A DNA stretch of 64,000 nucleotides from Myxococcota bacterium (GTDB lineage: Bacteria; Myxococcota_A; UBA9160; UBA6930). Each line of letters starts with the position of its first letter. Within the stretch, counting starts at the first letter, position 1. The notes below the pieces were generated by a model. It worked only from the letters and a program-made list of their open reading frames with translations. It was not told the DNA's origin and made no database searches. The stretch covers positions 4,448,001-4,512,000 of the forward strand of contig OZ245015.1 in the NCBI GenBank assembly GCA_965223705.1. The letters are read 5' to 3'. Positions 1-64,000 of this stretch are shown piece by piece. A program made the translations under genes and the position numbers.

Positions 1-2
1 CG

Positions 3-2558
3 GCGACCGAGTCGCCCACCGACCTTCAAAGCGAGATCGCGAGAACCGACGGCGTCAAGATCGAAGTCGATCGCACCGGTATGATCGCGGTGCTCGGTCG
101 CGAACTCCTCGCCGCCGGGCTCGATCCGAACGTCGACCCGCGCAGGCTTCACATCGCCACGGGCGGCGCACGGGTTCTCGCGCGGTTCGACGGCGCCTGG
201 GACGGGCGTCTCGACTCGAGCGATACGCTGTTCCTCTTCGCCGAACCGAGTGAAGACCGCTACTCGAATCGGCAAGTCTTCTACGTCTTCCCGACGGAAG
301 TGTTCGGATCGCGCACGACCTTCGTCGACGCGTCTCCGCAGGGGCCGGTCTTCGAAGGTGCGTCGGTCGACGCGGTAGTGAGAAACGAATCCCAAGACGT
401 GTACCTCCCCGGCATCCTCAACGGCGAAGGCGACAACTTTGTCGGTCCGTTCGTTTTCTCGACGGACCGAACCGTAACCCTCGAAGCACCGGCGGCCGCG
501 GCCGGCGCGTCGCAGCTCCGCGTTCTACTCCGAGGGGGAACGACCTTCCCCGAGATTCAGGACGATCACCACTTCGAGCTTCGGGTCGCGCCCGGCACGC
601 CGGACGAGGTCCGCCTCGACGCCCGATTCGATGGCACGGACGCCTTTTTCGCAGCGCTCGAACTCGGTGTCAACGCGACCGTCGGAGGCAGCGTACCGGT
701 CGTGGTGTCCCCGCAATTCGATTCGGGCGCGCCATTCGACTTGATCTACATCGACGCCCTCGAGCTTCACTATCGACGCTCGCTGAATCTCACTCCCGCA
801 GATGGCGGTCAGTTGCTCTTCACGGCCGAAGAAGACGGATCACATCGGCTCGGGGGTCTCTCCTCGCCGGCAAGGGCCACGGTCTGGGACGTGACGGACG
901 CACGGGCCGCGGCCGAACTCGATCGGCTCGAGCGCGACGCGACGTCCGTTGTGGCAACACTCGAAGCCGGCCGGCGCTACCTCGTCGTCGACGGGGGTGG
1001 AGCCTTCGCTCCCGCAACGGTCCGAGCGCAGCTCGCCAGCGGCTTTACGCACCCAGAAGAGCGCCACGGGGCCGATTGGCTCGCGATCGGGCATCGGAGC
1101 CTTCTCGGAGAACTGGGGGAGCTCGCGGCTCACCGGGAACGACTCGGCTTGTCGACCCAGATCGTCGATATCGACGATGTCTACGACGAAGCATCACACG
1201 GACGCGAGACGCCGATCGCGATTCGCGACTTCCTCGCGCGGGTCGCCGCGCAGTGGAACCCCGCCCCGCGCTACGTCCTGTTCGTCGGCGAGGCGAACTA
1301 CGACTATCGGAATTTCCTCGGCGGGAGCGCACCGAATCTCGTGCCGACCCTTCTCGTCGATACGACCTTCGTGGAGGCAGCCTCGGACAGCGCCCTGGCC
1401 GACCTTCACGGTGATGACGGTGCGCCGGACATGGCGGTGGGCCGCCTCCCCGTCCGCGATGCCAGCGAGCTCCGCGCCGTGATCGAGAAGCTCATCGCTT
1501 ACGAGAATCTACCGCCGGGTGAGGCGCCGTGGACGCGGCAGATGCTTCTCGTCGCAGATGACGGTGTCGGCGCCGAAGCGCCCGACGAAGCGGCCGACTT
1601 CGAGGCGATTCTCGACACGGTTGATGCCGCAGCGCCTTCCGCCCTACAGAACGAGCGCGTGGCGTTGCGCGACATTGCGGATGAGAACGAAGGCGCCGAA
1701 GCGAACGCGGCGATCCGCGAAGCGCTCTTGCGGGGACAGGTCATGACGACGTACGTCGGACACGGCGGTGCTCGTTTCTGGTCCGATGAACGGATCTTCG
1801 GGGCGGACGATTGGGAGACCTTAGAGAACAGGGTCTGGCCGATCTTTCTCGTCCTCAATTGTCTCAACGCCTTCTTCGATGCACCGAACGAAGAGGCGTT
1901 TGCGGAGGATGCCGTCGCGGCCGAACAACGAGGCGCGGTCGCCGTCGTCTCTTCCACCACGGTTTCCTCGATTCGGGGGCAATCCGCCTTCGCGCGGCAA
2001 TTCAGCGAGCGACTCCTCGGGCGGAACGTGCACCGCGTGGGAGACGCACTGCAACAAGCGCTTCAATCGATGTCCGGCGAGCCCGGCGCCTTTGACGTGT
2101 TGGCGACGTTCGTCCTGATCGGTGACCCGGCGACGCGCATCGCGCTGCCGAACGTGCCGATCGCCCACGCCGGAGAAGACGTTCGCGTTCGGCCCGCCCT
2201 GCCCGTCGCCCTGGACGGCAGTCGCAGTGAAGTCGGCGGCGACGGTCCCGCAAGCTACCGCTGGCGGATCGTTGCCGGCGGCGGGGACGGTCGGCTTTTC
2301 GAAACGGGCGACCCCGCCCGGCCCTGGTTCCGCTCGTCGACCTCGGGCAGCTACACCGTCGAGCTGGTCGTCACCCAGGACGGCGTCGAGAGTGCTCCAG
2401 CGACCGTTCGGGTTCACGTCGACGGCCCGAGCGGCTTCGCGTGTGCACCGGGCGGCGGCGCGGCGCAGAGCCAATCGACGGCCGCGCTCGATTGGTTGTA
2501 CTTCGCCCTGCCCGTGCTGATCTCGCGTCGCTTTGTGCGGCGGCTACGTCGGAGCTAG
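3..2558 (+). CDS. Peptidase C25 (gingipain-like) protein with PKD/Ig-like domain and C-terminal sorting tail; 5'-truncated by the window
   Basis: Frame is open from base 3 (..GVKIEVDRTGM). Motifs YVLFVGEA, ASD, DMAVGRLP, catalytic-type YVGHGG and LNC, LIGDP; PKD-like IAHAGED..LDGSRS; ends C-GGG-hydrophobic-RRLRRS. Confidence 0.85.
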   Translation, partial: ATESPTDLQSEIARTDGVKIEVDRTGMIAVLGRELLAAGLDPNVDPRRLHIATGGARVLARFDGAWDGRLDSSDTLFLFAEPSEDRYSNRQVFYVFPTEVFGSRTTFVDASPQGPVFEGASVDAVVRNESQDVYLPGILNGEGDNFVGPFVFSTDRTVTLEAPAAAAGASQLRVLLRGGTTFPEIQDDHHFELRVAPGTPDEVRLDARFDGTDAFFAALELGVNATVGGSVPVVVSPQFDSGAPFDLIYIDALELHYRRSLNLTPADGGQLLFTAEEDGSHRLGGLSSPARATVWDVTDARAAAELDRLERDATSVVATLEAGRRYLVVDGGGAFAPATVRAQLASGFTHPEERHGADWLAIGHRSLLGELGELAAHRERLGLSTQIVDIDDVYDEASHGRETPIAIRDFLARVAAQWNPAPRYVLFVGEANYDYRNFLGGSAPNLVPTLLVDTTFVEAASDSALADLHGDDGAPDMAVGRLPVRDASELRAVIEKLIAYENLPPGEAPWTRQMLLVADDGVGAEAPDEAADFEAILDTVDAAAPSALQNERVALRDIADENEGAEANAAIREALLRGQVMTTYVGHGGARFWSDERIFGADDWETLENRVWPIFLVLNCLNAFFDAPNEEAFAEDAVAAEQRGAVAVVSSTTVSSIRGQSAFARQFSERLLGRNVHRVGDALQQALQSMSGEPGAFDVLATFVLIGDPATRIALPNVPIAHAGEDVRVRPALPVALDGSRSEVGGDGPASYRWRIVAGGGDGRLFETGDPARPWFRSSTSGSYTVELVVTQDGVESAPATVRVHVDGPSGFACAPGGGAAQSQSTAALDWLYFALPVLISRRFVRRLRRS

Positions 2559-3736
2559 CCCACGATCCCCTGATCGCGCAGGCGTTCGATTTCGCGTTTT
2601 CCGTGCCCGGCGAGGGCGAGAACTTCGTCGGTGTGCTCACCGAGACCGGGCGCGGGCAAGCGCACCGCGCTCGGTGTCTCTTCGAAGCGAGCGGCCGGCC
2701 GCGGTTCGCGCATCGCCCCGGCGACGGGATGAATCGAGGTGTGCAACAGGTCGTTGGTCTCGACCTGCGGGTGGGCGATCACTTCCTCGAGAGTCAGAAT
2801 CGGTGCGCAGGGCACGTCTTCGTGACGGAGCTTCGCGAGCCACGCTTCGGTCTCTCGCGTTCGCAGGGAATCCGCAATCACTTTGATCAGGGCGTCGCTG
2901 TGGGCGACTCGATCTTGCACGGTCTTGAAGCGCGCGTCGGAAGCGAGCTCGGGCCGATCGAGAGCGCGCACCATACCCTCCCACTCTTTGTCTTGGAGTG
3001 CCGCCGCCGTCATGTATCCGTCGCGCGTTTCGAAGACCAAATTGAAGCCACCGGGCAACGCGTTGATGACGTCGTCGCCGAGCAGGGTGTGATTCCACAT
3101 GCCGTCGGGCCATAGCCACGCGATCATGGCGTCGAGCATCGCGAGTTTGACATGCTGCCCACAGCCGGTGCGCTCGCGCGCAAAGAGCGCCGCACAGATC
3201 GCCTGGGCCGCCGTCATCGCCGTGAGTTTGTCCGGGAGGAGTGTTTGCGCCATGCGCGGCTCGCCGCTCTTCGCGTCGGCCTGAACGGCGGCCATACCGG
3301 AAAGCGCCTGAATCACCGGATCGTAGACCCGCTGCTCCGCATAGGGGCCGTGCTCACCGAAACCGTTGATCGATACGTAGATCAAGTCCGGGGCAACCGC
3401 GCGCAGCGCTGATTCGCCGATGCCCATGCGTTCGGCTGCACCGGGGCGGAAGTTCTGCACGAAGACATCCGCGCCGGCGACAATCTCCTTCAGCAACTGC
3501 ACACCGCGCTTCTCGCGGAGATTGATCACGACGCCGCGCTTGTTGCGGTTCGTCGTCGCGAACAATGCCGACATCCCGCCCCGCATCGCGCCGAAATAGC
3601 GCACGACATCGCCGGCACCGGGCGGTTCGACCTTGATCACGTCGGCACCCTGATCGCCGAGCATCATCGTCGCGAACGGACCCGAGATCATTTGCGTGGC
3701 GTCGACGACACGAATTCCCGCAAGCGGTCCAGTCAT
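2555..3736 (-). CDS. CaiB/BaiF family (class III) CoA transferase
   Basis: MTGPLAGIRVVD..GADVIKVEPP..NRNKR..NFRPG..YDPVIQA; start set at ATG 3736 with GAGG upstream. Confidence 0.93.
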   Translation of the reverse strand: MTGPLAGIRVVDATQMISGPFATMMLGDQGADVIKVEPPGAGDVVRYFGAMRGGMSALFATTNRNKRGVVINLREKRGVQLLKEIVAGADVFVQNFRPGAAERMGIGESALRAVAPDLIYVSINGFGEHGPYAEQRVYDPVIQALSGMAAVQADAKSGEPRMAQTLLPDKLTAMTAAQAICAALFARERTGCGQHVKLAMLDAMIAWLWPDGMWNHTLLGDDVINALPGGFNLVFETRDGYMTAAALQDKEWEGMVRALDRPELASDARFKTVQDRVAHSDALIKVIADSLRTRETEAWLAKLRHEDVPCAPILTLEEVIAHPQVETNDLLHTSIHPVAGAMREPRPAARFEETPSAVRLPAPGLGEHTDEVLALAGHGKREIERLRDQGIVG

Positions 3737-3789
3737 GCCTCTCCCCTCGCAGGCATCATACCGCGGAGGGCGCCTTTCGCTCGAACGAA

Positions 3790-5097
3790 TCAGCGTAGCG
3801 GTGCGAGGGAGAGTGCCGGAAACATCGCGAGCGCCGCGAGGATCACGAGCATCACAAGGGCGAAGGGTGCCGCACCGACGAAAACGTCCGACAACGAGAT
3901 CCGATCGTCGTCGAGGCTTCCGTGAATGACGTACACGGAGAGGCCCAGCGGAGGGGTGAGAAGCCCGATCTCGATGGCGACGACCGTGACGATCCCGAAC
4001 CAAACCAGATCGACACCGAACCCCGCCATCACCGGCAACGCCAACGGAACGGTGACCAAGAGAATCGACGTCGAGTCGAGAACCGTCCCAAGTGTGACGA
4101 GGACCACCAAATACGCGATGAGGAGCGCTGGAAAACCCCAGTCGGTCCCTCCGACCGCCCCGAGGAGTGCCTGCGGTAGACCGGAAAGCGTGAGCATCCG
4201 CGAGTAGAGACTGGCCGCGATGAGGAGGAACGACACCGATACCGTGACGTGACCCGTCTCGACGAGCACGCGCCACAAGCCCTCCCACGACAGCCTGCGC
4301 TTCGCGAGCGCGAGAATGAGCGCCCCGAGGGCGCCCACGGCCCCGGCCTCGGTGGGTGTCACAAAGCCGCCGTAGATTCCGCCGAGCACGAGCGCCACCA
4401 GGATCCCGATCGGAATCAGTACGCGGAACGAGCCACTCTCGGCGGCGTGCGTCTCCACTTCGGCCAGGCGGCTCATGACGAAGTCGGGGCGAAAGCGGGC
4501 CAGCCCCAGGATGAGGAGTCCGAAAGCGACAGCCAGCAGGATTCCGGGGATCACACCGGCGATGAACAGTGCGCCGATCGATTGCTCGGAGAGAAGTCCG
4601 TACACGATCAGCAAGAGGCTCGGCGGAATGAGCATGCCGAGAACGGACGACCCGGCTACGACACCGACGGAAAACCGCGGTGAGTACCCGAAGCGCAGCA
4701 TTTCCGGGACGGCGACTTTCGTAAATACCGCGGCCGATGCGATGGAAATACCGGTGATCGCGGCGAACAGCGCGTTCGCCGCAACGGTGGCCACGCCGAG
4801 CCCACCGCGAAGTCTTCGAAAGAAACGGTGGGCAAGCGCGAAAGCATCGCGTCCGATATCGGCCTCGCTGACGAGGAGGCCCATCAGAACGAACAATGGG
4901 ATCACGCCGAATACGTGGCTCGCGATCGCGTCGTACGTCGCCAGAGCGAGCATCTTGTTCGCGATCGCGAACTGTCCTTTGATCGCCCAGACCCCGAGAA
5001 ACGAAAGGAGTGCGAGTACTACGCCGACATGAAAGCCGAGCCAGATGAAGAGCAGCATCAGCACGAGCGTGAGGAGGCCGACTTCGACGGGACTCAC
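3790..5097 (-). CDS. dctM: TRAP transporter large permease (DctM)
   Basis: Hydrophobic 435 aa; IPLFVLMG, LGMLIPPS, TPTEAGAVGA, IGLLTPPLG motifs. Confidence 0.93.
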   Translation of the reverse strand: MSPVEVGLLTLVLMLLFIWLGFHVGVVLALLSFLGVWAIKGQFAIANKMLALATYDAIASHVFGVIPLFVLMGLLVSEADIGRDAFALAHRFFRRLRGGLGVATVAANALFAAITGISIASAAVFTKVAVPEMLRFGYSPRFSVGVVAGSSVLGMLIPPSLLLIVYGLLSEQSIGALFIAGVIPGILLAVAFGLLILGLARFRPDFVMSRLAEVETHAAESGSFRVLIPIGILVALVLGGIYGGFVTPTEAGAVGALGALILALAKRRLSWEGLWRVLVETGHVTVSVSFLLIAASLYSRMLTLSGLPQALLGAVGGTDWGFPALLIAYLVVLVTLGTVLDSTSILLVTVPLALPVMAGFGVDLVWFGIVTVVAIEIGLLTPPLGLSVYVIHGSLDDDRISLSDVFVGAAPFALVMLVILAALAMFPALSLAPLR

Positions 5098-5600
5098 GAG
5101 CGTCCTCTTTTGTGCGGGCTTCTCCCGTTGCCGAAGAGGAAGAGCAGGAACGCCGCGCAGGCGGCGACGCTACCGAGCACGATCAGTGCCCGGACCGGCC
5201 AGGTGGGCAACGTAAAGTCGCCGAGCGCCCCGACGTACTCGCGCACGCGGATCGCCTTCGCGACGTAGGGAACGCTCGCGGTGGCGAGCAGACCGAAGAG
5301 CACGACGCCCGCTAGGGAAGCAGCCAGCTCGAGGCCACGGTGAAGACCCGGGCGCGTTGCCGCGAAGCGTCGGAGTAGCGCGTCGTTCCGCGTGACGCGC
5401 CCGACCGACAGCGTGTGCGCGAGCTGCAAGAAAACGATCGCGACGATCGAGAGCGACACCATTTCCGGGACACCGCGTACCGGCGTCCCAAAAAGTTCGC
5501 GCCCGATGACGTCGGCGTTGATCAGCAGCATGAGGACGAAGATCCAAAGCGTGCCTACGGCGTTCATCGCGCTGAACACTTTTGCCAAGGCCGCCCTCAC
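5094..5600 (-). CDS. dctQ: TRAP transporter small permease (DctQ)
   Basis: Four TM segments, DVIGRELFGTPVRGVPEMV; GTG start overlaps the dctP stop (GTGA at 5597-5600). Confidence 0.88.
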   Translation of the reverse strand: MRAALAKVFSAMNAVGTLWIFVLMLLINADVIGRELFGTPVRGVPEMVSLSIVAIVFLQLAHTLSVGRVTRNDALLRRFAATRPGLHRGLELAASLAGVVLFGLLATASVPYVAKAIRVREYVGALGDFTLPTWPVRALIVLGSVAACAAFLLFLFGNGRSPHKRGRS

Positions 5601-6637
5601 GGCTTTGACCAGTCGCGCGGCATGACCACGCCGAGTTCGTCGAGGTGGCGGATGAACGCGCTCACCACGAGACCGGCCGGCAGGCCGCGCGCCTCGTGAA
5701 TCTCGGTCCAGGTCTGGGCGGTGTTGGGGATCGCGTTCGCCCAACGCGAGCGTTCTTCGGAGGGCAGTGTTCCGAACTGAAGCCCTTCCGAATGCATGAT
5801 GGCCAAGGCCTCCTCGCGGTACCGATCGGTCGCCTCCGCCAGTCGCTTCGTGAACGCCTCGCCTTCCTCGATGAAGACCTCTTGAACCGACGGCGGCAGG
5901 TTTCGCCACACATCGAGATTGATCACGAAACCTCCGGCGAAGTGCGCACCCAGATCGACGCGCGTCATGTAGGGAACGACTTCGTGCAGCTTCGCTCCGT
6001 AGCAGCCACTCGCAATCGTGAGCGCTCCGTCGGCGACCCCTGTCGCGAGATCGTTGTAGTAGGTGGCGAGCGTCCCCGCGACGGCGATCGCACCCGTGCC
6101 GCGAATCCAGTTCGCCGCAGGTCCGGGCGCGAGGATTTTCTTCCCGACGATGTCGTCTAGGCTCGAGACGGGAAAATTCGTGTAAAGGTCGTAGTTGTCG
6201 ACGGCGGCGCCGGCGAGCAGCTTCAGGTTGTTGTCCGCCCAGGTTTGATTCAAAGCGGGGATAGCGTCGTGCATCGCCATGACCACGTCGGTCACGACGC
6301 CGGCGTCGGGTGAACCGAACGGCACCAAGTACGTCACGTTCTGGAGCGGCAGCTTCGGTGCCTCAAAGACCGAGGCGACGAAGCCCATATCGACGAGCCC
6401 TTCTTCCATCGCCTCGAGGACGCCTCCGAGCTTCGCCAAGCTGCCGCCATAGGCCTCGGTCCACTCGATGCGGTACGGACTTCCACTTTCTTTCAGACGC
6501 CGGTCGATCGCGGGAATGAAATCGTCGGAGAGATACTCGACCCAGAGAATGGCTTTCGTGTGCCCCGCCGCCACGACGATGGGCAGCGTACCCGGCTCTC
6601 GCGCGACACAGCCAGCGCCCATCGCGAGCGCCAGCAA
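5597..6637 (-). CDS. dctP: TRAP solute-binding protein (DctP), probable lipoprotein
   Basis: EAYGGSLAK, GLVDMG, PVSSLDDIVGKKI, KLHEV; lipobox-like AGC; start uncertain (possibly CTG at 6664). Confidence 0.88.
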   Translation of the reverse strand: MLALAMGAGCVAREPGTLPIVVAAGHTKAILWVEYLSDDFIPAIDRRLKESGSPYRIEWTEAYGGSLAKLGGVLEAMEEGLVDMGFVASVFEAPKLPLQNVTYLVPFGSPDAGVVTDVVMAMHDAIPALNQTWADNNLKLLAGAAVDNYDLYTNFPVSSLDDIVGKKILAPGPAANWIRGTGAIAVAGTLATYYNDLATGVADGALTIASGCYGAKLHEVVPYMTRVDLGAHFAGGFVINLDVWRNLPPSVQEVFIEEGEAFTKRLAEATDRYREEALAIMHSEGLQFGTLPSEERSRWANAIPNTAQTWTEIHEARGLPAGLVVSAFIRHLDELGVVMPRDWSKP

Positions 6638-6660
6638 TCCTGCGAGGGCGCGTCCGAACT

Positions 6661-7803
6661 TCAGGCGACGGCCTCGGTCACGCGAGCGTGGAAGTGGGCG
6701 AGGGCCGGCTCGTTGCGGCCATACAACACGTGCTCTTGCGCGCCGGAATAAAAGCCGCGTTGAATTTCCTCGCCGATCGGGAAATCCTCATCGACAACGG
6801 TTCGGATGAGCAGGTCCATGTTGCGATCCCAATGCCGTCGAGCGCTTTCGGTCGTCGCTTGCTCCGGCGTATACAGTGAGATCACCATCTCGGTGGTGTT
6901 GACGTCGAGAGCATCGGGAAACACGCGCCACGTCTCCACGTGATCGCCCTGCATCACGAATACGGTATTCGGGAACAAGACGTACACCATCGCCGTCTCT
7001 TCGATCAGGTTCCACTCGTCACGGGGTCTGTCGCGCAGCGATTCGACCGAGCGTCTTGCGTACATGTTGCGCAGGTGGGGCCCCATCGGATCAAAAGCGC
7101 CGACGTTGCCGTGAAGAATCGGAAACACCGTTTTTCGATGGAGTGCGCCCAGATGGTACGACTCGAGAAACGTGTCGACGACGAGCTTCCAGTTCATCGC
7201 CTTGCGCAACGTTCGGGTCTCGTAGTGATGGTAATTTTCGAGCGCGAACGACGCGAGATCAGGGGCTATGGGTCCGAGGAACGCGTCGAAATCGATCGAA
7301 GCGCCGACCGAGGGAACAACCCAGATAAGCCCATGACGCTCCACCAGGGGGAGCTCGGTCAGCGCTAAAGACGAGAAGTCGAGGCCGGCGAAGCCACTGT
7401 CGTGAGGGACGTGCGCGAGCTCTCCGGATCGGGTGTAGGACCATGCGTGGTACGGACACGTGATGCGCCGCTTCGCCTTGCCGCAGTCGCGCAGGAGCTT
7501 CGTGCCGCGGTGACGACAGACATTCGCAAACGCGCGCACCTCGCCGTCGTCGCTGCGCACGACGAGGATCGGAATGCCGGCGCGATCCTCGGTCAGGTAA
7601 GCGCCGGGCTCCGCGAGCTCGCAGGAGAGCCCCATCACCAGGGGCTGGTTTCGAAACAGGCGATCCCACTCGATCCGGAAACGATCGGTGTCGGTGTAGA
7701 CCTCGACAGGGTTTCGGTAGACCGCTTCCGCCATCGACGTTCCGCGCCGTTCGATCATGTCGAGAATTCGTTCGAGTTGTGAGACCTGTTCTGCCCGATC
7801 CAT
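6661..7803 (-). CDS. Rieske non-heme iron oxygenase, alpha subunit
   Basis: Rieske motif NVCRHRG..CPYHAW; mononuclear Fe site NWK..ESYH..H and ED; start MDRAEQ at 7803. Confidence 0.92.
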   Translation of the reverse strand: MDRAEQVSQLERILDMIERRGTSMAEAVYRNPVEVYTDTDRFRIEWDRLFRNQPLVMGLSCELAEPGAYLTEDRAGIPILVVRSDDGEVRAFANVCRHRGTKLLRDCGKAKRRITCPYHAWSYTRSGELAHVPHDSGFAGLDFSSLALTELPLVERHGLIWVVPSVGASIDFDAFLGPIAPDLASFALENYHHYETRTLRKAMNWKLVVDTFLESYHLGALHRKTVFPILHGNVGAFDPMGPHLRNMYARRSVESLRDRPRDEWNLIEETAMVYVLFPNTVFVMQGDHVETWRVFPDALDVNTTEMVISLYTPEQATTESARRHWDRNMDLLIRTVVDEDFPIGEEIQRGFYSGAQEHVLYGRNEPALAHFHARVTEAVA

Positions 7804-7829
7804 GGCGGGAAGTATAGCCGGGCGGGGCC

Positions 7830-8636
7830 TCAGCCCCGGTACCGCGGGGCGATCAGCAAGCACTGGCGCACGGTGCCGAAGCGCCCATCGTCGTCGTAGA
7901 GTGACGCCGCGACCCAGCCGAGCCCGTCGTGATCGATCTCGGACGCGGAATCGACACCGATCCATTCGCCGACGGGTTCCCGCTGGAAATGGATCGTGAT
8001 ATCGGCGTTGATGTACCCGAAGGAGTCGCCGAGGAAGCGTTGCGACATGCCATTGGCGAAGTCCGACGTCGCTGCAGCGCGCACCCAGGCGGACGATTCC
8101 CGACCGGCGACGATGGCTTCGGGGATGCGCACCCAGCCGCACCCCTCTCCCTCGCCGGCGATACCGCGGATCCGGCGGAGCTCGATCATGCTGGCGAAAC
8201 CCGGGAGAGATCGACCCTTCGCTTCGTCCTCCTCGAAGAAAAGGTGCGTCGCCGGAAGCCCTTCGCGCGGCGGCAGCGACACTGCGCCGGCCCCTTCCAG
8301 CGGATTGTCGATTGTCTGGCGCGCCAGCGCGAGGACGTGTGCCCGGGCGAGCAAGCGACCGTCTTCGTCCCACAGGGACGCTTGTCGCACGTGCAATCGC
8401 CGCCCCGATCGCACCACTTCCGAGGTCGCCGAAAGTGGCGCCCTCGGCACCGGACGCAGCAGATCGACCTGCAACCGCGACCACCGGAAGCGCGGATCGA
8501 GCTCGGCGGACTCCAAGACATGGGCGAGCAGACCGGACACGGGACCGCCGTGGAGGGTCTCGGGTGACCACGGCCCGCCGGCGTGACGCGTGGGCCGAAA
8601 GAACCCGCCTTCCTCAACAAATACGCCTTCGCTCAT
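7830..8636 (-). CDS. Acyl-CoA thioesterase-like double hot-dog protein
   Basis: GPWSPETLHGGPVSGLL, VRSGRR, SDFANG, INADITIH. Confidence 0.85.
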   Translation of the reverse strand: MSEGVFVEEGGFFRPTRHAGGPWSPETLHGGPVSGLLAHVLESAELDPRFRWSRLQVDLLRPVPRAPLSATSEVVRSGRRLHVRQASLWDEDGRLLARAHVLALARQTIDNPLEGAGAVSLPPREGLPATHLFFEEDEAKGRSLPGFASMIELRRIRGIAGEGEGCGWVRIPEAIVAGRESSAWVRAAATSDFANGMSQRFLGDSFGYINADITIHFQREPVGEWIGVDSASEIDHDGLGWVAASLYDDDGRFGTVRQCLLIAPRYRG

Positions 8637-8736
8637 CGCCCCGTCCCTTCGTCAGCTGATAAACTCGTCTGCTCTCCGCGAACGAAACTACCGATGCCGC
8701 ACCCGAGGAGCGAGTGTTTTGAGCAGCCTGCAGGAA

Positions 8737-9864
8737 ATGCGTTTCCCGAAAATCACCGAAGCCGGTCTGGATCAACTGCGCGAACGGATCGGCGTGAGAA
8801 TCGAAGACTCCCTCGAGCCGTGGTGTCACGAGGCGACCCGCGATGCGATTCGGCATTACGCCCACGGAATCGGCGACGACAACCCCTTATGGTGCGACCC
8901 CGAATACGCTGCGACAACACCCCACGGCGGGATCGTCGCACTGCCTTCGTTCGTCTTCCCGTGCGACCGCATCATCAGCGGCTACGTGGGCGGGCTGCCT
9001 GGAATCCACGCCATGTGGGCGGGCGCGAATTTCGAGTGGTACGACTGGATCCGCCGGGGGGATGAGATCCGGACCGAGGCGTACCTCAAGGAATTGATCC
9101 CTCACGAGACCCGTTTTTCCGGCCGCGCGATCCAGCAGATCTACCACGTCGATTTCTACAACCAACGAGACGTGTTGCTGTGCTCCGCCGACAGCTGGTG
9201 TTTTCGCACCGAGCGAGACACCGCCCGAGAAGAGGGATCGAAGTACAGCGAAGTCAAAGAGCGGGGCGAGCACGTCTACACCGCGGAGGAGCTCGCAGCG
9301 CACTACGCGCTCTACGAAGAGGAAGAAGTTCGCGGTGCGCGCACGCGATACTGGGAAGACGTCGAGGTCGGCGAGAAGTTGCCGCGGATGGCAAAGGGCC
9401 CGATGACCGTGACCGGTTTCATCGGGTACGTCCAAGGTTGGGGCGGCCTCTATATCCGCGCGAACAAACTCGCTTGGCAGCAAATTCGGAAACACTCGGG
9501 GCTGGGTATTCCGAACCGTTTCGGTATCCCAGACTGTCCGGAACGCGTTCACTGGGAAGAAGAGTTCGCTCTCCGCGTCGGCGCTCCGGGCGCGTACGAT
9601 TACGGCCCCGAGCGTTGTTCGTGGCTCATCCATCATTTGACGAACTGGATGGGGGACGACGGGTTCCTGGCGAAGTCGAGTTGCAAGATTCGACGGCATA
9701 ACCCGGTAGGCGATCTACTGACCATCGACGGACAGGTCACCGAGAAATTCGAAGCGGACGGGAAGGCGTTTGTCGTCATCGAGCAGCGCGCCGAAAACCA
9801 AAACGGTGAACTCTCCGTCCTCGGCGGGGGCACCGTTGCACTACCTCGCCGCAACGCCCACTAG
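8737..9864 (+). CDS. Tandem MaoC-like (FAS1-type) acyl-CoA dehydratase
   Basis: DAIRHYAHGIGDDNPLW; second domain RYWEDVEVGEKLP..VHW..YDYG..LTNWMGDDG. Confidence 0.85.
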   Translation: MRFPKITEAGLDQLRERIGVRIEDSLEPWCHEATRDAIRHYAHGIGDDNPLWCDPEYAATTPHGGIVALPSFVFPCDRIISGYVGGLPGIHAMWAGANFEWYDWIRRGDEIRTEAYLKELIPHETRFSGRAIQQIYHVDFYNQRDVLLCSADSWCFRTERDTAREEGSKYSEVKERGEHVYTAEELAAHYALYEEEEVRGARTRYWEDVEVGEKLPRMAKGPMTVTGFIGYVQGWGGLYIRANKLAWQQIRKHSGLGIPNRFGIPDCPERVHWEEEFALRVGAPGAYDYGPERCSWLIHHLTNWMGDDGFLAKSSCKIRRHNPVGDLLTIDGQVTEKFEADGKAFVVIEQRAENQNGELSVLGGGTVALPRRNAH

Positions 9865-9873
9865 GAGTCTTTC

Positions 9874-10983
9874 ATGACGTTCGATTTTATGTCCCTCTCT
9901 CCCGAGCGCGTGCGTTCGGGACTCGGTATCGCGAGCACCGTCGCCGAGGAAGTCGATCGCGTGGGCGGCCAGCGCGCATTGATCATCACGGGCAACACCC
10001 TCGCGAACAAGACGGACCTGGCGAATCGCCTCAAAGGGCATCTCGGCGAGCGATGCGCCGGCATCTTCGACGGTTCGAAGCAACACGTCCTCGCATCGAG
10101 CGTCGACGACGCAGTTTCCGAGTTCGACCGCACCGGTGCCGACGTCCTCATCTCCTTCGGCGGGGGGAGTCCGATCGATACGGCGAAGATGGTGGCCTAT
10201 CGGCGCCTCCAATCCGGAACATCGGTGCCCCCGCATATCGCGATCCCCACCACGCTGTCCGCCGGAGAGTTCACGCATGCCGCGGGCATGACCGACGAGA
10301 AGACCCGGGTCAAGGGCGTGTATTTCGGCATCGAACTCATGCCGCGCACGGTGCTCCTCGACCCGGAAGTCACGGTGGAAACGCCGGATTGGCTATGGGG
10401 TGCAACCGGGCTTCGGGCCATGGATCACGCGGTCGAAGCGATCTGGGCGAAGCCCCCCCATCCACTGGTGTCGACGTTGGCGCTTCGCGCCGCGCACGAC
10501 CTGCGGGAGTACCTGCCGCGATCACGGGACAAGAAAGATCTCGAGCTCAGGCTGTGCTGCCAACACGCGGCCTGGATGTCGATCTTCGGCCTGCTCAACT
10601 TGGGACTTCGGCTGACCCATCCGATCGGTCATCAACTCGGCGCGCGCTTCGACATTCCTCACGGCGTGACGTCTTGCGTGGTGCTGCCGGAAGCGATGCG
10701 ATTCTTCGCGGGCCGCACCGCCGGTGCCCAGGCAGAGATCGCGGAGGCCTTCGGTGTGGCGGAGGGCGATGAGGCGGCCTCCGCCGGCGCGGCCGCCGAC
10801 GCCATTGAGAAGCTCGTCTCGGATCTATCGCTGCCGAGCCGGCTTTCAGAGACCAGCGCGCGCGAGGACGAACTCGGCGAGGTCGCGGTATCGATCGCGG
10901 AGGAGCTCCGCGAATTCAATTCTCCCGACACGGATCTCGCGACCGCGGACGCGCTCGAGGCGCTCCTCCGGAAGGTCTGGTGA
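9874..10983 (+). CDS. Iron-containing alcohol dehydrogenase / maleylacetate reductase-like
   Basis: GGGSPIDTAK, IPTTLSAGE, DHAVE, HPIGHQLG, PHG. Confidence 0.88.
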   Translation: MTFDFMSLSPERVRSGLGIASTVAEEVDRVGGQRALIITGNTLANKTDLANRLKGHLGERCAGIFDGSKQHVLASSVDDAVSEFDRTGADVLISFGGGSPIDTAKMVAYRRLQSGTSVPPHIAIPTTLSAGEFTHAAGMTDEKTRVKGVYFGIELMPRTVLLDPEVTVETPDWLWGATGLRAMDHAVEAIWAKPPHPLVSTLALRAAHDLREYLPRSRDKKDLELRLCCQHAAWMSIFGLLNLGLRLTHPIGHQLGARFDIPHGVTSCVVLPEAMRFFAGRTAGAQAEIAEAFGVAEGDEAASAGAAADAIEKLVSDLSLPSRLSETSAREDELGEVAVSIAEELREFNSPDTDLATADALEALLRKVW

Positions 10984-10984
10984 G

Positions 10985-12100
10985 CTAAGACGCGGCGAGC
11001 TTGTCGACGTCGATGTGGTAGAGCTCGGCGACGTTTCTGCACAAGATTGCTTCGCGCTGTTCCGCGCTCAGATGCTTCGAGTGCTCCGCGATGAGCTCCT
11101 GTGACATCGGCCACGTCGAGTCGCTGTGCGGGAAGTCGTTCGCCCACATCAAGCGGCGCCAGTTCATGGCGTCCGCGTCGCGGAACGCGACCCAATCGTC
11201 CTGGAACGTCAGATAGATGTGCTCGGCGAAGTATTCCGAGGGAAGCTTCTCGAGTTCCTCGCCCTTGTGCAGCCAAGCGCGGTGGCGCTTGTAGGCGTGA
11301 TCCATTCGGTACATGTAGTGCGGAACCCATCCGGCGTCCGCTTCGACACACACGATCTTGAGTTCGGGGAAGCGCTTGAAGACGCCGCCGAAAATCAGCG
11401 TCCCCATGATGTCCTGATTGCCCCGGATGATGCTCATGAAGTTGTTCATGCGCGGTCCGCGCGTCTGCACACTGTCTCGCGTTGTCAGGATGTGGAACGA
11501 GAGCGGCATGTCGAGCTCGATCGCGGTCTCCCAGAATGGATTCCAAACCGGGGAATCGAAATCTTCGCCCTGGGGATTTCCGGAAACCATGACGCCGGGC
11601 AGACCGAGTGCGTGGATATTCTTGAGATCCTGCACGCCGTCTTCGACCGAGCGCAGCGCGGTCTGTCCGCAACCGAGCAATCGCGTCGGGTCGTACTCGC
11701 AGTAGGCCGTGATCCAGCGGTTGTACGCGTCGAAACACGCCTGTTTGTAGTCGTAGTCTTCGTGGTTGCAGATCATCATGCCGACGGTCGGGTAAATGAT
11801 CTCCGCGTCGACGCCGTCGCGAATCTGGTCTTCCCGACGCGCCGCAGGATCCCAGCCACTGCGGTGCAGCTCCTCGAACTTGACGCCGGTCATCCTGAGC
11901 TGCTCCGACGGGACGCCAGCCGCAGCCACGAGGCCCATGGGGATGGGCTTCTTCATACCCTCGACAAAAAACAGGTCGCCCTTCTCGCCGCAATTTCTCA
12001 GCTGCGGAGCTTTGTCCTTCCACTTCGCATCGATGAAATCGACGTAGGTCGACGGGTGCTCGGTGATGTGCGAATCCGCGGAAATAATCGGGTAGCTCAC
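10985..12100 (-). CDS. Amidohydrolase_2 family protein
   Basis: ISADSHITE, FH, VEADAGW, MWANDFPHSDSTWP. Confidence 0.9.
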   Translation of the reverse strand: MSYPIISADSHITEHPSTYVDFIDAKWKDKAPQLRNCGEKGDLFFVEGMKKPIPMGLVAAAGVPSEQLRMTGVKFEELHRSGWDPAARREDQIRDGVDAEIIYPTVGMMICNHEDYDYKQACFDAYNRWITAYCEYDPTRLLGCGQTALRSVEDGVQDLKNIHALGLPGVMVSGNPQGEDFDSPVWNPFWETAIELDMPLSFHILTTRDSVQTRGPRMNNFMSIIRGNQDIMGTLIFGGVFKRFPELKIVCVEADAGWVPHYMYRMDHAYKRHRAWLHKGEELEKLPSEYFAEHIYLTFQDDWVAFRDADAMNWRRLMWANDFPHSDSTWPMSQELIAEHSKHLSAEQREAILCRNVAELYHIDVDKLAAS

Positions 12101-13773
12101 GCGCGGCCTCCTCGTAGCACCTGGCCCGGCAACGCGTCGGTCGCCTTCACGGTGTCTTGGTCGTCTTGGCGAATGACGGTGCCGTTTACAACCACCGCCT
12201 TGAAACCCTCGGCGTCTTCGACCAACCGGTCCGCGCCGCCCGGGAAGTCGTAGACCCTTCGCAAGCCTTTGCAGGTGACGCGATCGGCGTCGAACACCGT
12301 AATGTCGGCCGCCAGGCCTTCGGCGAGGCGGCCGCGCCCCTTGATGCCGAACAAGTCGGCGGGCTCACTGGTCAAGCGGCGCACCGCTTCCTCGACGGTC
12401 AAGTGCTTCTTCTCGCGCACCCATTTGCCGAGCAGTGTCGACGGGAGACCCGCGTCACACAGCTGACTTGCGTGAGCGCCGGCATCGGAAAGGCCGAGGA
12501 CCGTGCTCGGATGCCGCAGGAAATCCCCGACGGCGTCATCATCGGCGTTCGCTACGGGCATTCGGAAGCGGGCCTCGAGCTCGGTGTCGAGCGAGAGGTC
12601 GAGTGCCAAATCGACGGGATGGGTCCCGCGCTCTTCGGCGACTTCCGCCAACGTGCGCTCCTCGATGCTCTCGTCGGGCTCGTAACCGCTGATCGCCATC
12701 TGGTGGATGCGATCTTTCAACCGGCTGCCGTCGATGCGTTCGCGCAGCGCCTGGCGGAAAGAAGGATCTGCGTAGATCTCTTTCTTTCCGTCGAAATCCG
12801 CCTTGGAGACCGGCTTCATCACCGTCAGCGGTTCCAACGGGAAGGGCGCCTTGAACTGGAACTCGAACATCAGGGCCCGCGGCGTCACCTGCGGGTAGAC
12901 CGGAACGCCTTCCGCGTGAAGTGCCGCGTGCTGATCGAGGATCTCGCCGTGGGGTTGCTTCATGAACCCGGCCAGGAGCGCCGTCCATGTCACGGGCTTG
13001 CCGGTCGCCCGAACCAGCTCGGCGAACTGCGGCGTGGTCAGGCCGGGGCCGATGGTCGCTTGGATCAAACCGTGATCCACTTCTGTCAGTGCGCCGGCCA
13101 GCTCGAGAATCTCGTGATGGGAAGCGGCGCGGCTCGGCACAGGATTGCCGTCGTAGCCGACGTGCGTGACGGCTTTCGAAGTTGCGAAGCCGATCGCACC
13201 CGCGTCGAGGGCCTCGCGTACGAGGCGACGCTGTGCGGCGATCTCGTCCGCCGTAGCTTCGCGCGAGACCGCGTCCTCGCCGAGCACGTAGGTGCGCAGT
13301 GGCGTATGCCCGATCAATGCCGCGACGTTGATCGCCGTGCCTTGTTTGTCGAGAGCGTCGAGATACTCGGGGAAGGTCTCGAAGGGCCACGTTTCGCCGA
13401 GGCCCGCTTGCAGCGCCGACAGCGACATCCCTTCGACGTTCTCGAGGGTGCGCAACATCAGATCTCGGTGCTGCGGCAACGTCGGCGCGACGCCGAACCC
13501 GCAGTTGCCCATGACGACGGACGTGACGCCGTGCCACGGACTGACGGACAGCAGCGGATCCCAAAAGACCTGAGCGTCGTAGTGGGTGTGAATGTCGACG
13601 AAGCCCGGAGCGACTACGCAGCCGGTCGCGTCGATTTCCTTCGACGCTTCGCCCGGCACGTCTCCCAACGCGACGATCTTGTCACCGCGAATTCCGACGT
13701 CCCCCGGGCGGCCCGCCGCCCCGGTGCCGTCGACGAGTGTTCCGCCGCGAATCGCGAGATCGAGTTGAGACAT
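12097..13773 (-). CDS. N-acyl-D-amino-acid deacylase-like amidohydrolase
   Basis: LAIRGGTLVDGTG, PGFVDIHTHYDAQ, GNCG, SDAGAH; start MSQLD at 13773. Confidence 0.9.
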   Translation of the reverse strand: MSQLDLAIRGGTLVDGTGAAGRPGDVGIRGDKIVALGDVPGEASKEIDATGCVVAPGFVDIHTHYDAQVFWDPLLSVSPWHGVTSVVMGNCGFGVAPTLPQHRDLMLRTLENVEGMSLSALQAGLGETWPFETFPEYLDALDKQGTAINVAALIGHTPLRTYVLGEDAVSREATADEIAAQRRLVREALDAGAIGFATSKAVTHVGYDGNPVPSRAASHHEILELAGALTEVDHGLIQATIGPGLTTPQFAELVRATGKPVTWTALLAGFMKQPHGEILDQHAALHAEGVPVYPQVTPRALMFEFQFKAPFPLEPLTVMKPVSKADFDGKKEIYADPSFRQALRERIDGSRLKDRIHQMAISGYEPDESIEERTLAEVAEERGTHPVDLALDLSLDTELEARFRMPVANADDDAVGDFLRHPSTVLGLSDAGAHASQLCDAGLPSTLLGKWVREKKHLTVEEAVRRLTSEPADLFGIKGRGRLAEGLAADITVFDADRVTCKGLRRVYDFPGGADRLVEDAEGFKAVVVNGTVIRQDDQDTVKATDALPGQVLRGGRA

Positions 13774-13885
13774 GGAAGCTCCTTCGTGATGATGAATTCT
13801 AACATCAGTTCGAAAATGATGCTCGGCGCTCTCCCCGGAGAATAACCCGCTGGATCGAGGCGTTGGGTTGTTACGCTCCGGCGCG

Positions 13886-15757
13886 ATGGAACACTCGGGT
13901 GCGAGCTTCGTTTTTGCCCTGGCCCTCTGTGCCGGTGTGATGTGCCAGGTCGTTGCCAGGCACCTGCGGGTGCCGAGCATCGTCCTTCTGCTCGCAGCCG
14001 GCGTGCTGCTAGGCCCGGACGGAGCGGGCTGGGTGGTGCCCGAAGCACTCGGCGAAGGGCTGTTCCAGATCGTTCGACTCGCGGTCGCAGTCATCCTCTT
14101 CGAAGGGGGACTGAACCTCGAACTGCGGCGCCTGCGACGGGAAAGTGCACCGATCCGGATGCTCGTGACGGTGGGCGCCGTCGTGACCGGCTTGGGCGGC
14201 GCACTCGCGGCGCGCGTGTTCATGGATTGGAGTTGGTCCCTCGCGGCCCTGTTCGGGGCACTCGTGGTGGTGACGGGCCCGACCGTGATCAAGCCCCTCC
14301 TCCGCATCGCGCGCCTGCGTCCGCGGGTCGCGACGGTGCTCGAAGCCGAAGGCGTTCTGATCGACCCGGTGGGTGCGATCCTCGCCGCGGTCACGCTCGA
14401 AGTGATCCTCCAGGCGAGCGTCGACCCGCTCCTCGGCGGACTCTTCCAGCGCTTGGCGTTCGGCACCGCGGCCGGACTCGCGTTCGGGTACGTGCTGGCG
14501 GCATTGTTGCGTTCCCCGCGGATCATTCCCGAGGGCTTTGCGAACCTCGCCACGTTGGGCCTGGTTCTGGTTCTCTTCGAGCTGTGTGACCTCTACTGGC
14601 CAGAAACCGGCATCCTCGCCGTGACCGTCGCCGGTGTGGTGGTCGGGAATGCGAGAGCGAGTCGCATCTCGAAGGAGCTCGGCGAGTTCGAAGAGTTCCT
14701 CACGGTCGCGTTGATCGCACTCTTGTTCGTGCTGCTGGCGGCCGACGTCCGCCTCGCCTCGGTCATCGGTCTCGGTTGGCCCGGCGTCGCAACGGTCGCG
14801 ACGCTCGTCCTGCTGGTCCGTCCCCTGAACGTGCTGCTCAGCACCTACGGGTCCGAACTCGACGTGAAAGAGCGCGTGTTCTTGTCCTGGGTCGCTCCCC
14901 GCGGCGTGGTCGCGGCAGCCATCGCGTCTCTCTTCGCCGCGGTTCTCGAGGCGGAGGGCTTCGAAGGCGGCCGCGAGTTTCGCGCGCTGGTGTTTCTGAC
15001 GATCGGCGTCACGGTGATCCTTCAGGGAGGAACCGCTCCGCTGCTCGCGCGGGCTCTCGGCTTGCGCATGCCCGGGCGCGATACCTACGTGATCCTGGGT
15101 GCCGAAGAGCTCGCGCTCGCGCTGGGCGACGTCCTGCGCGCGGCAAACCTGCCGGTCACCTTCGTCGACAGCAATCCGAAGCACTGCCAAGCGGCCTCGG
15201 AGCGCGGCTTCACCGTCGTGTACGGCAACGCGCTGGCTTTCGCGACGCTCGCGCGCGCCCGACTCGAGCGGGCCCGCGCCGTGCTGGGGATCACGCCGAA
15301 CGACGAGGTCAACAGCCTCTTCGCCCGTGAGGCAACGGACGACTTCGGTGTCGAGAGTACGTACGTCGCCCGTTCTCGGGATCAGTCATCGGTCCGGGAG
15401 CGGATCCTCGAGAAGCAGGGAAGCCACGCACTGTTCGACGGACCGACCGACGTCCTGCGTTGGAATGTGCGATTTCGCCATCAACTGGGCGACGTGACGC
15501 GCTTCCGATTTGTCGGCACCTCCGAAGAGAGCGAGGAGAACGGTCGGCACGACGACGGCTATATCCTCTTGACGCGTCGCCGCGGCGAGGAAGTCGTTCC
15601 GATGCATATGGGGTTGGCGATTCGCGAAGGCGACGAAGCCGATGTCGCTCTGTTCCTGACCGAACGAGACGACATGATCGAGAAACTGCGACGAAGCGGA
15701 TGGGAAGCCGTGCGACCGACGGACGAGGCGTCGGAGGACGACTCCACGGCGGCCTGA
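13886..15757 (+). CDS. CPA1 (NhaP-type) cation:proton antiporter with C-terminal TrkA-N/RCK domain
   Basis: VILFEGGL, VTGPTVI, EGVLIDP, APRGVVAA, followed by a Rossmann-like RCK domain. Confidence 0.9.
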   Translation: MEHSGASFVFALALCAGVMCQVVARHLRVPSIVLLLAAGVLLGPDGAGWVVPEALGEGLFQIVRLAVAVILFEGGLNLELRRLRRESAPIRMLVTVGAVVTGLGGALAARVFMDWSWSLAALFGALVVVTGPTVIKPLLRIARLRPRVATVLEAEGVLIDPVGAILAAVTLEVILQASVDPLLGGLFQRLAFGTAAGLAFGYVLAALLRSPRIIPEGFANLATLGLVLVLFELCDLYWPETGILAVTVAGVVVGNARASRISKELGEFEEFLTVALIALLFVLLAADVRLASVIGLGWPGVATVATLVLLVRPLNVLLSTYGSELDVKERVFLSWVAPRGVVAAAIASLFAAVLEAEGFEGGREFRALVFLTIGVTVILQGGTAPLLARALGLRMPGRDTYVILGAEELALALGDVLRAANLPVTFVDSNPKHCQAASERGFTVVYGNALAFATLARARLERARAVLGITPNDEVNSLFAREATDDFGVESTYVARSRDQSSVRERILEKQGSHALFDGPTDVLRWNVRFRHQLGDVTRFRFVGTSEESEENGRHDDGYILLTRRRGEEVVPMHMGLAIREGDEADVALFLTERDDMIEKLRRSGWEAVRPTDEASEDDSTAA

Positions 15758-15841
15758 CAGGCTAGCCCGTCGCAAGCGCGACGAGAAGACTTTTCAAACC
15801 CGTCGATTTGCCGTAGAACGGTCCTTCGCGCGTGTGTCAGC

Positions 15842-18025
15842 GTGACGCACGCGGGCCTAGGGGGGGCCGTGCAGGACCCGTTGCGAGACGCGGCAGCGGA
15901 CGACGAGATCCACGCGATCGTCCGCGAAGAACTCGACCTACTGGCCGATGTCACGAACCGGCTCGAGAACAGCCCCGCCGAGGTCGCTCCCTCGGAAGAC
16001 AACCTCGTTCGAGAGCTCGAGGTCATCCGGGATCAGCTGCTACGCGGCAAGCTCGATTTCTATGAACGCTCCGCTCTGTCGACGCGCTGGAACGTTCAGT
16101 CGGCGCTGCTCAAGCGGCTGCGTGAAAACCGCGCGGCGCCGAAAGTCGATCCGTCCTCGCCGTACTTCGCACACCTGAGGCTCCGGGAAGCGGGTCGCAC
16201 ACGCGAAGTGTGCATCGGTCGCGCGACGTGCTTGAGCAATGGCCTGCGCATTGTCGACTGGAGGCACGCGCCGATCGCACGGATCTTCTACCGGTATCGG
16301 CAGGAGGAAGAGTACGAAGAAGAAGTGAGCGGAAAACTGCGGACCGGGCACGTGCTGGCCCGCAGGACGGTTGCGATCCGCAGCGCGCGGCTCGAGCGCG
16401 TCGACGCGCCGGAGGGAAGCTTCGCGACGTCCCCCCAGTCGGGTTGGTCGCGCCTCGCTACGTCTGGAGCGAGACTGACCGGCGGCGAAGGAGTGGCCCT
16501 TCGTTTCCATCAAGGTGGCAGCGGCGTCGATCGTCGGCTGGGCACCGACGTCTCGGGAAACGAGCAACGCCTCGATCGCCGGCTGCCGGACATCGCGGGG
16601 CTCATCGATCCGGAACAGTTCGCTCTGATCGCCCGTCCTTCCGCGGGGTTCGTGGCCATTCGCGGCGCCGCCGGCTCGGGCAAGACGACGGTCGCCCTCC
16701 ATCGGATCGCCTACCTCGCGTACGAAGATCCGCGTATCGACTCCCCGGAAACCCTGTTCGTCGTGTTTTCCCGAGCTCTTCGAGACTACGTGGCGCACGT
16801 GCTCCCCGCGCTCGGTGTCCCGAACGCGAAGATGAGCACATTTCAAGATTGGGCGGCCACCCAGCGGCGAGCACTCTTTGCCGACCTTCCGGTTACACCG
16901 AGAGAAGACACGCCCGCCGCCGTGCAGCGGCTCAAATTGCACCCACTCTTGGGACAAGCTCTCGAAGAGCACGTTCGACTCCAGCCGGGACCCAAAACGC
17001 CCGCGCAGGCTTTCGACGACTGGGCGAGCGTACTGACGAACGAAGAACGTCTCGTCGACTTGTTCTCTCGCGAGGCGCCCGATGCCTTGTCTCCGGAACG
17101 GATTCGCGACGCGTGCCGATGGTCGCGGGCGCGCTACGAAGAGCTCAGCGCGTGGCTCGCCGGTGACCGAAACGCTGACGCCGCCCTCGACCCCGAGGAC
17201 GACGCTCTGTTGTTGCGCGCGTGGCAACTCCGTGTCGGACCGATTCCCACGGCGGGAGGCCACCCGCTGCGCTACCGGCACGTCGCGATCGACGAAGTAC
17301 AGGACTTCTCCCCCAACGAAGTCCGCGTGCTGCTCGACTGCGTCGACGAGCACAAGAGCCTGACCTTGGCCGGCGACACGCAGCAGCACATCGTGCAGGG
17401 CTCGGGGTTCACGTCGTGGGAGCGATTCTTCGGTGACCTCGGCATCGGCGGAACGGAGGTCAGCACGCTTCAGGTGAGCTACCGATCGTCCCGGTCGATC
17501 ACCGGGTTCGCGCTGGCCGTTCTCGGCGACGCACGAGACCCGCATTCGGAAGTGACGACGACCCGCGACGGCCCGCCGGTCGAGTGTTTTCAGTTCACGG
17601 ATGAAGGAGCGAGCGTCGCGTTCTTGAGCGAAGCGCTCATCGCGCTGACCGACACGGAACCGATGGCCTCCGTCGCCCTCCTCACGCCTTCACCCGAAAC
17701 CAGCGAGCTCTATTGGCGCGGTCTCGAGCAAAGCGACGTCCCGCGGCTGCGCCACGTAAAGAATCAGGATTTCCGGTTTAGCCCTGGCATCGAAGTCACG
17801 GAAATCGAACAAGCGAAAGGGCTCGAGTTCGATTACGTGATCGTTCTCGACGCCGACGAAGAGCATTTCCCGGACGATCTCGCGCACCGGCGTCTCCTAC
17901 ACGTCGGCGCCACCCGGGCCATCCACCAACTTTGGCTGGTGCACACGCGCCCGGTGTCGCCGGTCGTCGCCGAAGCCATCGCCGACACCCAGCGCCAGCG
18001 CGAAGATTGCGAGGAGCCGAAGTGA
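15842..18025 (+). CDS. HelD-like SF1 (UvrD/Rep family) ATPase
   Basis: N-terminal PYFAH..IGR..VDWR; DPEQ; Walker A GAAGSGKT(T)VALHRIAYL; IDEVQD, GDTQQ, SYRS, KGLEFD, TRA. Confidence 0.82.
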   Translation: MTHAGLGGAVQDPLRDAAADDEIHAIVREELDLLADVTNRLENSPAEVAPSEDNLVRELEVIRDQLLRGKLDFYERSALSTRWNVQSALLKRLRENRAAPKVDPSSPYFAHLRLREAGRTREVCIGRATCLSNGLRIVDWRHAPIARIFYRYRQEEEYEEEVSGKLRTGHVLARRTVAIRSARLERVDAPEGSFATSPQSGWSRLATSGARLTGGEGVALRFHQGGSGVDRRLGTDVSGNEQRLDRRLPDIAGLIDPEQFALIARPSAGFVAIRGAAGSGKTTVALHRIAYLAYEDPRIDSPETLFVVFSRALRDYVAHVLPALGVPNAKMSTFQDWAATQRRALFADLPVTPREDTPAAVQRLKLHPLLGQALEEHVRLQPGPKTPAQAFDDWASVLTNEERLVDLFSREAPDALSPERIRDACRWSRARYEELSAWLAGDRNADAALDPEDDALLLRAWQLRVGPIPTAGGHPLRYRHVAIDEVQDFSPNEVRVLLDCVDEHKSLTLAGDTQQHIVQGSGFTSWERFFGDLGIGGTEVSTLQVSYRSSRSITGFALAVLGDARDPHSEVTTTRDGPPVECFQFTDEGASVAFLSEALIALTDTEPMASVALLTPSPETSELYWRGLEQSDVPRLRHVKNQDFRFSPGIEVTEIEQAKGLEFDYVIVLDADEEHFPDDLAHRRLLHVGATRAIHQLWLVHTRPVSPVVAEAIADTQRQREDCEEPK

Positions 18026-18372
18026 CAGAGCTCGCCGACCGACCTTGCCCCGCGTGCCGCAAAGATTCCCCGCGGATTGTCGGCGAACCGCTACGGATCG
18101 CGGTCGAGGAGCTCGGCGGTGGTTGGCAGGCCCAGCACGACCACCATCTGGAGAAACGGTTCCCGTTCCCGGATTTCGCGACGGCCTTGCGCTTCGTGAA
18201 CCGCGTCGGCGCCCTCGCGGAAGAGGTCGATCACCACCCGGATCTCTGGCTGCGCTGGGGCGAGGTTCGGATCTCGATCTGGAGCCACGTGATCGACGGG
18301 ATCTCCGAGACCGACGTGGTGTTCGCGGCACGGGTCGAGCGGATCTTCAAGGAGATGAAGGAGGCCTCCTAG
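18022..18372 (+). CDS. Pterin-4-alpha-carbinolamine dehydratase
   Basis: FPDFATALRFVN..AEEVDHHPD..WSH..D; GTG overlaps the upstream stop. Confidence 0.9.
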   Translation: MTELADRPCPACRKDSPRIVGEPLRIAVEELGGGWQAQHDHHLEKRFPFPDFATALRFVNRVGALAEEVDHHPDLWLRWGEVRISIWSHVIDGISETDVVFAARVERIFKEMKEAS

Positions 18373-18402
18373 GCCTCTTGCCAAGCGAGCTAAGCTCTCG
18401 CA

Positions 18403-19008
18403 ATGGCCACTTTGGAATTCTTCTTCGATTGTTCGAGCCCCTGGACGTATCTCGCTTTCCATGAGATCGAAGCATTGGCCGACGAGACCGGCGCGTCCCT
18501 CGTCTGGAAACCCTTCCTGGTCGGCGGCGTCTTCAATACGGTGAACCCCAGTGTCTATCAATCCCGCGAAACACCGGTGCCCGCCAAGGCGTCCTACATG
18601 CGCAAGGATCTGGCCGACTGGGCCCGGTACCGCGGCATCGAGATCGGCTGGCCCGAGGTATTCCCCGTGAACAGTGTCAAGGCGATGCGCGGCGCTTTCG
18701 TCGCGATCGAAGAGGGTTGCATCGGCCGCTACGCCCGCGCCGTGTTCGAGCGCTACTGGGGCCGGCTCGATGACATTTCCCAAGAAGGGGTCCTGCGGGA
18801 GATCGTGGCCGAGGTCGGGCTGGACGAAGCGAAATTTTTCGAGAAGATTGCAACTCCGGAATACAAGAATCGGCTCCGAGAGAACACCGAGGAGTTGATC
18901 ACGCGCGGGGGCTTCGGCACTCCGACGATGTTCGTCGACCACGACGATATGTATTTCGGCCAAGATCGACTCGAGCTGGTCCGCAACGCGTTGTCGGGCC
19001 GTCCCTGA
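18403..19008 (+). CDS. 2-hydroxychromene-2-carboxylate isomerase / kappa-GST (DsbA-like) protein
   Basis: EFFFDCSSPWTYL, FPVNS, GGFGTPT, FGQDRL. Confidence 0.9.
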   Translation: MATLEFFFDCSSPWTYLAFHEIEALADETGASLVWKPFLVGGVFNTVNPSVYQSRETPVPAKASYMRKDLADWARYRGIEIGWPEVFPVNSVKAMRGAFVAIEEGCIGRYARAVFERYWGRLDDISQEGVLREIVAEVGLDEAKFFEKIATPEYKNRLRENTEELITRGGFGTPTMFVDHDDMYFGQDRLELVRNALSGRP

Positions 19009-19015
19009 GGAACGC

Positions 19016-20032
19016 ATGTCGAAATCGAACGGAAGAACCATCGCGGTCGTCGGAGCGACCGGCGCCGTCGGCGAGGTCCTCCTCGGGATCCTCGAGGAGC
19101 GCGCCTTTCCGGTCGACGCGCTCAGACCGCTCGCCAGTCGAGCCGATGGGCGCACCGTCCGCTTTCGGGGTGAGGACATCCCCGTCGAGGAGACGCGCCC
19201 GGAAGCGTTCGACGGCGTCGATTTCGCGTTTTTCGCGGCGACGGGCTCGCTGTCCAAAACCCTGGCGCCCGAGGTCGCGAAGCGAGGCGGGGTGGCCATC
19301 GACAAGTCGAGCACCTGGCGACTCGACGCCTCGGTCCCGCTGGTCGTCCCCGAAATCAACCCCGACGCCCTCGAAGGGCATCGGGGCATCGTCTCCTGCC
19401 CGAACTGTACGACCATCGGGTTCGTGATGGCGCTTGAGCCGATCCGGCGCGCAGCTGGCCTCCGAAGCGTCGTCGTGACGACGCTGCAAGCGGTGAGCGG
19501 CGCCGGCAAACCGGGCGTCGAAGAGCTCGACCGACAGCTCGCGGAGATTGCAGACGGCAAAGAACCCGTGGCGAAGCAGTTCGCGGCGCCGATCGCGATG
19601 AACGTGGTTCCTTTGTGCGAGAACTTTCGCGACGACGGCTACTCGAGCGAAGAAGTGAAGCTCTTGTTCGAGACGCGCAAGATCCTCCGCGACGACGACC
19701 TCGACGTCACGATGACGTGCGTCCGAGTGCCGGTCCCGGTCGGCCACTCCGCATCGGTACTCATCGAGACCGAAAAACCGCTCGGAGCCGACGAAGCGCG
19801 GGCCGCGTGCGCGGCATTCCCGGGCGTCAAAGTCGTCGATGACACCGAGAACAACGTCTTCCCGACGCCCCGAGACGTCGAAGGAGACGATGCCGTGCTG
19901 GTCGGACGCATTCGGCGCGACCTCGGCAGCGACCGTTTGTGGCTCTGGCAGGTCTCCGACAACTTGCGCAAAGGTGCGGCGACCAACGCGGTGCAAATCG
20001 CCGAGGAAATGATGCGCCGAGGTCTCCGCTAA
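19016..20032 (+). CDS. asd: Aspartate-semialdehyde dehydrogenase
   Basis: VVGATGAVG, PLVVPEIN, CPNCTT, QAVSGAG, TCVRVPV..GHS, DNLRKGAATNAVQIAE. Confidence 0.96.
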   Translation: MSKSNGRTIAVVGATGAVGEVLLGILEERAFPVDALRPLASRADGRTVRFRGEDIPVEETRPEAFDGVDFAFFAATGSLSKTLAPEVAKRGGVAIDKSSTWRLDASVPLVVPEINPDALEGHRGIVSCPNCTTIGFVMALEPIRRAAGLRSVVVTTLQAVSGAGKPGVEELDRQLAEIADGKEPVAKQFAAPIAMNVVPLCENFRDDGYSSEEVKLLFETRKILRDDDLDVTMTCVRVPVPVGHSASVLIETEKPLGADEARAACAAFPGVKVVDDTENNVFPTPRDVEGDDAVLVGRIRRDLGSDRLWLWQVSDNLRKGAATNAVQIAEEMMRRGLR

Positions 20033-20038
20033 GCGGCG

Positions 20039-20452
20039 ATGGCGGGCCGCTACGAGCCGCTGCTGGTCGTCGGCAAGTACGCGCTCTTCCAGATCCCGGG
20101 AATCGCTTTTGCGGTGGCCGTCGCCTGGTGGGCGCATCGTTCGTGGGGCCTTCCAGCTCACTGGGCCATCGCCGGCGTCGCGGGGTGGATCCTGAAAGAC
20201 GCGGCGCTCTTTCCGTTCGTGCGCCACGCGTATGCGATTTCCGGCGGAAAAGCAGCGACACCGGAAATCGGCTCTCTCGTCGTCGCGAACGAGCGCATTG
20301 ACCCGTGCGGTTACGTACGAGTCGGCGCGGAGTTGTGGCGCGCCGAGCTACAGCCCGGCGCCGCGCCGCTCGCCGAAGGCGATTCCGGGCGGATCTGCGG
20401 AGTTCGCGGCCTCACGCTCTTGGTGGAGCCCGAAGCCGGGACCTCGTCCTAG
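20039..20452 (+). CDS. NfeD-like membrane protein
   Basis: Two TM segments followed by OB-fold-like GYVRVGAELWRA..GLTLLVEP. Confidence 0.75.
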   Translation: MAGRYEPLLVVGKYALFQIPGIAFAVAVAWWAHRSWGLPAHWAIAGVAGWILKDAALFPFVRHAYAISGGKAATPEIGSLVVANERIDPCGYVRVGAELWRAELQPGAAPLAEGDSGRICGVRGLTLLVEPEAGTSS

Positions 20453-20712
20453 TGCCCGAGCACGATGCGCGAGATCTCGGTCAGGTGCGAGACGCGCTCT
20501 TCGCGTTGCTCCGTGAGCTCGTCGGGCACAGCGAAATCGAACGCGCCTTCGGTGGCCAACCGCTCGACACCTTGCGCCGCCGCAGTCACGTTTTCGAGAG
20601 CCAGCGCTTCGAGCTCAGCGAGCGCCCCCGCGAGCTCCAGGTCGGCAACGTTCCGCGCGACGAAGTCCTTCAAGAGACCGGCCGAGCGGCGGAACTCCCC
20701 CCGGACCGACAT
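20449..20712 (-). CDS. Hypothetical helical protein, 87 aa
   Basis: ATG 3 nt after the nitroreductase stop; fills the gap exactly. Confidence 0.6.
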   Translation of the reverse strand: MSVRGEFRRSAGLLKDFVARNVADLELAGALAELEALALENVTAAAQGVERLATEGAFDFAVPDELTEQREERVSHLTEISRIVLGH

Positions 20713-20715
20713 GAT

Positions 20716-21360
20716 CTACCACTGGTCCCAGTGGGTCACGGCACTCGCCGGAACGCGCGGAGCGGGCTTGAAATCGTCGCCCGTGAAGTAGGCGAGCGGC
20801 AACAGCGCCGCCTGCGTAATGCCCGGCGGGATACCCAAGATCTCGGCGGTTTCGGCTTCTTTGACGAGGTGCAAGGTCGTCCAGGCGCTGCCGATCCCGC
20901 GGGCGCGTGCCGCCAGCATGAAGGACCAGACCGCGGGAAGGATCGAGCCGTAGGTCGAAGCTTGGCGCGCCACGGGTTCCCGTTCGACGCGCGCTTCGAA
21001 GCACGGAATAAAGTAAACCGGAGCTTCGTGAAAATGCTCGGCGAGATAGGACGCGGAATCCATCACGCGGGGTAGCGCGGCCGCGCGCGGATCGTCCCGG
21101 TCGTAGGACGCGCGCGGTTGTTGGATGTAGCCGGCGAACACTTCGCGATAGAGCTCGGCGATCTTTCGGCGCTTTTCAGCATCTTCGACGAACACGAACT
21201 GCCATTCCTGGCGATTTCCGCCACTCGGCGCCTGCAGCGCGATATCGAGACACGTCTCGAGGACATCGCGCGGAATCGGCCGCGAAAAATCCAGGCGTTT
21301 TCTGACCGAGCGCGTCGTTCGCAGAATGTGGTCGACGGATCCGAGATCGAAACTCGCCAT
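20716..21360 (-). CDS. Nitroreductase family protein
   Basis: TTRSVRKRLD, QAPSGGNRQEW, LAARARGIGSAWTT; start MASFD. Confidence 0.92.
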   Translation of the reverse strand: MASFDLGSVDHILRTTRSVRKRLDFSRPIPRDVLETCLDIALQAPSGGNRQEWQFVFVEDAEKRRKIAELYREVFAGYIQQPRASYDRDDPRAAALPRVMDSASYLAEHFHEAPVYFIPCFEARVEREPVARQASTYGSILPAVWSFMLAARARGIGSAWTTLHLVKEAETAEILGIPPGITQAALLPLAYFTGDDFKPAPRVPASAVTHWDQW

Positions 21361-21362
21361 GA

Positions 21363-22427
21363 CTAAAGCTCCGACGGGCTGAAGCCGTAGGCTTCCGCCA
21401 TATCGCGATCGCGGCTCGCAATCACTCGCGCAAGACCGACCATCACGCGACACTGCTTCACCGTGGCGTCGTCTTGCATCTTGCCGTCGAGCATCACCGC
21501 CCCGGTTCCGTCGCCCATCGCTTCGAGAACGCGCTTGGCCCAGGCGACTTCGTCGGGCGGCGGACTGAACACGTTGCGCGCGATGTCGATCTGCACGGGG
21601 TGAAGCGACCAAGCTCCGACGCAGCCCAAGATGAACGCGTTGCGGAACTGATCCTCGCACGCCTGGGTGTCGGCGATATCGCCGAAGGGACCGTAGAACG
21701 GAAGGGCACCGGTGGCGGTACACGCGTCGACCATGCGCGCCATCGTGTAGTGCCACAAGTCCTGCTGCATCGCGGGGCGCTCCGCCTCTTCATTGTCGGG
21801 GTCCGGATCTTTCCGCACGACGTAGCCGGGGTGACCGCCCCCGACGCGCGTTGTCTTCATGCGGCGGGACGCAGCGAGATCTGCGGGTCCAAGACTCATC
21901 CCCTGCATGCGCGGGCTCGCCGCCGCGATCTCCTCCACGTTGGCCACGCCGAGGGCCGTCTCGAGAATCGCGTGGATGAGTATGGGTCGACTGAGACCGG
22001 CGCGGGCTTCGAGCTGTGCGAGTAACTGATCGACAAAGTGGATGTTCCACGGCCCTTCGACCTTCGGGATCATCAAAACTTCCACCTTGTCCCCGATCTC
22101 GCCGACGATCCGCGTCATGTCGTCGAGAAACCACGGGCTGTCGAGGCTGTTTACGCGACTCCACAACTGGGTATCTCCGAAATCGTTCTCCGACGCGATC
22201 TTGATCAGCCCCTCGCGCGCGGCGACTTTGTTGTCGGCCTGGACGGCGTCCTCGAGGTTCCCCAACAGGATGTCGACCTTCGCCGCAATGCCCGAGATCT
22301 TCGCCGCCATCCGCTCGTTGCTCGGATCGAAGAAATGGATCATCCGCGAGGGTTTGAGCGGAATCTCGCTGACCGGCGGCGGCGCACCGATCGCCAGGGG
22401 CTTCAGAAAATCGCGGGGGCTACGCAT
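21363..22427 (-). CDS. mcl: CitE-superfamily CoA-ester lyase, malyl-CoA/beta-methylmalyl-CoA lyase type
   Basis: KPLAIGAP N-terminus, [44 protein letters not shown]. Confidence 0.8.
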
Positions 22428-22486
22428 GGGGGCTCCTCAAGAATCGCATCGCGCTGTTTTTTGAGTGGAGGCGGGAGCTTAGCGCG

Positions 22487-23884
22487 CTAGAAGGCCGCGT
22501 AACCGGGCACCCGCGGAAAAGGGATCACGTCGCGAATGTTCGTCATACCCGTCAAGAGCTGAACCAGGCGCTCGAAGCCCAACCCGAAGCCGGCGTGCGG
22601 CACGGAGCCGTGGCGCCGGAGATCCAGATACCATTCGTAGTTCTCGAGCGGGAGGCCGTGACCTTCGATCCGGCGAACGAGGACGTCGTGACGGTGCTCC
22701 CGCTGCGACCCCCCGATGATCTCGCCGATGCGCGGAACCAAGACATCCATCGCGCGAACGGTTCGGTCATCGTCGTTCGCGTACATATAGAAGGCCTTGA
22801 TGCCTTTCGGGTAGTCCGTCACCACGACCGGTCCGCCGACGTGCTCCTCGCTCAAATACCGCTCGTGCTCGCTCTGCAGATCGATCCCCCACGAAACGGG
22901 GAATTCGAAGGGCGCGCCGCAGGACTCGAGAACCTCGATCGCTTCGGTGTACGTGAGGTGCGTAAAGGGAGTGTCGGCGATGTTGCGAAGGGTTTCGAGC
23001 ACCGTCTGGTCGATTCTCTGATTGAAAAACTCGAGGTCTTCGGCGCACGTCTCGAGAACGGACGCCACGACTTCGCGTAGAAAAGCTTCCGCGACTTCTG
23101 CGTCGCGCGCGAGATCGCAAAACGCCATCTCGGGCTCGACCATCCAAAACTCCGCGAGGTGGCGGCTCGTATTCGAGTTCTCCGCGCGAAACGTCGGTCC
23201 GAAGGTGTACACGTCCTGAAGCGCCAATGCGCCGATCTCCGCTTCGAGCTGCCCGGACACGGTGAGGTGCGCTTCTTCTCCGAAGAAGTCTTGCGCCCAA
23301 TCAATTTTCCCGTCGCTCCGCGGCGGGTTCTCGGCGTCGAGAGACGACACGCGAAACATCTCTCCCGCACCCTCGGCGTCGGACAGCGTGATGATCGGCG
23401 AATGGAGGTACAGAAACCCCCGTCGCTGAAAGAAGTCGTGGATCGCTCGGGACGCCGCGTTTCGCACGCGCCACACGGCACCGATGGTGTTCGTTCGCGG
23501 ACGCAGGTGTGCCACCGTGCGCAAAAACTCGAAGCTGTGGCGTTTCTTCTGGAGCGGATAATCGTCGCCGACGGTTCCGACGACATCGACGCGCGTGGCT
23601 TGCACTTCATACCGTTGGCCCTTGCCCGGTGAATCGACGAGTTCGCCCCACACCTCGACCGCGCATCCTGTGCGCAGGGCCTTGACCTCGCTCTCGTAGT
23701 TCGCCGCGTCGGGGGAGGCGACCACCTGAATTCCCGACATGCACGAACCGTCGGTCAAATCGAGGAACGAGACGCCCTTCGCGTGTCGCGCGCTGCGAAG
23801 CCAACCGCGCACGCGGACGGTGCCCCCCGCCCGATCCCGCTCGAGCACGCTCGCGATACGCGAAGCAGCGATCTTTTCTGCCAT
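22487..23884 (-). CDS. asnS: Asparagine--tRNA ligase
   Basis: [51 protein letters not shown]. Confidence 0.97.
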
Positions 23885-23935
23885 CGGCCCCCCTGCCTCA
23901 CGAAGTATAACGACCGGTTGCTACCTTAAACGGCT

Positions 23936-24799
23936 ATGCCGTGGTCGCTTCGTTCAGTGCGTTCGTCCGTCGTGTGGCTCGCGACCGGCGCGCTGCTGTT
24001 CGCCATCGCAGGCCACACAGAAGAGCGACGCATCGAGTTGTACGAACCGCGAGCGCGAGTCGCCGACGAACTCCTCCCGCTCGCGCGCGCGGTCCTCGGA
24101 GGGGAAGGAGAAGCGGTCGTCGACTCCGGGACCGGCCAGCTCCTGCTGATCGGTCCGCCGGCGCGTGTCGGCGAAGCGCTCGCGATCCTCGAGCAGCAGG
24201 ATCGCCGACTCGCGCAGTACGAAGTCCACTACGAGTCGCGCACGGAGGCCGAGCTCGAATCGGCCGGGGCGAGCGTGGTTTGGCGAGCCGGCGGGCGCGG
24301 CCCGCGGATCGGTGTCCTCGGAAACGGCGTTCGAGTGCGCGGGGGGCGGCTGCGCGCGTCGGGCGGAATCCGCGCCGCCGATCGGGGCGAAAGCTTCTCG
24401 GGCATGCTTCGAATCGAAGAGGGCCGCACTGGAGAGATCGCGACGGGCAGCGCCTTTCCGGTCGATCTCTTCGGCACCGGGGCTTTCGGTTACCCGCGCG
24501 TCGAGACCGTTTACGTCGAAACCCAGCGGGGTTTCTCTGTCACGGCGCGTGGTGTCGGAGAAGGACGTGTCGAAGTGTCCCTCGCGCCCATCGACGAACG
24601 GCCGCTGGGAAACGGCGCCGTCGAGCGCACGGCGGCAGCGACGCAGGTCACCGTGATGCCGGGCGAGACGGTCGTATTCGCTCGCGCTGCGACCGACTCC
24701 GAGCACCGCGGGAGTCGAATCGGCACGGCGACGCGTTACCGCGCGGGCCGCGACCTCGACGAGCGGGTGCTGCTGTTGCGCGTCGAGCGGGTCGACTAG
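23936..24799 (+). CDS. Exported protein with secretin-N (NolW-like) domain and short secretin-like C-terminal part
   Basis: Signal peptide; ADELLPLA..VVDSGTGQLLLIG..ALAILEQQD; beta-rich C-terminus. Confidence 0.6.
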   Translation: MPWSLRSVRSSVVWLATGALLFAIAGHTEERRIELYEPRARVADELLPLARAVLGGEGEAVVDSGTGQLLLIGPPARVGEALAILEQQDRRLAQYEVHYESRTEAELESAGASVVWRAGGRGPRIGVLGNGVRVRGGRLRASGGIRAADRGESFSGMLRIEEGRTGEIATGSAFPVDLFGTGAFGYPRVETVYVETQRGFSVTARGVGEGRVEVSLAPIDERPLGNGAVERTAAATQVTVMPGETVVFARAATDSEHRGSRIGTATRYRAGRDLDERVLLLRVERVD

Positions 24800-25713
24800 G
24801 CGTTCGCGTGGATATCCATGACTTCGTGAAGGAGCTCGATGGCTTCGCCCTTCGGCCGCTGGAACGAGTTGCGTCCCATGATCGAGCCGAAACCGCCGCC
24901 CTCGGCAATCCCGCGGATCTCTTCGAGGATCGCGTCACGCCCCTTCGCAGGGCCGCCCGAGAAAATGACGATACGCCGTCCGTTGAATGCACTCTGCACG
25001 ACGTGGCGGACCCGGTCGGCCAACGTGTCGATCGGAATCCCCTCCGCCTCGTAGACCTTGCGGGCGGCGTCCTGCTCGATGTTCGCCTCAGGCGGTTTCA
25101 CTTTGATGACGTGTGCGCCGAGCTGTGCCGCGATTTGCGCGGCATAGGCGACGACATCGACTGCGGTCTCCCCTTCCTTCGAGATTCCCGAACCTCGAGG
25201 GTATGACCAGACCACAACCGCCAAGCCCTTTCGCTTCGCTTCTTCCGTCAGCTCCCGAAGCTGCCCGTACATGTCGTTGCGCTGGGCGGAGGCGGGGTAG
25301 ATCGTGAAGCCGATTGCCGCGCAACCCAGGCGGAGTGCTTCGTCGACGCTGCCGGTCAACGCCGAGCACGGATCGCTCCCGCCGAAGAGCGAGTCGGAGT
25401 TGTTGAGCTTGAGGATCAGCGGGACGTCACCCGCGAACTCCGCGGCCGCGGCCTCCAGGAAGCCGAGGGGTGCGGCGTAGGCATTGCAGCCCGCCTCGAC
25501 CGCGAGCTCGAAGTGATACCGCGGATCGTAGCCCGAGGGATTCTTCGCGAAGCTGCGCGCCGGGCCGTGCTCGAAGCCCTGGTCGACGGGCAGGATGACG
25601 AGCTTACCGGTGCCTCCGAGGCGCCCGTGGTTCAGAAGGCGAGCCAGGTTGGTCAGTGTTCCGGGGCTGTCGGAGCTGTACCAGCTGAGGATTTCTTTGA
25701 CGCGTTTGGTCAT
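24796..25713 (-). CDS. fbaB: Class I fructose-bisphosphate aldolase (DhnA/FbaB type)
   Basis: ILPVDQGFEHGP, WSYPRG, IKVK, FSGG, GRNSFQR; start MTKRVK at 25713. Confidence 0.93.
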   Translation of the reverse strand: MTKRVKEILSWYSSDSPGTLTNLARLLNHGRLGGTGKLVILPVDQGFEHGPARSFAKNPSGYDPRYHFELAVEAGCNAYAAPLGFLEAAAAEFAGDVPLILKLNNSDSLFGGSDPCSALTGSVDEALRLGCAAIGFTIYPASAQRNDMYGQLRELTEEAKRKGLAVVVWSYPRGSGISKEGETAVDVVAYAAQIAAQLGAHVIKVKPPEANIEQDAARKVYEAEGIPIDTLADRVRHVVQSAFNGRRIVIFSGGPAKGRDAILEEIRGIAEGGGFGSIMGRNSFQRPKGEAIELLHEVMDIHANA

Positions 25714-25855
25714 TCTGGAGACTCCCGTGGGGACAAATTGCTCCCACCGCACGTTTCGGCGGGTCGAGCGTATCGCGTGAGGCTTCCACCGGGAAACGCG
25801 GTGGATGGGCTTCGAAAAACGGCTGGGCAGAGCGGCCGTGATCGTCTGCGGCGGC

Positions 25856-25884
25856 ATTATCGGGGCCCCCCCGTAGCCTTGCAA
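25856..25884 (-). promoter_or_regulatory. Sigma70-type promoter for the aldolase gene
   Basis: Minus strand reads TTGCAA (25884-25879), 17-nt spacer, GATAAT (25861-25856). Confidence 0.6.
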
Positions 25885-25984
25885 CCCCGGCCCCTCTGCC
25901 GGGGTCTATGACGCACAACGCCAGAGACCGGCATTCCAAGGGCAGGATCCCTAAGATGCCGGCTCCGAAAACGCGGGGGGTTTC

Positions 25985-26563
25985 GTGAGATCTTTCTACC
26001 AACACGTCGGACTTTTCTTTTCGGCTGTCCTGCTCGTTTCGGCCTCCGCGCCGAGCTTCGCAGACGACCACGAGGAGGCCGCAAAGAAGGGAGCGAATCC
26101 GATGGTGATCATGAAAACGTCGAAGGGCGAAATCCACATTGAACTCGATGCCGAAGCGGCGCCGCTCAGCGTCGAGAACTTCCTGCAGTACGTCGACGAC
26201 GGCTTCTATGACGGCACGGTGTTTCACCGGGTCGTGCCCGGATTCGTGATCCAAGGGGGCGGGTTCGTCGCGGACGGAACCCAAAAGAAGACGCGGCCGC
26301 CGATCAAGAACGAAGCGGAGAACGGTCTGAAGAACGATCGCGGAACCCTGTCGATGGCGCGCACGTCCGTCGTCGATAGCGCGACGTCCCAGTTCTTCGT
26401 CAACCTCGTCGACAACGATTTCCTGAACCACGGCACCCGCGATTTCGGGTACGCGGTGTTCGGTCGCGTCACCGAAGGCATGGACGTCGTCGACGCCATT
26501 GCCGAGTCGCCGCCGTCGAACCCGGGCGAGGGCGTGGTCATCGAGTCCGCCAAGCGCAAGTAG
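25985..26563 (+). CDS. ppiA: Periplasmic cyclophilin-type peptidyl-prolyl isomerase
   Basis: Signal peptide; [33 protein letters not shown]. Confidence 0.93.
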
Positions 26564-26581
26564 GGCTCGCGGGAGCACCGC

Positions 26582-27946
26582 GTGGGCGAAATCCCGGCGG
26601 GCTCCTTCGAAGCGCGCCCCCATCGAACATTCATCGGTCTCGCGGCACCCGTCGCGCTGACGCTCATCGCCGAACCGCTCGTGGGTTTGGTCGATACAGC
26701 CTTCGTCGCGCGGCTCGGAGCGGCGCCTCTCGCCGGGCTGGGCGCGGGAACCGCCCTGCTCTCCGCGGCGCTCTGGATCTTCAACTTCCTCGCGGTCGGC
26801 ACCCAGACCGAAGTGTCCCGCAGCCTGGGTGGCTCCGATCCGAGACGCGCGGGCGCGAAGGCCGGTGCGGCGCTCTGCCTCGCTGCCGGACTCGGTGTGC
26901 TCGCCGCTCTCGTCTTCGCGCCGCTCGCCGCGCCCCTCGCGGACTTCATGGGCACCCGCGGAGAAGCGAACGACGCGACCCGGGTCTATTTGTGGGTGCG
27001 TTTGCTGGGGGCGCCGGCGGTCCTCGTCACCATCGCAGGCTTCGGCACGCTGCGCGGCCTTCAAGACATGCGCAAGCCCCTGGTCATCGCGGTGGGCGTC
27101 AACGCGGTCAATCTGGTCCTCGACCCCTTGCTCATCTTCGGCGCAGGTCCCATTCCCTCGCTCGGAATCGCCGGAGCCGCCTGGGCGAGCGTCATCGCGC
27201 AGTGGTGGGGCGCCGCGTGGGTATGGCGCGCGGTCTCTCGCCGGCTCCCGGTTCCGTTCCGCCCGAGCGGAATCGAAATTCGTTCGCTGCTGCGGGTGGG
27301 ACTCGATGTCGCCCTGCGCACCGGCGCCCTCCTCCTGTTCCTGCTGCTGGCGACCCGGGCTGCGAATCAGCTCGGCCCCGAAGCGGGCAGCGCCCACCAA
27401 GCGGTGAGAAGCATTTGGGTGTTCTCGGCGTTTCTACTCGATGCCTTCGCCCACGCGGCTCAGACCCTGATCGGCTACTTCGATGCACGCGGCGAAGCGC
27501 ACACCACCCGCAAAGTCGCGCGGATCGCGTGCGGATGGGCGATCGCGACCGGGACGTGCCTGGCCGTCTTGTTCGTCATGTTCGAGTCCGGTATCCGTGC
27601 ACTGCTCGTACCGACGGAAGCACACGCCGTGTTCGGGACGGTTTGGACGATCGCGAGCTGGCAGATGCCGGTCAACGCACTCGTCTTCGCGACCGACGGA
27701 ATCCACTGGGGCGCGCGAGATTACGCCTACCTGCGCAACGGCATGTGGATCGCGCTCCTCGCGGGCGTCCTCGGACTCGTCCTCCTCGGACAATTCGCGC
27801 CGAGTCTCGCCTCGGTGTGGTGGGCGACGGCCTTCTGGATCTCGTTGCGCGCAGTGTTTGGAGTCGTTCGTATCTGGCCGGGAATCGGGAGCGCGCCCCT
27901 GCGCTATCCAGCCGCCGTCTCACCGGGAAACCCCCCTCTCGGGTAA
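26582..27946 (+). CDS. MATE (DinF-like) efflux transporter
   Basis: EPLVGLVDTAFV, LRGLQD, LDPLLIFG..GIAGAAWA; about 12 TM segments. Confidence 0.9.
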   Translation: MGEIPAGSFEARPHRTFIGLAAPVALTLIAEPLVGLVDTAFVARLGAAPLAGLGAGTALLSAALWIFNFLAVGTQTEVSRSLGGSDPRRAGAKAGAALCLAAGLGVLAALVFAPLAAPLADFMGTRGEANDATRVYLWVRLLGAPAVLVTIAGFGTLRGLQDMRKPLVIAVGVNAVNLVLDPLLIFGAGPIPSLGIAGAAWASVIAQWWGAAWVWRAVSRRLPVPFRPSGIEIRSLLRVGLDVALRTGALLLFLLLATRAANQLGPEAGSAHQAVRSIWVFSAFLLDAFAHAAQTLIGYFDARGEAHTTRKVARIACGWAIATGTCLAVLFVMFESGIRALLVPTEAHAVFGTVWTIASWQMPVNALVFATDGIHWGARDYAYLRNGMWIALLAGVLGLVLLGQFAPSLASVWWATAFWISLRAVFGVVRIWPGIGSAPLRYPAAVSPGNPPLG

Positions 27947-27955
27947 GGTTTCCGG

Positions 27956-28618
27956 GTGTCCATGCGGTGGATGATCCGAACGGCGTGCGTGGTCCTCGTC
28001 TCGCTGGCAGCCTCCTCGAGCGCCATCGGCGATGCTTTCGACGAGCGAGCGACGCTCGACGTCCTTCAAATCCAGCTCATCGGGCGCGATCTCCACGCGA
28101 TCGACGCGCGCGGCGGAAACCTCATCGAACGTCTCGAGATCGGTGAGAGCATTCGCTGGCAGGGGTCTCGCGGACTGGTCGGCATGGTGTTGACGGACCG
28201 TCGGGTACTCGCCGCCTCGGCCCGTTCCGCTCGGTGGCAGAGCGAGCGTTATCTCCGAACGGAAACACCACCAGCGGATGCATTGCTCGGCGAACGAATC
28301 GCGGTGTGGCTGTCGAGCAAACGCGCACTCGTTCTCGACGGGCAGCAAGGCACCCTTTCGAGTGAAAGCTTGGGCCCGCTCGAACGGATCGTGGCCACGC
28401 GTTTGGGCGCGAACGTGGGCGTGGTCGTCACGAACCGCCGCGCGTTGGGAACCGCGCCCCGTCTGGGAGGGTTCGTTGGGATCCATCTGACACCGAACGA
28501 GGGACCGGCCGAGGTCACGGTAACGGGCAATGTCGCCACGGTCCTCACACGGCGTCGCTTGCTGACCTTTCGCGGCCCGGTGGGTTCTTGGGGGGAGCGC
28601 CGCCGCAAGATCCGCTAG
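27956..28618 (+). CDS. Exported hypothetical protein with ~40-aa internal repeats
   Basis: Signal peptide; recurring units VLTDRRVL / WLSSKRAL / VVTNRRAL / VLTRRRLL. Confidence 0.7.
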
Positions 28619-28670
28619 CCGGAGGGGAGCGCCGCCGAAAACTCCGCTAGGTTCGTCTCGGGGGGCGCAA

Positions 28671-29984
28671 TTGCGAACAAACCCAACGACGGCCCGAACC
28701 GACTGCTTTGTCGTCCGCGGGGGGCGACCCATCCAGGGCACCCTACAGCCCGCCGGCAACAAGAACGAGGCCCTGCCGGTACTCGCGGCGACGCTGCTCG
28801 CTCCGGGGATCCACCGCTTGGAGAACGTTCCGGCGATCCGCGATGTCGCGACCCAGCTCGCGATTTTGCGCGATCTCGGCGTGGTCGACGCGACTCCGGG
28901 GGGTGATCTCCTCGAACTCGACACGCGATCGCTCGGCGGCGACGCGCTAGCCCACGACCTCGGGCGCGCGATCCGCGGCTCGTTTCTACTCGCTCCGGGG
29001 CTCCTTTCCCGCAACGGTTCCGCCGTTCTGCCCCGCCCCGGTGGCGATCGCATCGGACGCCGGCGCATCGATACGCATATCAGTGTCCTTCGAGAACTCG
29101 GCGCGCAAGTCGAGACCGACGAGCGTCAGTACCGGCTCCGGCTTCCGAACGGCTTCCGCGCCGCGGATATCTTTCTGGACGAAGCCAGTGTGATGGCCAC
29201 AGAGAACGCCGTCATGGCGGCGGCCGTCGCCAAGGGCACGACGCGCATCGCGAACGCGGCATCGGAGCCCCACGTACAGGGACTGTGCCGCCAACTCGCC
29301 GCCATGGGTGCCGACATCGAGGGCATCGGCACCAACATGCTGGTGATCCAAGGCAATCGCGAACTCACACCCGCGGAGCACCGAATCGGCCCCGACCACA
29401 TCGAAATCGGTTCCTTCGTCGCGATCGCCGCCATGACCGGCGGCGAGCTACGTATCCGGGACGTCGCCCCGAACGACCTCCGGATGATTCAGATGGTGTT
29501 CGCGCGCCTCGGGGCGACCATCGAGATCGAAGGCGATGAACTCTTCGTTCCCGGGAAGCAAGAACTCGTGATTCGCGACGATCTCGACGGAGCGATTCCG
29601 AAGGTCGACGATGCGCCGTGGCCCGGCTTTCCCAGCGATCTGACTTCGATCGCACTCGTCCTTGCGACCCAGTCAAAGGGCACGGTGCTGATCCACGAGA
29701 AGATGTTCGAGAATCGCCTCTTCTTCGTGGACCGCCTGATCTCGATGGGCGCGCGCGTCATTGTCTGTGATCCACACCGCGCCGTCGTCAGCGGCCCGAC
29801 GCGTTTACAGGGCGAGACCCTGAGTTCCCCGGATATTCGCGCCGGGATGGCGCTCGTCGCCGCGGCCCTCTGCGCGGAGGGACAATCCGTCATCATGAAC
29901 GCTTCGCAAGTCGATCGGGGCTACCAGGACATCGATGCGCGGCTGCGCTCCCTCGGGGCGGATATCTCGCGCACCCCTGAGTAA
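28671..29984 (+). CDS. murA: UDP-N-acetylglucosamine 1-carboxyvinyltransferase (Cys-to-Asp variant)
   Basis: [48 protein letters not shown]; exact start uncertain. Confidence 0.95.
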
Positions 29985-29993
29985 ACTCGGGCG

Positions 29994-30557
29994 ATGCGTG
30001 AAACCCATCCCGACTTGGTCGAAGCCGACTCCGCGTTTCTTCTCGTCATCGATTATCAAGAGGGCTACCGCAAGGCGCTCCACAATTGGGACGGCACCAT
30101 CGCGCGAGCCCGCATTCTGATCCAAGCCATGGGCGTCTTGGGCATCCCGGTTCTCTACACCGAGCAATACCCGCAAGGCGTCGGACCGACGTGCGACGAG
30201 ATTCTCGACGCGTTGCCGGGGGACGCGAAGCGCTTCGAAAAGCGGACCATGTCCGCGATGGGCGCACCGGGCCTCGCGGACTGGATCGATCATCTGAAGC
30301 TACGCCACGCCATCGTGGCGGGCATCGAGACCCATGCGTGCATCAACCAGACCACGCACGAGCTGCTCGCCGCGGGTTATCGCGTGCACCTGCCGGTCGA
30401 CACCCTGTCGTCGCGGCAACCGTTCGAACACGAGCAAGGCCTCGCGAAGATGCGAGGCGCAGGCGCCCTGATGACAAGCGTCGAACAGTGCCTCCTCGAG
30501 TGCGTGCGGAGCGCCGATCATCCCGAGTTCAAGACCGTTCAACAACTGATCAAGTAG
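29994..30557 (+). CDS. Isochorismatase-family hydrolase
   Basis: [24 protein letters not shown]. Confidence 0.9.
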
Positions 30558-30657
30558 CCGTCCGAAAACGCTCGCAACGGGCACCGGTGTCGGGTTAGGC
30601 TGCTCGCCAGCCCGGGCAGGGCTTTGTTGCGTTCATTTTCTCGAGGGAGAACTGTTC

Positions 30658-31056
30658 ATGTCCATGATGTCCGAATTCAAAGACTTCGCGATGCGGGGGA
30701 ATGTCGTCGACATGGCTGTCGGCATTATCATCGGCGGGGCGTTCGGAAAAATCGTCAGCTCGTTCGTGAACGACGTGTTGATGCCGCCGATCGGCTTGTT
30801 GTTGGGGGGCGTTGACTTCTCGAACCTGGCGATGACGCTTCAGGAAGCGGCCGGAGAAGCGGAAGCGGTGACGCTGAACTACGGCATGTTCATCCAGACT
30901 GTGGTCGATTTCCTCATCATCGCGTTTGCGATCTTCATGGTGATCAAAGCCATGAACGCAGCAAAGACCAAGGAAGAGGAAGCCCCGGAGGCTCCGCCCG
31001 AGCCCTCGAAAGAAGAGGTCCTCCTCACGGAAATCCGGGACGCGTTGCGCCGGTAG
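30658..31056 (+). CDS. mscL: Large-conductance mechanosensitive channel
   Basis: [37 protein letters not shown]. Confidence 0.97.
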
Positions 31057-31089
31057 TCAAGCGTTTCTCGAACCGATGGGCGCGGTGCG

Positions 31090-31656
31090 CTACGGCGCGC
31101 CGCGCCCTGCTCGGTTTTCAAGGCCACGCTCGAGAGCGGAGACGAGCTGCGCCGGATCCCGGTAATCGTAGAAATACCGAAAGCGCGAGGGTGCGGCGGC
31201 GACGTCTTGAATTTCGCCGCTCGACGTGAGGAGCAGAGTGCGCGGCAGGTAGTCTCCATCGGGCGCGAGCAACCGACTCGTGGCGGGTTCTCGATCCTGA
31301 TTCACGCGAACCATCACGTACGACTCCGTTTTCTCTAAGACGGACGCCTCGTAAAAATTGCGACCGTACTGCTTGCAGTGGTGACACCAGTCGGCGTACA
31401 CGACAGCCAAGATGGGCTTTCCCTCTGCCGCCGCGACCTCGAGCCCTGCGTCATAGCGCAGCCACTCGACGCTGTCGTCGTTCCAATCGAGCTTGGTCGG
31501 GAGGGCGTGCCGCGCGTCGCGTGGTTTCTCTTCGCGAGGCGCGGCGGCGGTCGTTTTCGGCTTCTCGATCGGAAGCGATGGCTCGGGGGCCGGCTCGCTA
31601 CAACCGAGCAGCAGCGCCGTGGCGCCGATCAAGCCCCATCGATAGGCGCGTTCCAA
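31090..31656 (-). CDS. Thioredoxin-family lipoprotein
   Basis: Lipobox LLGC; YADWCHHC; YLPR cis-Pro loop. Confidence 0.82.
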   Translation of the reverse strand: MERAYRWGLIGATALLLGCSEPAPEPSLPIEKPKTTAAAPREEKPRDARHALPTKLDWNDDSVEWLRYDAGLEVAAAEGKPILAVVYADWCHHCKQYGRNFYEASVLEKTESYVMVRVNQDREPATSRLLAPDGDYLPRTLLLTSSGEIQDVAAAPSRFRYFYDYRDPAQLVSALERGLENRAGRGAP

Positions 31657-31704
31657 CCGATCTGCCCTCCCCCGCTTCCGAGGGCAATCTCGCTCCGGAG
31701 ACGC

Positions 31705-32877
31705 TCAGGGAAGCCCCGGCGTGAGCAACGATCCGATCCGTCGGAGCGTGCCCCGCTGCCCGCTTTTCGCGATCGCTTTACGATACGCGTTGATGAGCCT
31801 AGCGGTTTCAGCCGGCCAGCTGGAACGCAGTGCGGTTTTGCGCGCCTGGCGCGCGAAATGCTCCCGCATCGTCTCGCGGTCGAGGACTTCGCGAACGCCC
31901 GCAATAGCACCGTCCAGATGCTCGGGATCGAACAGCATCCCGTTTTCCCCATGAGCGACGATATCGGGCAGCCCACCCGAGTCTGCAGCGACCACGGGTA
32001 ACCCGGAAGCCATCGCTTCGAGCGCGACAAAACCCAGTGTCTCGGTCGTCGATGGCATGAAGAACACGTCGGCGCTGGCATAGGCTGCTGCGAGTTCTTC
32101 TCCGCGCAAGAAGCCCATGAACGTCGTCCGTTGCGGATTCAGGGTTTGCTCGAGCGGTTCGCGGTCCGGGCCGTCTCCGACGAGAGCGAGCCTTGCGTCC
32201 GGAAGTGCCCGCATCACACGCCGCAGACAAGCGAGATTCTTCTCCGGCGCCAAGCGCCCGACGTAGAGAATCACGGGGCCGTCGGGGCGTCCCCCGGCGA
32301 GTCGTTCGCGCATGGCGAGCGACCGCCGCGACGGATGGAATCGCTCGGTGTCGACGCCGCCGCGCCAAATTTCGACGCTCGCGAAGCCGTGCTCCTGCAG
32401 CTCCGTCCGGGTCTGCCGCGACGGCGTCAGGTTGAGATCCGCGGCGTTGTGAATCGAACGGAGAACCGGCCACAGCGCCGGTGACACCGCGCCCCAACCG
32501 TACCGGCGCAGATAACCCGGGAAGTCCGTGTGATACGACGCGATGGTCGGCAACCCGAGCAGCTTGGCCGAGAGCAACCCCCAGATTCCGAGACAGGCCG
32601 GACCCACCAGGTGAACGACGTTCGGCTCGAACTGGCGCATGGCCCAGACGATTCGCGGATCCGGTGCGCTCATGCGCACGCCGGGATACATCGGAAACGG
32701 TGCGCCCGGCACGCGCACGACTTTAGCGCCGCACACTTCCGGATCGGCATCCTCTGGACCGAACAGCAAGACTTCGTGACCGAAGTGCTCTTGCAGACAA
32801 GAAATGGTGTGTCGGAGTCGATTCGTAATCCCGTCGATTTTCGGCGGCGTAACTTCTGAGACGATCGCAATCTTCAT
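31705..32877 (-). CDS. GT4 glycosyltransferase (SqdX/MgtA-like)
   Basis: MKIAIVSE..DG, SYHT, GVDTERF, YVGRLAPEKN, ETLGFVALEAMASG. Confidence 0.9.
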   Translation of the reverse strand: MKIAIVSEVTPPKIDGITNRLRHTISCLQEHFGHEVLLFGPEDADPEVCGAKVVRVPGAPFPMYPGVRMSAPDPRIVWAMRQFEPNVVHLVGPACLGIWGLLSAKLLGLPTIASYHTDFPGYLRRYGWGAVSPALWPVLRSIHNAADLNLTPSRQTRTELQEHGFASVEIWRGGVDTERFHPSRRSLAMRERLAGGRPDGPVILYVGRLAPEKNLACLRRVMRALPDARLALVGDGPDREPLEQTLNPQRTTFMGFLRGEELAAAYASADVFFMPSTTETLGFVALEAMASGLPVVAADSGGLPDIVAHGENGMLFDPEHLDGAIAGVREVLDRETMREHFARQARKTALRSSWPAETARLINAYRKAIAKSGQRGTLRRIGSLLTPGLP

Positions 32878-33018
32878 AGGCAACTCCCGATAGTGTCGAG
32901 GGCCGGACCGCATGGGGACGCGCAGACCCTAGGTACCGATCGGTGAAACGCGGTGACTCGCCCGGGACAAGGAAGCGAAGAAGACGTGACGAAACGGCGT
33001 CGGAAGGAACGGACGCGT

Positions 33019-33786
33019 CTAGAACCGGCTCGCCCGGCTCCAGCCGATGGTCTGGAGCTTTCGGTACAGGTTCGGAGCGAAGGCGAATACCAACTTGAGT
33101 GCCCGAAACGACAGGGGCTCATCGAACGTCCCAACCCAATCGTCGCCTTCCGCCCAGGTCGCGATGCGCTGCGCTACGTCCGTAGCCGCGGTTGCGTTAT
33201 CGCAGCGCTTCTTGCGGATCTTGCGTCCCCGCTCGTTCAGTCGCAGCGCGGGCGCCCACGCCAAGGGACCTCGAATTGCACCGGGGCGATAGAGGCGGAG
33301 ACGCAGGGTCGGGTTCGCGCTTTGCGCGATCGGACTCACGCCCGTGACGAAATGATGCATCGCGATTTTCGAGGCGTGGTACAGCGGACCAAAACAGGAG
33401 GGAGAACCGTCGGCGATCGATCCGATGACGATGATGTCGAGACCGTCTTTCCACTGTCGTTCCGCGGCTTCGATGCACACCGTGGCCGGAAAGACGTAGT
33501 TGATGTTTTGTAGCTCTGACAATGCGTCAACGGTCGGCATACCGCCGGCCCCGACCTCGCGCTCGATTTGCCCGGCGTTCAGATAGACAAGGTTCGGCTC
33601 GAGATCGAGCAAGGCCCGTGCGTCGGCTCGAGTCTCCTGGGTGTTCGCAGACGTGCTGTGACACTCGGGCGCGTCGGGGAGTACGTCGCGGCTCACTCCG
33701 ACAACCTCCCACCCTCGGGACCGGTACTGCGCTGCCAACGCGCGGCCAAGGGTTCCCGTCACGCCGGTGATCACGACCCGTTTCAC
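33019..33786 (-). CDS. SDR family oxidoreductase
   Basis: VVITGVTGTLG, LNAG, YHASK; GTG overlaps the GMC stop. Confidence 0.82.
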   Translation of the reverse strand: MKRVVITGVTGTLGRALAAQYRSRGWEVVGVSRDVLPDAPECHSTSANTQETRADARALLDLEPNLVYLNAGQIEREVGAGGMPTVDALSELQNINYVFPATVCIEAAERQWKDGLDIIVIGSIADGSPSCFGPLYHASKIAMHHFVTGVSPIAQSANPTLRLRLYRPGAIRGPLAWAPALRLNERGRKIRKKRCDNATAATDVAQRIATWAEGDDWVGTFDEPLSFRALKLVFAFAPNLYRKLQTIGWSRASRF

Positions 33787-35213
33787 GCGGCCTCCGACAC
33801 GATGGCGTCGGCGACGCGCAACGCGTTCGCGGCGATGGTCAGGGCGGGCCCTACGCCCAGCGAAGTCGGCATGAAACTCCCATCGGCAACCCAGACGTTC
33901 TCCGTACCGTGCACCCGGCAGTCGGGTCCGAGAACTGCCACCTGCGGATCCCGCCCGAACCGGCACGTCCCGACTTGATGTGCGAGATGGCGGTGCGACC
34001 GGTGCGCGGTCCACCGGAAACGGAGACTTCCAGCACCTCGAAAACTACCGGCGAGAAGCCTCCGCGCGATCCGGGCACGGGCGAGATCGTACCGGTGAAA
34101 ACGACGACGAAGCGTCACACTCCCTCGGACGAGCGACACACGGTTAAGACGCGACGGCAAATCTTCGATCGACAGTGCGACAAGGGCCGAGCGCTTCGCA
34201 AGCCCGCGCAGCGCCTTCGGGAGCGCTTCCTCGGGTACTGGGATCTGTTGGGCGTAGCCCAGCTTGTGGCCTTCGGGCGAGACATAGTGGTCCGAGAAAC
34301 CGATCTGTTTCGCGAACCGCTCGGCGCCCCCCGTGGGCCTCGCGAATACAATCGCTGCGAGCACCCCGAGATGGCACATATGGAAGCGTCCGAGCGCCGG
34401 GTGATCCGCGGCCAGCTCCGACGACTCGAGGAGGGTCGGCGTCCCCAAAGCGCCCGCTGCCAAAACGACGTGACGACACGTGACGCGCTCGAGCGAGTTC
34501 TTGTGCACGACCTCCACGGCGCGAGCGATGCCGCGAACGTGATCGATTCTTCGAACGTCCGCGCCTCTCCACAGGTCGGGAGCAACCGCGTCCTTTGCGG
34601 CGACGAGACTCGTCGCACGCGCCCCGGTCGGACAGGTGCGACCGGGACACGCGGGGCACTGAGCACAGCGCTCCCAGTCGATGGCCAAGGGGAGTCGCCG
34701 CGACCTGACCCCGTTTCGATCGAGGATCGATGCGAGAGTTCGCGCCAAAGGCTCGAGCCCGGGGAGCACCGCTGGGTACGCTTCGTTCCGCCGACCCAGA
34801 AAAGGCCACGGTTCGCGGTGCTCGCCGGACACGCGAAACAGTCGTTCCGCGCGGTCGTAATACGGTTCGAGGGCCTCGTAGTCGATCGGCCAATCCCACA
34901 ACGATTTCGGAAGCCAGCGTGAGTAGAAGCGGCCCGGCGAAAAATCGAGAGGCGATGGGCGAAGCATCACGCCTCCGTAGAAAGCGGTGCTTCCGCCCGG
35001 CCCGGCACCGACCAGCGGGGCCGCACGCCGTCCGTTGAGTCGGATGGTCGGTGCGACGGCTTTCTCGAGAAGTCCCGGTGCGCGGGCCTCCTGCACGTCG
35101 CCCCGCTCGAGCGCGAGAACGCGCAGCCCGCGGCGGGCGAGTTCTCCCGCGAGCACACCGCCGCCCGCTCCCGCACCCACCACGACAACGTCGAAGTCCG
35201 GCGCGTCAGACAA
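33783..35213 (-). CDS. GMC family flavin oxidoreductase
   Basis: DVVVVGAGAGG, GGST, CAQCPAC..C, LAAGALGTP, HQVGTCRFG, VADGSFMP..PALTIAANALR; TTG start assumed. Confidence 0.88.
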   Translation of the reverse strand: MSDAPDFDVVVVGAGAGGGVLAGELARRGLRVLALERGDVQEARAPGLLEKAVAPTIRLNGRRAAPLVGAGPGGSTAFYGGVMLRPSPLDFSPGRFYSRWLPKSLWDWPIDYEALEPYYDRAERLFRVSGEHREPWPFLGRRNEAYPAVLPGLEPLARTLASILDRNGVRSRRLPLAIDWERCAQCPACPGRTCPTGARATSLVAAKDAVAPDLWRGADVRRIDHVRGIARAVEVVHKNSLERVTCRHVVLAAGALGTPTLLESSELAADHPALGRFHMCHLGVLAAIVFARPTGGAERFAKQIGFSDHYVSPEGHKLGYAQQIPVPEEALPKALRGLAKRSALVALSIEDLPSRLNRVSLVRGSVTLRRRFHRYDLARARIARRLLAGSFRGAGSLRFRWTAHRSHRHLAHQVGTCRFGRDPQVAVLGPDCRVHGTENVWVADGSFMPTSLGVGPALTIAANALRVADAIVSEAA

Positions 35214-35871
35214 GAAGGCACGAAACGACGAGTGCGAAGGTCGCCGCGTTTCCGATGATGACGAGCACGTGAAAGAGCTCGTGGTAGGAGAAAAAGGGAG
35301 GCCATAGCACGGGTCGACGGATTGCGAACAGAAACGCGCCAACGCCCGATGCTGCCGCCGCGAGGAAGGCCAACGACACTTCGGCGGCGGGAAATCGGTG
35401 GACGATTGCCGGGAGCGTCAGCAAGCCGAGTGCGGCGATCACCGAGTAGGCCGGAATTCCAGCCCGAGCGCAGACCCGCCGCGCGAGGAGTTTTCTCGCG
35501 ACACCCAGGGCGGCCACGGTTGCGATCGAAAGGACCAACCAGCCGTCCGCCGCATACCCGCCGAGTTCCGCCAGTGCGCAGGCCGTCGCGGCGATGTGCA
35601 GATAGATGGTCACGTGATCCGCCCGCTGCAGCGCGCGCTTCCAAAACGGAGCCCAAGGCAGGGAGTGGTACGTCGCGCTCACGAAGAACAACGCGCAAAG
35701 CGTCAGACCGTAGAGATGAATGGCCAGCGCGCCCTGCGCGGCGTTCGTCCAAACGACGGTGGCTGCGGGAACGGCCAGGCCGAAACCCACGAGGTCGATC
35801 AGGCCCCGCGCCGGGCTACAGAACGGCCCGATGCGGAACCCGGCGGGTCCTCCCGACAGAGCGCGGTCCAT
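35206..35871 (-). CDS. Hemolysin III / PAQR family membrane protein
   Basis: SATYH, DHVTIYL, YHELFHVLV; about 7 TM segments. Confidence 0.85.
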   Translation of the reverse strand: MDRALSGGPAGFRIGPFCSPARGLIDLVGFGLAVPAATVVWTNAAQGALAIHLYGLTLCALFFVSATYHSLPWAPFWKRALQRADHVTIYLHIAATACALAELGGYAADGWLVLSIATVAALGVARKLLARRVCARAGIPAYSVIAALGLLTLPAIVHRFPAAEVSLAFLAAAASGVGAFLFAIRRPVLWPPFFSYHELFHVLVIIGNAATFALVVSCLLV

Positions 35872-35948
35872 GCGCGCAACATCGGATCCTTCGGTGAAGC
35901 ACCGGTGACAGCAGTTCTACGTTTTGGCCGCACCTGGCGGTCAGCGGG

Positions 35949-36407
35949 CTACGCCGCGGATTTTTTCGCCGCGTCGTGGGCTTGCTGGACCCGGCGGAGC
36001 TCCTCCCAGCCCAGATAGCTCGTGAACCCCTCGTCATCGAAGAAGAGCACGGGGCCGTCGCACAAGAAGATGTACTCGGTGTCTTCGAGAGCCGTGGTCG
36101 CGCCGTGAATCATGCCGTTGCGCTCGTAGACGTAGTCGCCCGCCTCGAGAATCCCGTCGCGAACCTGCAGCTTGCCCTTGATCACGAACGTATGCGCCGC
36201 GCTCAAGTGCTTGTGCTGCGGAGCGACGAAGCCCTTCAGCCAGCGAAACAGCACCGCCCAGCGCCCACTCTCGGGACACGTAAAGAGGATCTTCATGAAG
36301 CCGCGATCGGGGTCCGGCTGCTGGGGAATCCAGTCCATGTCGCCGGTCTTCATCAGCGTGTCCATGAGCTCGGGATTGATCGGAGCGATTTCTTGCGGAA
36401 GGGCCAT
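35949..36407 (-). CDS. Cupin (ChrR-like / dihydroxyacetophenone dioxygenase-like)
   Basis: HKH..G..GDYVYE..H cupin motifs. Confidence 0.8.
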   Translation of the reverse strand: MALPQEIAPINPELMDTLMKTGDMDWIPQQPDPDRGFMKILFTCPESGRWAVLFRWLKGFVAPQHKHLSAAHTFVIKGKLQVRDGILEAGDYVYERNGMIHGATTALEDTEYIFLCDGPVLFFDDEGFTSYLGWEELRRVQQAHDAAKKSAA

Positions 36408-36430
36408 CGGGTTCTCCTATGGGTTGCTGG

Positions 36431-36736
36431 TTAGCCGAGCAGTTTGTCGACCTGGCTCACGTCGTAGCGGTTGACTTTGATTTCCTTGACGTCGAATCCG
36501 CCCATCGCTTGTTGAAACGTCGCCATGTGGGGGGCTTTGAAATGAGCGTCGAGGGCCGCCTGGGATTCCCATTCTTCGAAGATGTGGAACAGCCCGGGCT
36601 CCCCGAGATCCCTCGAGAACGTGTAGGAAATACAACCGGCTTCCTGCCGCGTCGCCTCCATCACGGTCTGCGCCGCCGCGACTGCGGCGTCGACTTTGTC
36701 GGGGTTCATCCTGACGTAACCGGCAACTACGAGCAT
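36431..36736 (-). CDS. ABM family (putative quinol) monooxygenase
   Basis: TRQEAGCISY, FEEWES..LDAHFKAPH. Confidence 0.9.
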   Translation of the reverse strand: MLVVAGYVRMNPDKVDAAVAAAQTVMEATRQEAGCISYTFSRDLGEPGLFHIFEEWESQAALDAHFKAPHMATFQQAMGGFDVKEIKVNRYDVSQVDKLLG

Positions 36737-36890
36737 GGGGCCTCCATGGGAAAAGCCTAGCGCGTGCACGCGAAAGCCCGGACGAAGGGGTCGGGAGAAA
36801 ACGCCAAAGTCTCTGAAAACACTCGCAAATTCTCGAGCGGCGCAAGCTGCTGTCCGATGCGGTGGAGATCTCAGGAAGCGAGGTCTCCCC

Positions 36891-38090
36891 GTGGAAAAAA
36901 AGAACGGCCCGATTCATATTCTTCGCGAATTCTCGATCCCGCTCATCGCCGGAGTCGCCTGCGCTGTCGGGTTCGCAAACCTCGCGCCCGAAACCTACGA
37001 ACACTGGCTTCATGCGTCGCCGTTCGGTGCGGGCAGTCACTTCAATTTCCACTTCATCGTGAACGACATCTTCATGGTGTTCTTCTTCGGAATCGCCGCG
37101 AAGGAAATCGCTGAGAGCGTGTTGCCGGGCGGCGATCTCTACCCCATCAAGCGAGCCATCAACCCGATCTTTGGAACGATCGGCGGCGTCCTCGGCCCGA
37201 TCGCCGTCTACCTCGCGTGGGCTTCGTTCGCGGGCGATCCCGCCCTCTCGCGCGGCTGGGCCATTCCGACGGCCACGGACATCGCGCTGGCATGGCTCGT
37301 TGCGCGCATCGCTTTCGGGAGCGGTCATCCGGCTGTGAGCTTTCTGCTGCTCCTGGCGATTGTCGACGACGGAATCGGTCTGGGAATCATCGCGATCTTC
37401 TACCCGGACCCGCATCACCCCGTGGCGCCCGCTTGGCTCGCACTGGCCGGCGCGGGCATGGCTCTGGCCTACGGCTTGCGCAAGCGAGGCGTCGAACGGG
37501 TCCTGGTATACCTCGTTGGGCCGGGACTCTTGTCCTGGTTCGGGTTCTTTTTCGCACATCTGCATCCGGCCCTCGCACTCGTGCCGATCATTCCGTTCTT
37601 GCCGGGCCCGAGAGCGGACGCGGGACTCTATGAAGAAGAGAGCGACGGACGACCGCACCCCGATGCGCTGAATCGCTTTGAGCACAACGCGAAACCGTGG
37701 GTCGACTTCGGCTTGTTCGCGTTCGGCCTCGCGAATGCGGGTGTCGCGTTCTCCGCGGTGGGCGACGCCACGTGGTCGGTTCTGGCCGGTCTCATCCTCG
37801 GCAAGACCTTGGGTATCTTCGGGTTCTCGATGCTCGCCGTGCGACTCGGCTTCCCGCTACCGCCGGGGCTCTCTCCCTCCTCGCTCCTCCTCGTCGGTCT
37901 GACAGCGGGTCTCGGTCTCACCGTCGCGCTCTTTGTCGCGGGCGTTGCGTTTACCGATCCGGCCCTCCAGAGCGGAGCGAAGATGGGCGCGTTGCTTTCG
38001 GGACTGGTCGCGCCGGTCGTGATCGGCCTGGCGAAATTCGGCCGTATGGTCGACCGGGGCGTCGCCGAGGGAGCCCGCTCGAAAGCCTGA
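36891..38090 (+). CDS. nhaA: Na+/H+ antiporter NhaA family
   Basis: VNDIFMVFFF, GWAIPTATDIA, LAIVDD, FGLANAGV, GKTLGI, GLTVALF. Confidence 0.9.
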   Translation: MEKKNGPIHILREFSIPLIAGVACAVGFANLAPETYEHWLHASPFGAGSHFNFHFIVNDIFMVFFFGIAAKEIAESVLPGGDLYPIKRAINPIFGTIGGVLGPIAVYLAWASFAGDPALSRGWAIPTATDIALAWLVARIAFGSGHPAVSFLLLLAIVDDGIGLGIIAIFYPDPHHPVAPAWLALAGAGMALAYGLRKRGVERVLVYLVGPGLLSWFGFFFAHLHPALALVPIIPFLPGPRADAGLYEEESDGRPHPDALNRFEHNAKPWVDFGLFAFGLANAGVAFSAVGDATWSVLAGLILGKTLGIFGFSMLAVRLGFPLPPGLSPSSLLLVGLTAGLGLTVALFVAGVAFTDPALQSGAKMGALLSGLVAPVVIGLAKFGRMVDRGVAEGARSKA

Positions 38091-38133
38091 CGCACGTCGG
38101 GCACACTCGGGAGATGAAGCCCGCACGACTCCG

Positions 38134-39294
38134 GTGGTGAGCGTGCTTCCGACGGAAGCACAGCGAGCCTTTCAGTCCGCGGCGCGGCGGTTCGCCACGG
38201 AGAAGATCGTGCCGCACGTCGGCGCGTGGGAGCGCGATGGGACCGGCGCTCCCGAGGCGCTCCTCCGGGAGATGGGGACGGTCGGATTCTTCGGGATGTT
38301 GATTCCGGAGGCGTTCGGAGGCGCAGGGCTCGATTTCGTGTCCTACGCCTTGGCGACCGAGGAGCTGGCGGCGGCCGATTGCGGTTTGTGCAATCTGGTG
38401 AACGTCTCGAACTCCCCCGTCGCTGCGGCACTGCGCGACTACGGCACCCCTTCTCAGCGCGAGCGTTGGCTTCCGCTTCTGGCGGCCGGAGACCTCCGCG
38501 GCTGTTTCCTCCTCACGGAAGCCGCGGCGGGCTCCGACGCGGCGGCCATCGAGACGACCGCTTCTCGCGAGGGCGACCGCTTTGAGATCACCGGTGCGAA
38601 GCACTTCGTGACCGCAGGTGTGAGTGGCCACTTGGCGCTCGTGGTGGCGCGAGCGCCGGGGAGCCGCGGAAAAGACGGGATCTCGACGTTTCTCGTGCCG
38701 ACCGAGTCCCCCGGCTACCGCGTGGTGCGGATCGAAGACAAACTCGGCCATCGAAACTGCGACACTGCACAGATCGCGCTCGACGGCGTCGTCGTGGACA
38801 CAGAACATCGCCTCGGTCCTGAAGGTGCCGGCTACAAGATCGCGCTCGCGTACTTGAACGGCGGTCGTATCGGGGTCGCCGCCCAGGGTGTGGGTGTCGC
38901 CCGCGCCGCGCTCGAATGCGCACTCGCCTATGCACAGGAGCGCAAGACCTTCGGGAAACCGATCTTCGAACACCAAGCGGTGGCGTTTCAGCTCGCGGAA
39001 ATGGCGACCCAAGTGAGCGCTGCCCGCGCCCTCACCCTGCAAGCGGCCGCTCTCGAGGATGCCGGCCAGCCGGCGGTCGCGGAAGCCTCGATGGCGAAGC
39101 AGTTCGCCTCGCGCACAGCCGAGTTCGTCGCTTCCGAGGCGATTCAAATTTTGGGGGGCTACGGATACCTCCGCGATTTTCCGGTTGAGAAGTACTATCG
39201 CGATGCCCGCGTTTTGCGCATTTACGAGGGCACGAACGAGATCCAGAAGTTGGTCATCGCGCGGCAGCTCGCCGCCGGATGGTCGGCGGGTTGA
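38134..39294 (+). CDS. Acyl-CoA dehydrogenase
   Basis: LTEAAAGSD, GAKHFVT, GRIGVAAQ, LGGYGY, IYEGTNEIQ. Confidence 0.94.
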   Translation: MVSVLPTEAQRAFQSAARRFATEKIVPHVGAWERDGTGAPEALLREMGTVGFFGMLIPEAFGGAGLDFVSYALATEELAAADCGLCNLVNVSNSPVAAALRDYGTPSQRERWLPLLAAGDLRGCFLLTEAAAGSDAAAIETTASREGDRFEITGAKHFVTAGVSGHLALVVARAPGSRGKDGISTFLVPTESPGYRVVRIEDKLGHRNCDTAQIALDGVVVDTEHRLGPEGAGYKIALAYLNGGRIGVAAQGVGVARAALECALAYAQERKTFGKPIFEHQAVAFQLAEMATQVSAARALTLQAAALEDAGQPAVAEASMAKQFASRTAEFVASEAIQILGGYGYLRDFPVEKYYRDARVLRIYEGTNEIQKLVIARQLAAGWSAG

Positions 39295-39309
39295 GACACG
39301 AGGAACTCT

Positions 39310-40074
39310 ATGAACGATCGAGCCGAATTGGTAACGAGCCTGCGCGACTCGCGTCGCGCGGGCGGCGCCCCGAAGATGGACGGACCGGCCCTAGCGAGCG
39401 TCGACGACGCACTCGCGCTTCAACTCGACGTCCTCGATGCACTGCTCGCGTCGGGCGAAACCTTGGCCGGCTGGAAAGTCGGGCTGACCTCGGAGCGGGT
39501 GCGCAAACAACTCGGTCGCGAAGATCGACCGTTCGGCTACCTGCTCGGGTCGGGGGTTCATGACTCGGGAGCGGAAGTCCGCCTCGGGAGCGTCGTTCCC
39601 CAGGCCGGCGTCGAACCGGAGCTCTGTTTCGAGATCGGGGAAACCCTTCCCGCATCGGACGTCACCCCCGAGCAAGCCCGTGCTGCGGTCGCGAAGATCA
39701 GCGCGGGTATGGAGATCAACGCGTTTCGCACCGACGGCGCGTCCTTCGAGTGGCTCGTCGCCGATGATCTCGCGCAGTGGGGCATCGTGGTGGGATCCGG
39801 TATCGCTCCCTCGAGCGGTTTCGCTTCGGAAGACGTCGGCGCCGTCATGACCTGCGACGGTCGGGAAGAAGCGAACGTCGCCGGCCCCGATGTTATCGAC
39901 GACCACTTCCTGTCCCTCGCAATCCTCGCGAACACCCTGGGGCGATTCGGACGACGGCTCGAAGCGGGACAACGCGTCATCACCGGTTCTTTCAGTGCGC
40001 ACCGGGTGAAGGCGCCCGGTCACTGGCACGCCGTGTTCTCCGGCGTCGGCGAAGTATCGATCCGCTTCATTTAG
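39310..40074 (+). CDS. 2-keto-4-pentenoate hydratase-like (MhpD/HpaH family)
   Basis: GWKVGLTS, VEPEL, VADD, GQRVITGS. Confidence 0.82.
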   Translation: MNDRAELVTSLRDSRRAGGAPKMDGPALASVDDALALQLDVLDALLASGETLAGWKVGLTSERVRKQLGREDRPFGYLLGSGVHDSGAEVRLGSVVPQAGVEPELCFEIGETLPASDVTPEQARAAVAKISAGMEINAFRTDGASFEWLVADDLAQWGIVVGSGIAPSSGFASEDVGAVMTCDGREEANVAGPDVIDDHFLSLAILANTLGRFGRRLEAGQRVITGSFSAHRVKAPGHWHAVFSGVGEVSIRFI

Positions 40075-40096
40075 GCGACCGAGTTACAATGGCTGC

Positions 40097-41017
40097 ATGA
40101 AGATCGCAGTCGTCGGCGTCGGTGCGATGGGATCGGTCTACGCAGCCCTCCTCGCCGAAGCGGGGCACGAGGTATGGGCGGTCGACGTCTGGTCCGAGCA
40201 CGTCGACGCCATCCGGAGCGAAGGTCTACGCCTCGAAGGCGCCAGTGGCGACCGGCGCGTCCCGCTTGCGGCGACGACGGATCCCGCGGAGGCCGGCCCC
40301 TGCGACTTGATCATCCTGGCGACCAAGGCCGGCGGCGTAGCGGCCGCGGCTCGCTCACTGGGTCCGCTCCTCGGACCCGACACGCCGATCTTGACGATTC
40401 AAAACGGCCTCGGAGCCGCCGAGCGACTCGAGCAGCACGTTCCACCCGAACGCATCTTGATCGGCGTCGCGGGCGGGTTTGCCGCATCGATGCGCGGCCC
40501 GGGGCACGCGCATCACCACGGGATGGAGCTCGTTCGGCTCGGCGAACGCGCCGGCGGTATGACGGCGCGCCTGGAGCACGTCAGGGAACTCTGGGAGAAG
40601 GCCGGGTTCCGGGTCAAAGCGTACGAAGACATCGATCAGCTCGTCTGGGAGAAATTCATCGTGAACGTGACGTTCAACGGGCCGTGCACCGCGTTCCTGC
40701 GCAGCGCGAAGGAAGTGGTTGCCGATCCCGTCACGTGGCAAGTCGCGATGGGTTGCGGTCGCGAGGCGTTTCTCGCCGGACGCGCGAAGGGCGTGCACTT
40801 TTCCTTCGACGATCCCGAGGACTACATCCAGCGCTTTCGCGAGCGCGTCCCCGACGCCAGACCTTCGATGCTTCAGGATCACGAAGCCGGTCGCCGCTCT
40901 GAAATCGATGCGATCAACGGCATGGTTCCCATCGTCGCCCGCGAGGTCGGTACCGAGGCGCCTTACAACGAAGTCATCACCGCTGTCGTCAAGGCCCGCG
41001 AAGCGACGTTCTCCTAG
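40097..41017 (+). CDS. Ketopantoate reductase (PanE/ApbA) family
   Basis: VGVGAMGS, QNGLG, WEK..N, SMLQD..EIDAING. Confidence 0.9.
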   Translation: MKIAVVGVGAMGSVYAALLAEAGHEVWAVDVWSEHVDAIRSEGLRLEGASGDRRVPLAATTDPAEAGPCDLIILATKAGGVAAAARSLGPLLGPDTPILTIQNGLGAAERLEQHVPPERILIGVAGGFAASMRGPGHAHHHGMELVRLGERAGGMTARLEHVRELWEKAGFRVKAYEDIDQLVWEKFIVNVTFNGPCTAFLRSAKEVVADPVTWQVAMGCGREAFLAGRAKGVHFSFDDPEDYIQRFRERVPDARPSMLQDHEAGRRSEIDAINGMVPIVAREVGTEAPYNEVITAVVKAREATFS

Positions 41018-41028
41018 GAGGAAGTGAG

Positions 41029-42138
41029 TTGCGCAACGGAATTCGCGTCGTCGACACCGACACCCATCAGATGGAACCGAACTCCATCTGGACCGACTAT
41101 ATCGATCCGGAATTTCGCGACCGTGCGCCGCGGCGCGAGAAATTCGATGGCAACATGACGATCGTCGTCGAAGGCGAAAGCATCGTCTCCGAAGGCAAAT
41201 ACCCGATGTCGCCTCCCGAGTTCCTCGCGGCGGTCGATCGCGCGATGGAGCGCTTCAAACGCGCACAAGAGCACAAATACAGTCCCGATACGCGAATCTG
41301 GGACATGGACGACCTCGGCGTCGACGTCCAAATCATCTACCCGACGCGCGGCGGACAGATTCTCGGGAAACCGTTTCGCGATCCCGAACTTCTCGCTGCC
41401 TGCTGCCGGGCCTACAACGATTGGACCCGCGAGTTCTGCAGCACTTACCCCGAGCGTTTGCGCTGGGCTGCCATGCTCCCCCTCCAGGACCCCGCTCTCT
41501 CCATCGAAGAAGCGAAACGCGCGGCCGCGAACGGGTGCGTCTCGTTTTATGTGCGGCCGAACCCTACGGAGGGACGCAACCTGTACCACGCGGACTACGA
41601 TCCGCTGTGGTCGGCGATCGAAGATCTGGGCCTGCCGATTTGTCTTCACGACTCCGGCTCACCGAAACTTCCCTCCTACGGGGACCGGATGGAGAGCCAT
41701 GTGACCGGTCACATCATCGCGCATCCTTTCGAAGCGATGGTCGCGATGATGAGCCTCATCTGGTACGGCGTGCTCGAGCGACACCCGCGCTTGAAAGTCG
41801 TTCACGTCGAGGCGGATGCCGGTTGGTTGCCGTATTGGTTGCAGCGCATGGAGCAACACTGGGATTTCTCCGGCAATGCCGAACATCCCGAAATGAAGAT
41901 CCGACCGACGGAGTACTTCAAGCGACAAGTGTGGGTCGCGGCCCGAGGCGACGAGATGACCCTGCCGGCAGCGGTCGAGCTCGTCGGCGACAAGAACATC
42001 CTGTTCAACACGGACTATCCCCACCCCGACGGCACGTTTCCGTGGGGCTTCGACAAGTTCGACGATCAACCGCTCACAGACGAGACGAAGCGCAAGATCC
42101 TGTGGGACAACGCCGCCGACGCGTTCTCGCTCGACTAG
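41029..42138 (+). CDS. Amidohydrolase_2 family protein
   Basis: VDTDTHQME, YNDW, LH, VEADAGW, TDYPHPD. Confidence 0.9.
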   Translation: MRNGIRVVDTDTHQMEPNSIWTDYIDPEFRDRAPRREKFDGNMTIVVEGESIVSEGKYPMSPPEFLAAVDRAMERFKRAQEHKYSPDTRIWDMDDLGVDVQIIYPTRGGQILGKPFRDPELLAACCRAYNDWTREFCSTYPERLRWAAMLPLQDPALSIEEAKRAAANGCVSFYVRPNPTEGRNLYHADYDPLWSAIEDLGLPICLHDSGSPKLPSYGDRMESHVTGHIIAHPFEAMVAMMSLIWYGVLERHPRLKVVHVEADAGWLPYWLQRMEQHWDFSGNAEHPEMKIRPTEYFKRQVWVAARGDEMTLPAAVELVGDKNILFNTDYPHPDGTFPWGFDKFDDQPLTDETKRKILWDNAADAFSLD

Positions 42139-43016
42139 GGCTCGAGCCCGCCTCCGAGCGACGCGCGTCGGGCGAACAGCTCTTGCGAGAGCGTGCGCGC
42201 CGCTCCGTGAATGCGTGGAAGTCGCCGCGCGTCTTCGTGGATCAGGACCCACATGTCCCGTTCGCCGGAGCGCAAGGAGCCGGGGTACCGGACGAGTCCC
42301 TCGACGGGATCCCCGATACAGCACGCCATCGCGACGAACCCGCAGCCCTTCGCGGCGAAGCTGAGTGCCACGGTGTGGTTCGGGACCTGCAAGGCTTCCG
42401 GAACGCCTGCCCAGAACGCGTCTCCCGAACGATCCCAGACATACGATTCGCCGGGCCAGCTGATCCAAGTCGCCGGCTCGACATCATCGACGGCTCGCGC
42501 GACGCGCTCGGGGCTTCCGTAGACCGCCGTCGACAGCGGGCCGATACGACGCCCGACAGCCGAGAGAGGCGGATCACGGGTGATTCGAATCGCGATGTCG
42601 GTCTCGTGGTCGGCGATGTTGCGCTCGTCGTCCGAAGTCTCGACGCGAAAGACGAGATCCTCGTGGCGAGCCATCGCCGTACGTAGCGCGGGTGCGATAA
42701 CGCCCGCGAAGCCGTCGCCGGGCAGAGAGATCTCCACCCAATCGCGGGTGCGCTCCGCGAGTCGCAGGGCCACGGCCTCCGTCTCGCGCTCCATGCGCTC
42801 GCTTAGCGCCAGGAGCTCCTCTCCCGCCGGGGTTATGGAATAACCGTGGCTGCGGCGTTCGAACAGCAGGACATCGAGCTCGTCCTCCAGCTCCCGGATG
42901 GCTCGGTAGATCGTGGCTGCGTGGACACCCAGCGTCTTCGCCGCTTCTCGAGCAGACCCGGCCCTGTGAACGGCCAAGAGAACCTTCAAACTCGACCAAT
43001 CGAATTGTCCCGCCAC
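42135..43016 (-). CDS. LysR family transcriptional regulator
   Basis: N-terminal HTH (AAKTLGVHAATIYRAIRELE..LFER..TPAGE); DIAIR. Confidence 0.92.
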   Translation of the reverse strand: MAGQFDWSSLKVLLAVHRAGSAREAAKTLGVHAATIYRAIRELEDELDVLLFERRSHGYSITPAGEELLALSERMERETEAVALRLAERTRDWVEISLPGDGFAGVIAPALRTAMARHEDLVFRVETSDDERNIADHETDIAIRITRDPPLSAVGRRIGPLSTAVYGSPERVARAVDDVEPATWISWPGESYVWDRSGDAFWAGVPEALQVPNHTVALSFAAKGCGFVAMACCIGDPVEGLVRYPGSLRSGERDMWVLIHEDARRLPRIHGAARTLSQELFARRASLGGGLEP

Positions 43017-43164
43017 CGAAGCCTCGCGTGTCGCGTTTTCGCGCGATGTGGGGAGAGACTATGCATTTTTGCACGCGCCCACTGCAAAGAACCGTATTCA
43101 CCCGCCGCGACAACCCCTGCACACTGAAGTCTCTGGATGGGGATTCACCCCTGGGAGCCGGACT

Positions 43165-43863
43165 GTGCACCTGTCTCGAATCGCTTTTGTTTTCAGTAGT
43201 TTATGGATCTTCGGCGGAGCCGCGTGGGCGGTCCAAGTCACGAGTTTTGAGGTCAACGGCGCGGCGGCGGAGCCGATCTTCTCGGGCGTCGCGCTGCTAC
43301 CGGAGAGTCAGCTGCCCCCGCTCCCCCCTGGCGTCGACCCGGCCAGCGCCCAGTCGAGCGGCCCGATCAGCGGTTTCGCCATTCCGTTCCCCGACGGGAG
43401 CAACGCTCTGTTCGTGAGTGCAGGAGGCTTCGCGGCGATCGGAGCGCCGGATTTCATCGCCGCGAGCGACGGTGGCATCTGGAACGTCGCGTTTCCCAGC
43501 GAGCTGTCCTTCGCGAACCCCGTCAGCGAGGTCAGCTTCTCGTTCACGGCGATTCTCGGAGGCATGACTCCCGGAGACGTCACCGCGGAAGCCTTCGATA
43601 GCAACGGGGTCTCCCAAGGCAGTACGGGCCCCGGAACGCTTACGCTGGATGGCATGGGCGTCGGTCCCGAGGGCTTCGTCAGCCTGACCGGGTCGATCTC
43701 GAGTGTGGTCTTCATGCCAAACGTCCAGCCGGCGCCCGGCGAGGGTTGGGCGATCGATTTCGTGTCAGCCGAAACCGCGATGCCCATCCCAGAGCCCGGC
43801 GCCGCGCTCCTCTTCGGGATCGGCACCTGGTGGGTGGCGGGCCGGCGCCGCAACCGGCGCTAA
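43165..43863 (+). CDS. PEP-CTERM sorting-domain protein
   Basis: Signal peptide; C-terminal PIPEPGAALLFGIGTWWVAGRRRNRR. Confidence 0.85.
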   Translation: MHLSRIAFVFSSLWIFGGAAWAVQVTSFEVNGAAAEPIFSGVALLPESQLPPLPPGVDPASAQSSGPISGFAIPFPDGSNALFVSAGGFAAIGAPDFIAASDGGIWNVAFPSELSFANPVSEVSFSFTAILGGMTPGDVTAEAFDSNGVSQGSTGPGTLTLDGMGVGPEGFVSLTGSISSVVFMPNVQPAPGEGWAIDFVSAETAMPIPEPGAALLFGIGTWWVAGRRRNRR

Positions 43864-43909
43864 CCCGTGTGAAACGGCGGTCCGTCGGGATCGCCGTTTC
43901 TTCGATCCA

Positions 43910-43933
43910 ATATATAAGTTATTGTTTATATAT
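43910..43933. promoter_or_regulatory. Probable ArsR operator (AT-rich inverted repeat)
   Basis: ATATATAA-N8-TTATATAT, overlapping the ArsR ATG in an otherwise GC-rich window. Confidence 0.7.
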
Positions 43934-44240
43934 GTCGACGATGGGCGCCATCGCAGAACCGATGAGGCGCGAAATCCTTCGCCTCGTATGGGACCGCGAG
44001 CGATCCGTGAGCGAGCTGGTCGACGCCTTCGACGTCACGCAACCGGCGATCTCGTTTCATCTGCGGGTCTTGCGCGACGAAGGGCTCGTCCGCGTCCGCC
44101 GGGAGGGCCGCCGGCGGTACTACCGCGCCGAACCCGAGGCGCTCGGCGACCTCGCCGCCTACCTGGAGAATTTCTGGAACGATCGGCTGAACCGTCTCAG
44201 CGACATGCTGTTGCTGAAGGCGCGCCGCCAAGGGCGCTGA
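43932..44240 (+). CDS. ArsR/SmtB family regulator
   Basis: AIAEPMRREILRL..SVSEL..QPAISFHLRVLRDEGLV..GRRRYY. Confidence 0.92.
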   Translation: MSTMGAIAEPMRREILRLVWDRERSVSELVDAFDVTQPAISFHLRVLRDEGLVRVRREGRRRYYRAEPEALGDLAAYLENFWNDRLNRLSDMLLLKARRQGR

Positions 44241-44265
44241 AGACCGCGCCACGAAGGAGAAGACG

Positions 44266-44973
44266 ATGCAATCCCCTCGAGTTGTTTCCCACGAGCAGTG
44301 GATCGAAGCCCGAAGAGAACTTCTCGCGAAGGAGAAGGAGTACTCGCGCTTGCGCGATGAACTCACGGCGAAGCGGCAGGAGCTCCCGTGGGAGAAGGTC
44401 GAAAAAGATTACACCTTCGACAGCGCCGCCGGCCCCGTCGGGCTGGGCGACCTCTTCGAGGGGCGCAGCCAGCTCATCGTCTACCACTTTATGTTCGGTC
44501 CCGATTGGGAAGAGGGCTGCAAGATCTGTTCGATGTGCGCGGACCACTACGCGCCGCTCGACGTTCATCTCAGGCATCGCGACGTCACCATGGTGACCGT
44601 CTCTCGGGCCCCTTTGGCATCCATCGAGGCCTATAAGAAACGCATGGGTTGGGACTTCAACTGGGTGTCGTCGTTGGGAAGCGACTTCAACTGGGACTAC
44701 TTCGTCTCGTTTACACCGGAGCAACAAGAGCAGAGCGCGATGTATTACAACTACCGGCAAGGGAGCTTCCCGAGTACCGAGGCCCCCGGAATCAGCGCTT
44801 TCGCGAAAGACGAAGCCGGTGACGTCTTCCACACCTACTCCTCCTATGCGCGGGGATTGGAGTGGTTCCTCGGCATCTACAACTTGCTCGACATCGTTCC
44901 CAAGGGTCGTGACGAAGCCGACCTCCCGTACCCGATGGAGTGGGTTCGCCACCGCGATCGCTACGATCCGTAG
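44266..44973 (+). CDS. DUF899 thioredoxin-like protein
   Basis: RQELPW, LFEGRSQLIVYHFMFGPDW..GCKICS, HTYSSYARG, PKGRDE. Confidence 0.92.
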   Translation: MQSPRVVSHEQWIEARRELLAKEKEYSRLRDELTAKRQELPWEKVEKDYTFDSAAGPVGLGDLFEGRSQLIVYHFMFGPDWEEGCKICSMCADHYAPLDVHLRHRDVTMVTVSRAPLASIEAYKKRMGWDFNWVSSLGSDFNWDYFVSFTPEQQEQSAMYYNYRQGSFPSTEAPGISAFAKDEAGDVFHTYSSYARGLEWFLGIYNLLDIVPKGRDEADLPYPMEWVRHRDRYDP

Positions 44974-45009
44974 TTCTGTGCGGTAGCCTCGGTCCGAGGA
45001 GGCCGCCGC

Positions 45010-46179
45010 ATGCAACTCTCGGAAGAAACCCAGATGCTCCAGGAGCTCGTCGAGAAGTTCGTGGAGAACGAGTTGATGCCGCTCGAGCCCCGTGTGCTCG
45101 AACGCGAAGCGCGGGGAGAGCGCCCCCTCATAAGCGCCGCAGAAACCGAGGCGCTTCACAGCCGCTGCAAAGAAATCGGCCTGTTCGGCCTCGATGTTCC
45201 GGAAGAGCTCGGCGGTGCCAACCTCGGGCCGGTGTCGAAAGTCGCGGTGGGCGAAGTCCTGCGCCGCTGCGTCGTGCCGTTCGTGTTCCCACCGGACTCT
45301 CCGAATCTCCACATGATGCTCGCCACGGTGAACGAAGCGCAGCGAGAGCGGTACTTGGATCCTTACGCACGAGGCGAGACGACTTCGGCGATCGCCATCT
45401 CGGAACCCGGCGCCGGAGCCGACCCCGCAAGTATGACGACCCGCGCCGTTCGCGACGGGGACGACTGGGTGATCAACGGTCGAAAAATCTGGGTCAGTCG
45501 AATCGCCAACGCGGATTTCTCCATCGTCATGGCGTTGACCGATCCCGAAAAACGGGCGCGGGGCGGGATTACGGCGTTTCTGATCGATCGCGACACGCCT
45601 GGAATGAAGATCAGCGAGCCGTACTTGATGCTCGGAGGCCACACGACCTTCGAAGTCGTCTTCGACGATTGCCGTGTCCCCGACTCCCAGGTGCTCGGCG
45701 AGATCGGCGGCGGTTTCGGGCCGATGCAGCTGCGCCTCACCGTGCGAAGGCTCGAAATGGGCGCTTCTTGTGTCGGAATCGCCGAGCGCGCCCTCGCGAT
45801 GATGACCGCTCATGCGAACGAGCGGGTGACGTTTGGGACTCCGTTGTCCGACCGCCAAGCCGTCCAGTGGTGGATCGCCGACGCCGCGACGCGTATCCAC
45901 GCAACCCGCCTGATGGTCTACGACGCCGCCGAGAAAGTCGAGCGCGGAGAGGAGGTGCGCGTGGAGGCCTCGATGATCAAAGTGTTCGCCACCGAGATGG
46001 CGACCGAAGTCGTCGACCACGCCATGCAGGCGTTTGGGGCGATGGGCATCACGAAGGAACACCCTCTTCAACTGTTCGCCCAACAAGTCCGTGCCATGCG
46101 CGTATACGAAGGGCCGACCGAGGTTCACCGCTGGGTCATCGCGCGGCGCTTGCTTCGCGACGCCCCGAAGCCTCGCTAG
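45010..46179 (+). CDS. Acyl-CoA dehydrogenase
   Basis: ISEPGAGAD, NGRKIW, FGAMG, RVYEGPTEVHR. Confidence 0.94.
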   Translation: MQLSEETQMLQELVEKFVENELMPLEPRVLEREARGERPLISAAETEALHSRCKEIGLFGLDVPEELGGANLGPVSKVAVGEVLRRCVVPFVFPPDSPNLHMMLATVNEAQRERYLDPYARGETTSAIAISEPGAGADPASMTTRAVRDGDDWVINGRKIWVSRIANADFSIVMALTDPEKRARGGITAFLIDRDTPGMKISEPYLMLGGHTTFEVVFDDCRVPDSQVLGEIGGGFGPMQLRLTVRRLEMGASCVGIAERALAMMTAHANERVTFGTPLSDRQAVQWWIADAATRIHATRLMVYDAAEKVERGEEVRVEASMIKVFATEMATEVVDHAMQAFGAMGITKEHPLQLFAQQVRAMRVYEGPTEVHRWVIARRLLRDAPKPR

Positions 46180-46222
46180 GCCATCACCGTGATAGGCTTG
46201 AGCTCTGGACACAGGGGGCCGC

Positions 46223-47731
46223 ATGGCCGAACAGCACGCGAATGGCGTTTGTGAGCTGACAATTGCCGAGATTCATCGCCGATTCGCCGCGGGTGAGCTC
46301 TCCGCGGAAGGCCTGACCGACGCGTACCTCCGGAGGATCGCGGCCTACGATCAACAGGGCGCCATGCTGAACGCGGTCGTGACGTTGAATCCCGCCGCGC
46401 GAGATGATGCGCGTCGCCTCGATGCGACTCGTTCGCAGTCCGGCGAACTGTCGGGCTCCCTCCACGGGATCCCGATTCTCGTCAAAGACAACATCGAGAC
46501 GGGAGGTATCGCCACGAGCTTCGGCAGTGCGGCCTTCGCTGAGTACATCCCCCAACAGGATGCGACGGCGATCCGGAAGCTTCGCGATGCCGGCGCGATC
46601 ATCTTGGGTAAGACCGCCATGCCCGACTTCGCGACGTCGTGGTGGGGCTATTCATCGCGCGCCGGTGAGACGCGCAACCCCTACGATCTCGCACACGACC
46701 CGGGTGGATCGAGCTCCGGCACCGGCGCTTCCATCGCGGCGAACTTCGCAACGGTGGGACTCGGGACAGATTGTGGCGGATCGATCCGCTTGCCGTCGTC
46801 GTTCGACAATTTGGTCGGCGTGCGCTGCACGCCGGGCTTGATCAGTCGAACGGGCCTCGCCCAGCTGGTCTATCAGCAAGACACCATCGGCCCGATGGCG
46901 CGCTGTGTCGAAGACGCCGCGCGCGTCTTCGATGTGCTGGTCGGGTTTGATCCGACCGACGATCTCACGACGACCTATCTGACCGCACGAGCACCGGACA
47001 GCTACCTCGGCGCCCTCAAGAGCGGAAGCTTACGCGGGGCGCGGTTGGGCCTGGTCGGGAACGTCATGGGATCGCCCCACGACGAGGGCGCGGCGGTCAA
47101 TGCGGTGATTCGCGAGTCCCTCGACGCAGCGGAAAAAGAGGGTGCGACTGTCGTCGAAATCGAGCTCGCGAATCTCGAGCAACACATTCTCGCGACGTCG
47201 CTCTACCAGAATTGTTCGAAGCACGACATCAACGCTTTCCTCGCGTCCCGACCCGACGCGCCCATGCGATCCCTCCAACAGATCTACGACGCCAAGGCCT
47301 ACCACCCGATGCTCGACCTTTTGGAGGGTTGTGTATTCGGTCCGGAGCTGCCGGAACACGACCCCATGTATCACCGGCGTCTCGCCGCGCGGGAAGAGTT
47401 CGCGCGCAGCGTGCTCCTGCAGATGGGAGCACTCGAACTCGATGCGCTGGTGTACCCCACCGTACGGGTCCCATCGCCCTCGCGCGAGGAGCTCAACGCC
47501 AAGCGGTGGACGACGCTCGAGTTTCCGACGAACACGCTCATCGCGGCGCAGACGTGGATGCCCGCAATGAGCGTGCCGGTGGGCTTTACCGAAAACGGAC
47601 TTCCGGTGGGCCTCGAGATCGTGGCGAAACCCTACGCCGAGGAGCAGCTGTTCGCGTTGGGCTACGGGATCGAGCAAGCCACCTGCGCCAGGCGCACTCC
47701 GCAAGCGACGCCCGAGCTCCCGGACGCCTAG
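46223..47731 (+). CDS. Amidase signature family protein
   Basis: LHGIPILVKDNI, PGGSSSGT, GTDCGGSIRLPS. Confidence 0.93.
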   Translation: MAEQHANGVCELTIAEIHRRFAAGELSAEGLTDAYLRRIAAYDQQGAMLNAVVTLNPAARDDARRLDATRSQSGELSGSLHGIPILVKDNIETGGIATSFGSAAFAEYIPQQDATAIRKLRDAGAIILGKTAMPDFATSWWGYSSRAGETRNPYDLAHDPGGSSSGTGASIAANFATVGLGTDCGGSIRLPSSFDNLVGVRCTPGLISRTGLAQLVYQQDTIGPMARCVEDAARVFDVLVGFDPTDDLTTTYLTARAPDSYLGALKSGSLRGARLGLVGNVMGSPHDEGAAVNAVIRESLDAAEKEGATVVEIELANLEQHILATSLYQNCSKHDINAFLASRPDAPMRSLQQIYDAKAYHPMLDLLEGCVFGPELPEHDPMYHRRLAAREEFARSVLLQMGALELDALVYPTVRVPSPSREELNAKRWTTLEFPTNTLIAAQTWMPAMSVPVGFTENGLPVGLEIVAKPYAEEQLFALGYGIEQATCARRTPQATPELPDA

Positions 47732-49179
47732 TCTTCCCGCGCGAGCAGCTCCCGGACGCGTTCGATGTACGGCTCTTTGTCGTAAAGCGAAAAGTACGCA
47801 GACGCCATGCGCTCCGGGGGCCCGAAGAAGAAGCGCTCATACAAGGCTTGACGGTTGCCGAAGCCCGAGACCGCCACGTCCTGGGCGAGGCGAAACAGAG
47901 CGACGCGATCTCGGGACTCGAGATGCGCGAGCTGGAAGTAGCGCTCGACGTCTTCGGCGATGGGTCCCTCGAAATCGCGCTCACAAGGCGTCGCCATCAA
48001 CGAACTCGAACCCAAGAGCTGCACGAGCTCGACGAGCCTGGGGTACATCTGCGGAAAGACGTTTCGAGCCGTATCGAGCGGCCGCCGAAGCGGCGTCATC
48101 GTTCCCCACTCATCGGGCGCCGCGTCGACTTCGGCCACTCGTAGGAACGCGCGCATGCTCTCTGCGATCCACATGGCCTCTGCGACCAACCCTTGCACGC
48201 GGGGATCCTGGTCGCGTTCACTCGCGCGCACCATGGCGCAGAGGAGCCCGACGATGAACTCCGCCTTCGCGAGGTTCTTGCACACGACCTGATGCATCAT
48301 GTGAACGACGGCGCTGGTCTTTGCGTAGGCCTCGTTGCAGAGCAACGGATCGTCGTACAGGAAAACCCGCTCCCAAGGGACGAGAACGTCGTCGAAGATG
48401 ACGACGGAATCCATTTCCTCGAACCGCGAGGACAGGGGGGCGTCGAAGACCGATCGGCCCGTGTCGTAGCTGTCGCGGCAGATGTAGCGCATGCCTTCCG
48501 TCGCGTTGGGGAGGGCGAAGGCCAAGGCGTAAGGTTTCGATTCGGGCGCCGCTTTGAGGATGGTCGAAGGAAAGACCGCTATTTCGTCCGACAGGGGGCC
48601 CAACGTCGCGAGGAGTCGCGCACCGCGCACGATCAATCCGGCGTCGGTTTCTCGGACCACCCGCAGCGCGACGTCTTCGCTCGGGTGGCCGTCGGCCGTC
48701 AATCGACGATTGACCTGAGGATTTACAAGTGTGTGCGTGAGCACGAGGTCGTTGTCACGGATGTACTCGTAGTAGCGGACGACGTTGTCGCCGAATCCCT
48801 CCCGACATCGATCGAAGAGTTTCGAGGCCGACGCAAACGCCGTGAACGAAGCGTTCAAATAATCCGGGGTACGCCCGAACATGCCGTGGCTGTAGCGAGC
48901 CCATTCTCCGTAGGCGGCTCCGCGCCGCGCGACGTCGTCGGTGGTCGCCGGCTGCAGGAAAGACATCGCGAAACGCTCGCCGGAACGGCCGGGCCCCTCG
49001 TACGTCAAGACGTCGCGCAGCGCTTCGTCGTGTTGCCGATCGAGCAAGCGCGCGAGCGATTCGGCGCCGCGGCGAAGCCTCGGATCTCGCGTGACGTCAT
49101 CGACGCGCTCTCCTTCGATCCAAACCTCGCGTCCGTCGCGAAGGCCTTTGAGATACGCCGCCCCGGTTCTCACGCCCAC
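47728..49179 (-). CDS. hpaB: 4-hydroxyphenylacetate 3-monooxygenase, oxygenase component
   Basis: RTGAAYLKGLRD, GRTPDYLN, HTLVNPQ, GARLLAT, RFEEMD, RQALYERFFFG. Confidence 0.92.
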   Translation of the reverse strand: MGVRTGAAYLKGLRDGREVWIEGERVDDVTRDPRLRRGAESLARLLDRQHDEALRDVLTYEGPGRSGERFAMSFLQPATTDDVARRGAAYGEWARYSHGMFGRTPDYLNASFTAFASASKLFDRCREGFGDNVVRYYEYIRDNDLVLTHTLVNPQVNRRLTADGHPSEDVALRVVRETDAGLIVRGARLLATLGPLSDEIAVFPSTILKAAPESKPYALAFALPNATEGMRYICRDSYDTGRSVFDAPLSSRFEEMDSVVIFDDVLVPWERVFLYDDPLLCNEAYAKTSAVVHMMHQVVCKNLAKAEFIVGLLCAMVRASERDQDPRVQGLVAEAMWIAESMRAFLRVAEVDAAPDEWGTMTPLRRPLDTARNVFPQMYPRLVELVQLLGSSSLMATPCERDFEGPIAEDVERYFQLAHLESRDRVALFRLAQDVAVSGFGNRQALYERFFFGPPERMASAYFSLYDKEPYIERVRELLARED

Positions 49180-49188
49180 TTGCGCCTC

Positions 49189-50040
49189 CTATCCAGCATC
49201 CGGAAGGGCGAAATCGACATTGCACTGCCCCGTTCCGCTGCTTCCGAAATAGTCGCCGACGAGCTCTCCGCGCCCGCGGTAAGCGTCCCAACCGAGAGCG
49301 CCGAAGAGTGTCGCGGTATCCGCCATCCCCACTTCGCCGAAGCACCGCTCGGCGTATTCCGGCAACATCGCGATGAAAGCGCCGTGATCACCGGCTTCCC
49401 ACAATTCTAAGACCCGGAGGTCCACCTGCCGGTTGAACTCCGTGTTGACCGTGTTGAGGCCTCCGGCGGACTCTCGGTTGGGCCAGAACTGGTGAGACAA
49501 CGACCCCGACGCGAGCAGAGCCACGCGACGCTCGGAACGGTCGCAAGCCGCGCGAAGCGACTCCCCAAAGGTTCGGTGCTCCTCGATGGAGGCGTAGGCG
49601 TTCGCCGCCACGCACAACACGCGGGCGCGCGCCTCGGGGTTCATATGGCGCATCGGAATCAGCGTGCCGTATTCGAAACCCAGGCCCGGGTCGCGGTGGG
49701 CGATCGCTCGCAGCCCCCGCTCTTCCGCGGCGGCCACGGCGTCGTCCGCGAGCTCGGGATCACCCGCGTAGCGGTACTCGAGACCCGAGAGCATGTGGGG
49801 CAGTTCGGGGCTCGTAAAGACACCCGCGTTTTCGGCGTTCGCGTTCGCGTGAAAACCCTGATTCACCACCCAGTGGACGTCGACGACGACGAACGTTTCT
49901 ACCCGGCGCCGTGACGCTCGTTGCCCGAGCTCCCGGAGTCCGGCAATCGCTCCGTCGCGAATTCCGCGATGCTCCGGAGCGTGCTCGGACAGCCAGATCG
50001 ACGGCACGTGGGTCACCTTCGACGCCATCACCAACGGCAT
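49189..50040 (-). CDS. hpaD: 3,4-dihydroxyphenylacetate 2,3-dioxygenase (LigB-like)
   Basis: KVTHVPS, DVHW, ELPH, EYGTLIPM, ASGSLSH, YFGSSGTGQ; ATG overlaps the hpaE stop. Confidence 0.92.
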   Translation of the reverse strand: MPLVMASKVTHVPSIWLSEHAPEHRGIRDGAIAGLRELGQRASRRRVETFVVVDVHWVVNQGFHANANAENAGVFTSPELPHMLSGLEYRYAGDPELADDAVAAAEERGLRAIAHRDPGLGFEYGTLIPMRHMNPEARARVLCVAANAYASIEEHRTFGESLRAACDRSERRVALLASGSLSHQFWPNRESAGGLNTVNTEFNRQVDLRVLELWEAGDHGAFIAMLPEYAERCFGEVGMADTATLFGALGWDAYRGRGELVGDYFGSSGTGQCNVDFALPDAG

Positions 50041-51554
50041 CAAGTCGCTCCCAGGGTCGGGACGCGATGGTCCCCCAGTGCGACACAGACGTTCTTGGTC
50101 TCCGTGTAAAAATCGAAGCTGTAGTCTCCGCCGTCTCGGCCGATACCCGAAGCTTTCATCCCGCCAAAGGGTGAGGGAAGGTGGCGATTGTTTTCAGAGT
50201 TGAGCCACACCATTCCGACGTCGAGATCTCGCGCGATGCGGTGCGCGCGCTCGAGATCGCGCGTCCAGACGTAGCCGGCGAGCCCGTAGCGAGAGGCATT
50301 CGCGATCCGCAGCGCTTCGGCTTCGTCGTCGAAGGGAATGACCGTGAGCACCGGTCCGAAGATCTCTTCTTGAGCGATTCGCATGTCCGACTGCGCGTCG
50401 AGCAGCACGGTGGGACGGACATAGAGTTCGCCCGGTGCCGTTCCGGATGCCGTGTAGACGCGCGCACCTTCCTCTTCGGCGAGTTCTAGGTAGCTCCGCA
50501 CTTTGCTGCAGTGCTCGCGATGAATCAAAGGGCCGACTTCCGTCGCTGGATCGAGTGGGTGGCCCACGCGGATGTTGTCGATGCGCGACGCGAGCGCGCG
50601 CGTAAATTTCTCGTGCACGGAACGCTCGATCAACAAGCGGCTGCTCGAGGTACAGCGCTCGCCGTTGAGGCTGAAGATCATGAAGATCACGGCGTCGAGC
50701 GCGCGCTCGAAGTCCGCGTCCTCGAACACCACGACCGGATTCTTTCCCCCGAGTTCGAAGTGGACGCGTTTTAGCGTTTTGCTCCCCTGTGCCATGATCG
50801 CGCTTCCGGTGGCGGACTCTCCGACAAACGCGATCGCTTGGATCGCGGGGTCTTCCGTCAGCGCCTTTCCCGCTTCTTCACCCAACCCGTGAACAGTATT
50901 CAGGACACCCGCCGGCAGCCCTGCCTCATGAGCGATCTCCGCCAACAAGACGGCAGAGAGCGGACTCCATTCAGCGGGCTTGTGCACGACGGTGCAGCCG
51001 GCGGCGAGGGCGGGCGCGATCTTCCATGTCGATAACATGAACGGGGTGTTCCACGGCGTGATCACGGCCACGGGACCGATTGGCTGACGGAGCGTGTAAT
51101 TCAGATGTTGGGCAGCGGGCAGTGCCTGCCCGTCGCGCACTTGCTCGGCGCGCGCGGCAAAGAAGCGGAAGTTGTCGGCGCTTCGCGCGGCCGCCTTGCT
51201 CATAAACCGGAGCGGTTGACCCGTATCGCTCGATTCCACAAGTGCGATCTCTTCCGCGCGGGTTTCGATCGCGTCGGCGATCGCCTCGAGGACTCCGCGC
51301 CTTTCTGCGGGCGGCCGTCGAGACCAATCGACAAAAGCCGCTTCTGCTGCGGCCGACGCCCGTGCGACGAGAGTCGAATCGGCCAGGGGCACCTGACCGA
51401 GATCGCTACCGTCGATCGGCGACGTATTGGCAACGGTTCCCGACGTGATTCGCTCCGCCTCACCTGCGATGATGTGGGGCAGGGTTCCGCCGCGGAAACG
51501 GGCCAGCACCTGCTCCGCCAGAGCCCGGTTTTCTTCGAATGTTTTCGCGCTCAT
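50040..51554 (-). CDS. hpaE: 5-carboxymethyl-2-hydroxymuconate semialdehyde dehydrogenase
   Basis: ITPWNTPFMLSTWK, FELGGK, SLNGERCTSSSR, EEIFGP; hpa context. Confidence 0.93.
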   Translation of the reverse strand: MSAKTFEENRALAEQVLARFRGGTLPHIIAGEAERITSGTVANTSPIDGSDLGQVPLADSTLVARASAAAEAAFVDWSRRPPAERRGVLEAIADAIETRAEEIALVESSDTGQPLRFMSKAAARSADNFRFFAARAEQVRDGQALPAAQHLNYTLRQPIGPVAVITPWNTPFMLSTWKIAPALAAGCTVVHKPAEWSPLSAVLLAEIAHEAGLPAGVLNTVHGLGEEAGKALTEDPAIQAIAFVGESATGSAIMAQGSKTLKRVHFELGGKNPVVVFEDADFERALDAVIFMIFSLNGERCTSSSRLLIERSVHEKFTRALASRIDNIRVGHPLDPATEVGPLIHREHCSKVRSYLELAEEEGARVYTASGTAPGELYVRPTVLLDAQSDMRIAQEEIFGPVLTVIPFDDEAEALRIANASRYGLAGYVWTRDLERAHRIARDLDVGMVWLNSENNRHLPSPFGGMKASGIGRDGGDYSFDFYTETKNVCVALGDHRVPTLGAT

Positions 51555-51949
51555 GACGAGCCCGCGCGCGCGGCTACGGCGTGGTGGAGCGGGTTCGCCT
51601 TCCATGAGAACTCGCCGTCGATCTCCTGAACCTCGAGGGAGATCGCTGTCTCCTGGGCGACGCCTTCTCCTTCCAGAACGGACCTCACAGCGGCGAGGAG
51701 CGTTTCTCCGACGCCTGTTTTCGTCGTGTCATCCCGCCCCCGGCCGATGCGGACGACCACGTCGACGAAACCGTTTCCGGGATGTTCGTCCGCCACGGCG
51801 TAGTCGTCGCAACGGATCGCTCGGGTCCGCGTGCCACCTTTTGGGAAGACGCCGGTCGAAAGCGCGGCCTTGTGCAGGCGCTTCACCAGATCGCCGCGTC
51901 GTAGCGCGTCGTGCAGGTTGGCGGAGTACTGAACCACGAGGTGCGGCAT
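51551..51949 (-). CDS. hpaF: 5-carboxymethyl-2-hydroxymuconate delta-isomerase
   Basis: N-terminal Pro (MPHLVVQYSANL), GVFPKGGTRTRA, RIGRGR. Confidence 0.9.
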   Translation of the reverse strand: MPHLVVQYSANLHDALRRGDLVKRLHKAALSTGVFPKGGTRTRAIRCDDYAVADEHPGNGFVDVVVRIGRGRDDTTKTGVGETLLAAVRSVLEGEGVAQETAISLEVQEIDGEFSWKANPLHHAVAARAGSS

Positions 51950-52005
51950 GAGGTGAGCGCGTTTCTCCAGTGGCTATCATGGTACCAAGAGGTGCGAACC
52001 CAGCC

Positions 52006-52866
52006 ATGCGAATCGTGAGCTTCAACGTTGCAGGTCGAGATGCGTTCGGTGTGCTTCGCGGTGAAGAGGTCATCGATGCCGGCGCGCGCTTCGCGGCCGA
52101 CGTGCCGAGTGTTGTCGACCTCGTCACGAAGTCGAGCGACCCACACTTTCGAGATCGGTTCGCCAACGCGTCATGCGACTTCCGTCTCGACGAGGTCCGC
52201 CTGCGAAAACCGATTCCCCTGCCGGGGAAGTTCCTTTGCGTCGGCGTGAACTATGCGGATCGCAATGCCGAGTACCGCGACGGTGCGGAGCGGCCGCGCT
52301 ATCCGAGCTTGTTCATGCGTACGCCCGATTCGTTGGTCGCGCACGGCGAGCCCATACTCAGGCCGCCCGAATCTGAGCAGCTCGACTACGAGGGGGAGAT
52401 CGGTCTCGTCATCGGCACCGCGGGGCGTCGCATTCCAGAAAGCGAGGCCATGCGTCACGTCGCCGGTGCGACATGCGTCAACGAAGGCAGCGTTCGCGAC
52501 TGGATACGCCACGGGAAATTCAACGTCACCCAGGGGAAGAACTTCGATCGTTCCGGAGCGGTCGGCCCATGGATCGTGACGGCTGACGAACTCGACTTGA
52601 CGGCCCCACTGACGCTGGAAACGAGGGTCAACGGCGCGCGGCGTCAATTCGACACGACGTCGCGCCTCTCCTTTCCGTTCGCGCGTCTCGTGTCGTACAT
52701 CTCCACCTTCACCACGCTCCACCCGGGAGACATGATCGCTACGGGAACCCCAACGGGCGCCGGCGTTCGCCTTTCCCCTCCGCAGTTTCTCGTGCCGGGC
52801 GATGTCGTGGAAATCGAAGTGTCGGGGATCGGCGTGTTGCGCAACGAGGTTGCCGACGAGAGCTAG
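52006..52866 (+). CDS. Fumarylacetoacetate hydrolase family (HpaG-like decarboxylase/isomerase)
   Basis: CVGVNY, LDYEGE, NEGSVRDW, GKNF, GDMIATGTP; divergent from the hpa operon. Confidence 0.88.
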   Translation: MRIVSFNVAGRDAFGVLRGEEVIDAGARFAADVPSVVDLVTKSSDPHFRDRFANASCDFRLDEVRLRKPIPLPGKFLCVGVNYADRNAEYRDGAERPRYPSLFMRTPDSLVAHGEPILRPPESEQLDYEGEIGLVIGTAGRRIPESEAMRHVAGATCVNEGSVRDWIRHGKFNVTQGKNFDRSGAVGPWIVTADELDLTAPLTLETRVNGARRQFDTTSRLSFPFARLVSYISTFTTLHPGDMIATGTPTGAGVRLSPPQFLVPGDVVEIEVSGIGVLRNEVADES

Positions 52867-52920
52867 TCCGTTTGCGAAGGGCGCCGTGATACGAAAAGCT
52901 GCCGCCACCAAGGAGGCTTC

Positions 52921-53298
52921 ATGATCGGTTATGTAACGCTCGGGACCAACGACTTCGAGAAGGCGGCAGCCTTCTACGACGCTCTGCTCGGTGACATCGG
53001 CGCCAAGCGAGCCATGGAAAACGAACGCATCGTGCTGTGGGCGAAAGCGCCGGGAACCCCGATGCTGGCGGTCTGCAAGCCGTTCGACGGCGGTGCCGCG
53101 ACTTCCGGGAACGGCACCATGGTGGGCCTCGCTGCGGAATCGAAGGAACAAGTCGACCAGATCTACGCGAAGGCGATCGAACTCGGAGGGACCGACGAAG
53201 GTCCCCCCGGCCCCCGCGGCGATGACGGTAGCTTCTACGGTGGCTACTTCCGTGACCTCGACGGGAACAAATTCGTCGCGTTCATCTTCGGCGGCTAG
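52921..53298 (+). CDS. VOC/glyoxalase family protein
   Basis: YVTLGTND..FYD, GNGTM, GGTDEGPPG, YFRDLDGNK; AGGAGG RBS. Confidence 0.92.
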   Translation: MIGYVTLGTNDFEKAAAFYDALLGDIGAKRAMENERIVLWAKAPGTPMLAVCKPFDGGAATSGNGTMVGLAAESKEQVDQIYAKAIELGGTDEGPPGPRGDDGSFYGGYFRDLDGNKFVAFIFGG

Positions 53299-53303
53299 TG
53301 CAT

Positions 53304-53335
53304 GATGGCCAGCCGGGGACTACCGGCTGGCCATC
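53304..53335. terminator. Perfect 13-bp hairpin between convergent genes
   Basis: GATGGCCAGCCGG-ggacta-CCGGCTGGCCATC; no clear U-tract. Confidence 0.6.
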
Positions 53336-54049
53336 TCACCCCTCGAGGACCTCGAGCAAGTTGCCGAAGAATGCGTGACAGGCGCGCGCACTCTGCTCGA
53401 AATCGATGACAAAGCCCCGGTCTCCTGGGTTCTGAGTGCGCCACAACCGTCCGTGCTCTTCGCTACAGAAGAAATGCACGCGTTGTCACAAACCATCGAG
53501 CATGTGCGGTTTCGCGCGATCTTCCGCGGTGGCAATCGGATCGAACTCCCGCAAGGTCCGGGTCGCAGGGTGTTCGCTCTCAGCGCTATCCGCGGTCACT
53601 CGAAAATTGAATTCGATGGGTTCGTGGCACTGAGAGCAGCGCGACCACACGTTCGCTTCGGTTCCAACCCCGTACACGACGGGGACGGCAATCGTGCCTC
53701 CCGCTCACATTCCGTCGAGCCGCGCGCCGCGAACCTCGACTTGGTGGTTGCACGGAACGGCCGAGAAGGGATAGAGCGCGAGGATCCGCTCGCCGCTCGG
53801 ATCGAGTTTGAGGGCATCGCGGCGATTGAGTCTGTCGAGCACGTCCCGGACCTCGGTCGGCGCGAGATCCGTTGCGTCCTGTATCGATTCGGCGCTGGGA
53901 ACCGCACCGCGACCGAGCTCTTCGATCGCCGCGCGACAGCAAGCTCGCTCTCCCGGGGTCATGTTCTCGAGGAAGCGGATGCGAGCGTCCAACAGCGGCT
54001 GGAAGTGCGCGGCAAAACCACGCGGATAGTCGTCCGGATCCATGCGCAT
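53336..54049 (-). CDS. MerB-like organometal lyase, predicted selenoprotein with two Sec (U115, U188), 237 aa
   Basis: One frame through TGA 53707-53705 and TGA 53488-53486: wHTH..YPFSAVPCNHQV..LDGM-U-AGG..SRCSQCHEPI..GL-U-QRVHFFCSEEH..W; GGAGA RBS before ATG 54049; SECIS-like hairpins follow both TGAs. Confidence 0.85.
53444..53485 (-). promoter_or_regulatory. Candidate SECIS element for the second UGA
   Basis: CAAC-g-CGUGC-auu-UCUUC-[UGUAGC]-GAAGA-GCACG-gacg-GUUG; loop starts 19 nt after the UGA, G at loop position 2. Confidence 0.7.
53664..53688 (-). promoter_or_regulatory. Candidate SECIS element for the first UGA
   Basis: CCG-U-CCCCGU-[CGUGU]-ACGGGG-U-UGG; loop starts 27 nt after the UGA, G at loop position 2. 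Confidence 0.6.
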
Positions 54050-54146
54050 CGTGGTCTCCCTGCGCTGGGCGCGCGCAATGCGTTGCTCGCTCAGCTCGTC
54101 TCAAGATACGATACCGTTCCAATCCCCCGAACTGGAGACTCCGCAG

Positions 54147-54437
54147 ATGCCCGCTTATTTCGTCGCGATTTCGAAAGTGAAAGACCAGGAAAAGCTGCAG
54201 GAATACGCCGCCCAGGCCGGTCCGACGTTGGGCGCACACGGCGCCAAGGTCTTGGCGCGCGGTGGCATCGCCGAGGCGTTGGTGGGCACCAAGTCTGGGG
54301 ACGCCGTGCTCGTCGCGGAGTTCCCGAGCGCCGACGCGATTCGCACTTGGTACAACTCGCCGGAGTACCAGGCGGCGATCCCCACCCGCGAGAAAGCGAT
54401 GGACGCGAACTTCCTGATCGTGGAGCCGCCGGCCTAG
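54147..54437 (+). CDS. DUF1330 family protein
   Basis: MPAYFV..Y..HGAKVLARGG..EFPS..WYNSPEYQ; GGAG RBS. Confidence 0.92.
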   Translation: MPAYFVAISKVKDQEKLQEYAAQAGPTLGAHGAKVLARGGIAEALVGTKSGDAVLVAEFPSADAIRTWYNSPEYQAAIPTREKAMDANFLIVEPPA

Positions 54438-54469
54438 CGGTCACGGCGTCGGCTCAGCCGACGCCACCC

Positions 54470-54582
54470 CCTTCGCTCGCCTTCGGCTCACTGCGCGCTC
54501 CTTTCGCGCTTCGCGCGAAACTCGCTTGCGATTCCCGGAGATTCGCGCGAATTCGCTCGCGCTCTGCCCGGGTTCGCGCGCG
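54470..54582. repeat. Palindrome-rich intergenic segment (REP-like)
   Basis: TTTCGCGC-ttc-GCGCGAAA (54502-54520) and ATTCGCGCGAAT (54541-54552), between convergent genes. Confidence 0.4.
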
Positions 54583-55290
54583 CTAGCCGTACTGGAATTC
54601 GGGGTAGAGCAGGTTGACGGCCTGCACGAAGCCGACGTCCCAGATTGCGCCGATAAGTTGCCAGGCGATCAAGATCCCGACGATCGCGATCGTCGGGTTC
54701 CGCATCCATTCCCGGTAGTGCGTCATCCACGCCTCGGGCAAGACCAACGGCAGTGCGCCGCTTCCGTCGAGCGGCGGCAGGGGAATCAGGTTGAGCAGTA
54801 GCAGCAAGAGGTTCATCGAAAAGAAGACGCTGAGAACAAACGCCGCACTGGCCGCGAACCCCGCGTCGCGAGCGGCTACGACTCGGTCGAAGACGACCGA
54901 GTCGGGTGCGTAAAACGCATCACCGGCGACGCCGACGCGAATCGCAACACCCATCGCGATGAGCAGCAACAAGTTCGCTCCGGGCCCGGCCAGCGACATC
55001 CACGCGGCGCGTTTTGGATAACGTTCTGCCCACACGGGATCATAGGGGGCGCTTGCGAAACCGAGCGGCCAGCCGGAAACGATCACGGAAAGAATCGGCA
55101 GAATCACCATGCCGAAGGGCTCGCGGCGGATGTGCGGCATCGGATCGATCGACACCTGGCCGCCGCGGTACGCGGTGAGATCTCCGCCGCGTTTCGCGGC
55201 CCAGGCGTGCGCGGCCTCATGCAACGTCGCGGAAAAGAGGAACGCGACGTAGTAGACGATTGCCGAGAGGATGTCGGTTGAGGCGATCAG
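54583..55290 (-). CDS. Site-2 protease (M50) family metalloprotease
   Basis: HEAAH, AGPGAN, NLIPLPPLDG; the frame extends to CTG 55290 and includes the TM segment preceding HExxH. Confidence 0.88.
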   Translation of the reverse strand: MIASTDILSAIVYYVAFLFSATLHEAAHAWAAKRGGDLTAYRGGQVSIDPMPHIRREPFGMVILPILSVIVSGWPLGFASAPYDPVWAERYPKRAAWMSLAGPGANLLLLIAMGVAIRVGVAGDAFYAPDSVVFDRVVAARDAGFAASAAFVLSVFFSMNLLLLLLNLIPLPPLDGSGALPLVLPEAWMTHYREWMRNPTIAIVGILIAWQLIGAIWDVGFVQAVNLLYPEFQYG

Positions 55291-55357
55291 TGGGTTCGCT
55301 CCGGCGCGTCAAGCTAACCGCCTTGCCTCCGCTCGTCGAAGACCCGAAAATCTCGGA

Positions 55358-56557
55358 ATGCCCTCACCGGTGGTCGACCTGTCCGATCCGGCATCTTTCC
55401 GCGACGGATTCCCTCACGAATCGTTCGTCTGGCTGCGCCGCGAAGCCCCGCTTTTTTGGCACGAACCGACCGAGAAAACGCCCGACGGCGAAGGCTTCTG
55501 GGTGTTCAGCCGGTACGAGGACGTCCGTGAGATCTTCCTGGATCCGAAACGGTTCTCGTCCGAAACCGGTGGTCACCGCGAGCTCGGCGGCACGCAGATC
55601 AAGGATGACCGCGGTGCGGGTGTGATGGTGAACAACACCGACGACCCGCGGCATCGCCACATGCGGAGTCTCGTCAACACGGGCTTCACGCCCCGCATGA
55701 TCGGTCGCATGGAAGGCGAGCTGCGCGAGCGCATCCGCCGCATTCTCTCGAACATCCCCGAAGGCGAGCCGTTCGACTTCCTCGAACGCGTGGCCCGAGA
55801 ACTACCGCTGCAAGCGATCTGCTCCATTCTCGGTGTTCCGCAGTCGGACAGAACGATGCTTTGCGACTGGGTCGACGAGGGCATCGAAGCCGACACCGGG
55901 GAAGTCATCGCCGCCTCGGCCCATCGAAAACTCGGGAGCTACGTGCGGACACTCATCGATCAAAAGCGCGCGGCGCCGAGCGACGACATCCTGTCGGTCA
56001 TCGTTCACGCGGAAATCGACGGCGAACGGCTCTCCGATCGCCAGCTTCGCGCGTTTTTCAGTCTGCTCTTCCCCGCCGGCGCCGAGACGACGCGAAGCGC
56101 CATCGCCGGGGGACTCCTCGCGCTGATCGAGCACCCGGAGGCGTGGGATCGACTCAAGAATCAACCGGATGTGCTCTCAACGGCCATCGAGGAAATCATT
56201 CGCTGGACGACCCCCTCGACCTACAAGCGTCGAACCGCGACCGAGAACGTCGAGAAGTACGGCGAGAAGATTCGCGTTGGGGACAAAGTGACGATCTGGG
56301 AGGCGTCCGCGAACCGCGACGAAAGCGTGTTCCCCGATCCCTTCCGCTTCGACGTCACCCGTACGCCGAACCACCACGTGGGCTTCGGGCACGGCGTCCA
56401 TTTCTGTCTCGGCGCACACCTCGCACGCTTGGAGCTCCGCATCACGTTGGAAGAAATCTTGGCCCGCTACGAGCGCTTCGAGCTCGCCGGCGCGCCGGTC
56501 TACCGCCCCAACAATCGACTGGTCGGCCTCAAGGCACTTCCGGTACGCGCGCTGTAA
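55358..56557 (+). CDS. Cytochrome P450
   Basis: AGAETT, EEIIR, FGHGVHFCLGAHLAR. Confidence 0.95.
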   Translation: MPSPVVDLSDPASFRDGFPHESFVWLRREAPLFWHEPTEKTPDGEGFWVFSRYEDVREIFLDPKRFSSETGGHRELGGTQIKDDRGAGVMVNNTDDPRHRHMRSLVNTGFTPRMIGRMEGELRERIRRILSNIPEGEPFDFLERVARELPLQAICSILGVPQSDRTMLCDWVDEGIEADTGEVIAASAHRKLGSYVRTLIDQKRAAPSDDILSVIVHAEIDGERLSDRQLRAFFSLLFPAGAETTRSAIAGGLLALIEHPEAWDRLKNQPDVLSTAIEEIIRWTTPSTYKRRTATENVEKYGEKIRVGDKVTIWEASANRDESVFPDPFRFDVTRTPNHHVGFGHGVHFCLGAHLARLELRITLEEILARYERFELAGAPVYRPNNRLVGLKALPVRAL

Positions 56558-57719
56558 GTCGCGCGGACCGTCGCATCCGGGCCATCAGAAGAATCGCGAA
56601 GACCGAAGCCGACGCGGCGATACCGAACATCGTCGGGTAACCGAAGCCCGACGCCACCGGGCCCATCCCGACGCTTCCGATGGTGAAACCGACGTTGAAA
56701 GCGCCATTGTAGAGTGCCATCACGGTCGCCCGAACCTGGGAAGAACTCCATTCGACCGCCAGCGCGTTGAGGGCCGGATAGTAGAGTCCCTGCGCGGAGC
56801 CGAGCAAAACACCCGGGAGAATGAGTCCGACCCGACCGATCTCCATCACGAGGAGCGGCGCCAGCCCGTAGACCGACATCGCGCCGATCGCCACGGCGAG
56901 TCGTCCGACGCGATCCGCCAATCCTCCGGCCACCAGGCGGATACCGGCGGAAGCGCAGGCGTAGGAAATGAAGAACAGACCGACGTTTTCGAATCCGGAA
57001 TCGATCGCCCAGGGCGACGCGAACGTGATGCACGCACCGAACAGCAACCCTGCCAGCGCCGATACCAACCACACGGGCCGAAGCTTGGCGATGCGCAGAA
57101 CATCGCGGAACGGCGACGCCACGGTTTCCGCGCGGTGGGTCGGAGCCGCGAGTCGCGTACCGACCACGGCGGCACCGGCCGCGAAGGCCGCCGTCCCCCA
57201 AAAGACAGCCTCCCAGCCGTAGCGGACTGCGAGGGGTTCGGCGATTGCGGGCGAAATCGCGTTGGTGGCGACCATGGTCGCGCCAAACCAACCGATGGCT
57301 TGCGACAGACGGGACGGAGGCGCGAGATCCGTCGCGAGTGTCGACGCCGCGACGAAGAAGAAGCTGAACCCGAAGCCTTGGAGAATTCGCGCTCCAAAGA
57401 GCAGTGGGCCGACGTCGTCGGCGATCGTGAACAATACGCAGCCGACGATCATCGCCACGGCGCCGCTGAAGAGGAAACGCCGGCGCCCGAGCCGATCGAT
57501 CAGTGTTCCGGTCACGGGCACGCACAACACACTCGTGGTCCAGGCGATGCCGGATACCCAGCCGATCGTCGTCGGGTCCGCACCCAGCTCCGTCTGCAAA
57601 TACTTCGGGAGTAGGAAGTACGTCGAAAACGAGAGGCCGAAGAGCGCCTGCGCTGTCAGCAACATCACGAAGCGCGGTGACAGCACCCGCTCCTGCGTAT
57701 CGCCGGTGGTGTTTTCCAT
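56529..57719 (-). CDS. MFS transporter
   Basis: Motif A GTLIDRLGRR and GGLADRVGR; about 12 TM segments. Confidence 0.9.
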   Translation of the reverse strand: MENTTGDTQERVLSPRFVMLLTAQALFGLSFSTYFLLPKYLQTELGADPTTIGWVSGIAWTTSVLCVPVTGTLIDRLGRRRFLFSGAVAMIVGCVLFTIADDVGPLLFGARILQGFGFSFFFVAASTLATDLAPPSRLSQAIGWFGATMVATNAISPAIAEPLAVRYGWEAVFWGTAAFAAGAAVVGTRLAAPTHRAETVASPFRDVLRIAKLRPVWLVSALAGLLFGACITFASPWAIDSGFENVGLFFISYACASAGIRLVAGGLADRVGRLAVAIGAMSVYGLAPLLVMEIGRVGLILPGVLLGSAQGLYYPALNALAVEWSSSQVRATVMALYNGAFNVGFTIGSVGMGPVASGFGYPTMFGIAASASVFAILLMARMRRSARLTARVPEVP

Positions 57720-57865
57720 GGAGAACCCTCGTCTCGGGCCTCGAAACAACACGTTCCGGCCGCTGGCGCGCCTGTCGAAGTAGCACACAGCGCGCCTGGG
57801 CCAAGGCAGCGCCCGGATTCAAGCGGCCGGCGCGAGCGGTCGAAACCTCCTCGGGGAGGATCCAC

Positions 57866-58282
57866 ATGGGTCTGTTCTGGCGCCGCAGTGCTCGCTCTGC
57901 GGCCAAAGCGCATCGGAACCCTCGGGACAACACGCGTGTGCAGCCCGCTCGAGGTGCACCGGTCGCCGTTCACGTGTTGGGGCGCGATTCCCTCGACATC
58001 CTATCCGCGCGCGACATCAGCCAGACAGGTATCGGCGTTTTCGTGCCGCACCGATTCGAGGGTTGCGATATCGCGAGCGAGGTCGAGCTCGTCGTGAAGC
58101 TCCCCGGCCACCGGACCTTCCTGGCGCGGGGCCAGGTCAAGCACCAGAACGAAGAGGCCGAGGCGTCGCCCTTCTTCGGTGTCGAGTTTACAGACGTCCC
58201 CACCGAGGGCCGGAAGCGACTCCAGTCCTACATCGCGAGCCGCCTCGACGAAGCGCGCGAACAACGCAAGGCGGCGGGCTGA
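57866..58282 (+). CDS. PilZ domain protein
   Basis: RDNTR, DISQTG, FGVEF. Confidence 0.82.
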   Translation: MGLFWRRSARSAAKAHRNPRDNTRVQPARGAPVAVHVLGRDSLDILSARDISQTGIGVFVPHRFEGCDIASEVELVVKLPGHRTFLARGQVKHQNEEAEASPFFGVEFTDVPTEGRKRLQSYIASRLDEAREQRKAAG

Positions 58283-58288
58283 CGCGAC

Positions 58289-59548
58289 CTAGGCGGGGGC
58301 TGCCACAGCGCGACCCCGCGAACGCCCTCGCGACTTCGAACGGCGGCGATGATCCGGGCGGTTCTTGGGGAGCGGATCTTTCGAAGCGGCCACGCGCGGC
58401 GCCGCTTCTCGTGCAATCTCCCTGCGGATCAGCCGCTCGATGCCGGCCAGCGCGGAACGTTCATCTCGGGCGCATAGCGTCAAGGCGATTCCGCTGGCTC
58501 CAGCGCGCCCTGTGCGACCGATGCGATGGACGTATGTCTCCGGCTCGGTGGGCAAGTCGTAGTTCACGACCGTATCGATGTTCTCGACGTGGATACCGCG
58601 CGCCGCGACGTCCGTCGCGACGAGCACCGGGGTCCCGCCGGTTCGGAAATCTTCCAGCGTCCGCACCCGTGTCGTCTGCGCTTTGTCTCCGTGGATCGCC
58701 GCGGCCTTGAAGCCCTGGCGCGTGAGACTCTTCGCGAGACGATCCGCTCGGCGTTTCGTGCGTGTGAAGACCAGGGTGCGAGCCGATGTCGCGTCGCTGA
58801 GCAATTTGACCAGCACGCCGAGTTTGTAGGGCCCTTCGACAAAGAGCGCTTTTTGCTCGATCGGCTCGACCGTCGACGCGATGGGATCCACCGCGATCTC
58901 GATGGGCTTGTACAAAAGACGAGCTGCGAGCTGTCGAATCTCTCGCGGTTGCGTCGCCGAGAACAGCAGCGTTTGCCGCTTTTTCGGAAGCGCTTCGGTG
59001 ACGCGACGAACGTCGGGCAGGAAACCCATGTCGAGCATGCGGTCCGCCTCATCGAGGACGTACATCTCAACGTGGGAGAGATCTACGACACCGTCCTGCA
59101 TCAAGTCGAGTAGGCGCCCCGGTGTCGCGACCAAGACGTCGATACCGCGCTTGAGCGCATCGACCTGGGGGCGCTTGCCGACGCCCCCGAACACAACCGC
59201 ACAGCGGATGCGATCGCCCGGGTAGTAACTGTTGAAGCTCTCGGCGACTTGCGCGGCCAGCTCTCGAGTCGGTGTCAACACGAGCGCGCGGATCGGTCGA
59301 TTCCGCTCGGGTTCGATGCACAGGAGCTCGTCCAAGATGGGCAGCGCAAAAGCCGCGGTCTTTCCGGTGCCGGTTTGCGCCGAGGCCAAGAGGTCGCGCG
59401 CCTCGAGGGCGTGCGGAATGGCCGCGCGTTGGATCGGGGTGGGCTCCGTGAAGCCCAGTTGTTTCAGGTTGGAAAGCAATTCGGGGTCGAGGTCCAGGTC
59501 CTCGAACCCTCGCCCTGTCGGGGCGTTTGGGGTTGTCTCGATGGTCAA
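58289..59548 (-). CDS. DEAD-box RNA helicase (RhlE-like)
   Basis: PTPIQ, AQTGTGKT, PTRELA, TPGRL, DEAD, SAT, HRIGRTGR. Confidence 0.96.
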   Translation of the reverse strand: MTIETTPNAPTGRGFEDLDLDPELLSNLKQLGFTEPTPIQRAAIPHALEARDLLASAQTGTGKTAAFALPILDELLCIEPERNRPIRALVLTPTRELAAQVAESFNSYYPGDRIRCAVVFGGVGKRPQVDALKRGIDVLVATPGRLLDLMQDGVVDLSHVEMYVLDEADRMLDMGFLPDVRRVTEALPKKRQTLLFSATQPREIRQLAARLLYKPIEIAVDPIASTVEPIEQKALFVEGPYKLGVLVKLLSDATSARTLVFTRTKRRADRLAKSLTRQGFKAAAIHGDKAQTTRVRTLEDFRTGGTPVLVATDVAARGIHVENIDTVVNYDLPTEPETYVHRIGRTGRAGASGIALTLCARDERSALAGIERLIRREIAREAAPRVAASKDPLPKNRPDHRRRSKSRGRSRGRAVAAPA

Positions 59549-59715
59549 ATTGAGTGTCCTGTTGGTACGTGCCGCTGGCGGGAGAGAAAGGCCCGCTCTC
59601 GGAGGGCGGCGGGTAATCCGCTCGGGCGGTGATGCCCGGCGAGGCGGCTCCTCATCGAAGCCGCCGGGAACATACGCAACATCGGCCCGTCGCGCCTTCG
59701 ACCTGAGTCCGACCC

Positions 59716-60213
59716 CTAGTTGACCGCTTCTTCGGGGCGCCGTTGCTCGGACTCATACAGCGCTTCCAGGCGGGCCGCCGTGTCGGGATCCAGCGGATTG
59801 AAGCGCACACCCATCCCCGGCGTGCCCGCTTCCCCGTCGTCGAGGTTCACGTGGTTCGCGACCACGACGCCCTCCACGGAGAGGGGTTCCTTTTCATCGA
59901 CCAGGAGCAGCTTCAACGCCACCGTCGACCCCACGGGGAGGGGTGCCAGGGTTCGGATGAACACGCCGCCTTTCGAGAGATTCGTCACCACGGACGACGC
60001 GGAGCCGCTTTGTCCGACTACCGAGCAGACGAGGTGCGTGGGGACCCGAAGCGATGCGCGACGGTCGGGCTTCTGCCCCGTCATCCGGTCGAGAGCGTCT
60101 TTGTAGTGCGCCCAGCGCTCGAGGTCCGGTACCGACAGGCCGCCGTTCTTTCGGCGCTTTTCGAGATTCGTGAACAGACGCAGTAAGTTGAGAGCATTGG
60201 CCATCGTGGGCAC
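59716..60213 (-). CDS. PilZ domain protein (myxobacterial-type)
   Basis: RRASLR, NLSKGGVFI, PGMGVRF; start may be ATG 60204. Confidence 0.82.
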   Translation of the reverse strand: MPTMANALNLLRLFTNLEKRRKNGGLSVPDLERWAHYKDALDRMTGQKPDRRASLRVPTHLVCSVVGQSGSASSVVTNLSKGGVFIRTLAPLPVGSTVALKLLLVDEKEPLSVEGVVVANHVNLDDGEAGTPGMGVRFNPLDPDTAARLEALYESEQRRPEEAVN

Positions 60214-60408
60214 TCCTTTCGACAGCCGTTCGACCCGCCCGGGTGAGGGTTAGGGCACTGGCTTTGCGTCACCGCGTTCCCACGGTTTTGCCGTTTCGGT
60301 GGAGCGCGACTGGGCCACGCTCTGCAAGAGGCTTTATCGTCCGACCCGCGCCTTGGATGAGGGTAAAATGACCCATATCACACTTTTTCCGATGCGCGCA
60401 GGACCCTC

Positions 60409-61536
60409 ATGAGCGACGGAACCCCGAAAGGCGCTTGCTGGCCGGACCGGCAGGACGCCCAGCTGCTTCGGGCTTGCTTGCTGCCCGACGGCCGAGGTGC
60501 CGAGGCCTACCGCCGCTGGCGGGCGTCGGTGGATCTCAAGACCATGCGCCATCCGTGGCTGCGGCTGATGCCGCTGCTACAACACAACCTCGGCCGGCTG
60601 GGCATCGCGGACGCGGAGCAGGATCTTCTGCGTGGAGTCTTGCGCCAATCGTGGTTTACAGGCCAGGTCGCGACGGCTCGTGCCGCACCGATCCTGCAGC
60701 GGATGGACGCGAACGGGATACCCACCATGGTTCTCAAGGGTGCGGCTCTGGCCGAGCTCTACTACGAGAACCCCGCGTTGCGTCCCATGGAGGACTTGGA
60801 CGTGTGCGTGCCGGTCGCGCGGGCGCCCGAGGCATTCGCGCTGATGCAATCGGCGGGCTACCGGCCAGGCGATTACGGCTTTGAACCGACGTTTCCGACC
60901 TGTCAGCTCCGTTCCCATGCCTGGGGTTTTCGCGCGGAGAACGACCACGAGTTGGATTTGCACTGGCATGTCTTGCCCGCCGCCCGGTGGGACGACGCCG
61001 ACCGAGGGTTCTGGGCCGACAGCCGGCCCTTCGAGCTGGGCTCCGTCGCCACGCGCACGCTATCGGCGGAAGACCATGTCCTGCACGCGTGCGTCCATGG
61101 AACGACTTGGAATCAAGGCCACATCCTCCACTGGATTGCCGACGTGGCGACGATTGTGCGGCGCGTGGGAGACCGCTTCGACCCTCGCGTGCTGATCGAT
61201 CGAGCGCGGCAACTGGGCGTCGTGTCGCACCTGAAAGCCGGCCTGTCTTACGTGCACGGACTTCTCGACGTTTTGCCGCAACACGTGGTCGCGGCACTCC
61301 GACGCGTCCGTCCACAACTGAGCGATCGCGTGAGCTTCTTCTACCGTCGCAACGAACGCAGTTCGTCGGCAGGCGCGATGGCGTTGCAGCTCTTGTTCTG
61401 GCATCGCGAACGACACGCCCGTGCGAAAGACCGTTGGCTCTCCTTTCCGGCCTACCTTCGCGAGTATTGGCGGTGCGATTCCAACTGGTCCATGGCCCGC
61501 CGCGCGTTGCGTGCGATGAGCGGGAAGAGCGCATGA
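60409..61536 (+). CDS. Nucleotidyltransferase (NTP_transf_5-like)
   Basis: VLKGAAL..Y..RPMEDLDV, LDLHW, LHACVHG, WIADV. Confidence 0.88.
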   Translation: MSDGTPKGACWPDRQDAQLLRACLLPDGRGAEAYRRWRASVDLKTMRHPWLRLMPLLQHNLGRLGIADAEQDLLRGVLRQSWFTGQVATARAAPILQRMDANGIPTMVLKGAALAELYYENPALRPMEDLDVCVPVARAPEAFALMQSAGYRPGDYGFEPTFPTCQLRSHAWGFRAENDHELDLHWHVLPAARWDDADRGFWADSRPFELGSVATRTLSAEDHVLHACVHGTTWNQGHILHWIADVATIVRRVGDRFDPRVLIDRARQLGVVSHLKAGLSYVHGLLDVLPQHVVAALRRVRPQLSDRVSFFYRRNERSSSAGAMALQLLFWHRERHARAKDRWLSFPAYLREYWRCDSNWSMARRALRAMSGKSA

Positions 61537-62213
61537 AAACTCGAGCCGACGCCGCAATCAGTGTGATCATCCCGGTCCACAACCGCGAGGCCTTGCTCCC
61601 CGAGACCCTGGCGTCGGTTTGGGCTCAGACGCTCGCGCCGGCCGAAGTCATCGTGGTCGACGACGGCTCGACCGACAACTCCGTGCGGGTGGCGAAGCGC
61701 TGGCGCCCTCACGTCCGAGTCGCGTCGCAGTCGCAACAGGGACCGGGCGCGGCCCGCAACGCGGGCATCGCCTTGGCGTCCGGTGATCTGCTGGCCTTTG
61801 TCGACTCCGACGATCTATGGCCCGAAGATAAACTCGAGAAGCAGGCCGCTGTCCTTGCAGAGCGACCCGAACTGGACATGGTCTTCGGTGCCGTTGAACA
61901 GTTTGCCGACCCCGACGTGACGGAGCGCGGGGGAGCTTTCGATCCGACGGCGGCGTCGATGGCTCCGCATGTCGGTACCTTGGTCGCCCGGCGCCACTGT
62001 TTCGAACGCGCCGGTTCGTTCAATCCAAAGTGGAAAAACGGCGAATTCATCGACTGGTTCGGTCGCGCCCAAGATGCCGGGTTACGCCACGAGGTGTTGC
62101 CATGCCGCCTGCTGCGCCGCCGTATTCACGCCGGCAATTTGATGCGTCAGACCGGAGACGAACTCGACTACGCCCGCATCCTGAAAGCCGCAATCGATCG
62201 ACGCAGGGGCTGA
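61533..62213 (+). CDS. GT2 glycosyltransferase
   Basis: SVIIPVHN, VVDDGSTD, ARNAG, FVDSDDLW; ATGA overlap with the upstream stop. Confidence 0.92.
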   Translation: MKTRADAAISVIIPVHNREALLPETLASVWAQTLAPAEVIVVDDGSTDNSVRVAKRWRPHVRVASQSQQGPGAARNAGIALASGDLLAFVDSDDLWPEDKLEKQAAVLAERPELDMVFGAVEQFADPDVTERGGAFDPTAASMAPHVGTLVARRHCFERAGSFNPKWKNGEFIDWFGRAQDAGLRHEVLPCRLLRRRIHAGNLMRQTGDELDYARILKAAIDRRRG

Positions 62214-62250
62214 GCACCTGCCCGCGTTTTGTGGCATAAACGAGGGTCTT

Positions 62251-62745
62251 ATGCCGCGTTTCCTTCGCCCCGCCGGCCCACACATCTCGGTGTCCATCCT
62301 CGACGGCGAGCTCGTCGCTATCGACCTGGCATCCGGTAGCTACTACCACGCGGGGGTCGTCGGCGCCCAGATCTGGGAGCTCGCTTCGACGCAGGTAGAA
62401 GCGCAGGACATCGCGACCCGACTGGCGGACCGCTATCCCGGCGTCGACCAGGTGATCGATCACGTAGGTGCGTTTCTGGATCAACTGATCGAGAGCGGCC
62501 TGGTGAGCGAACACGAGACACCCGGGCCGGTCGACGGGCCACCGTCGCAACCCGCCGAACCGCCGGCAGGCTCGGGCGCCTATGAGCCGCCCAATCTCGG
62601 TCGCTTCGACGACATGCAGCAACTGCTCCTGTTGGACCCGATCCACGATGTCGATCAGTCCGGGTGGCCTGTAAGCCATGAGAATGCCCCGACCGCCGAC
62701 ACGACGAAGGTTGCGGCGAAGGGCTCCTCCTCCGGAGCTTCGTGA
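62251..62745 (+). CDS. PqqD/RRE-domain protein with C-terminal extension
   Basis: LDGELVAIDLASGSYY..GAQIWEL..FLDQLIESGLV, then Pro-rich linker, YEPPNL and LLLLDPIHDVDQSGWP. Confidence 0.82.
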   Translation: MPRFLRPAGPHISVSILDGELVAIDLASGSYYHAGVVGAQIWELASTQVEAQDIATRLADRYPGVDQVIDHVGAFLDQLIESGLVSEHETPGPVDGPPSQPAEPPAGSGAYEPPNLGRFDDMQQLLLLDPIHDVDQSGWPVSHENAPTADTTKVAAKGSSSGAS

Positions 62746-63842
62746 CGCACAACCCGCCGGGTCCGGAATACCGCGCGTTTGTCGCTTCCCTGGTGGCACG
62801 TGCACGAGCCGCAATCGACAGCCACGCCGCGAAACCCCGTACCTGCGAACCGGTGCAGCTGAGGCTGGACGACGATCGACTGGTCGTCCGCTGCGCTGGC
62901 GCAAGCGTCTCCGAGCGATTGCTCCCCGCCTTCGCAGGCCTCCTCTCTCCGCACCGAGAAGCAGGCGGCGAAACCGACGCGATACCTGCGGTGCCCGAAA
63001 TTCTCGCGTTCGACACCGCGTCGAGCGGCATCCAACCGCCGCCCCCTCCTTTCCCGTTGCAGGCCATCCGCGAGCGCGGCGTCGTCGAAGCAGGGGATGG
63101 CTTGACCATGGCCTTCCAGGTGGGCGCCGACACCTTGAGCGTCTGGGATGAAGGGCAGCAACGGGGTGTCTTCTGGACCCGGGATGCCGAAGCGTTGCCC
63201 TACTACGAGACGGGGGCTCCGCTGCGCCATCTGCTCCAGTGGTGGGGCGCCGGCCGCGGGTGGCAACTGGTACACGCTGCCGCGGTCGGCACGCGAGCCG
63301 GCGCCGCGCTACTCGTCGGCCCCGGGGGTTCGGGGAAATCCACCTGCGCACTGCGATGCCTGGGGTCGCGCCTTTCGTATCTGGCGGATGACTACTGCAT
63401 GGTCCGGCGCGAACCGACCGCTCGGGTGCACGCCCTGTACACCACCGCCAAGGTCAAGAACGATTACACCACGCACGCTGCATCCCTTGCGAAAAGCCTC
63501 AGCTCGACCGCGCACATTCGGGCGGAAAAGCGGTTGTACTTCCTGCATCCTCAGCACGAGGAGCAACTGCTCGCGGCCGCTCCTCTCGCGATGATTCTGG
63601 TGCCGACCATCCGGACGCAAGGCGAACTGCGCACCGAGCCTTTTCCGCGGGCGATGGCGCTCGCCGCATTGGCGCCGTCATCGATCTTCCAGGTCGCCGG
63701 CGCAGGTTCTTCTAGTTTTCGCTTTTTGACGATGCTCGTCGCGGACCTTCCGTGTCGGCGTTTGTTGCTGGGCCCCGACATGGCTCACCTCTCCGAAGTC
63801 ATCGAAGGCGCGCTCGCCGAAGCCTCGGAGGGTGGCTCATGA
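62742..63842 (+). CDS. HPr kinase-like P-loop kinase
   Basis: VHAAAV, GPGGSGKST, LADD; GTGA overlap with the upstream stop. Confidence 0.8.
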   Translation: MTHNPPGPEYRAFVASLVARARAAIDSHAAKPRTCEPVQLRLDDDRLVVRCAGASVSERLLPAFAGLLSPHREAGGETDAIPAVPEILAFDTASSGIQPPPPPFPLQAIRERGVVEAGDGLTMAFQVGADTLSVWDEGQQRGVFWTRDAEALPYYETGAPLRHLLQWWGAGRGWQLVHAAAVGTRAGAALLVGPGGSGKSTCALRCLGSRLSYLADDYCMVRREPTARVHALYTTAKVKNDYTTHAASLAKSLSSTAHIRAEKRLYFLHPQHEEQLLAAAPLAMILVPTIRTQGELRTEPFPRAMALAALAPSSIFQVAGAGSSSFRFLTMLVADLPCRRLLLGPDMAHLSEVIEGALAEASEGGS

Positions 63843-64000
63843 AACCGATCGTGTCCGTCATTATCCCGGCGTACAACGCAGCCGCGACCTTGCAGCGGAG
63901 CGTCGATTCCGTGCTGAGCCAGGATGTCGACAAGATGGAAATTCTGGTCGTTGACGACGGCTCGACTGACGACACACCGAAGGTAGCGACACAACCAGCG
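63839..64000 (+). CDS. GT2 glycosyltransferase, N-terminal part (runs off the window)
   Basis: MKPIVSVIIPAYNAAATLQRSVDSVLSQ..VVDDGSTD; ATGA overlap with the upstream stop. Confidence 0.88.
   Translation, partial: MKPIVSVIIPAYNAAATLQRSVDSVLSQDVDKMEILVVDDGSTDDTPKVATQPA

Follow-up and report, generated by a model that had tools for sequence, protein, structure and literature searches.

Two described protein families lie closest to the gene analysed here: the organomercurial lyase MerB and the selenoprotein SaoL. The catalytic triad of MerB consists of Cys96, Asp99 and Cys159 (bioRxiv 10.1101/2022.07.06.499078). SaoL, the 'selenocysteine-assisted organometallic lyase' (NCBIfam NF040728), is described in the same preprint (Haft & Gwadz, bioRxiv 10.1101/2022.07.06.499078) as a MerB-like protein whose one selenocysteine (Sec) belongs to a CU dipeptide and superposes on MerB Cys159; it retains Cys99 and Asp102 and marks a nine-gene SAO neighbourhood in anaerobes. 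In a May 2026 review that tabulates 119 prokaryotic selenoprotein families and subfamilies, SaoL, with its one Sec, is the sole MerB-fold entry.

Here, we describe a MerB-like gene from a Myxococcota bacterium, located in a 64,000-nucleotide stretch of its genome (hereafter, the window). We consider it about 90% probable, judging from sequence, that positions 54049..53336 make up a single intact gene whose product is a MerB-fold protein of 237 residues in which both metal-holding residues are Sec and each UGA has its own SECIS element. With MerB (plasmid R831b; PDB 3F0O/3F0P/3F2F) and MerB2 (PDB 5C17), the protein has in common the fold, the two metal-binding positions and an FF motif after the second of these. 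It departs from MerB in that the thiols are replaced by selenols, Asp99 by Gly and Cys117 by a CxxC pair (Cys138, Cys141), and the merR/T/P/A context is absent. As the preprint describes SaoL, the two proteins are alike in matching Pfam MerB, in being selenoproteins that gene callers cut short and in placing Sec on the MerB Cys159 position. SaoL has one Sec, in CU, with Cys at the Cys96 position and Asp102, whereas the window's protein has two, one within L-U-Q and one at the Cys96 position, and Gly in place of the Asp. By these sequence features, the two-Sec family is not SaoL as described there. The preliminary description of this locus had been right to name SaoL as a Sec-containing MerB-like protein, and SaoL proves to be a different branch. 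The further suggestion that a stand-alone two-Sec form in this lineage may be undescribed holds in one respect and fails in another. Within open full texts, SaoL was the only such protein found and no two-Sec MerB-like family appeared, nor does one appear in the 119-family list or in NCBIfam; the form is not special to the lineage, as it is widespread across phyla.

Reading frame and protein fold

The gene and its parts are as follows.

54049..53336, minus strand: coding sequence of the predicted two-Sec MerB-like protein, 237 residues plus the terminal TGA stop at 53338-53336
54056..54061, minus strand: Shine-Dalgarno-like AGGGAG, 6 bases upstream of the ATG at 54049-54047, recognised from sequence only
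53705..53707, minus strand: first in-frame TGA, putatively read as Sec115, equivalent of MerB Cys96 by alignment
53486..53488, minus strand: second in-frame TGA, putatively read as Sec188, equivalent of MerB Cys159 by alignment

Between the ATG at 54049 and the stop at 53338-53336, the minus strand holds 237 sense codons in a single frame, whose only internal in-frame stops are the TGAs at 53707-53705 (codon 115) and 53488-53486 (codon 188). The list of open reading frames shows the gene as two fragments, 53705..54049 (114 aa) and 53486..53677 (63 aa), and the frame continues after the second TGA as a tail of 49 codons (53485..53339). The preliminary description had joined these same pieces into a 237-aa product, and its fragments, its two internal TGAs and the peptide stretches that it quoted all agree with the sequence. 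The start at ATG 54049 appears reasonably secure because AGGGAG lies upstream of it and because database fragments from relatives share its N-terminus (P0007, P0008, P0011 and P0042 start MR[LI]P/S, compared with MRMDP here). A third Sec at the terminal TGA was considered and rejected, as the frame beyond it is the antisense of the neighbouring VOC gene and relatives stop nearby with TAA or TAG; this third TGA would be the true stop. An antisense ORF of 403 aa (53375..54586) has no Pfam match and was set aside as a shadow ORF in high-GC sequence.

Rather than TGC or TGT, assembled reads carry TGA at these sites. Logan contigs from two samples of one study, whose runs may include the window's own source, match a 901-base stretch with zero differences and keep both TGAs. 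A 151-base Logan contig of a second study spans 53697-53847, including the first TGA, likewise with zero differences.

Translation with TGA as U (submitted as C), a check proposed in the preliminary description, yields a product that matches the Pfam MerB model PF03243 at 60.3 bits (threshold 27) over residues 95-228, spanning both TGAs. More specific models lie well above the protein's reach: the NCBIfam MerB equivalogs NF033555 and PRK13239 give 50.1 bits (cut-off 200) and 49.7 bits (cut-off 193), and the SaoL model NF040728 gives 37.2 bits against a cut-off of 140, below which three relatives also fall (38.7-43.6 bits). In NCBIfam release 20, no model exceeds its cut-off for the protein or the three relatives, and the model for MbdU, the 'metal-binding double selenoprotein' (NF045648), gives no match at E <= 1. 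Among solved structures, MerB2 (5C17) matches best by sequence with HMMER (E 1.4e-10). In the HMMER alignment to MerB chains, residue 115 falls on Cys96, the Cys of WCA(L/I)(D/S), and residue 188 on Cys159, the first Cys of FCCHVHFF, which upholds the original placement of both TGAs on the catalytic cysteines of MerB. The residue aligned with catalytic Asp99 is Gly118; in place of the triad Cys96/Asp99/Cys159, the protein would thus present Sec, Gly and Sec. An AlphaFold2 model built from an 81-row alignment has a mean pLDDT of 95.9 and a pTM of 0.91, and a Foldseek search of the PDB with it at E <= 0.001 returns MerB and MerB2 chains only (n=11), with TM scores by target length of 0.75-0.80 (5c17 = 0.80). 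As modelled, the protein is a member of the Pfam MerB fold family.

Two in-frame UGA codons and their hairpins

The genome examined (4.56 Mb, 95% complete) contains a tRNA-Sec, which scores 78.2 bits against the Rfam model and is called tRNA-SeC with anticodon TCA by ARAGORN, together with selD (269.6 bits), selA (486 bits) and selB (320.7 bits), each of them above its cut-off and free of internal stops. The four genes that the preliminary description had named for look-up, selA, selB, selC and selD, are therefore all present, and their products would supply the Sec insertion machinery. The genome's formate-dehydrogenase-like genes have no in-frame TGA, and no other selenoprotein was identified in the genome.

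Relatives carry the TGAs at the same sites. A six-frame protein search of 61 related genomes, which used no motif, found the MerB-like gene in seven, the window's genome counted; all six others have two in-frame TGAs, two of them in the same genus (50% identity) and four in another (28%). An extra copy among these genomes (L028) has one TGA and a frameshift. In the alignment of the related-genome sequences, neither TGA column varies. Few genomes of the phylum have the gene, 5 of 401 in a motif-free sample, again counting the window's own; of the four other matches, two have two TGAs, one has a single TGA and one has none. In the gene with a single TGA (L110), the TGA is at site 2, and site 1 encodes Cys.

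A wider scan, with each species represented by one genome, gave 161 relatives, from which 80 loci (81 gene copies) were kept; six of these loci hold the same genes as the 61-genome search. The labels of the metagenome-assembled genomes (MAGs) in this set include Anaerolineae/Chloroflexota, Acidobacteriota, Desulfobacterales, Myxococcota/'delta proteobacteria', Spirochaetota, Binatia, Gemmatimonadota, Actinomycetota and Nitrospinota, among others. The scan pattern, [VHK]FF[WC]SEEH, lies four codons past site 2 and overlaps hairpin 2 (described below), so that the set is enriched for Sec-bearing members. TGA stands at site 2 in 80 of the 81 copies and at site 1 in 79, counts that are not unbiased frequencies because the search pattern lies within hairpin 2. 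The exceptions are one copy with neither TGA (L077) and one cut by a contig end (L031), whose missing part lies on a second contig of that genome and has TGA at site 1. All 78 distinct aligned sequences have TGA at site 1.

More distant relatives carry cysteine. An exhaustive HMMER search of 1.84 billion representatives returned 386 matches at E <= 0.001. The closest are fragments bounded exactly by the TGAs: P0007 and six others end in ...M before site 1, P0023 and P0055 end in ...HMLDG[LF] before site 2, and P0104 is the tail. At both columns, the full-length matches that were fetched (P0009, P0010, P0012, P0014 and others, at 30-34% identity) carry Cys (MCAIDALG; C..FFCS), and these Cys-type relatives fall within P0009-P0024. 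Homologues thus show at both columns the alternation of TGA and Cys that the preliminary description had suggested looking for. The loss of conservation beyond the TGAs that it had named as evidence to the contrary is not seen; identity to the 51%-identical genus relative rises from 50/114 (44%) before the first TGA to 41/72 (57%) between the two and 27/49 (55%) after the second.

Each TGA is followed by a hairpin.

53668..53684, minus strand: SECIS-like hairpin 1, CCCCGU-CGUGU-ACGGGG, bases 24-40 counted from the U of UGA
53452..53480, minus strand: SECIS-like hairpin 2, with a 5-bp lower stem, a 3-base bulge, a 5-bp upper stem UCUUC/GAAGA and the loop UGUAGC containing G23 and U24

Bacterial SECIS elements are hairpins directly downstream of UGA, with an apical loop ~16-37 bases away and a G in that loop. 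The two loops here lie at bases 30-34 and 22-27, and hairpin 1 is rivalled by another fold in the window's genome. In the family, hairpin 1 is formed by the codons for P-F-V-Q-G (CCC UUC GUG CAA GGG), in which bases 23-29 pair with bases 35-41 around the loop CGUGC. Pairing holds in 84.9% of cells across 78 distinct sequences, and covariation is 0.160 compared with 0.089 in shuffles (reached by 0 of 500); sliding the partner gives no more than 0.076. At pair 23-41, 32 sequences have C-G, 20 have U-A and 6 have U-G. Pair 28-36 is U-A in 67, U-G in 7 and G-C in 3, these three being the window and its genus, and is A-U in G433, a Nitrospinota-labelled member of the window's branch. The five codons are 91-100% fixed. 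By itself, the window's hairpin 1 has a folding energy of -9.5 kcal/mol; its isolated 63-nt RNA favours a different hairpin, leaving the family hairpin a pair probability of 0.01.

Hairpin 2 has pair probabilities of 0.89-0.91 in the window. Its family form consists of the codons for F-F-W-S-E-E (UUC UUC UGG UCA GAA GAA), which give a 7-bp stem with the loop GGUC; 98.2% of cells are paired and the stem is invariant or nearly so in 79 sequences. Because the stem hardly varies, covariation is little informative here. The synonymous sites of these codons are 92-100% fixed. Among amino-acid columns conserved in at least 85% of 79 genes, synonymous-codon entropy is 0-0.46 bits within the two hairpins versus 0.57-2.4 bits at all other degenerate columns. 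Gly is encoded by GGG in 96% of sequences in the hairpin versus 6-23% elsewhere, and Glu by GAA in 94-100% versus 30%; the hairpin's Ser, for which six codons are possible, is UCA in 92%. Each UGA is predicted to be followed by its own SelB-type hairpin, at a spacing expected for SelB-dependent insertion.

The features of bacterial selenoproteins found here are conserved in-frame UGAs with Cys homologues, downstream hairpins, and tRNA-Sec, SelA, SelB and SelD. Given this machinery, the recurrence of TGA in many phyla, the Cys of distant relatives, the conservation past the TGAs and the conserved hairpins, both TGAs are almost certainly Sec codons. A pseudogene in which two nonsense mutations happened to fall on the catalytic Cys codons would account for the three fragments given by gene callers, and would fit both the rarity of the gene in the phylum and the true frameshift in L028. 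However, both TGAs occupy the same columns across phyla, in relatives with as little as ~22% identity, the genus relative is more similar past the TGAs than ahead of them, and both hairpins are conserved, so that the pseudogene reading is refuted for practical purposes. The original argument, that two chance nonsense mutations at just these sites are implausible and that both TGAs are probably Sec, is borne out by the same recurrence, together with the Cys homologues, the hairpins and the machinery.

The UGAs might instead be read through as another residue, either as Cys through a Sec-like tRNA carried by SelB or as near-cognate Trp or Cys, and both routes are known from the literature. The Sec reading itself comes from sequence comparison, and seven of the eight public 'full-length' entries fetched for the main clade of relatives (annotated 'hypothetical protein' or 'alkylmercury lyase') have W in both positions. 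Those W-bearing entries sit on 1-kb contigs, however, and look like table-4 miscalls. The organisms that hold the gene span high-GC phyla in which TGA is a stop, and the window's gene itself ends in TGA. Moreover, the only tRNA found with a UCA anticodon scores as tRNA-Sec, of the lower-scoring matches to the tRNA-Sec model, the next three and the seventh were checked and proved to be tRNA-Ser and tRNA-Leu, and selA and selD are intact. Insertion of a residue other than Sec therefore seems very improbable.

A branch without the Asp99 equivalent

In the main clade of the family, site 1 reads A-A-U-A-x-D, with an Asp at +3 from Sec as in the C-A-L-D of MerB, and this Asp is present in at least 90% of the 81 sequences. 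Gly occupies +3 in the window's protein (U-A-G-G), in its genus relatives (U-A-A-G) and in the G433 member (U-A-G-G), and other relatives have Glu (U-G-L-E in L111, U-A-L-E in L124). What distinguishes the window, from its sequence, is that it belongs to a divergent branch, M-U-A-G/A-G, which lacks the Asp99 equivalent. This branch shows 21-27% identity to the main clade and is itself diverse; seven N-terminal cluster representatives have 37-58% identity, and all are cut at the same codon.

The main clade (AAU-A-x-D ... D-x-F-U-R-K-S-V-F-F-W-S-E-E-H) and the window's branch have in common both Sec columns, the hairpin positions, the CxxC, His102 and His199. They differ at site 1 (U-A-x-D versus M-U-A-G/A-G), after site 2 (FFWSEEH versus FFCSEEH), in the loop of hairpin 2 (GGUC versus the 6-base UGUAGC) and at pair 28-36 of hairpin 1 (U-A versus G-C). 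Across the 81 sequences, Cys138 is invariant and Cys141 is conserved in at least 90%, forming a CxxC where MerB has the single Cys117. His102 and His199 are invariant in the 81-sequence alignment (A4), and Asp185, three residues before the second Sec, is invariant in a five-sequence alignment (A1). A metagenome scan for branch members, with patterns that took the Sec column as Cys, found one locus (L121), whose protein is near-identical to those of the genus relatives G001 and G002, and a search for relatives of G433 gave no match in the single other genome examined. The Asp-less branch offers a built-in comparison for the role of the acid residue.

Genomic neighbourhood and possible function

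The following features lie around the gene.

47728-52866: 4-hydroxyphenylacetate/homoprotocatechuate meta-cleavage (hpa) cluster, with HpaB, a LigB-type dioxygenase, an aldehyde dehydrogenase, CHMI and FAH
52921-53298, plus strand: VOC/glyoxalase-family gene, convergent neighbour
53304..53335, no strand assigned: perfect 13-bp hairpin directly 3' of the stop codon, between two convergent genes (-31.2 kcal/mol, z = -4.99, 0 of 200 shuffles as stable)
54147-54437, plus strand: DUF1330 gene, divergent neighbour

The MerB-like gene stands alone between the convergent VOC/glyoxalase-family gene and the divergent DUF1330 gene, and an M50 peptidase, a P450 and an MFS transporter are found farther off. 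The 13-bp hairpin has no T-run and is not called by the terminator consensus scan, and the promoter and terminator consensus scan found nothing above shuffles; from its position between the two convergent genes, the hairpin probably acts as a bidirectional terminator. No mer genes (merR, merT/P, merA) occur among the gene's neighbours or among 71 upstream ORFs scanned in related loci. When 585 flanking ORFs from 81 loci were compared all against all by BLAST, no cluster was present in more than six loci. Pfam matches among the 71 upstream ORFs are scattered recurrences only (DUF3795 five times, MFS four times, MarR and ECH three times each); the flanking ORFs come from a crude greedy caller and many have no Pfam match, and the Pfam scan covers the upstream ones. 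A SAO-type neighbourhood was likewise not seen among the ORFs within ~8 kb, which are unrelated catabolic or housekeeping genes.

At neutral pH, selenolates are ionised, and their hold on Hg is stronger than that of thiolates. Two selenolates side by side, arranged like Cys96 and Cys159 around Hg in MerB, could clamp one soft metal(loid), and with this ionisation and tighter binding, the site should capture organomercurials or similar compounds at very low concentration. Product release would then be the hard step, for which the conserved CxxC (Cys138/Cys141) is a candidate metal acceptor. By analogy with MerB, the protein may serve to capture organomercury or a related organometal(loid), whether or not it also cleaves the carbon-metal bond, an assignment that we place just short of an even chance. 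Against a firm lyase assignment stand the Gly at the Asp99 position, the lack of a mer operon or conserved neighbour in the loci compared, and scores far below the MerB and SaoL cut-offs. Since Gly replaces Asp99, MerB-type protonolysis in the window's branch would need another proton donor, with Asp185, His102 and His199 as candidates. Alternatively, the protein may only bind the metal or hand it on, perhaps to Cys138/Cys141.

MerB2 and MerB D99S bind copper and are poor lyases. Both lack the Asp and both are deposited as metal-bound forms (PDB titles), which, with the Gly at the Asp99 position in the window's branch and the absent mer context, favours a double selenoprotein that does not cleave carbon-metal bonds. 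Such a protein could bind or traffic metals, or could be a diselenide/selenol redox enzyme re-reduced through Cys138 and Cys141. The main clade, however, keeps the Asp at +3 along with the whole MerB fold, which argues that the ancestral activity was MerB-like, and no partner reductase is conserved nearby; we regard a non-lyase role as a substantial possibility that nonetheless falls somewhat below even odds. A bolder and unlikely proposal is that the two-Sec MerB-like proteins are enzymes of methylmercury demethylation independent of a mer operon, or of other organometal(loid) cleavage, in anoxic sediments and groundwater, and that the Asp-less branch evolved a chemistry of its own, perhaps cleaving or capturing aryl-metal compounds by means of its selenolates.

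With selenium as both metal ligands, a MerB fold would make for an unusual active site, which by analogy should bind mercury far tighter than any thiol enzyme. Such a site bears on the handling of methylmercury by uncultured anaerobes without a mer operon. Surveys of merB-type genes and of selenoproteomes miss the two-Sec family because gene callers split its genes at both UGAs or use the wrong code. The genes also provide a natural case of two putative SECIS elements inside one short coding sequence, where the FFWSEE and PFVQG motifs would double as RNA stems, a clean dual constraint on protein and RNA.

As a side observation, the MerB-like gene of the relative from the same genus lies next to genes for a catechol-type dioxygenase and an enoyl-CoA hydratase. 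Aromatic ring-cleavage genes thus adjoin the gene in both genus members examined (the hpa cluster in one and the catechol dioxygenase in the other), a hint of aryl-metal compounds.

Genomic surroundings of the MerB-like gene

The MerB-like gene (53336-54049, minus strand), in which two in-frame TGA codons are almost certainly read as selenocysteine (Sec), is accompanied by three further features:

47728-52866, 4-hydroxyphenylacetate/homoprotocatechuate meta-cleavage cluster
53304-53335, perfect 13-bp GC-rich hairpin (z = -4.99)
53375-54586, plus strand, 403-codon open frame antisense to the MerB-like gene and spanning the DUF1330 gene

Separated from the MerB-like gene by a few hundred bases, the meta-cleavage cluster comprises an HpaB-like hydroxylase, a LigB-type extradiol dioxygenase, an aldehyde dehydrogenase, a CHMI isomerase and an FAH-family hydrolase. 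A catechol-type dioxygenase also adjoins the MerB-like copy in a genus relative (L029:5732-6475). The hairpin starts 3 bases past the stop TGA of the MerB-like gene and fills the 37-base gap that separates this gene from the convergent VOC gene. Because the hairpin lacks a T-run, it was not called by a consensus terminator scan. The 403-codon antisense frame, which returned zero Pfam matches, is probably a shadow ORF in high-GC DNA.

Variant forms and additional copies

Two distinct MerB-like genes with Sec at both sites (two-Sec type) were found in a Nitrospinota-labelled MAG (G433; L122, L123 and L124). The first, present as pieces on two contigs, belongs to the same Asp-less branch as the window gene, while the second carries U-A-L-E at site 1, the column aligned with MerB Cys96. 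A Chloroflexia-labelled contig (L069) contains two near-identical two-Sec genes in tandem, at 3316-4065 and around 5517, with a spacing of ~1.6 kb. In locus L110 of genome G282, site 1 is Cys, whereas site 2 (aligned with Cys159) is TGA in a T-U-N context rather than a CU dipeptide; this relative is intermediate in form between the Cys-type and two-Sec types. Both Sec positions are lost in two other family members that otherwise retain the protein, and these may be non-catalytic paralogs: in L077:5001-5495, site 1 is G-G and site 2 is F-C-F, and in protein P0166 the respective sites are G and L.

Recurrent neighbours and Sec machinery

A DUF3795 gene lies directly upstream of the two-Sec gene, on the same strand, in five Desulfobacterales-labelled loci (L041, L049, L063, L083 and L091), and was the only recurrent same-strand neighbour seen among upstream ORFs. 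Within the source genome of the window, the selD match (G000:C1:22501-23403; L009) sits inside a 736-codon open frame, which is far longer than the usual SelD and thus suggests a fusion or a long open stretch upstream; selB is located ~2 kb downstream of this match.
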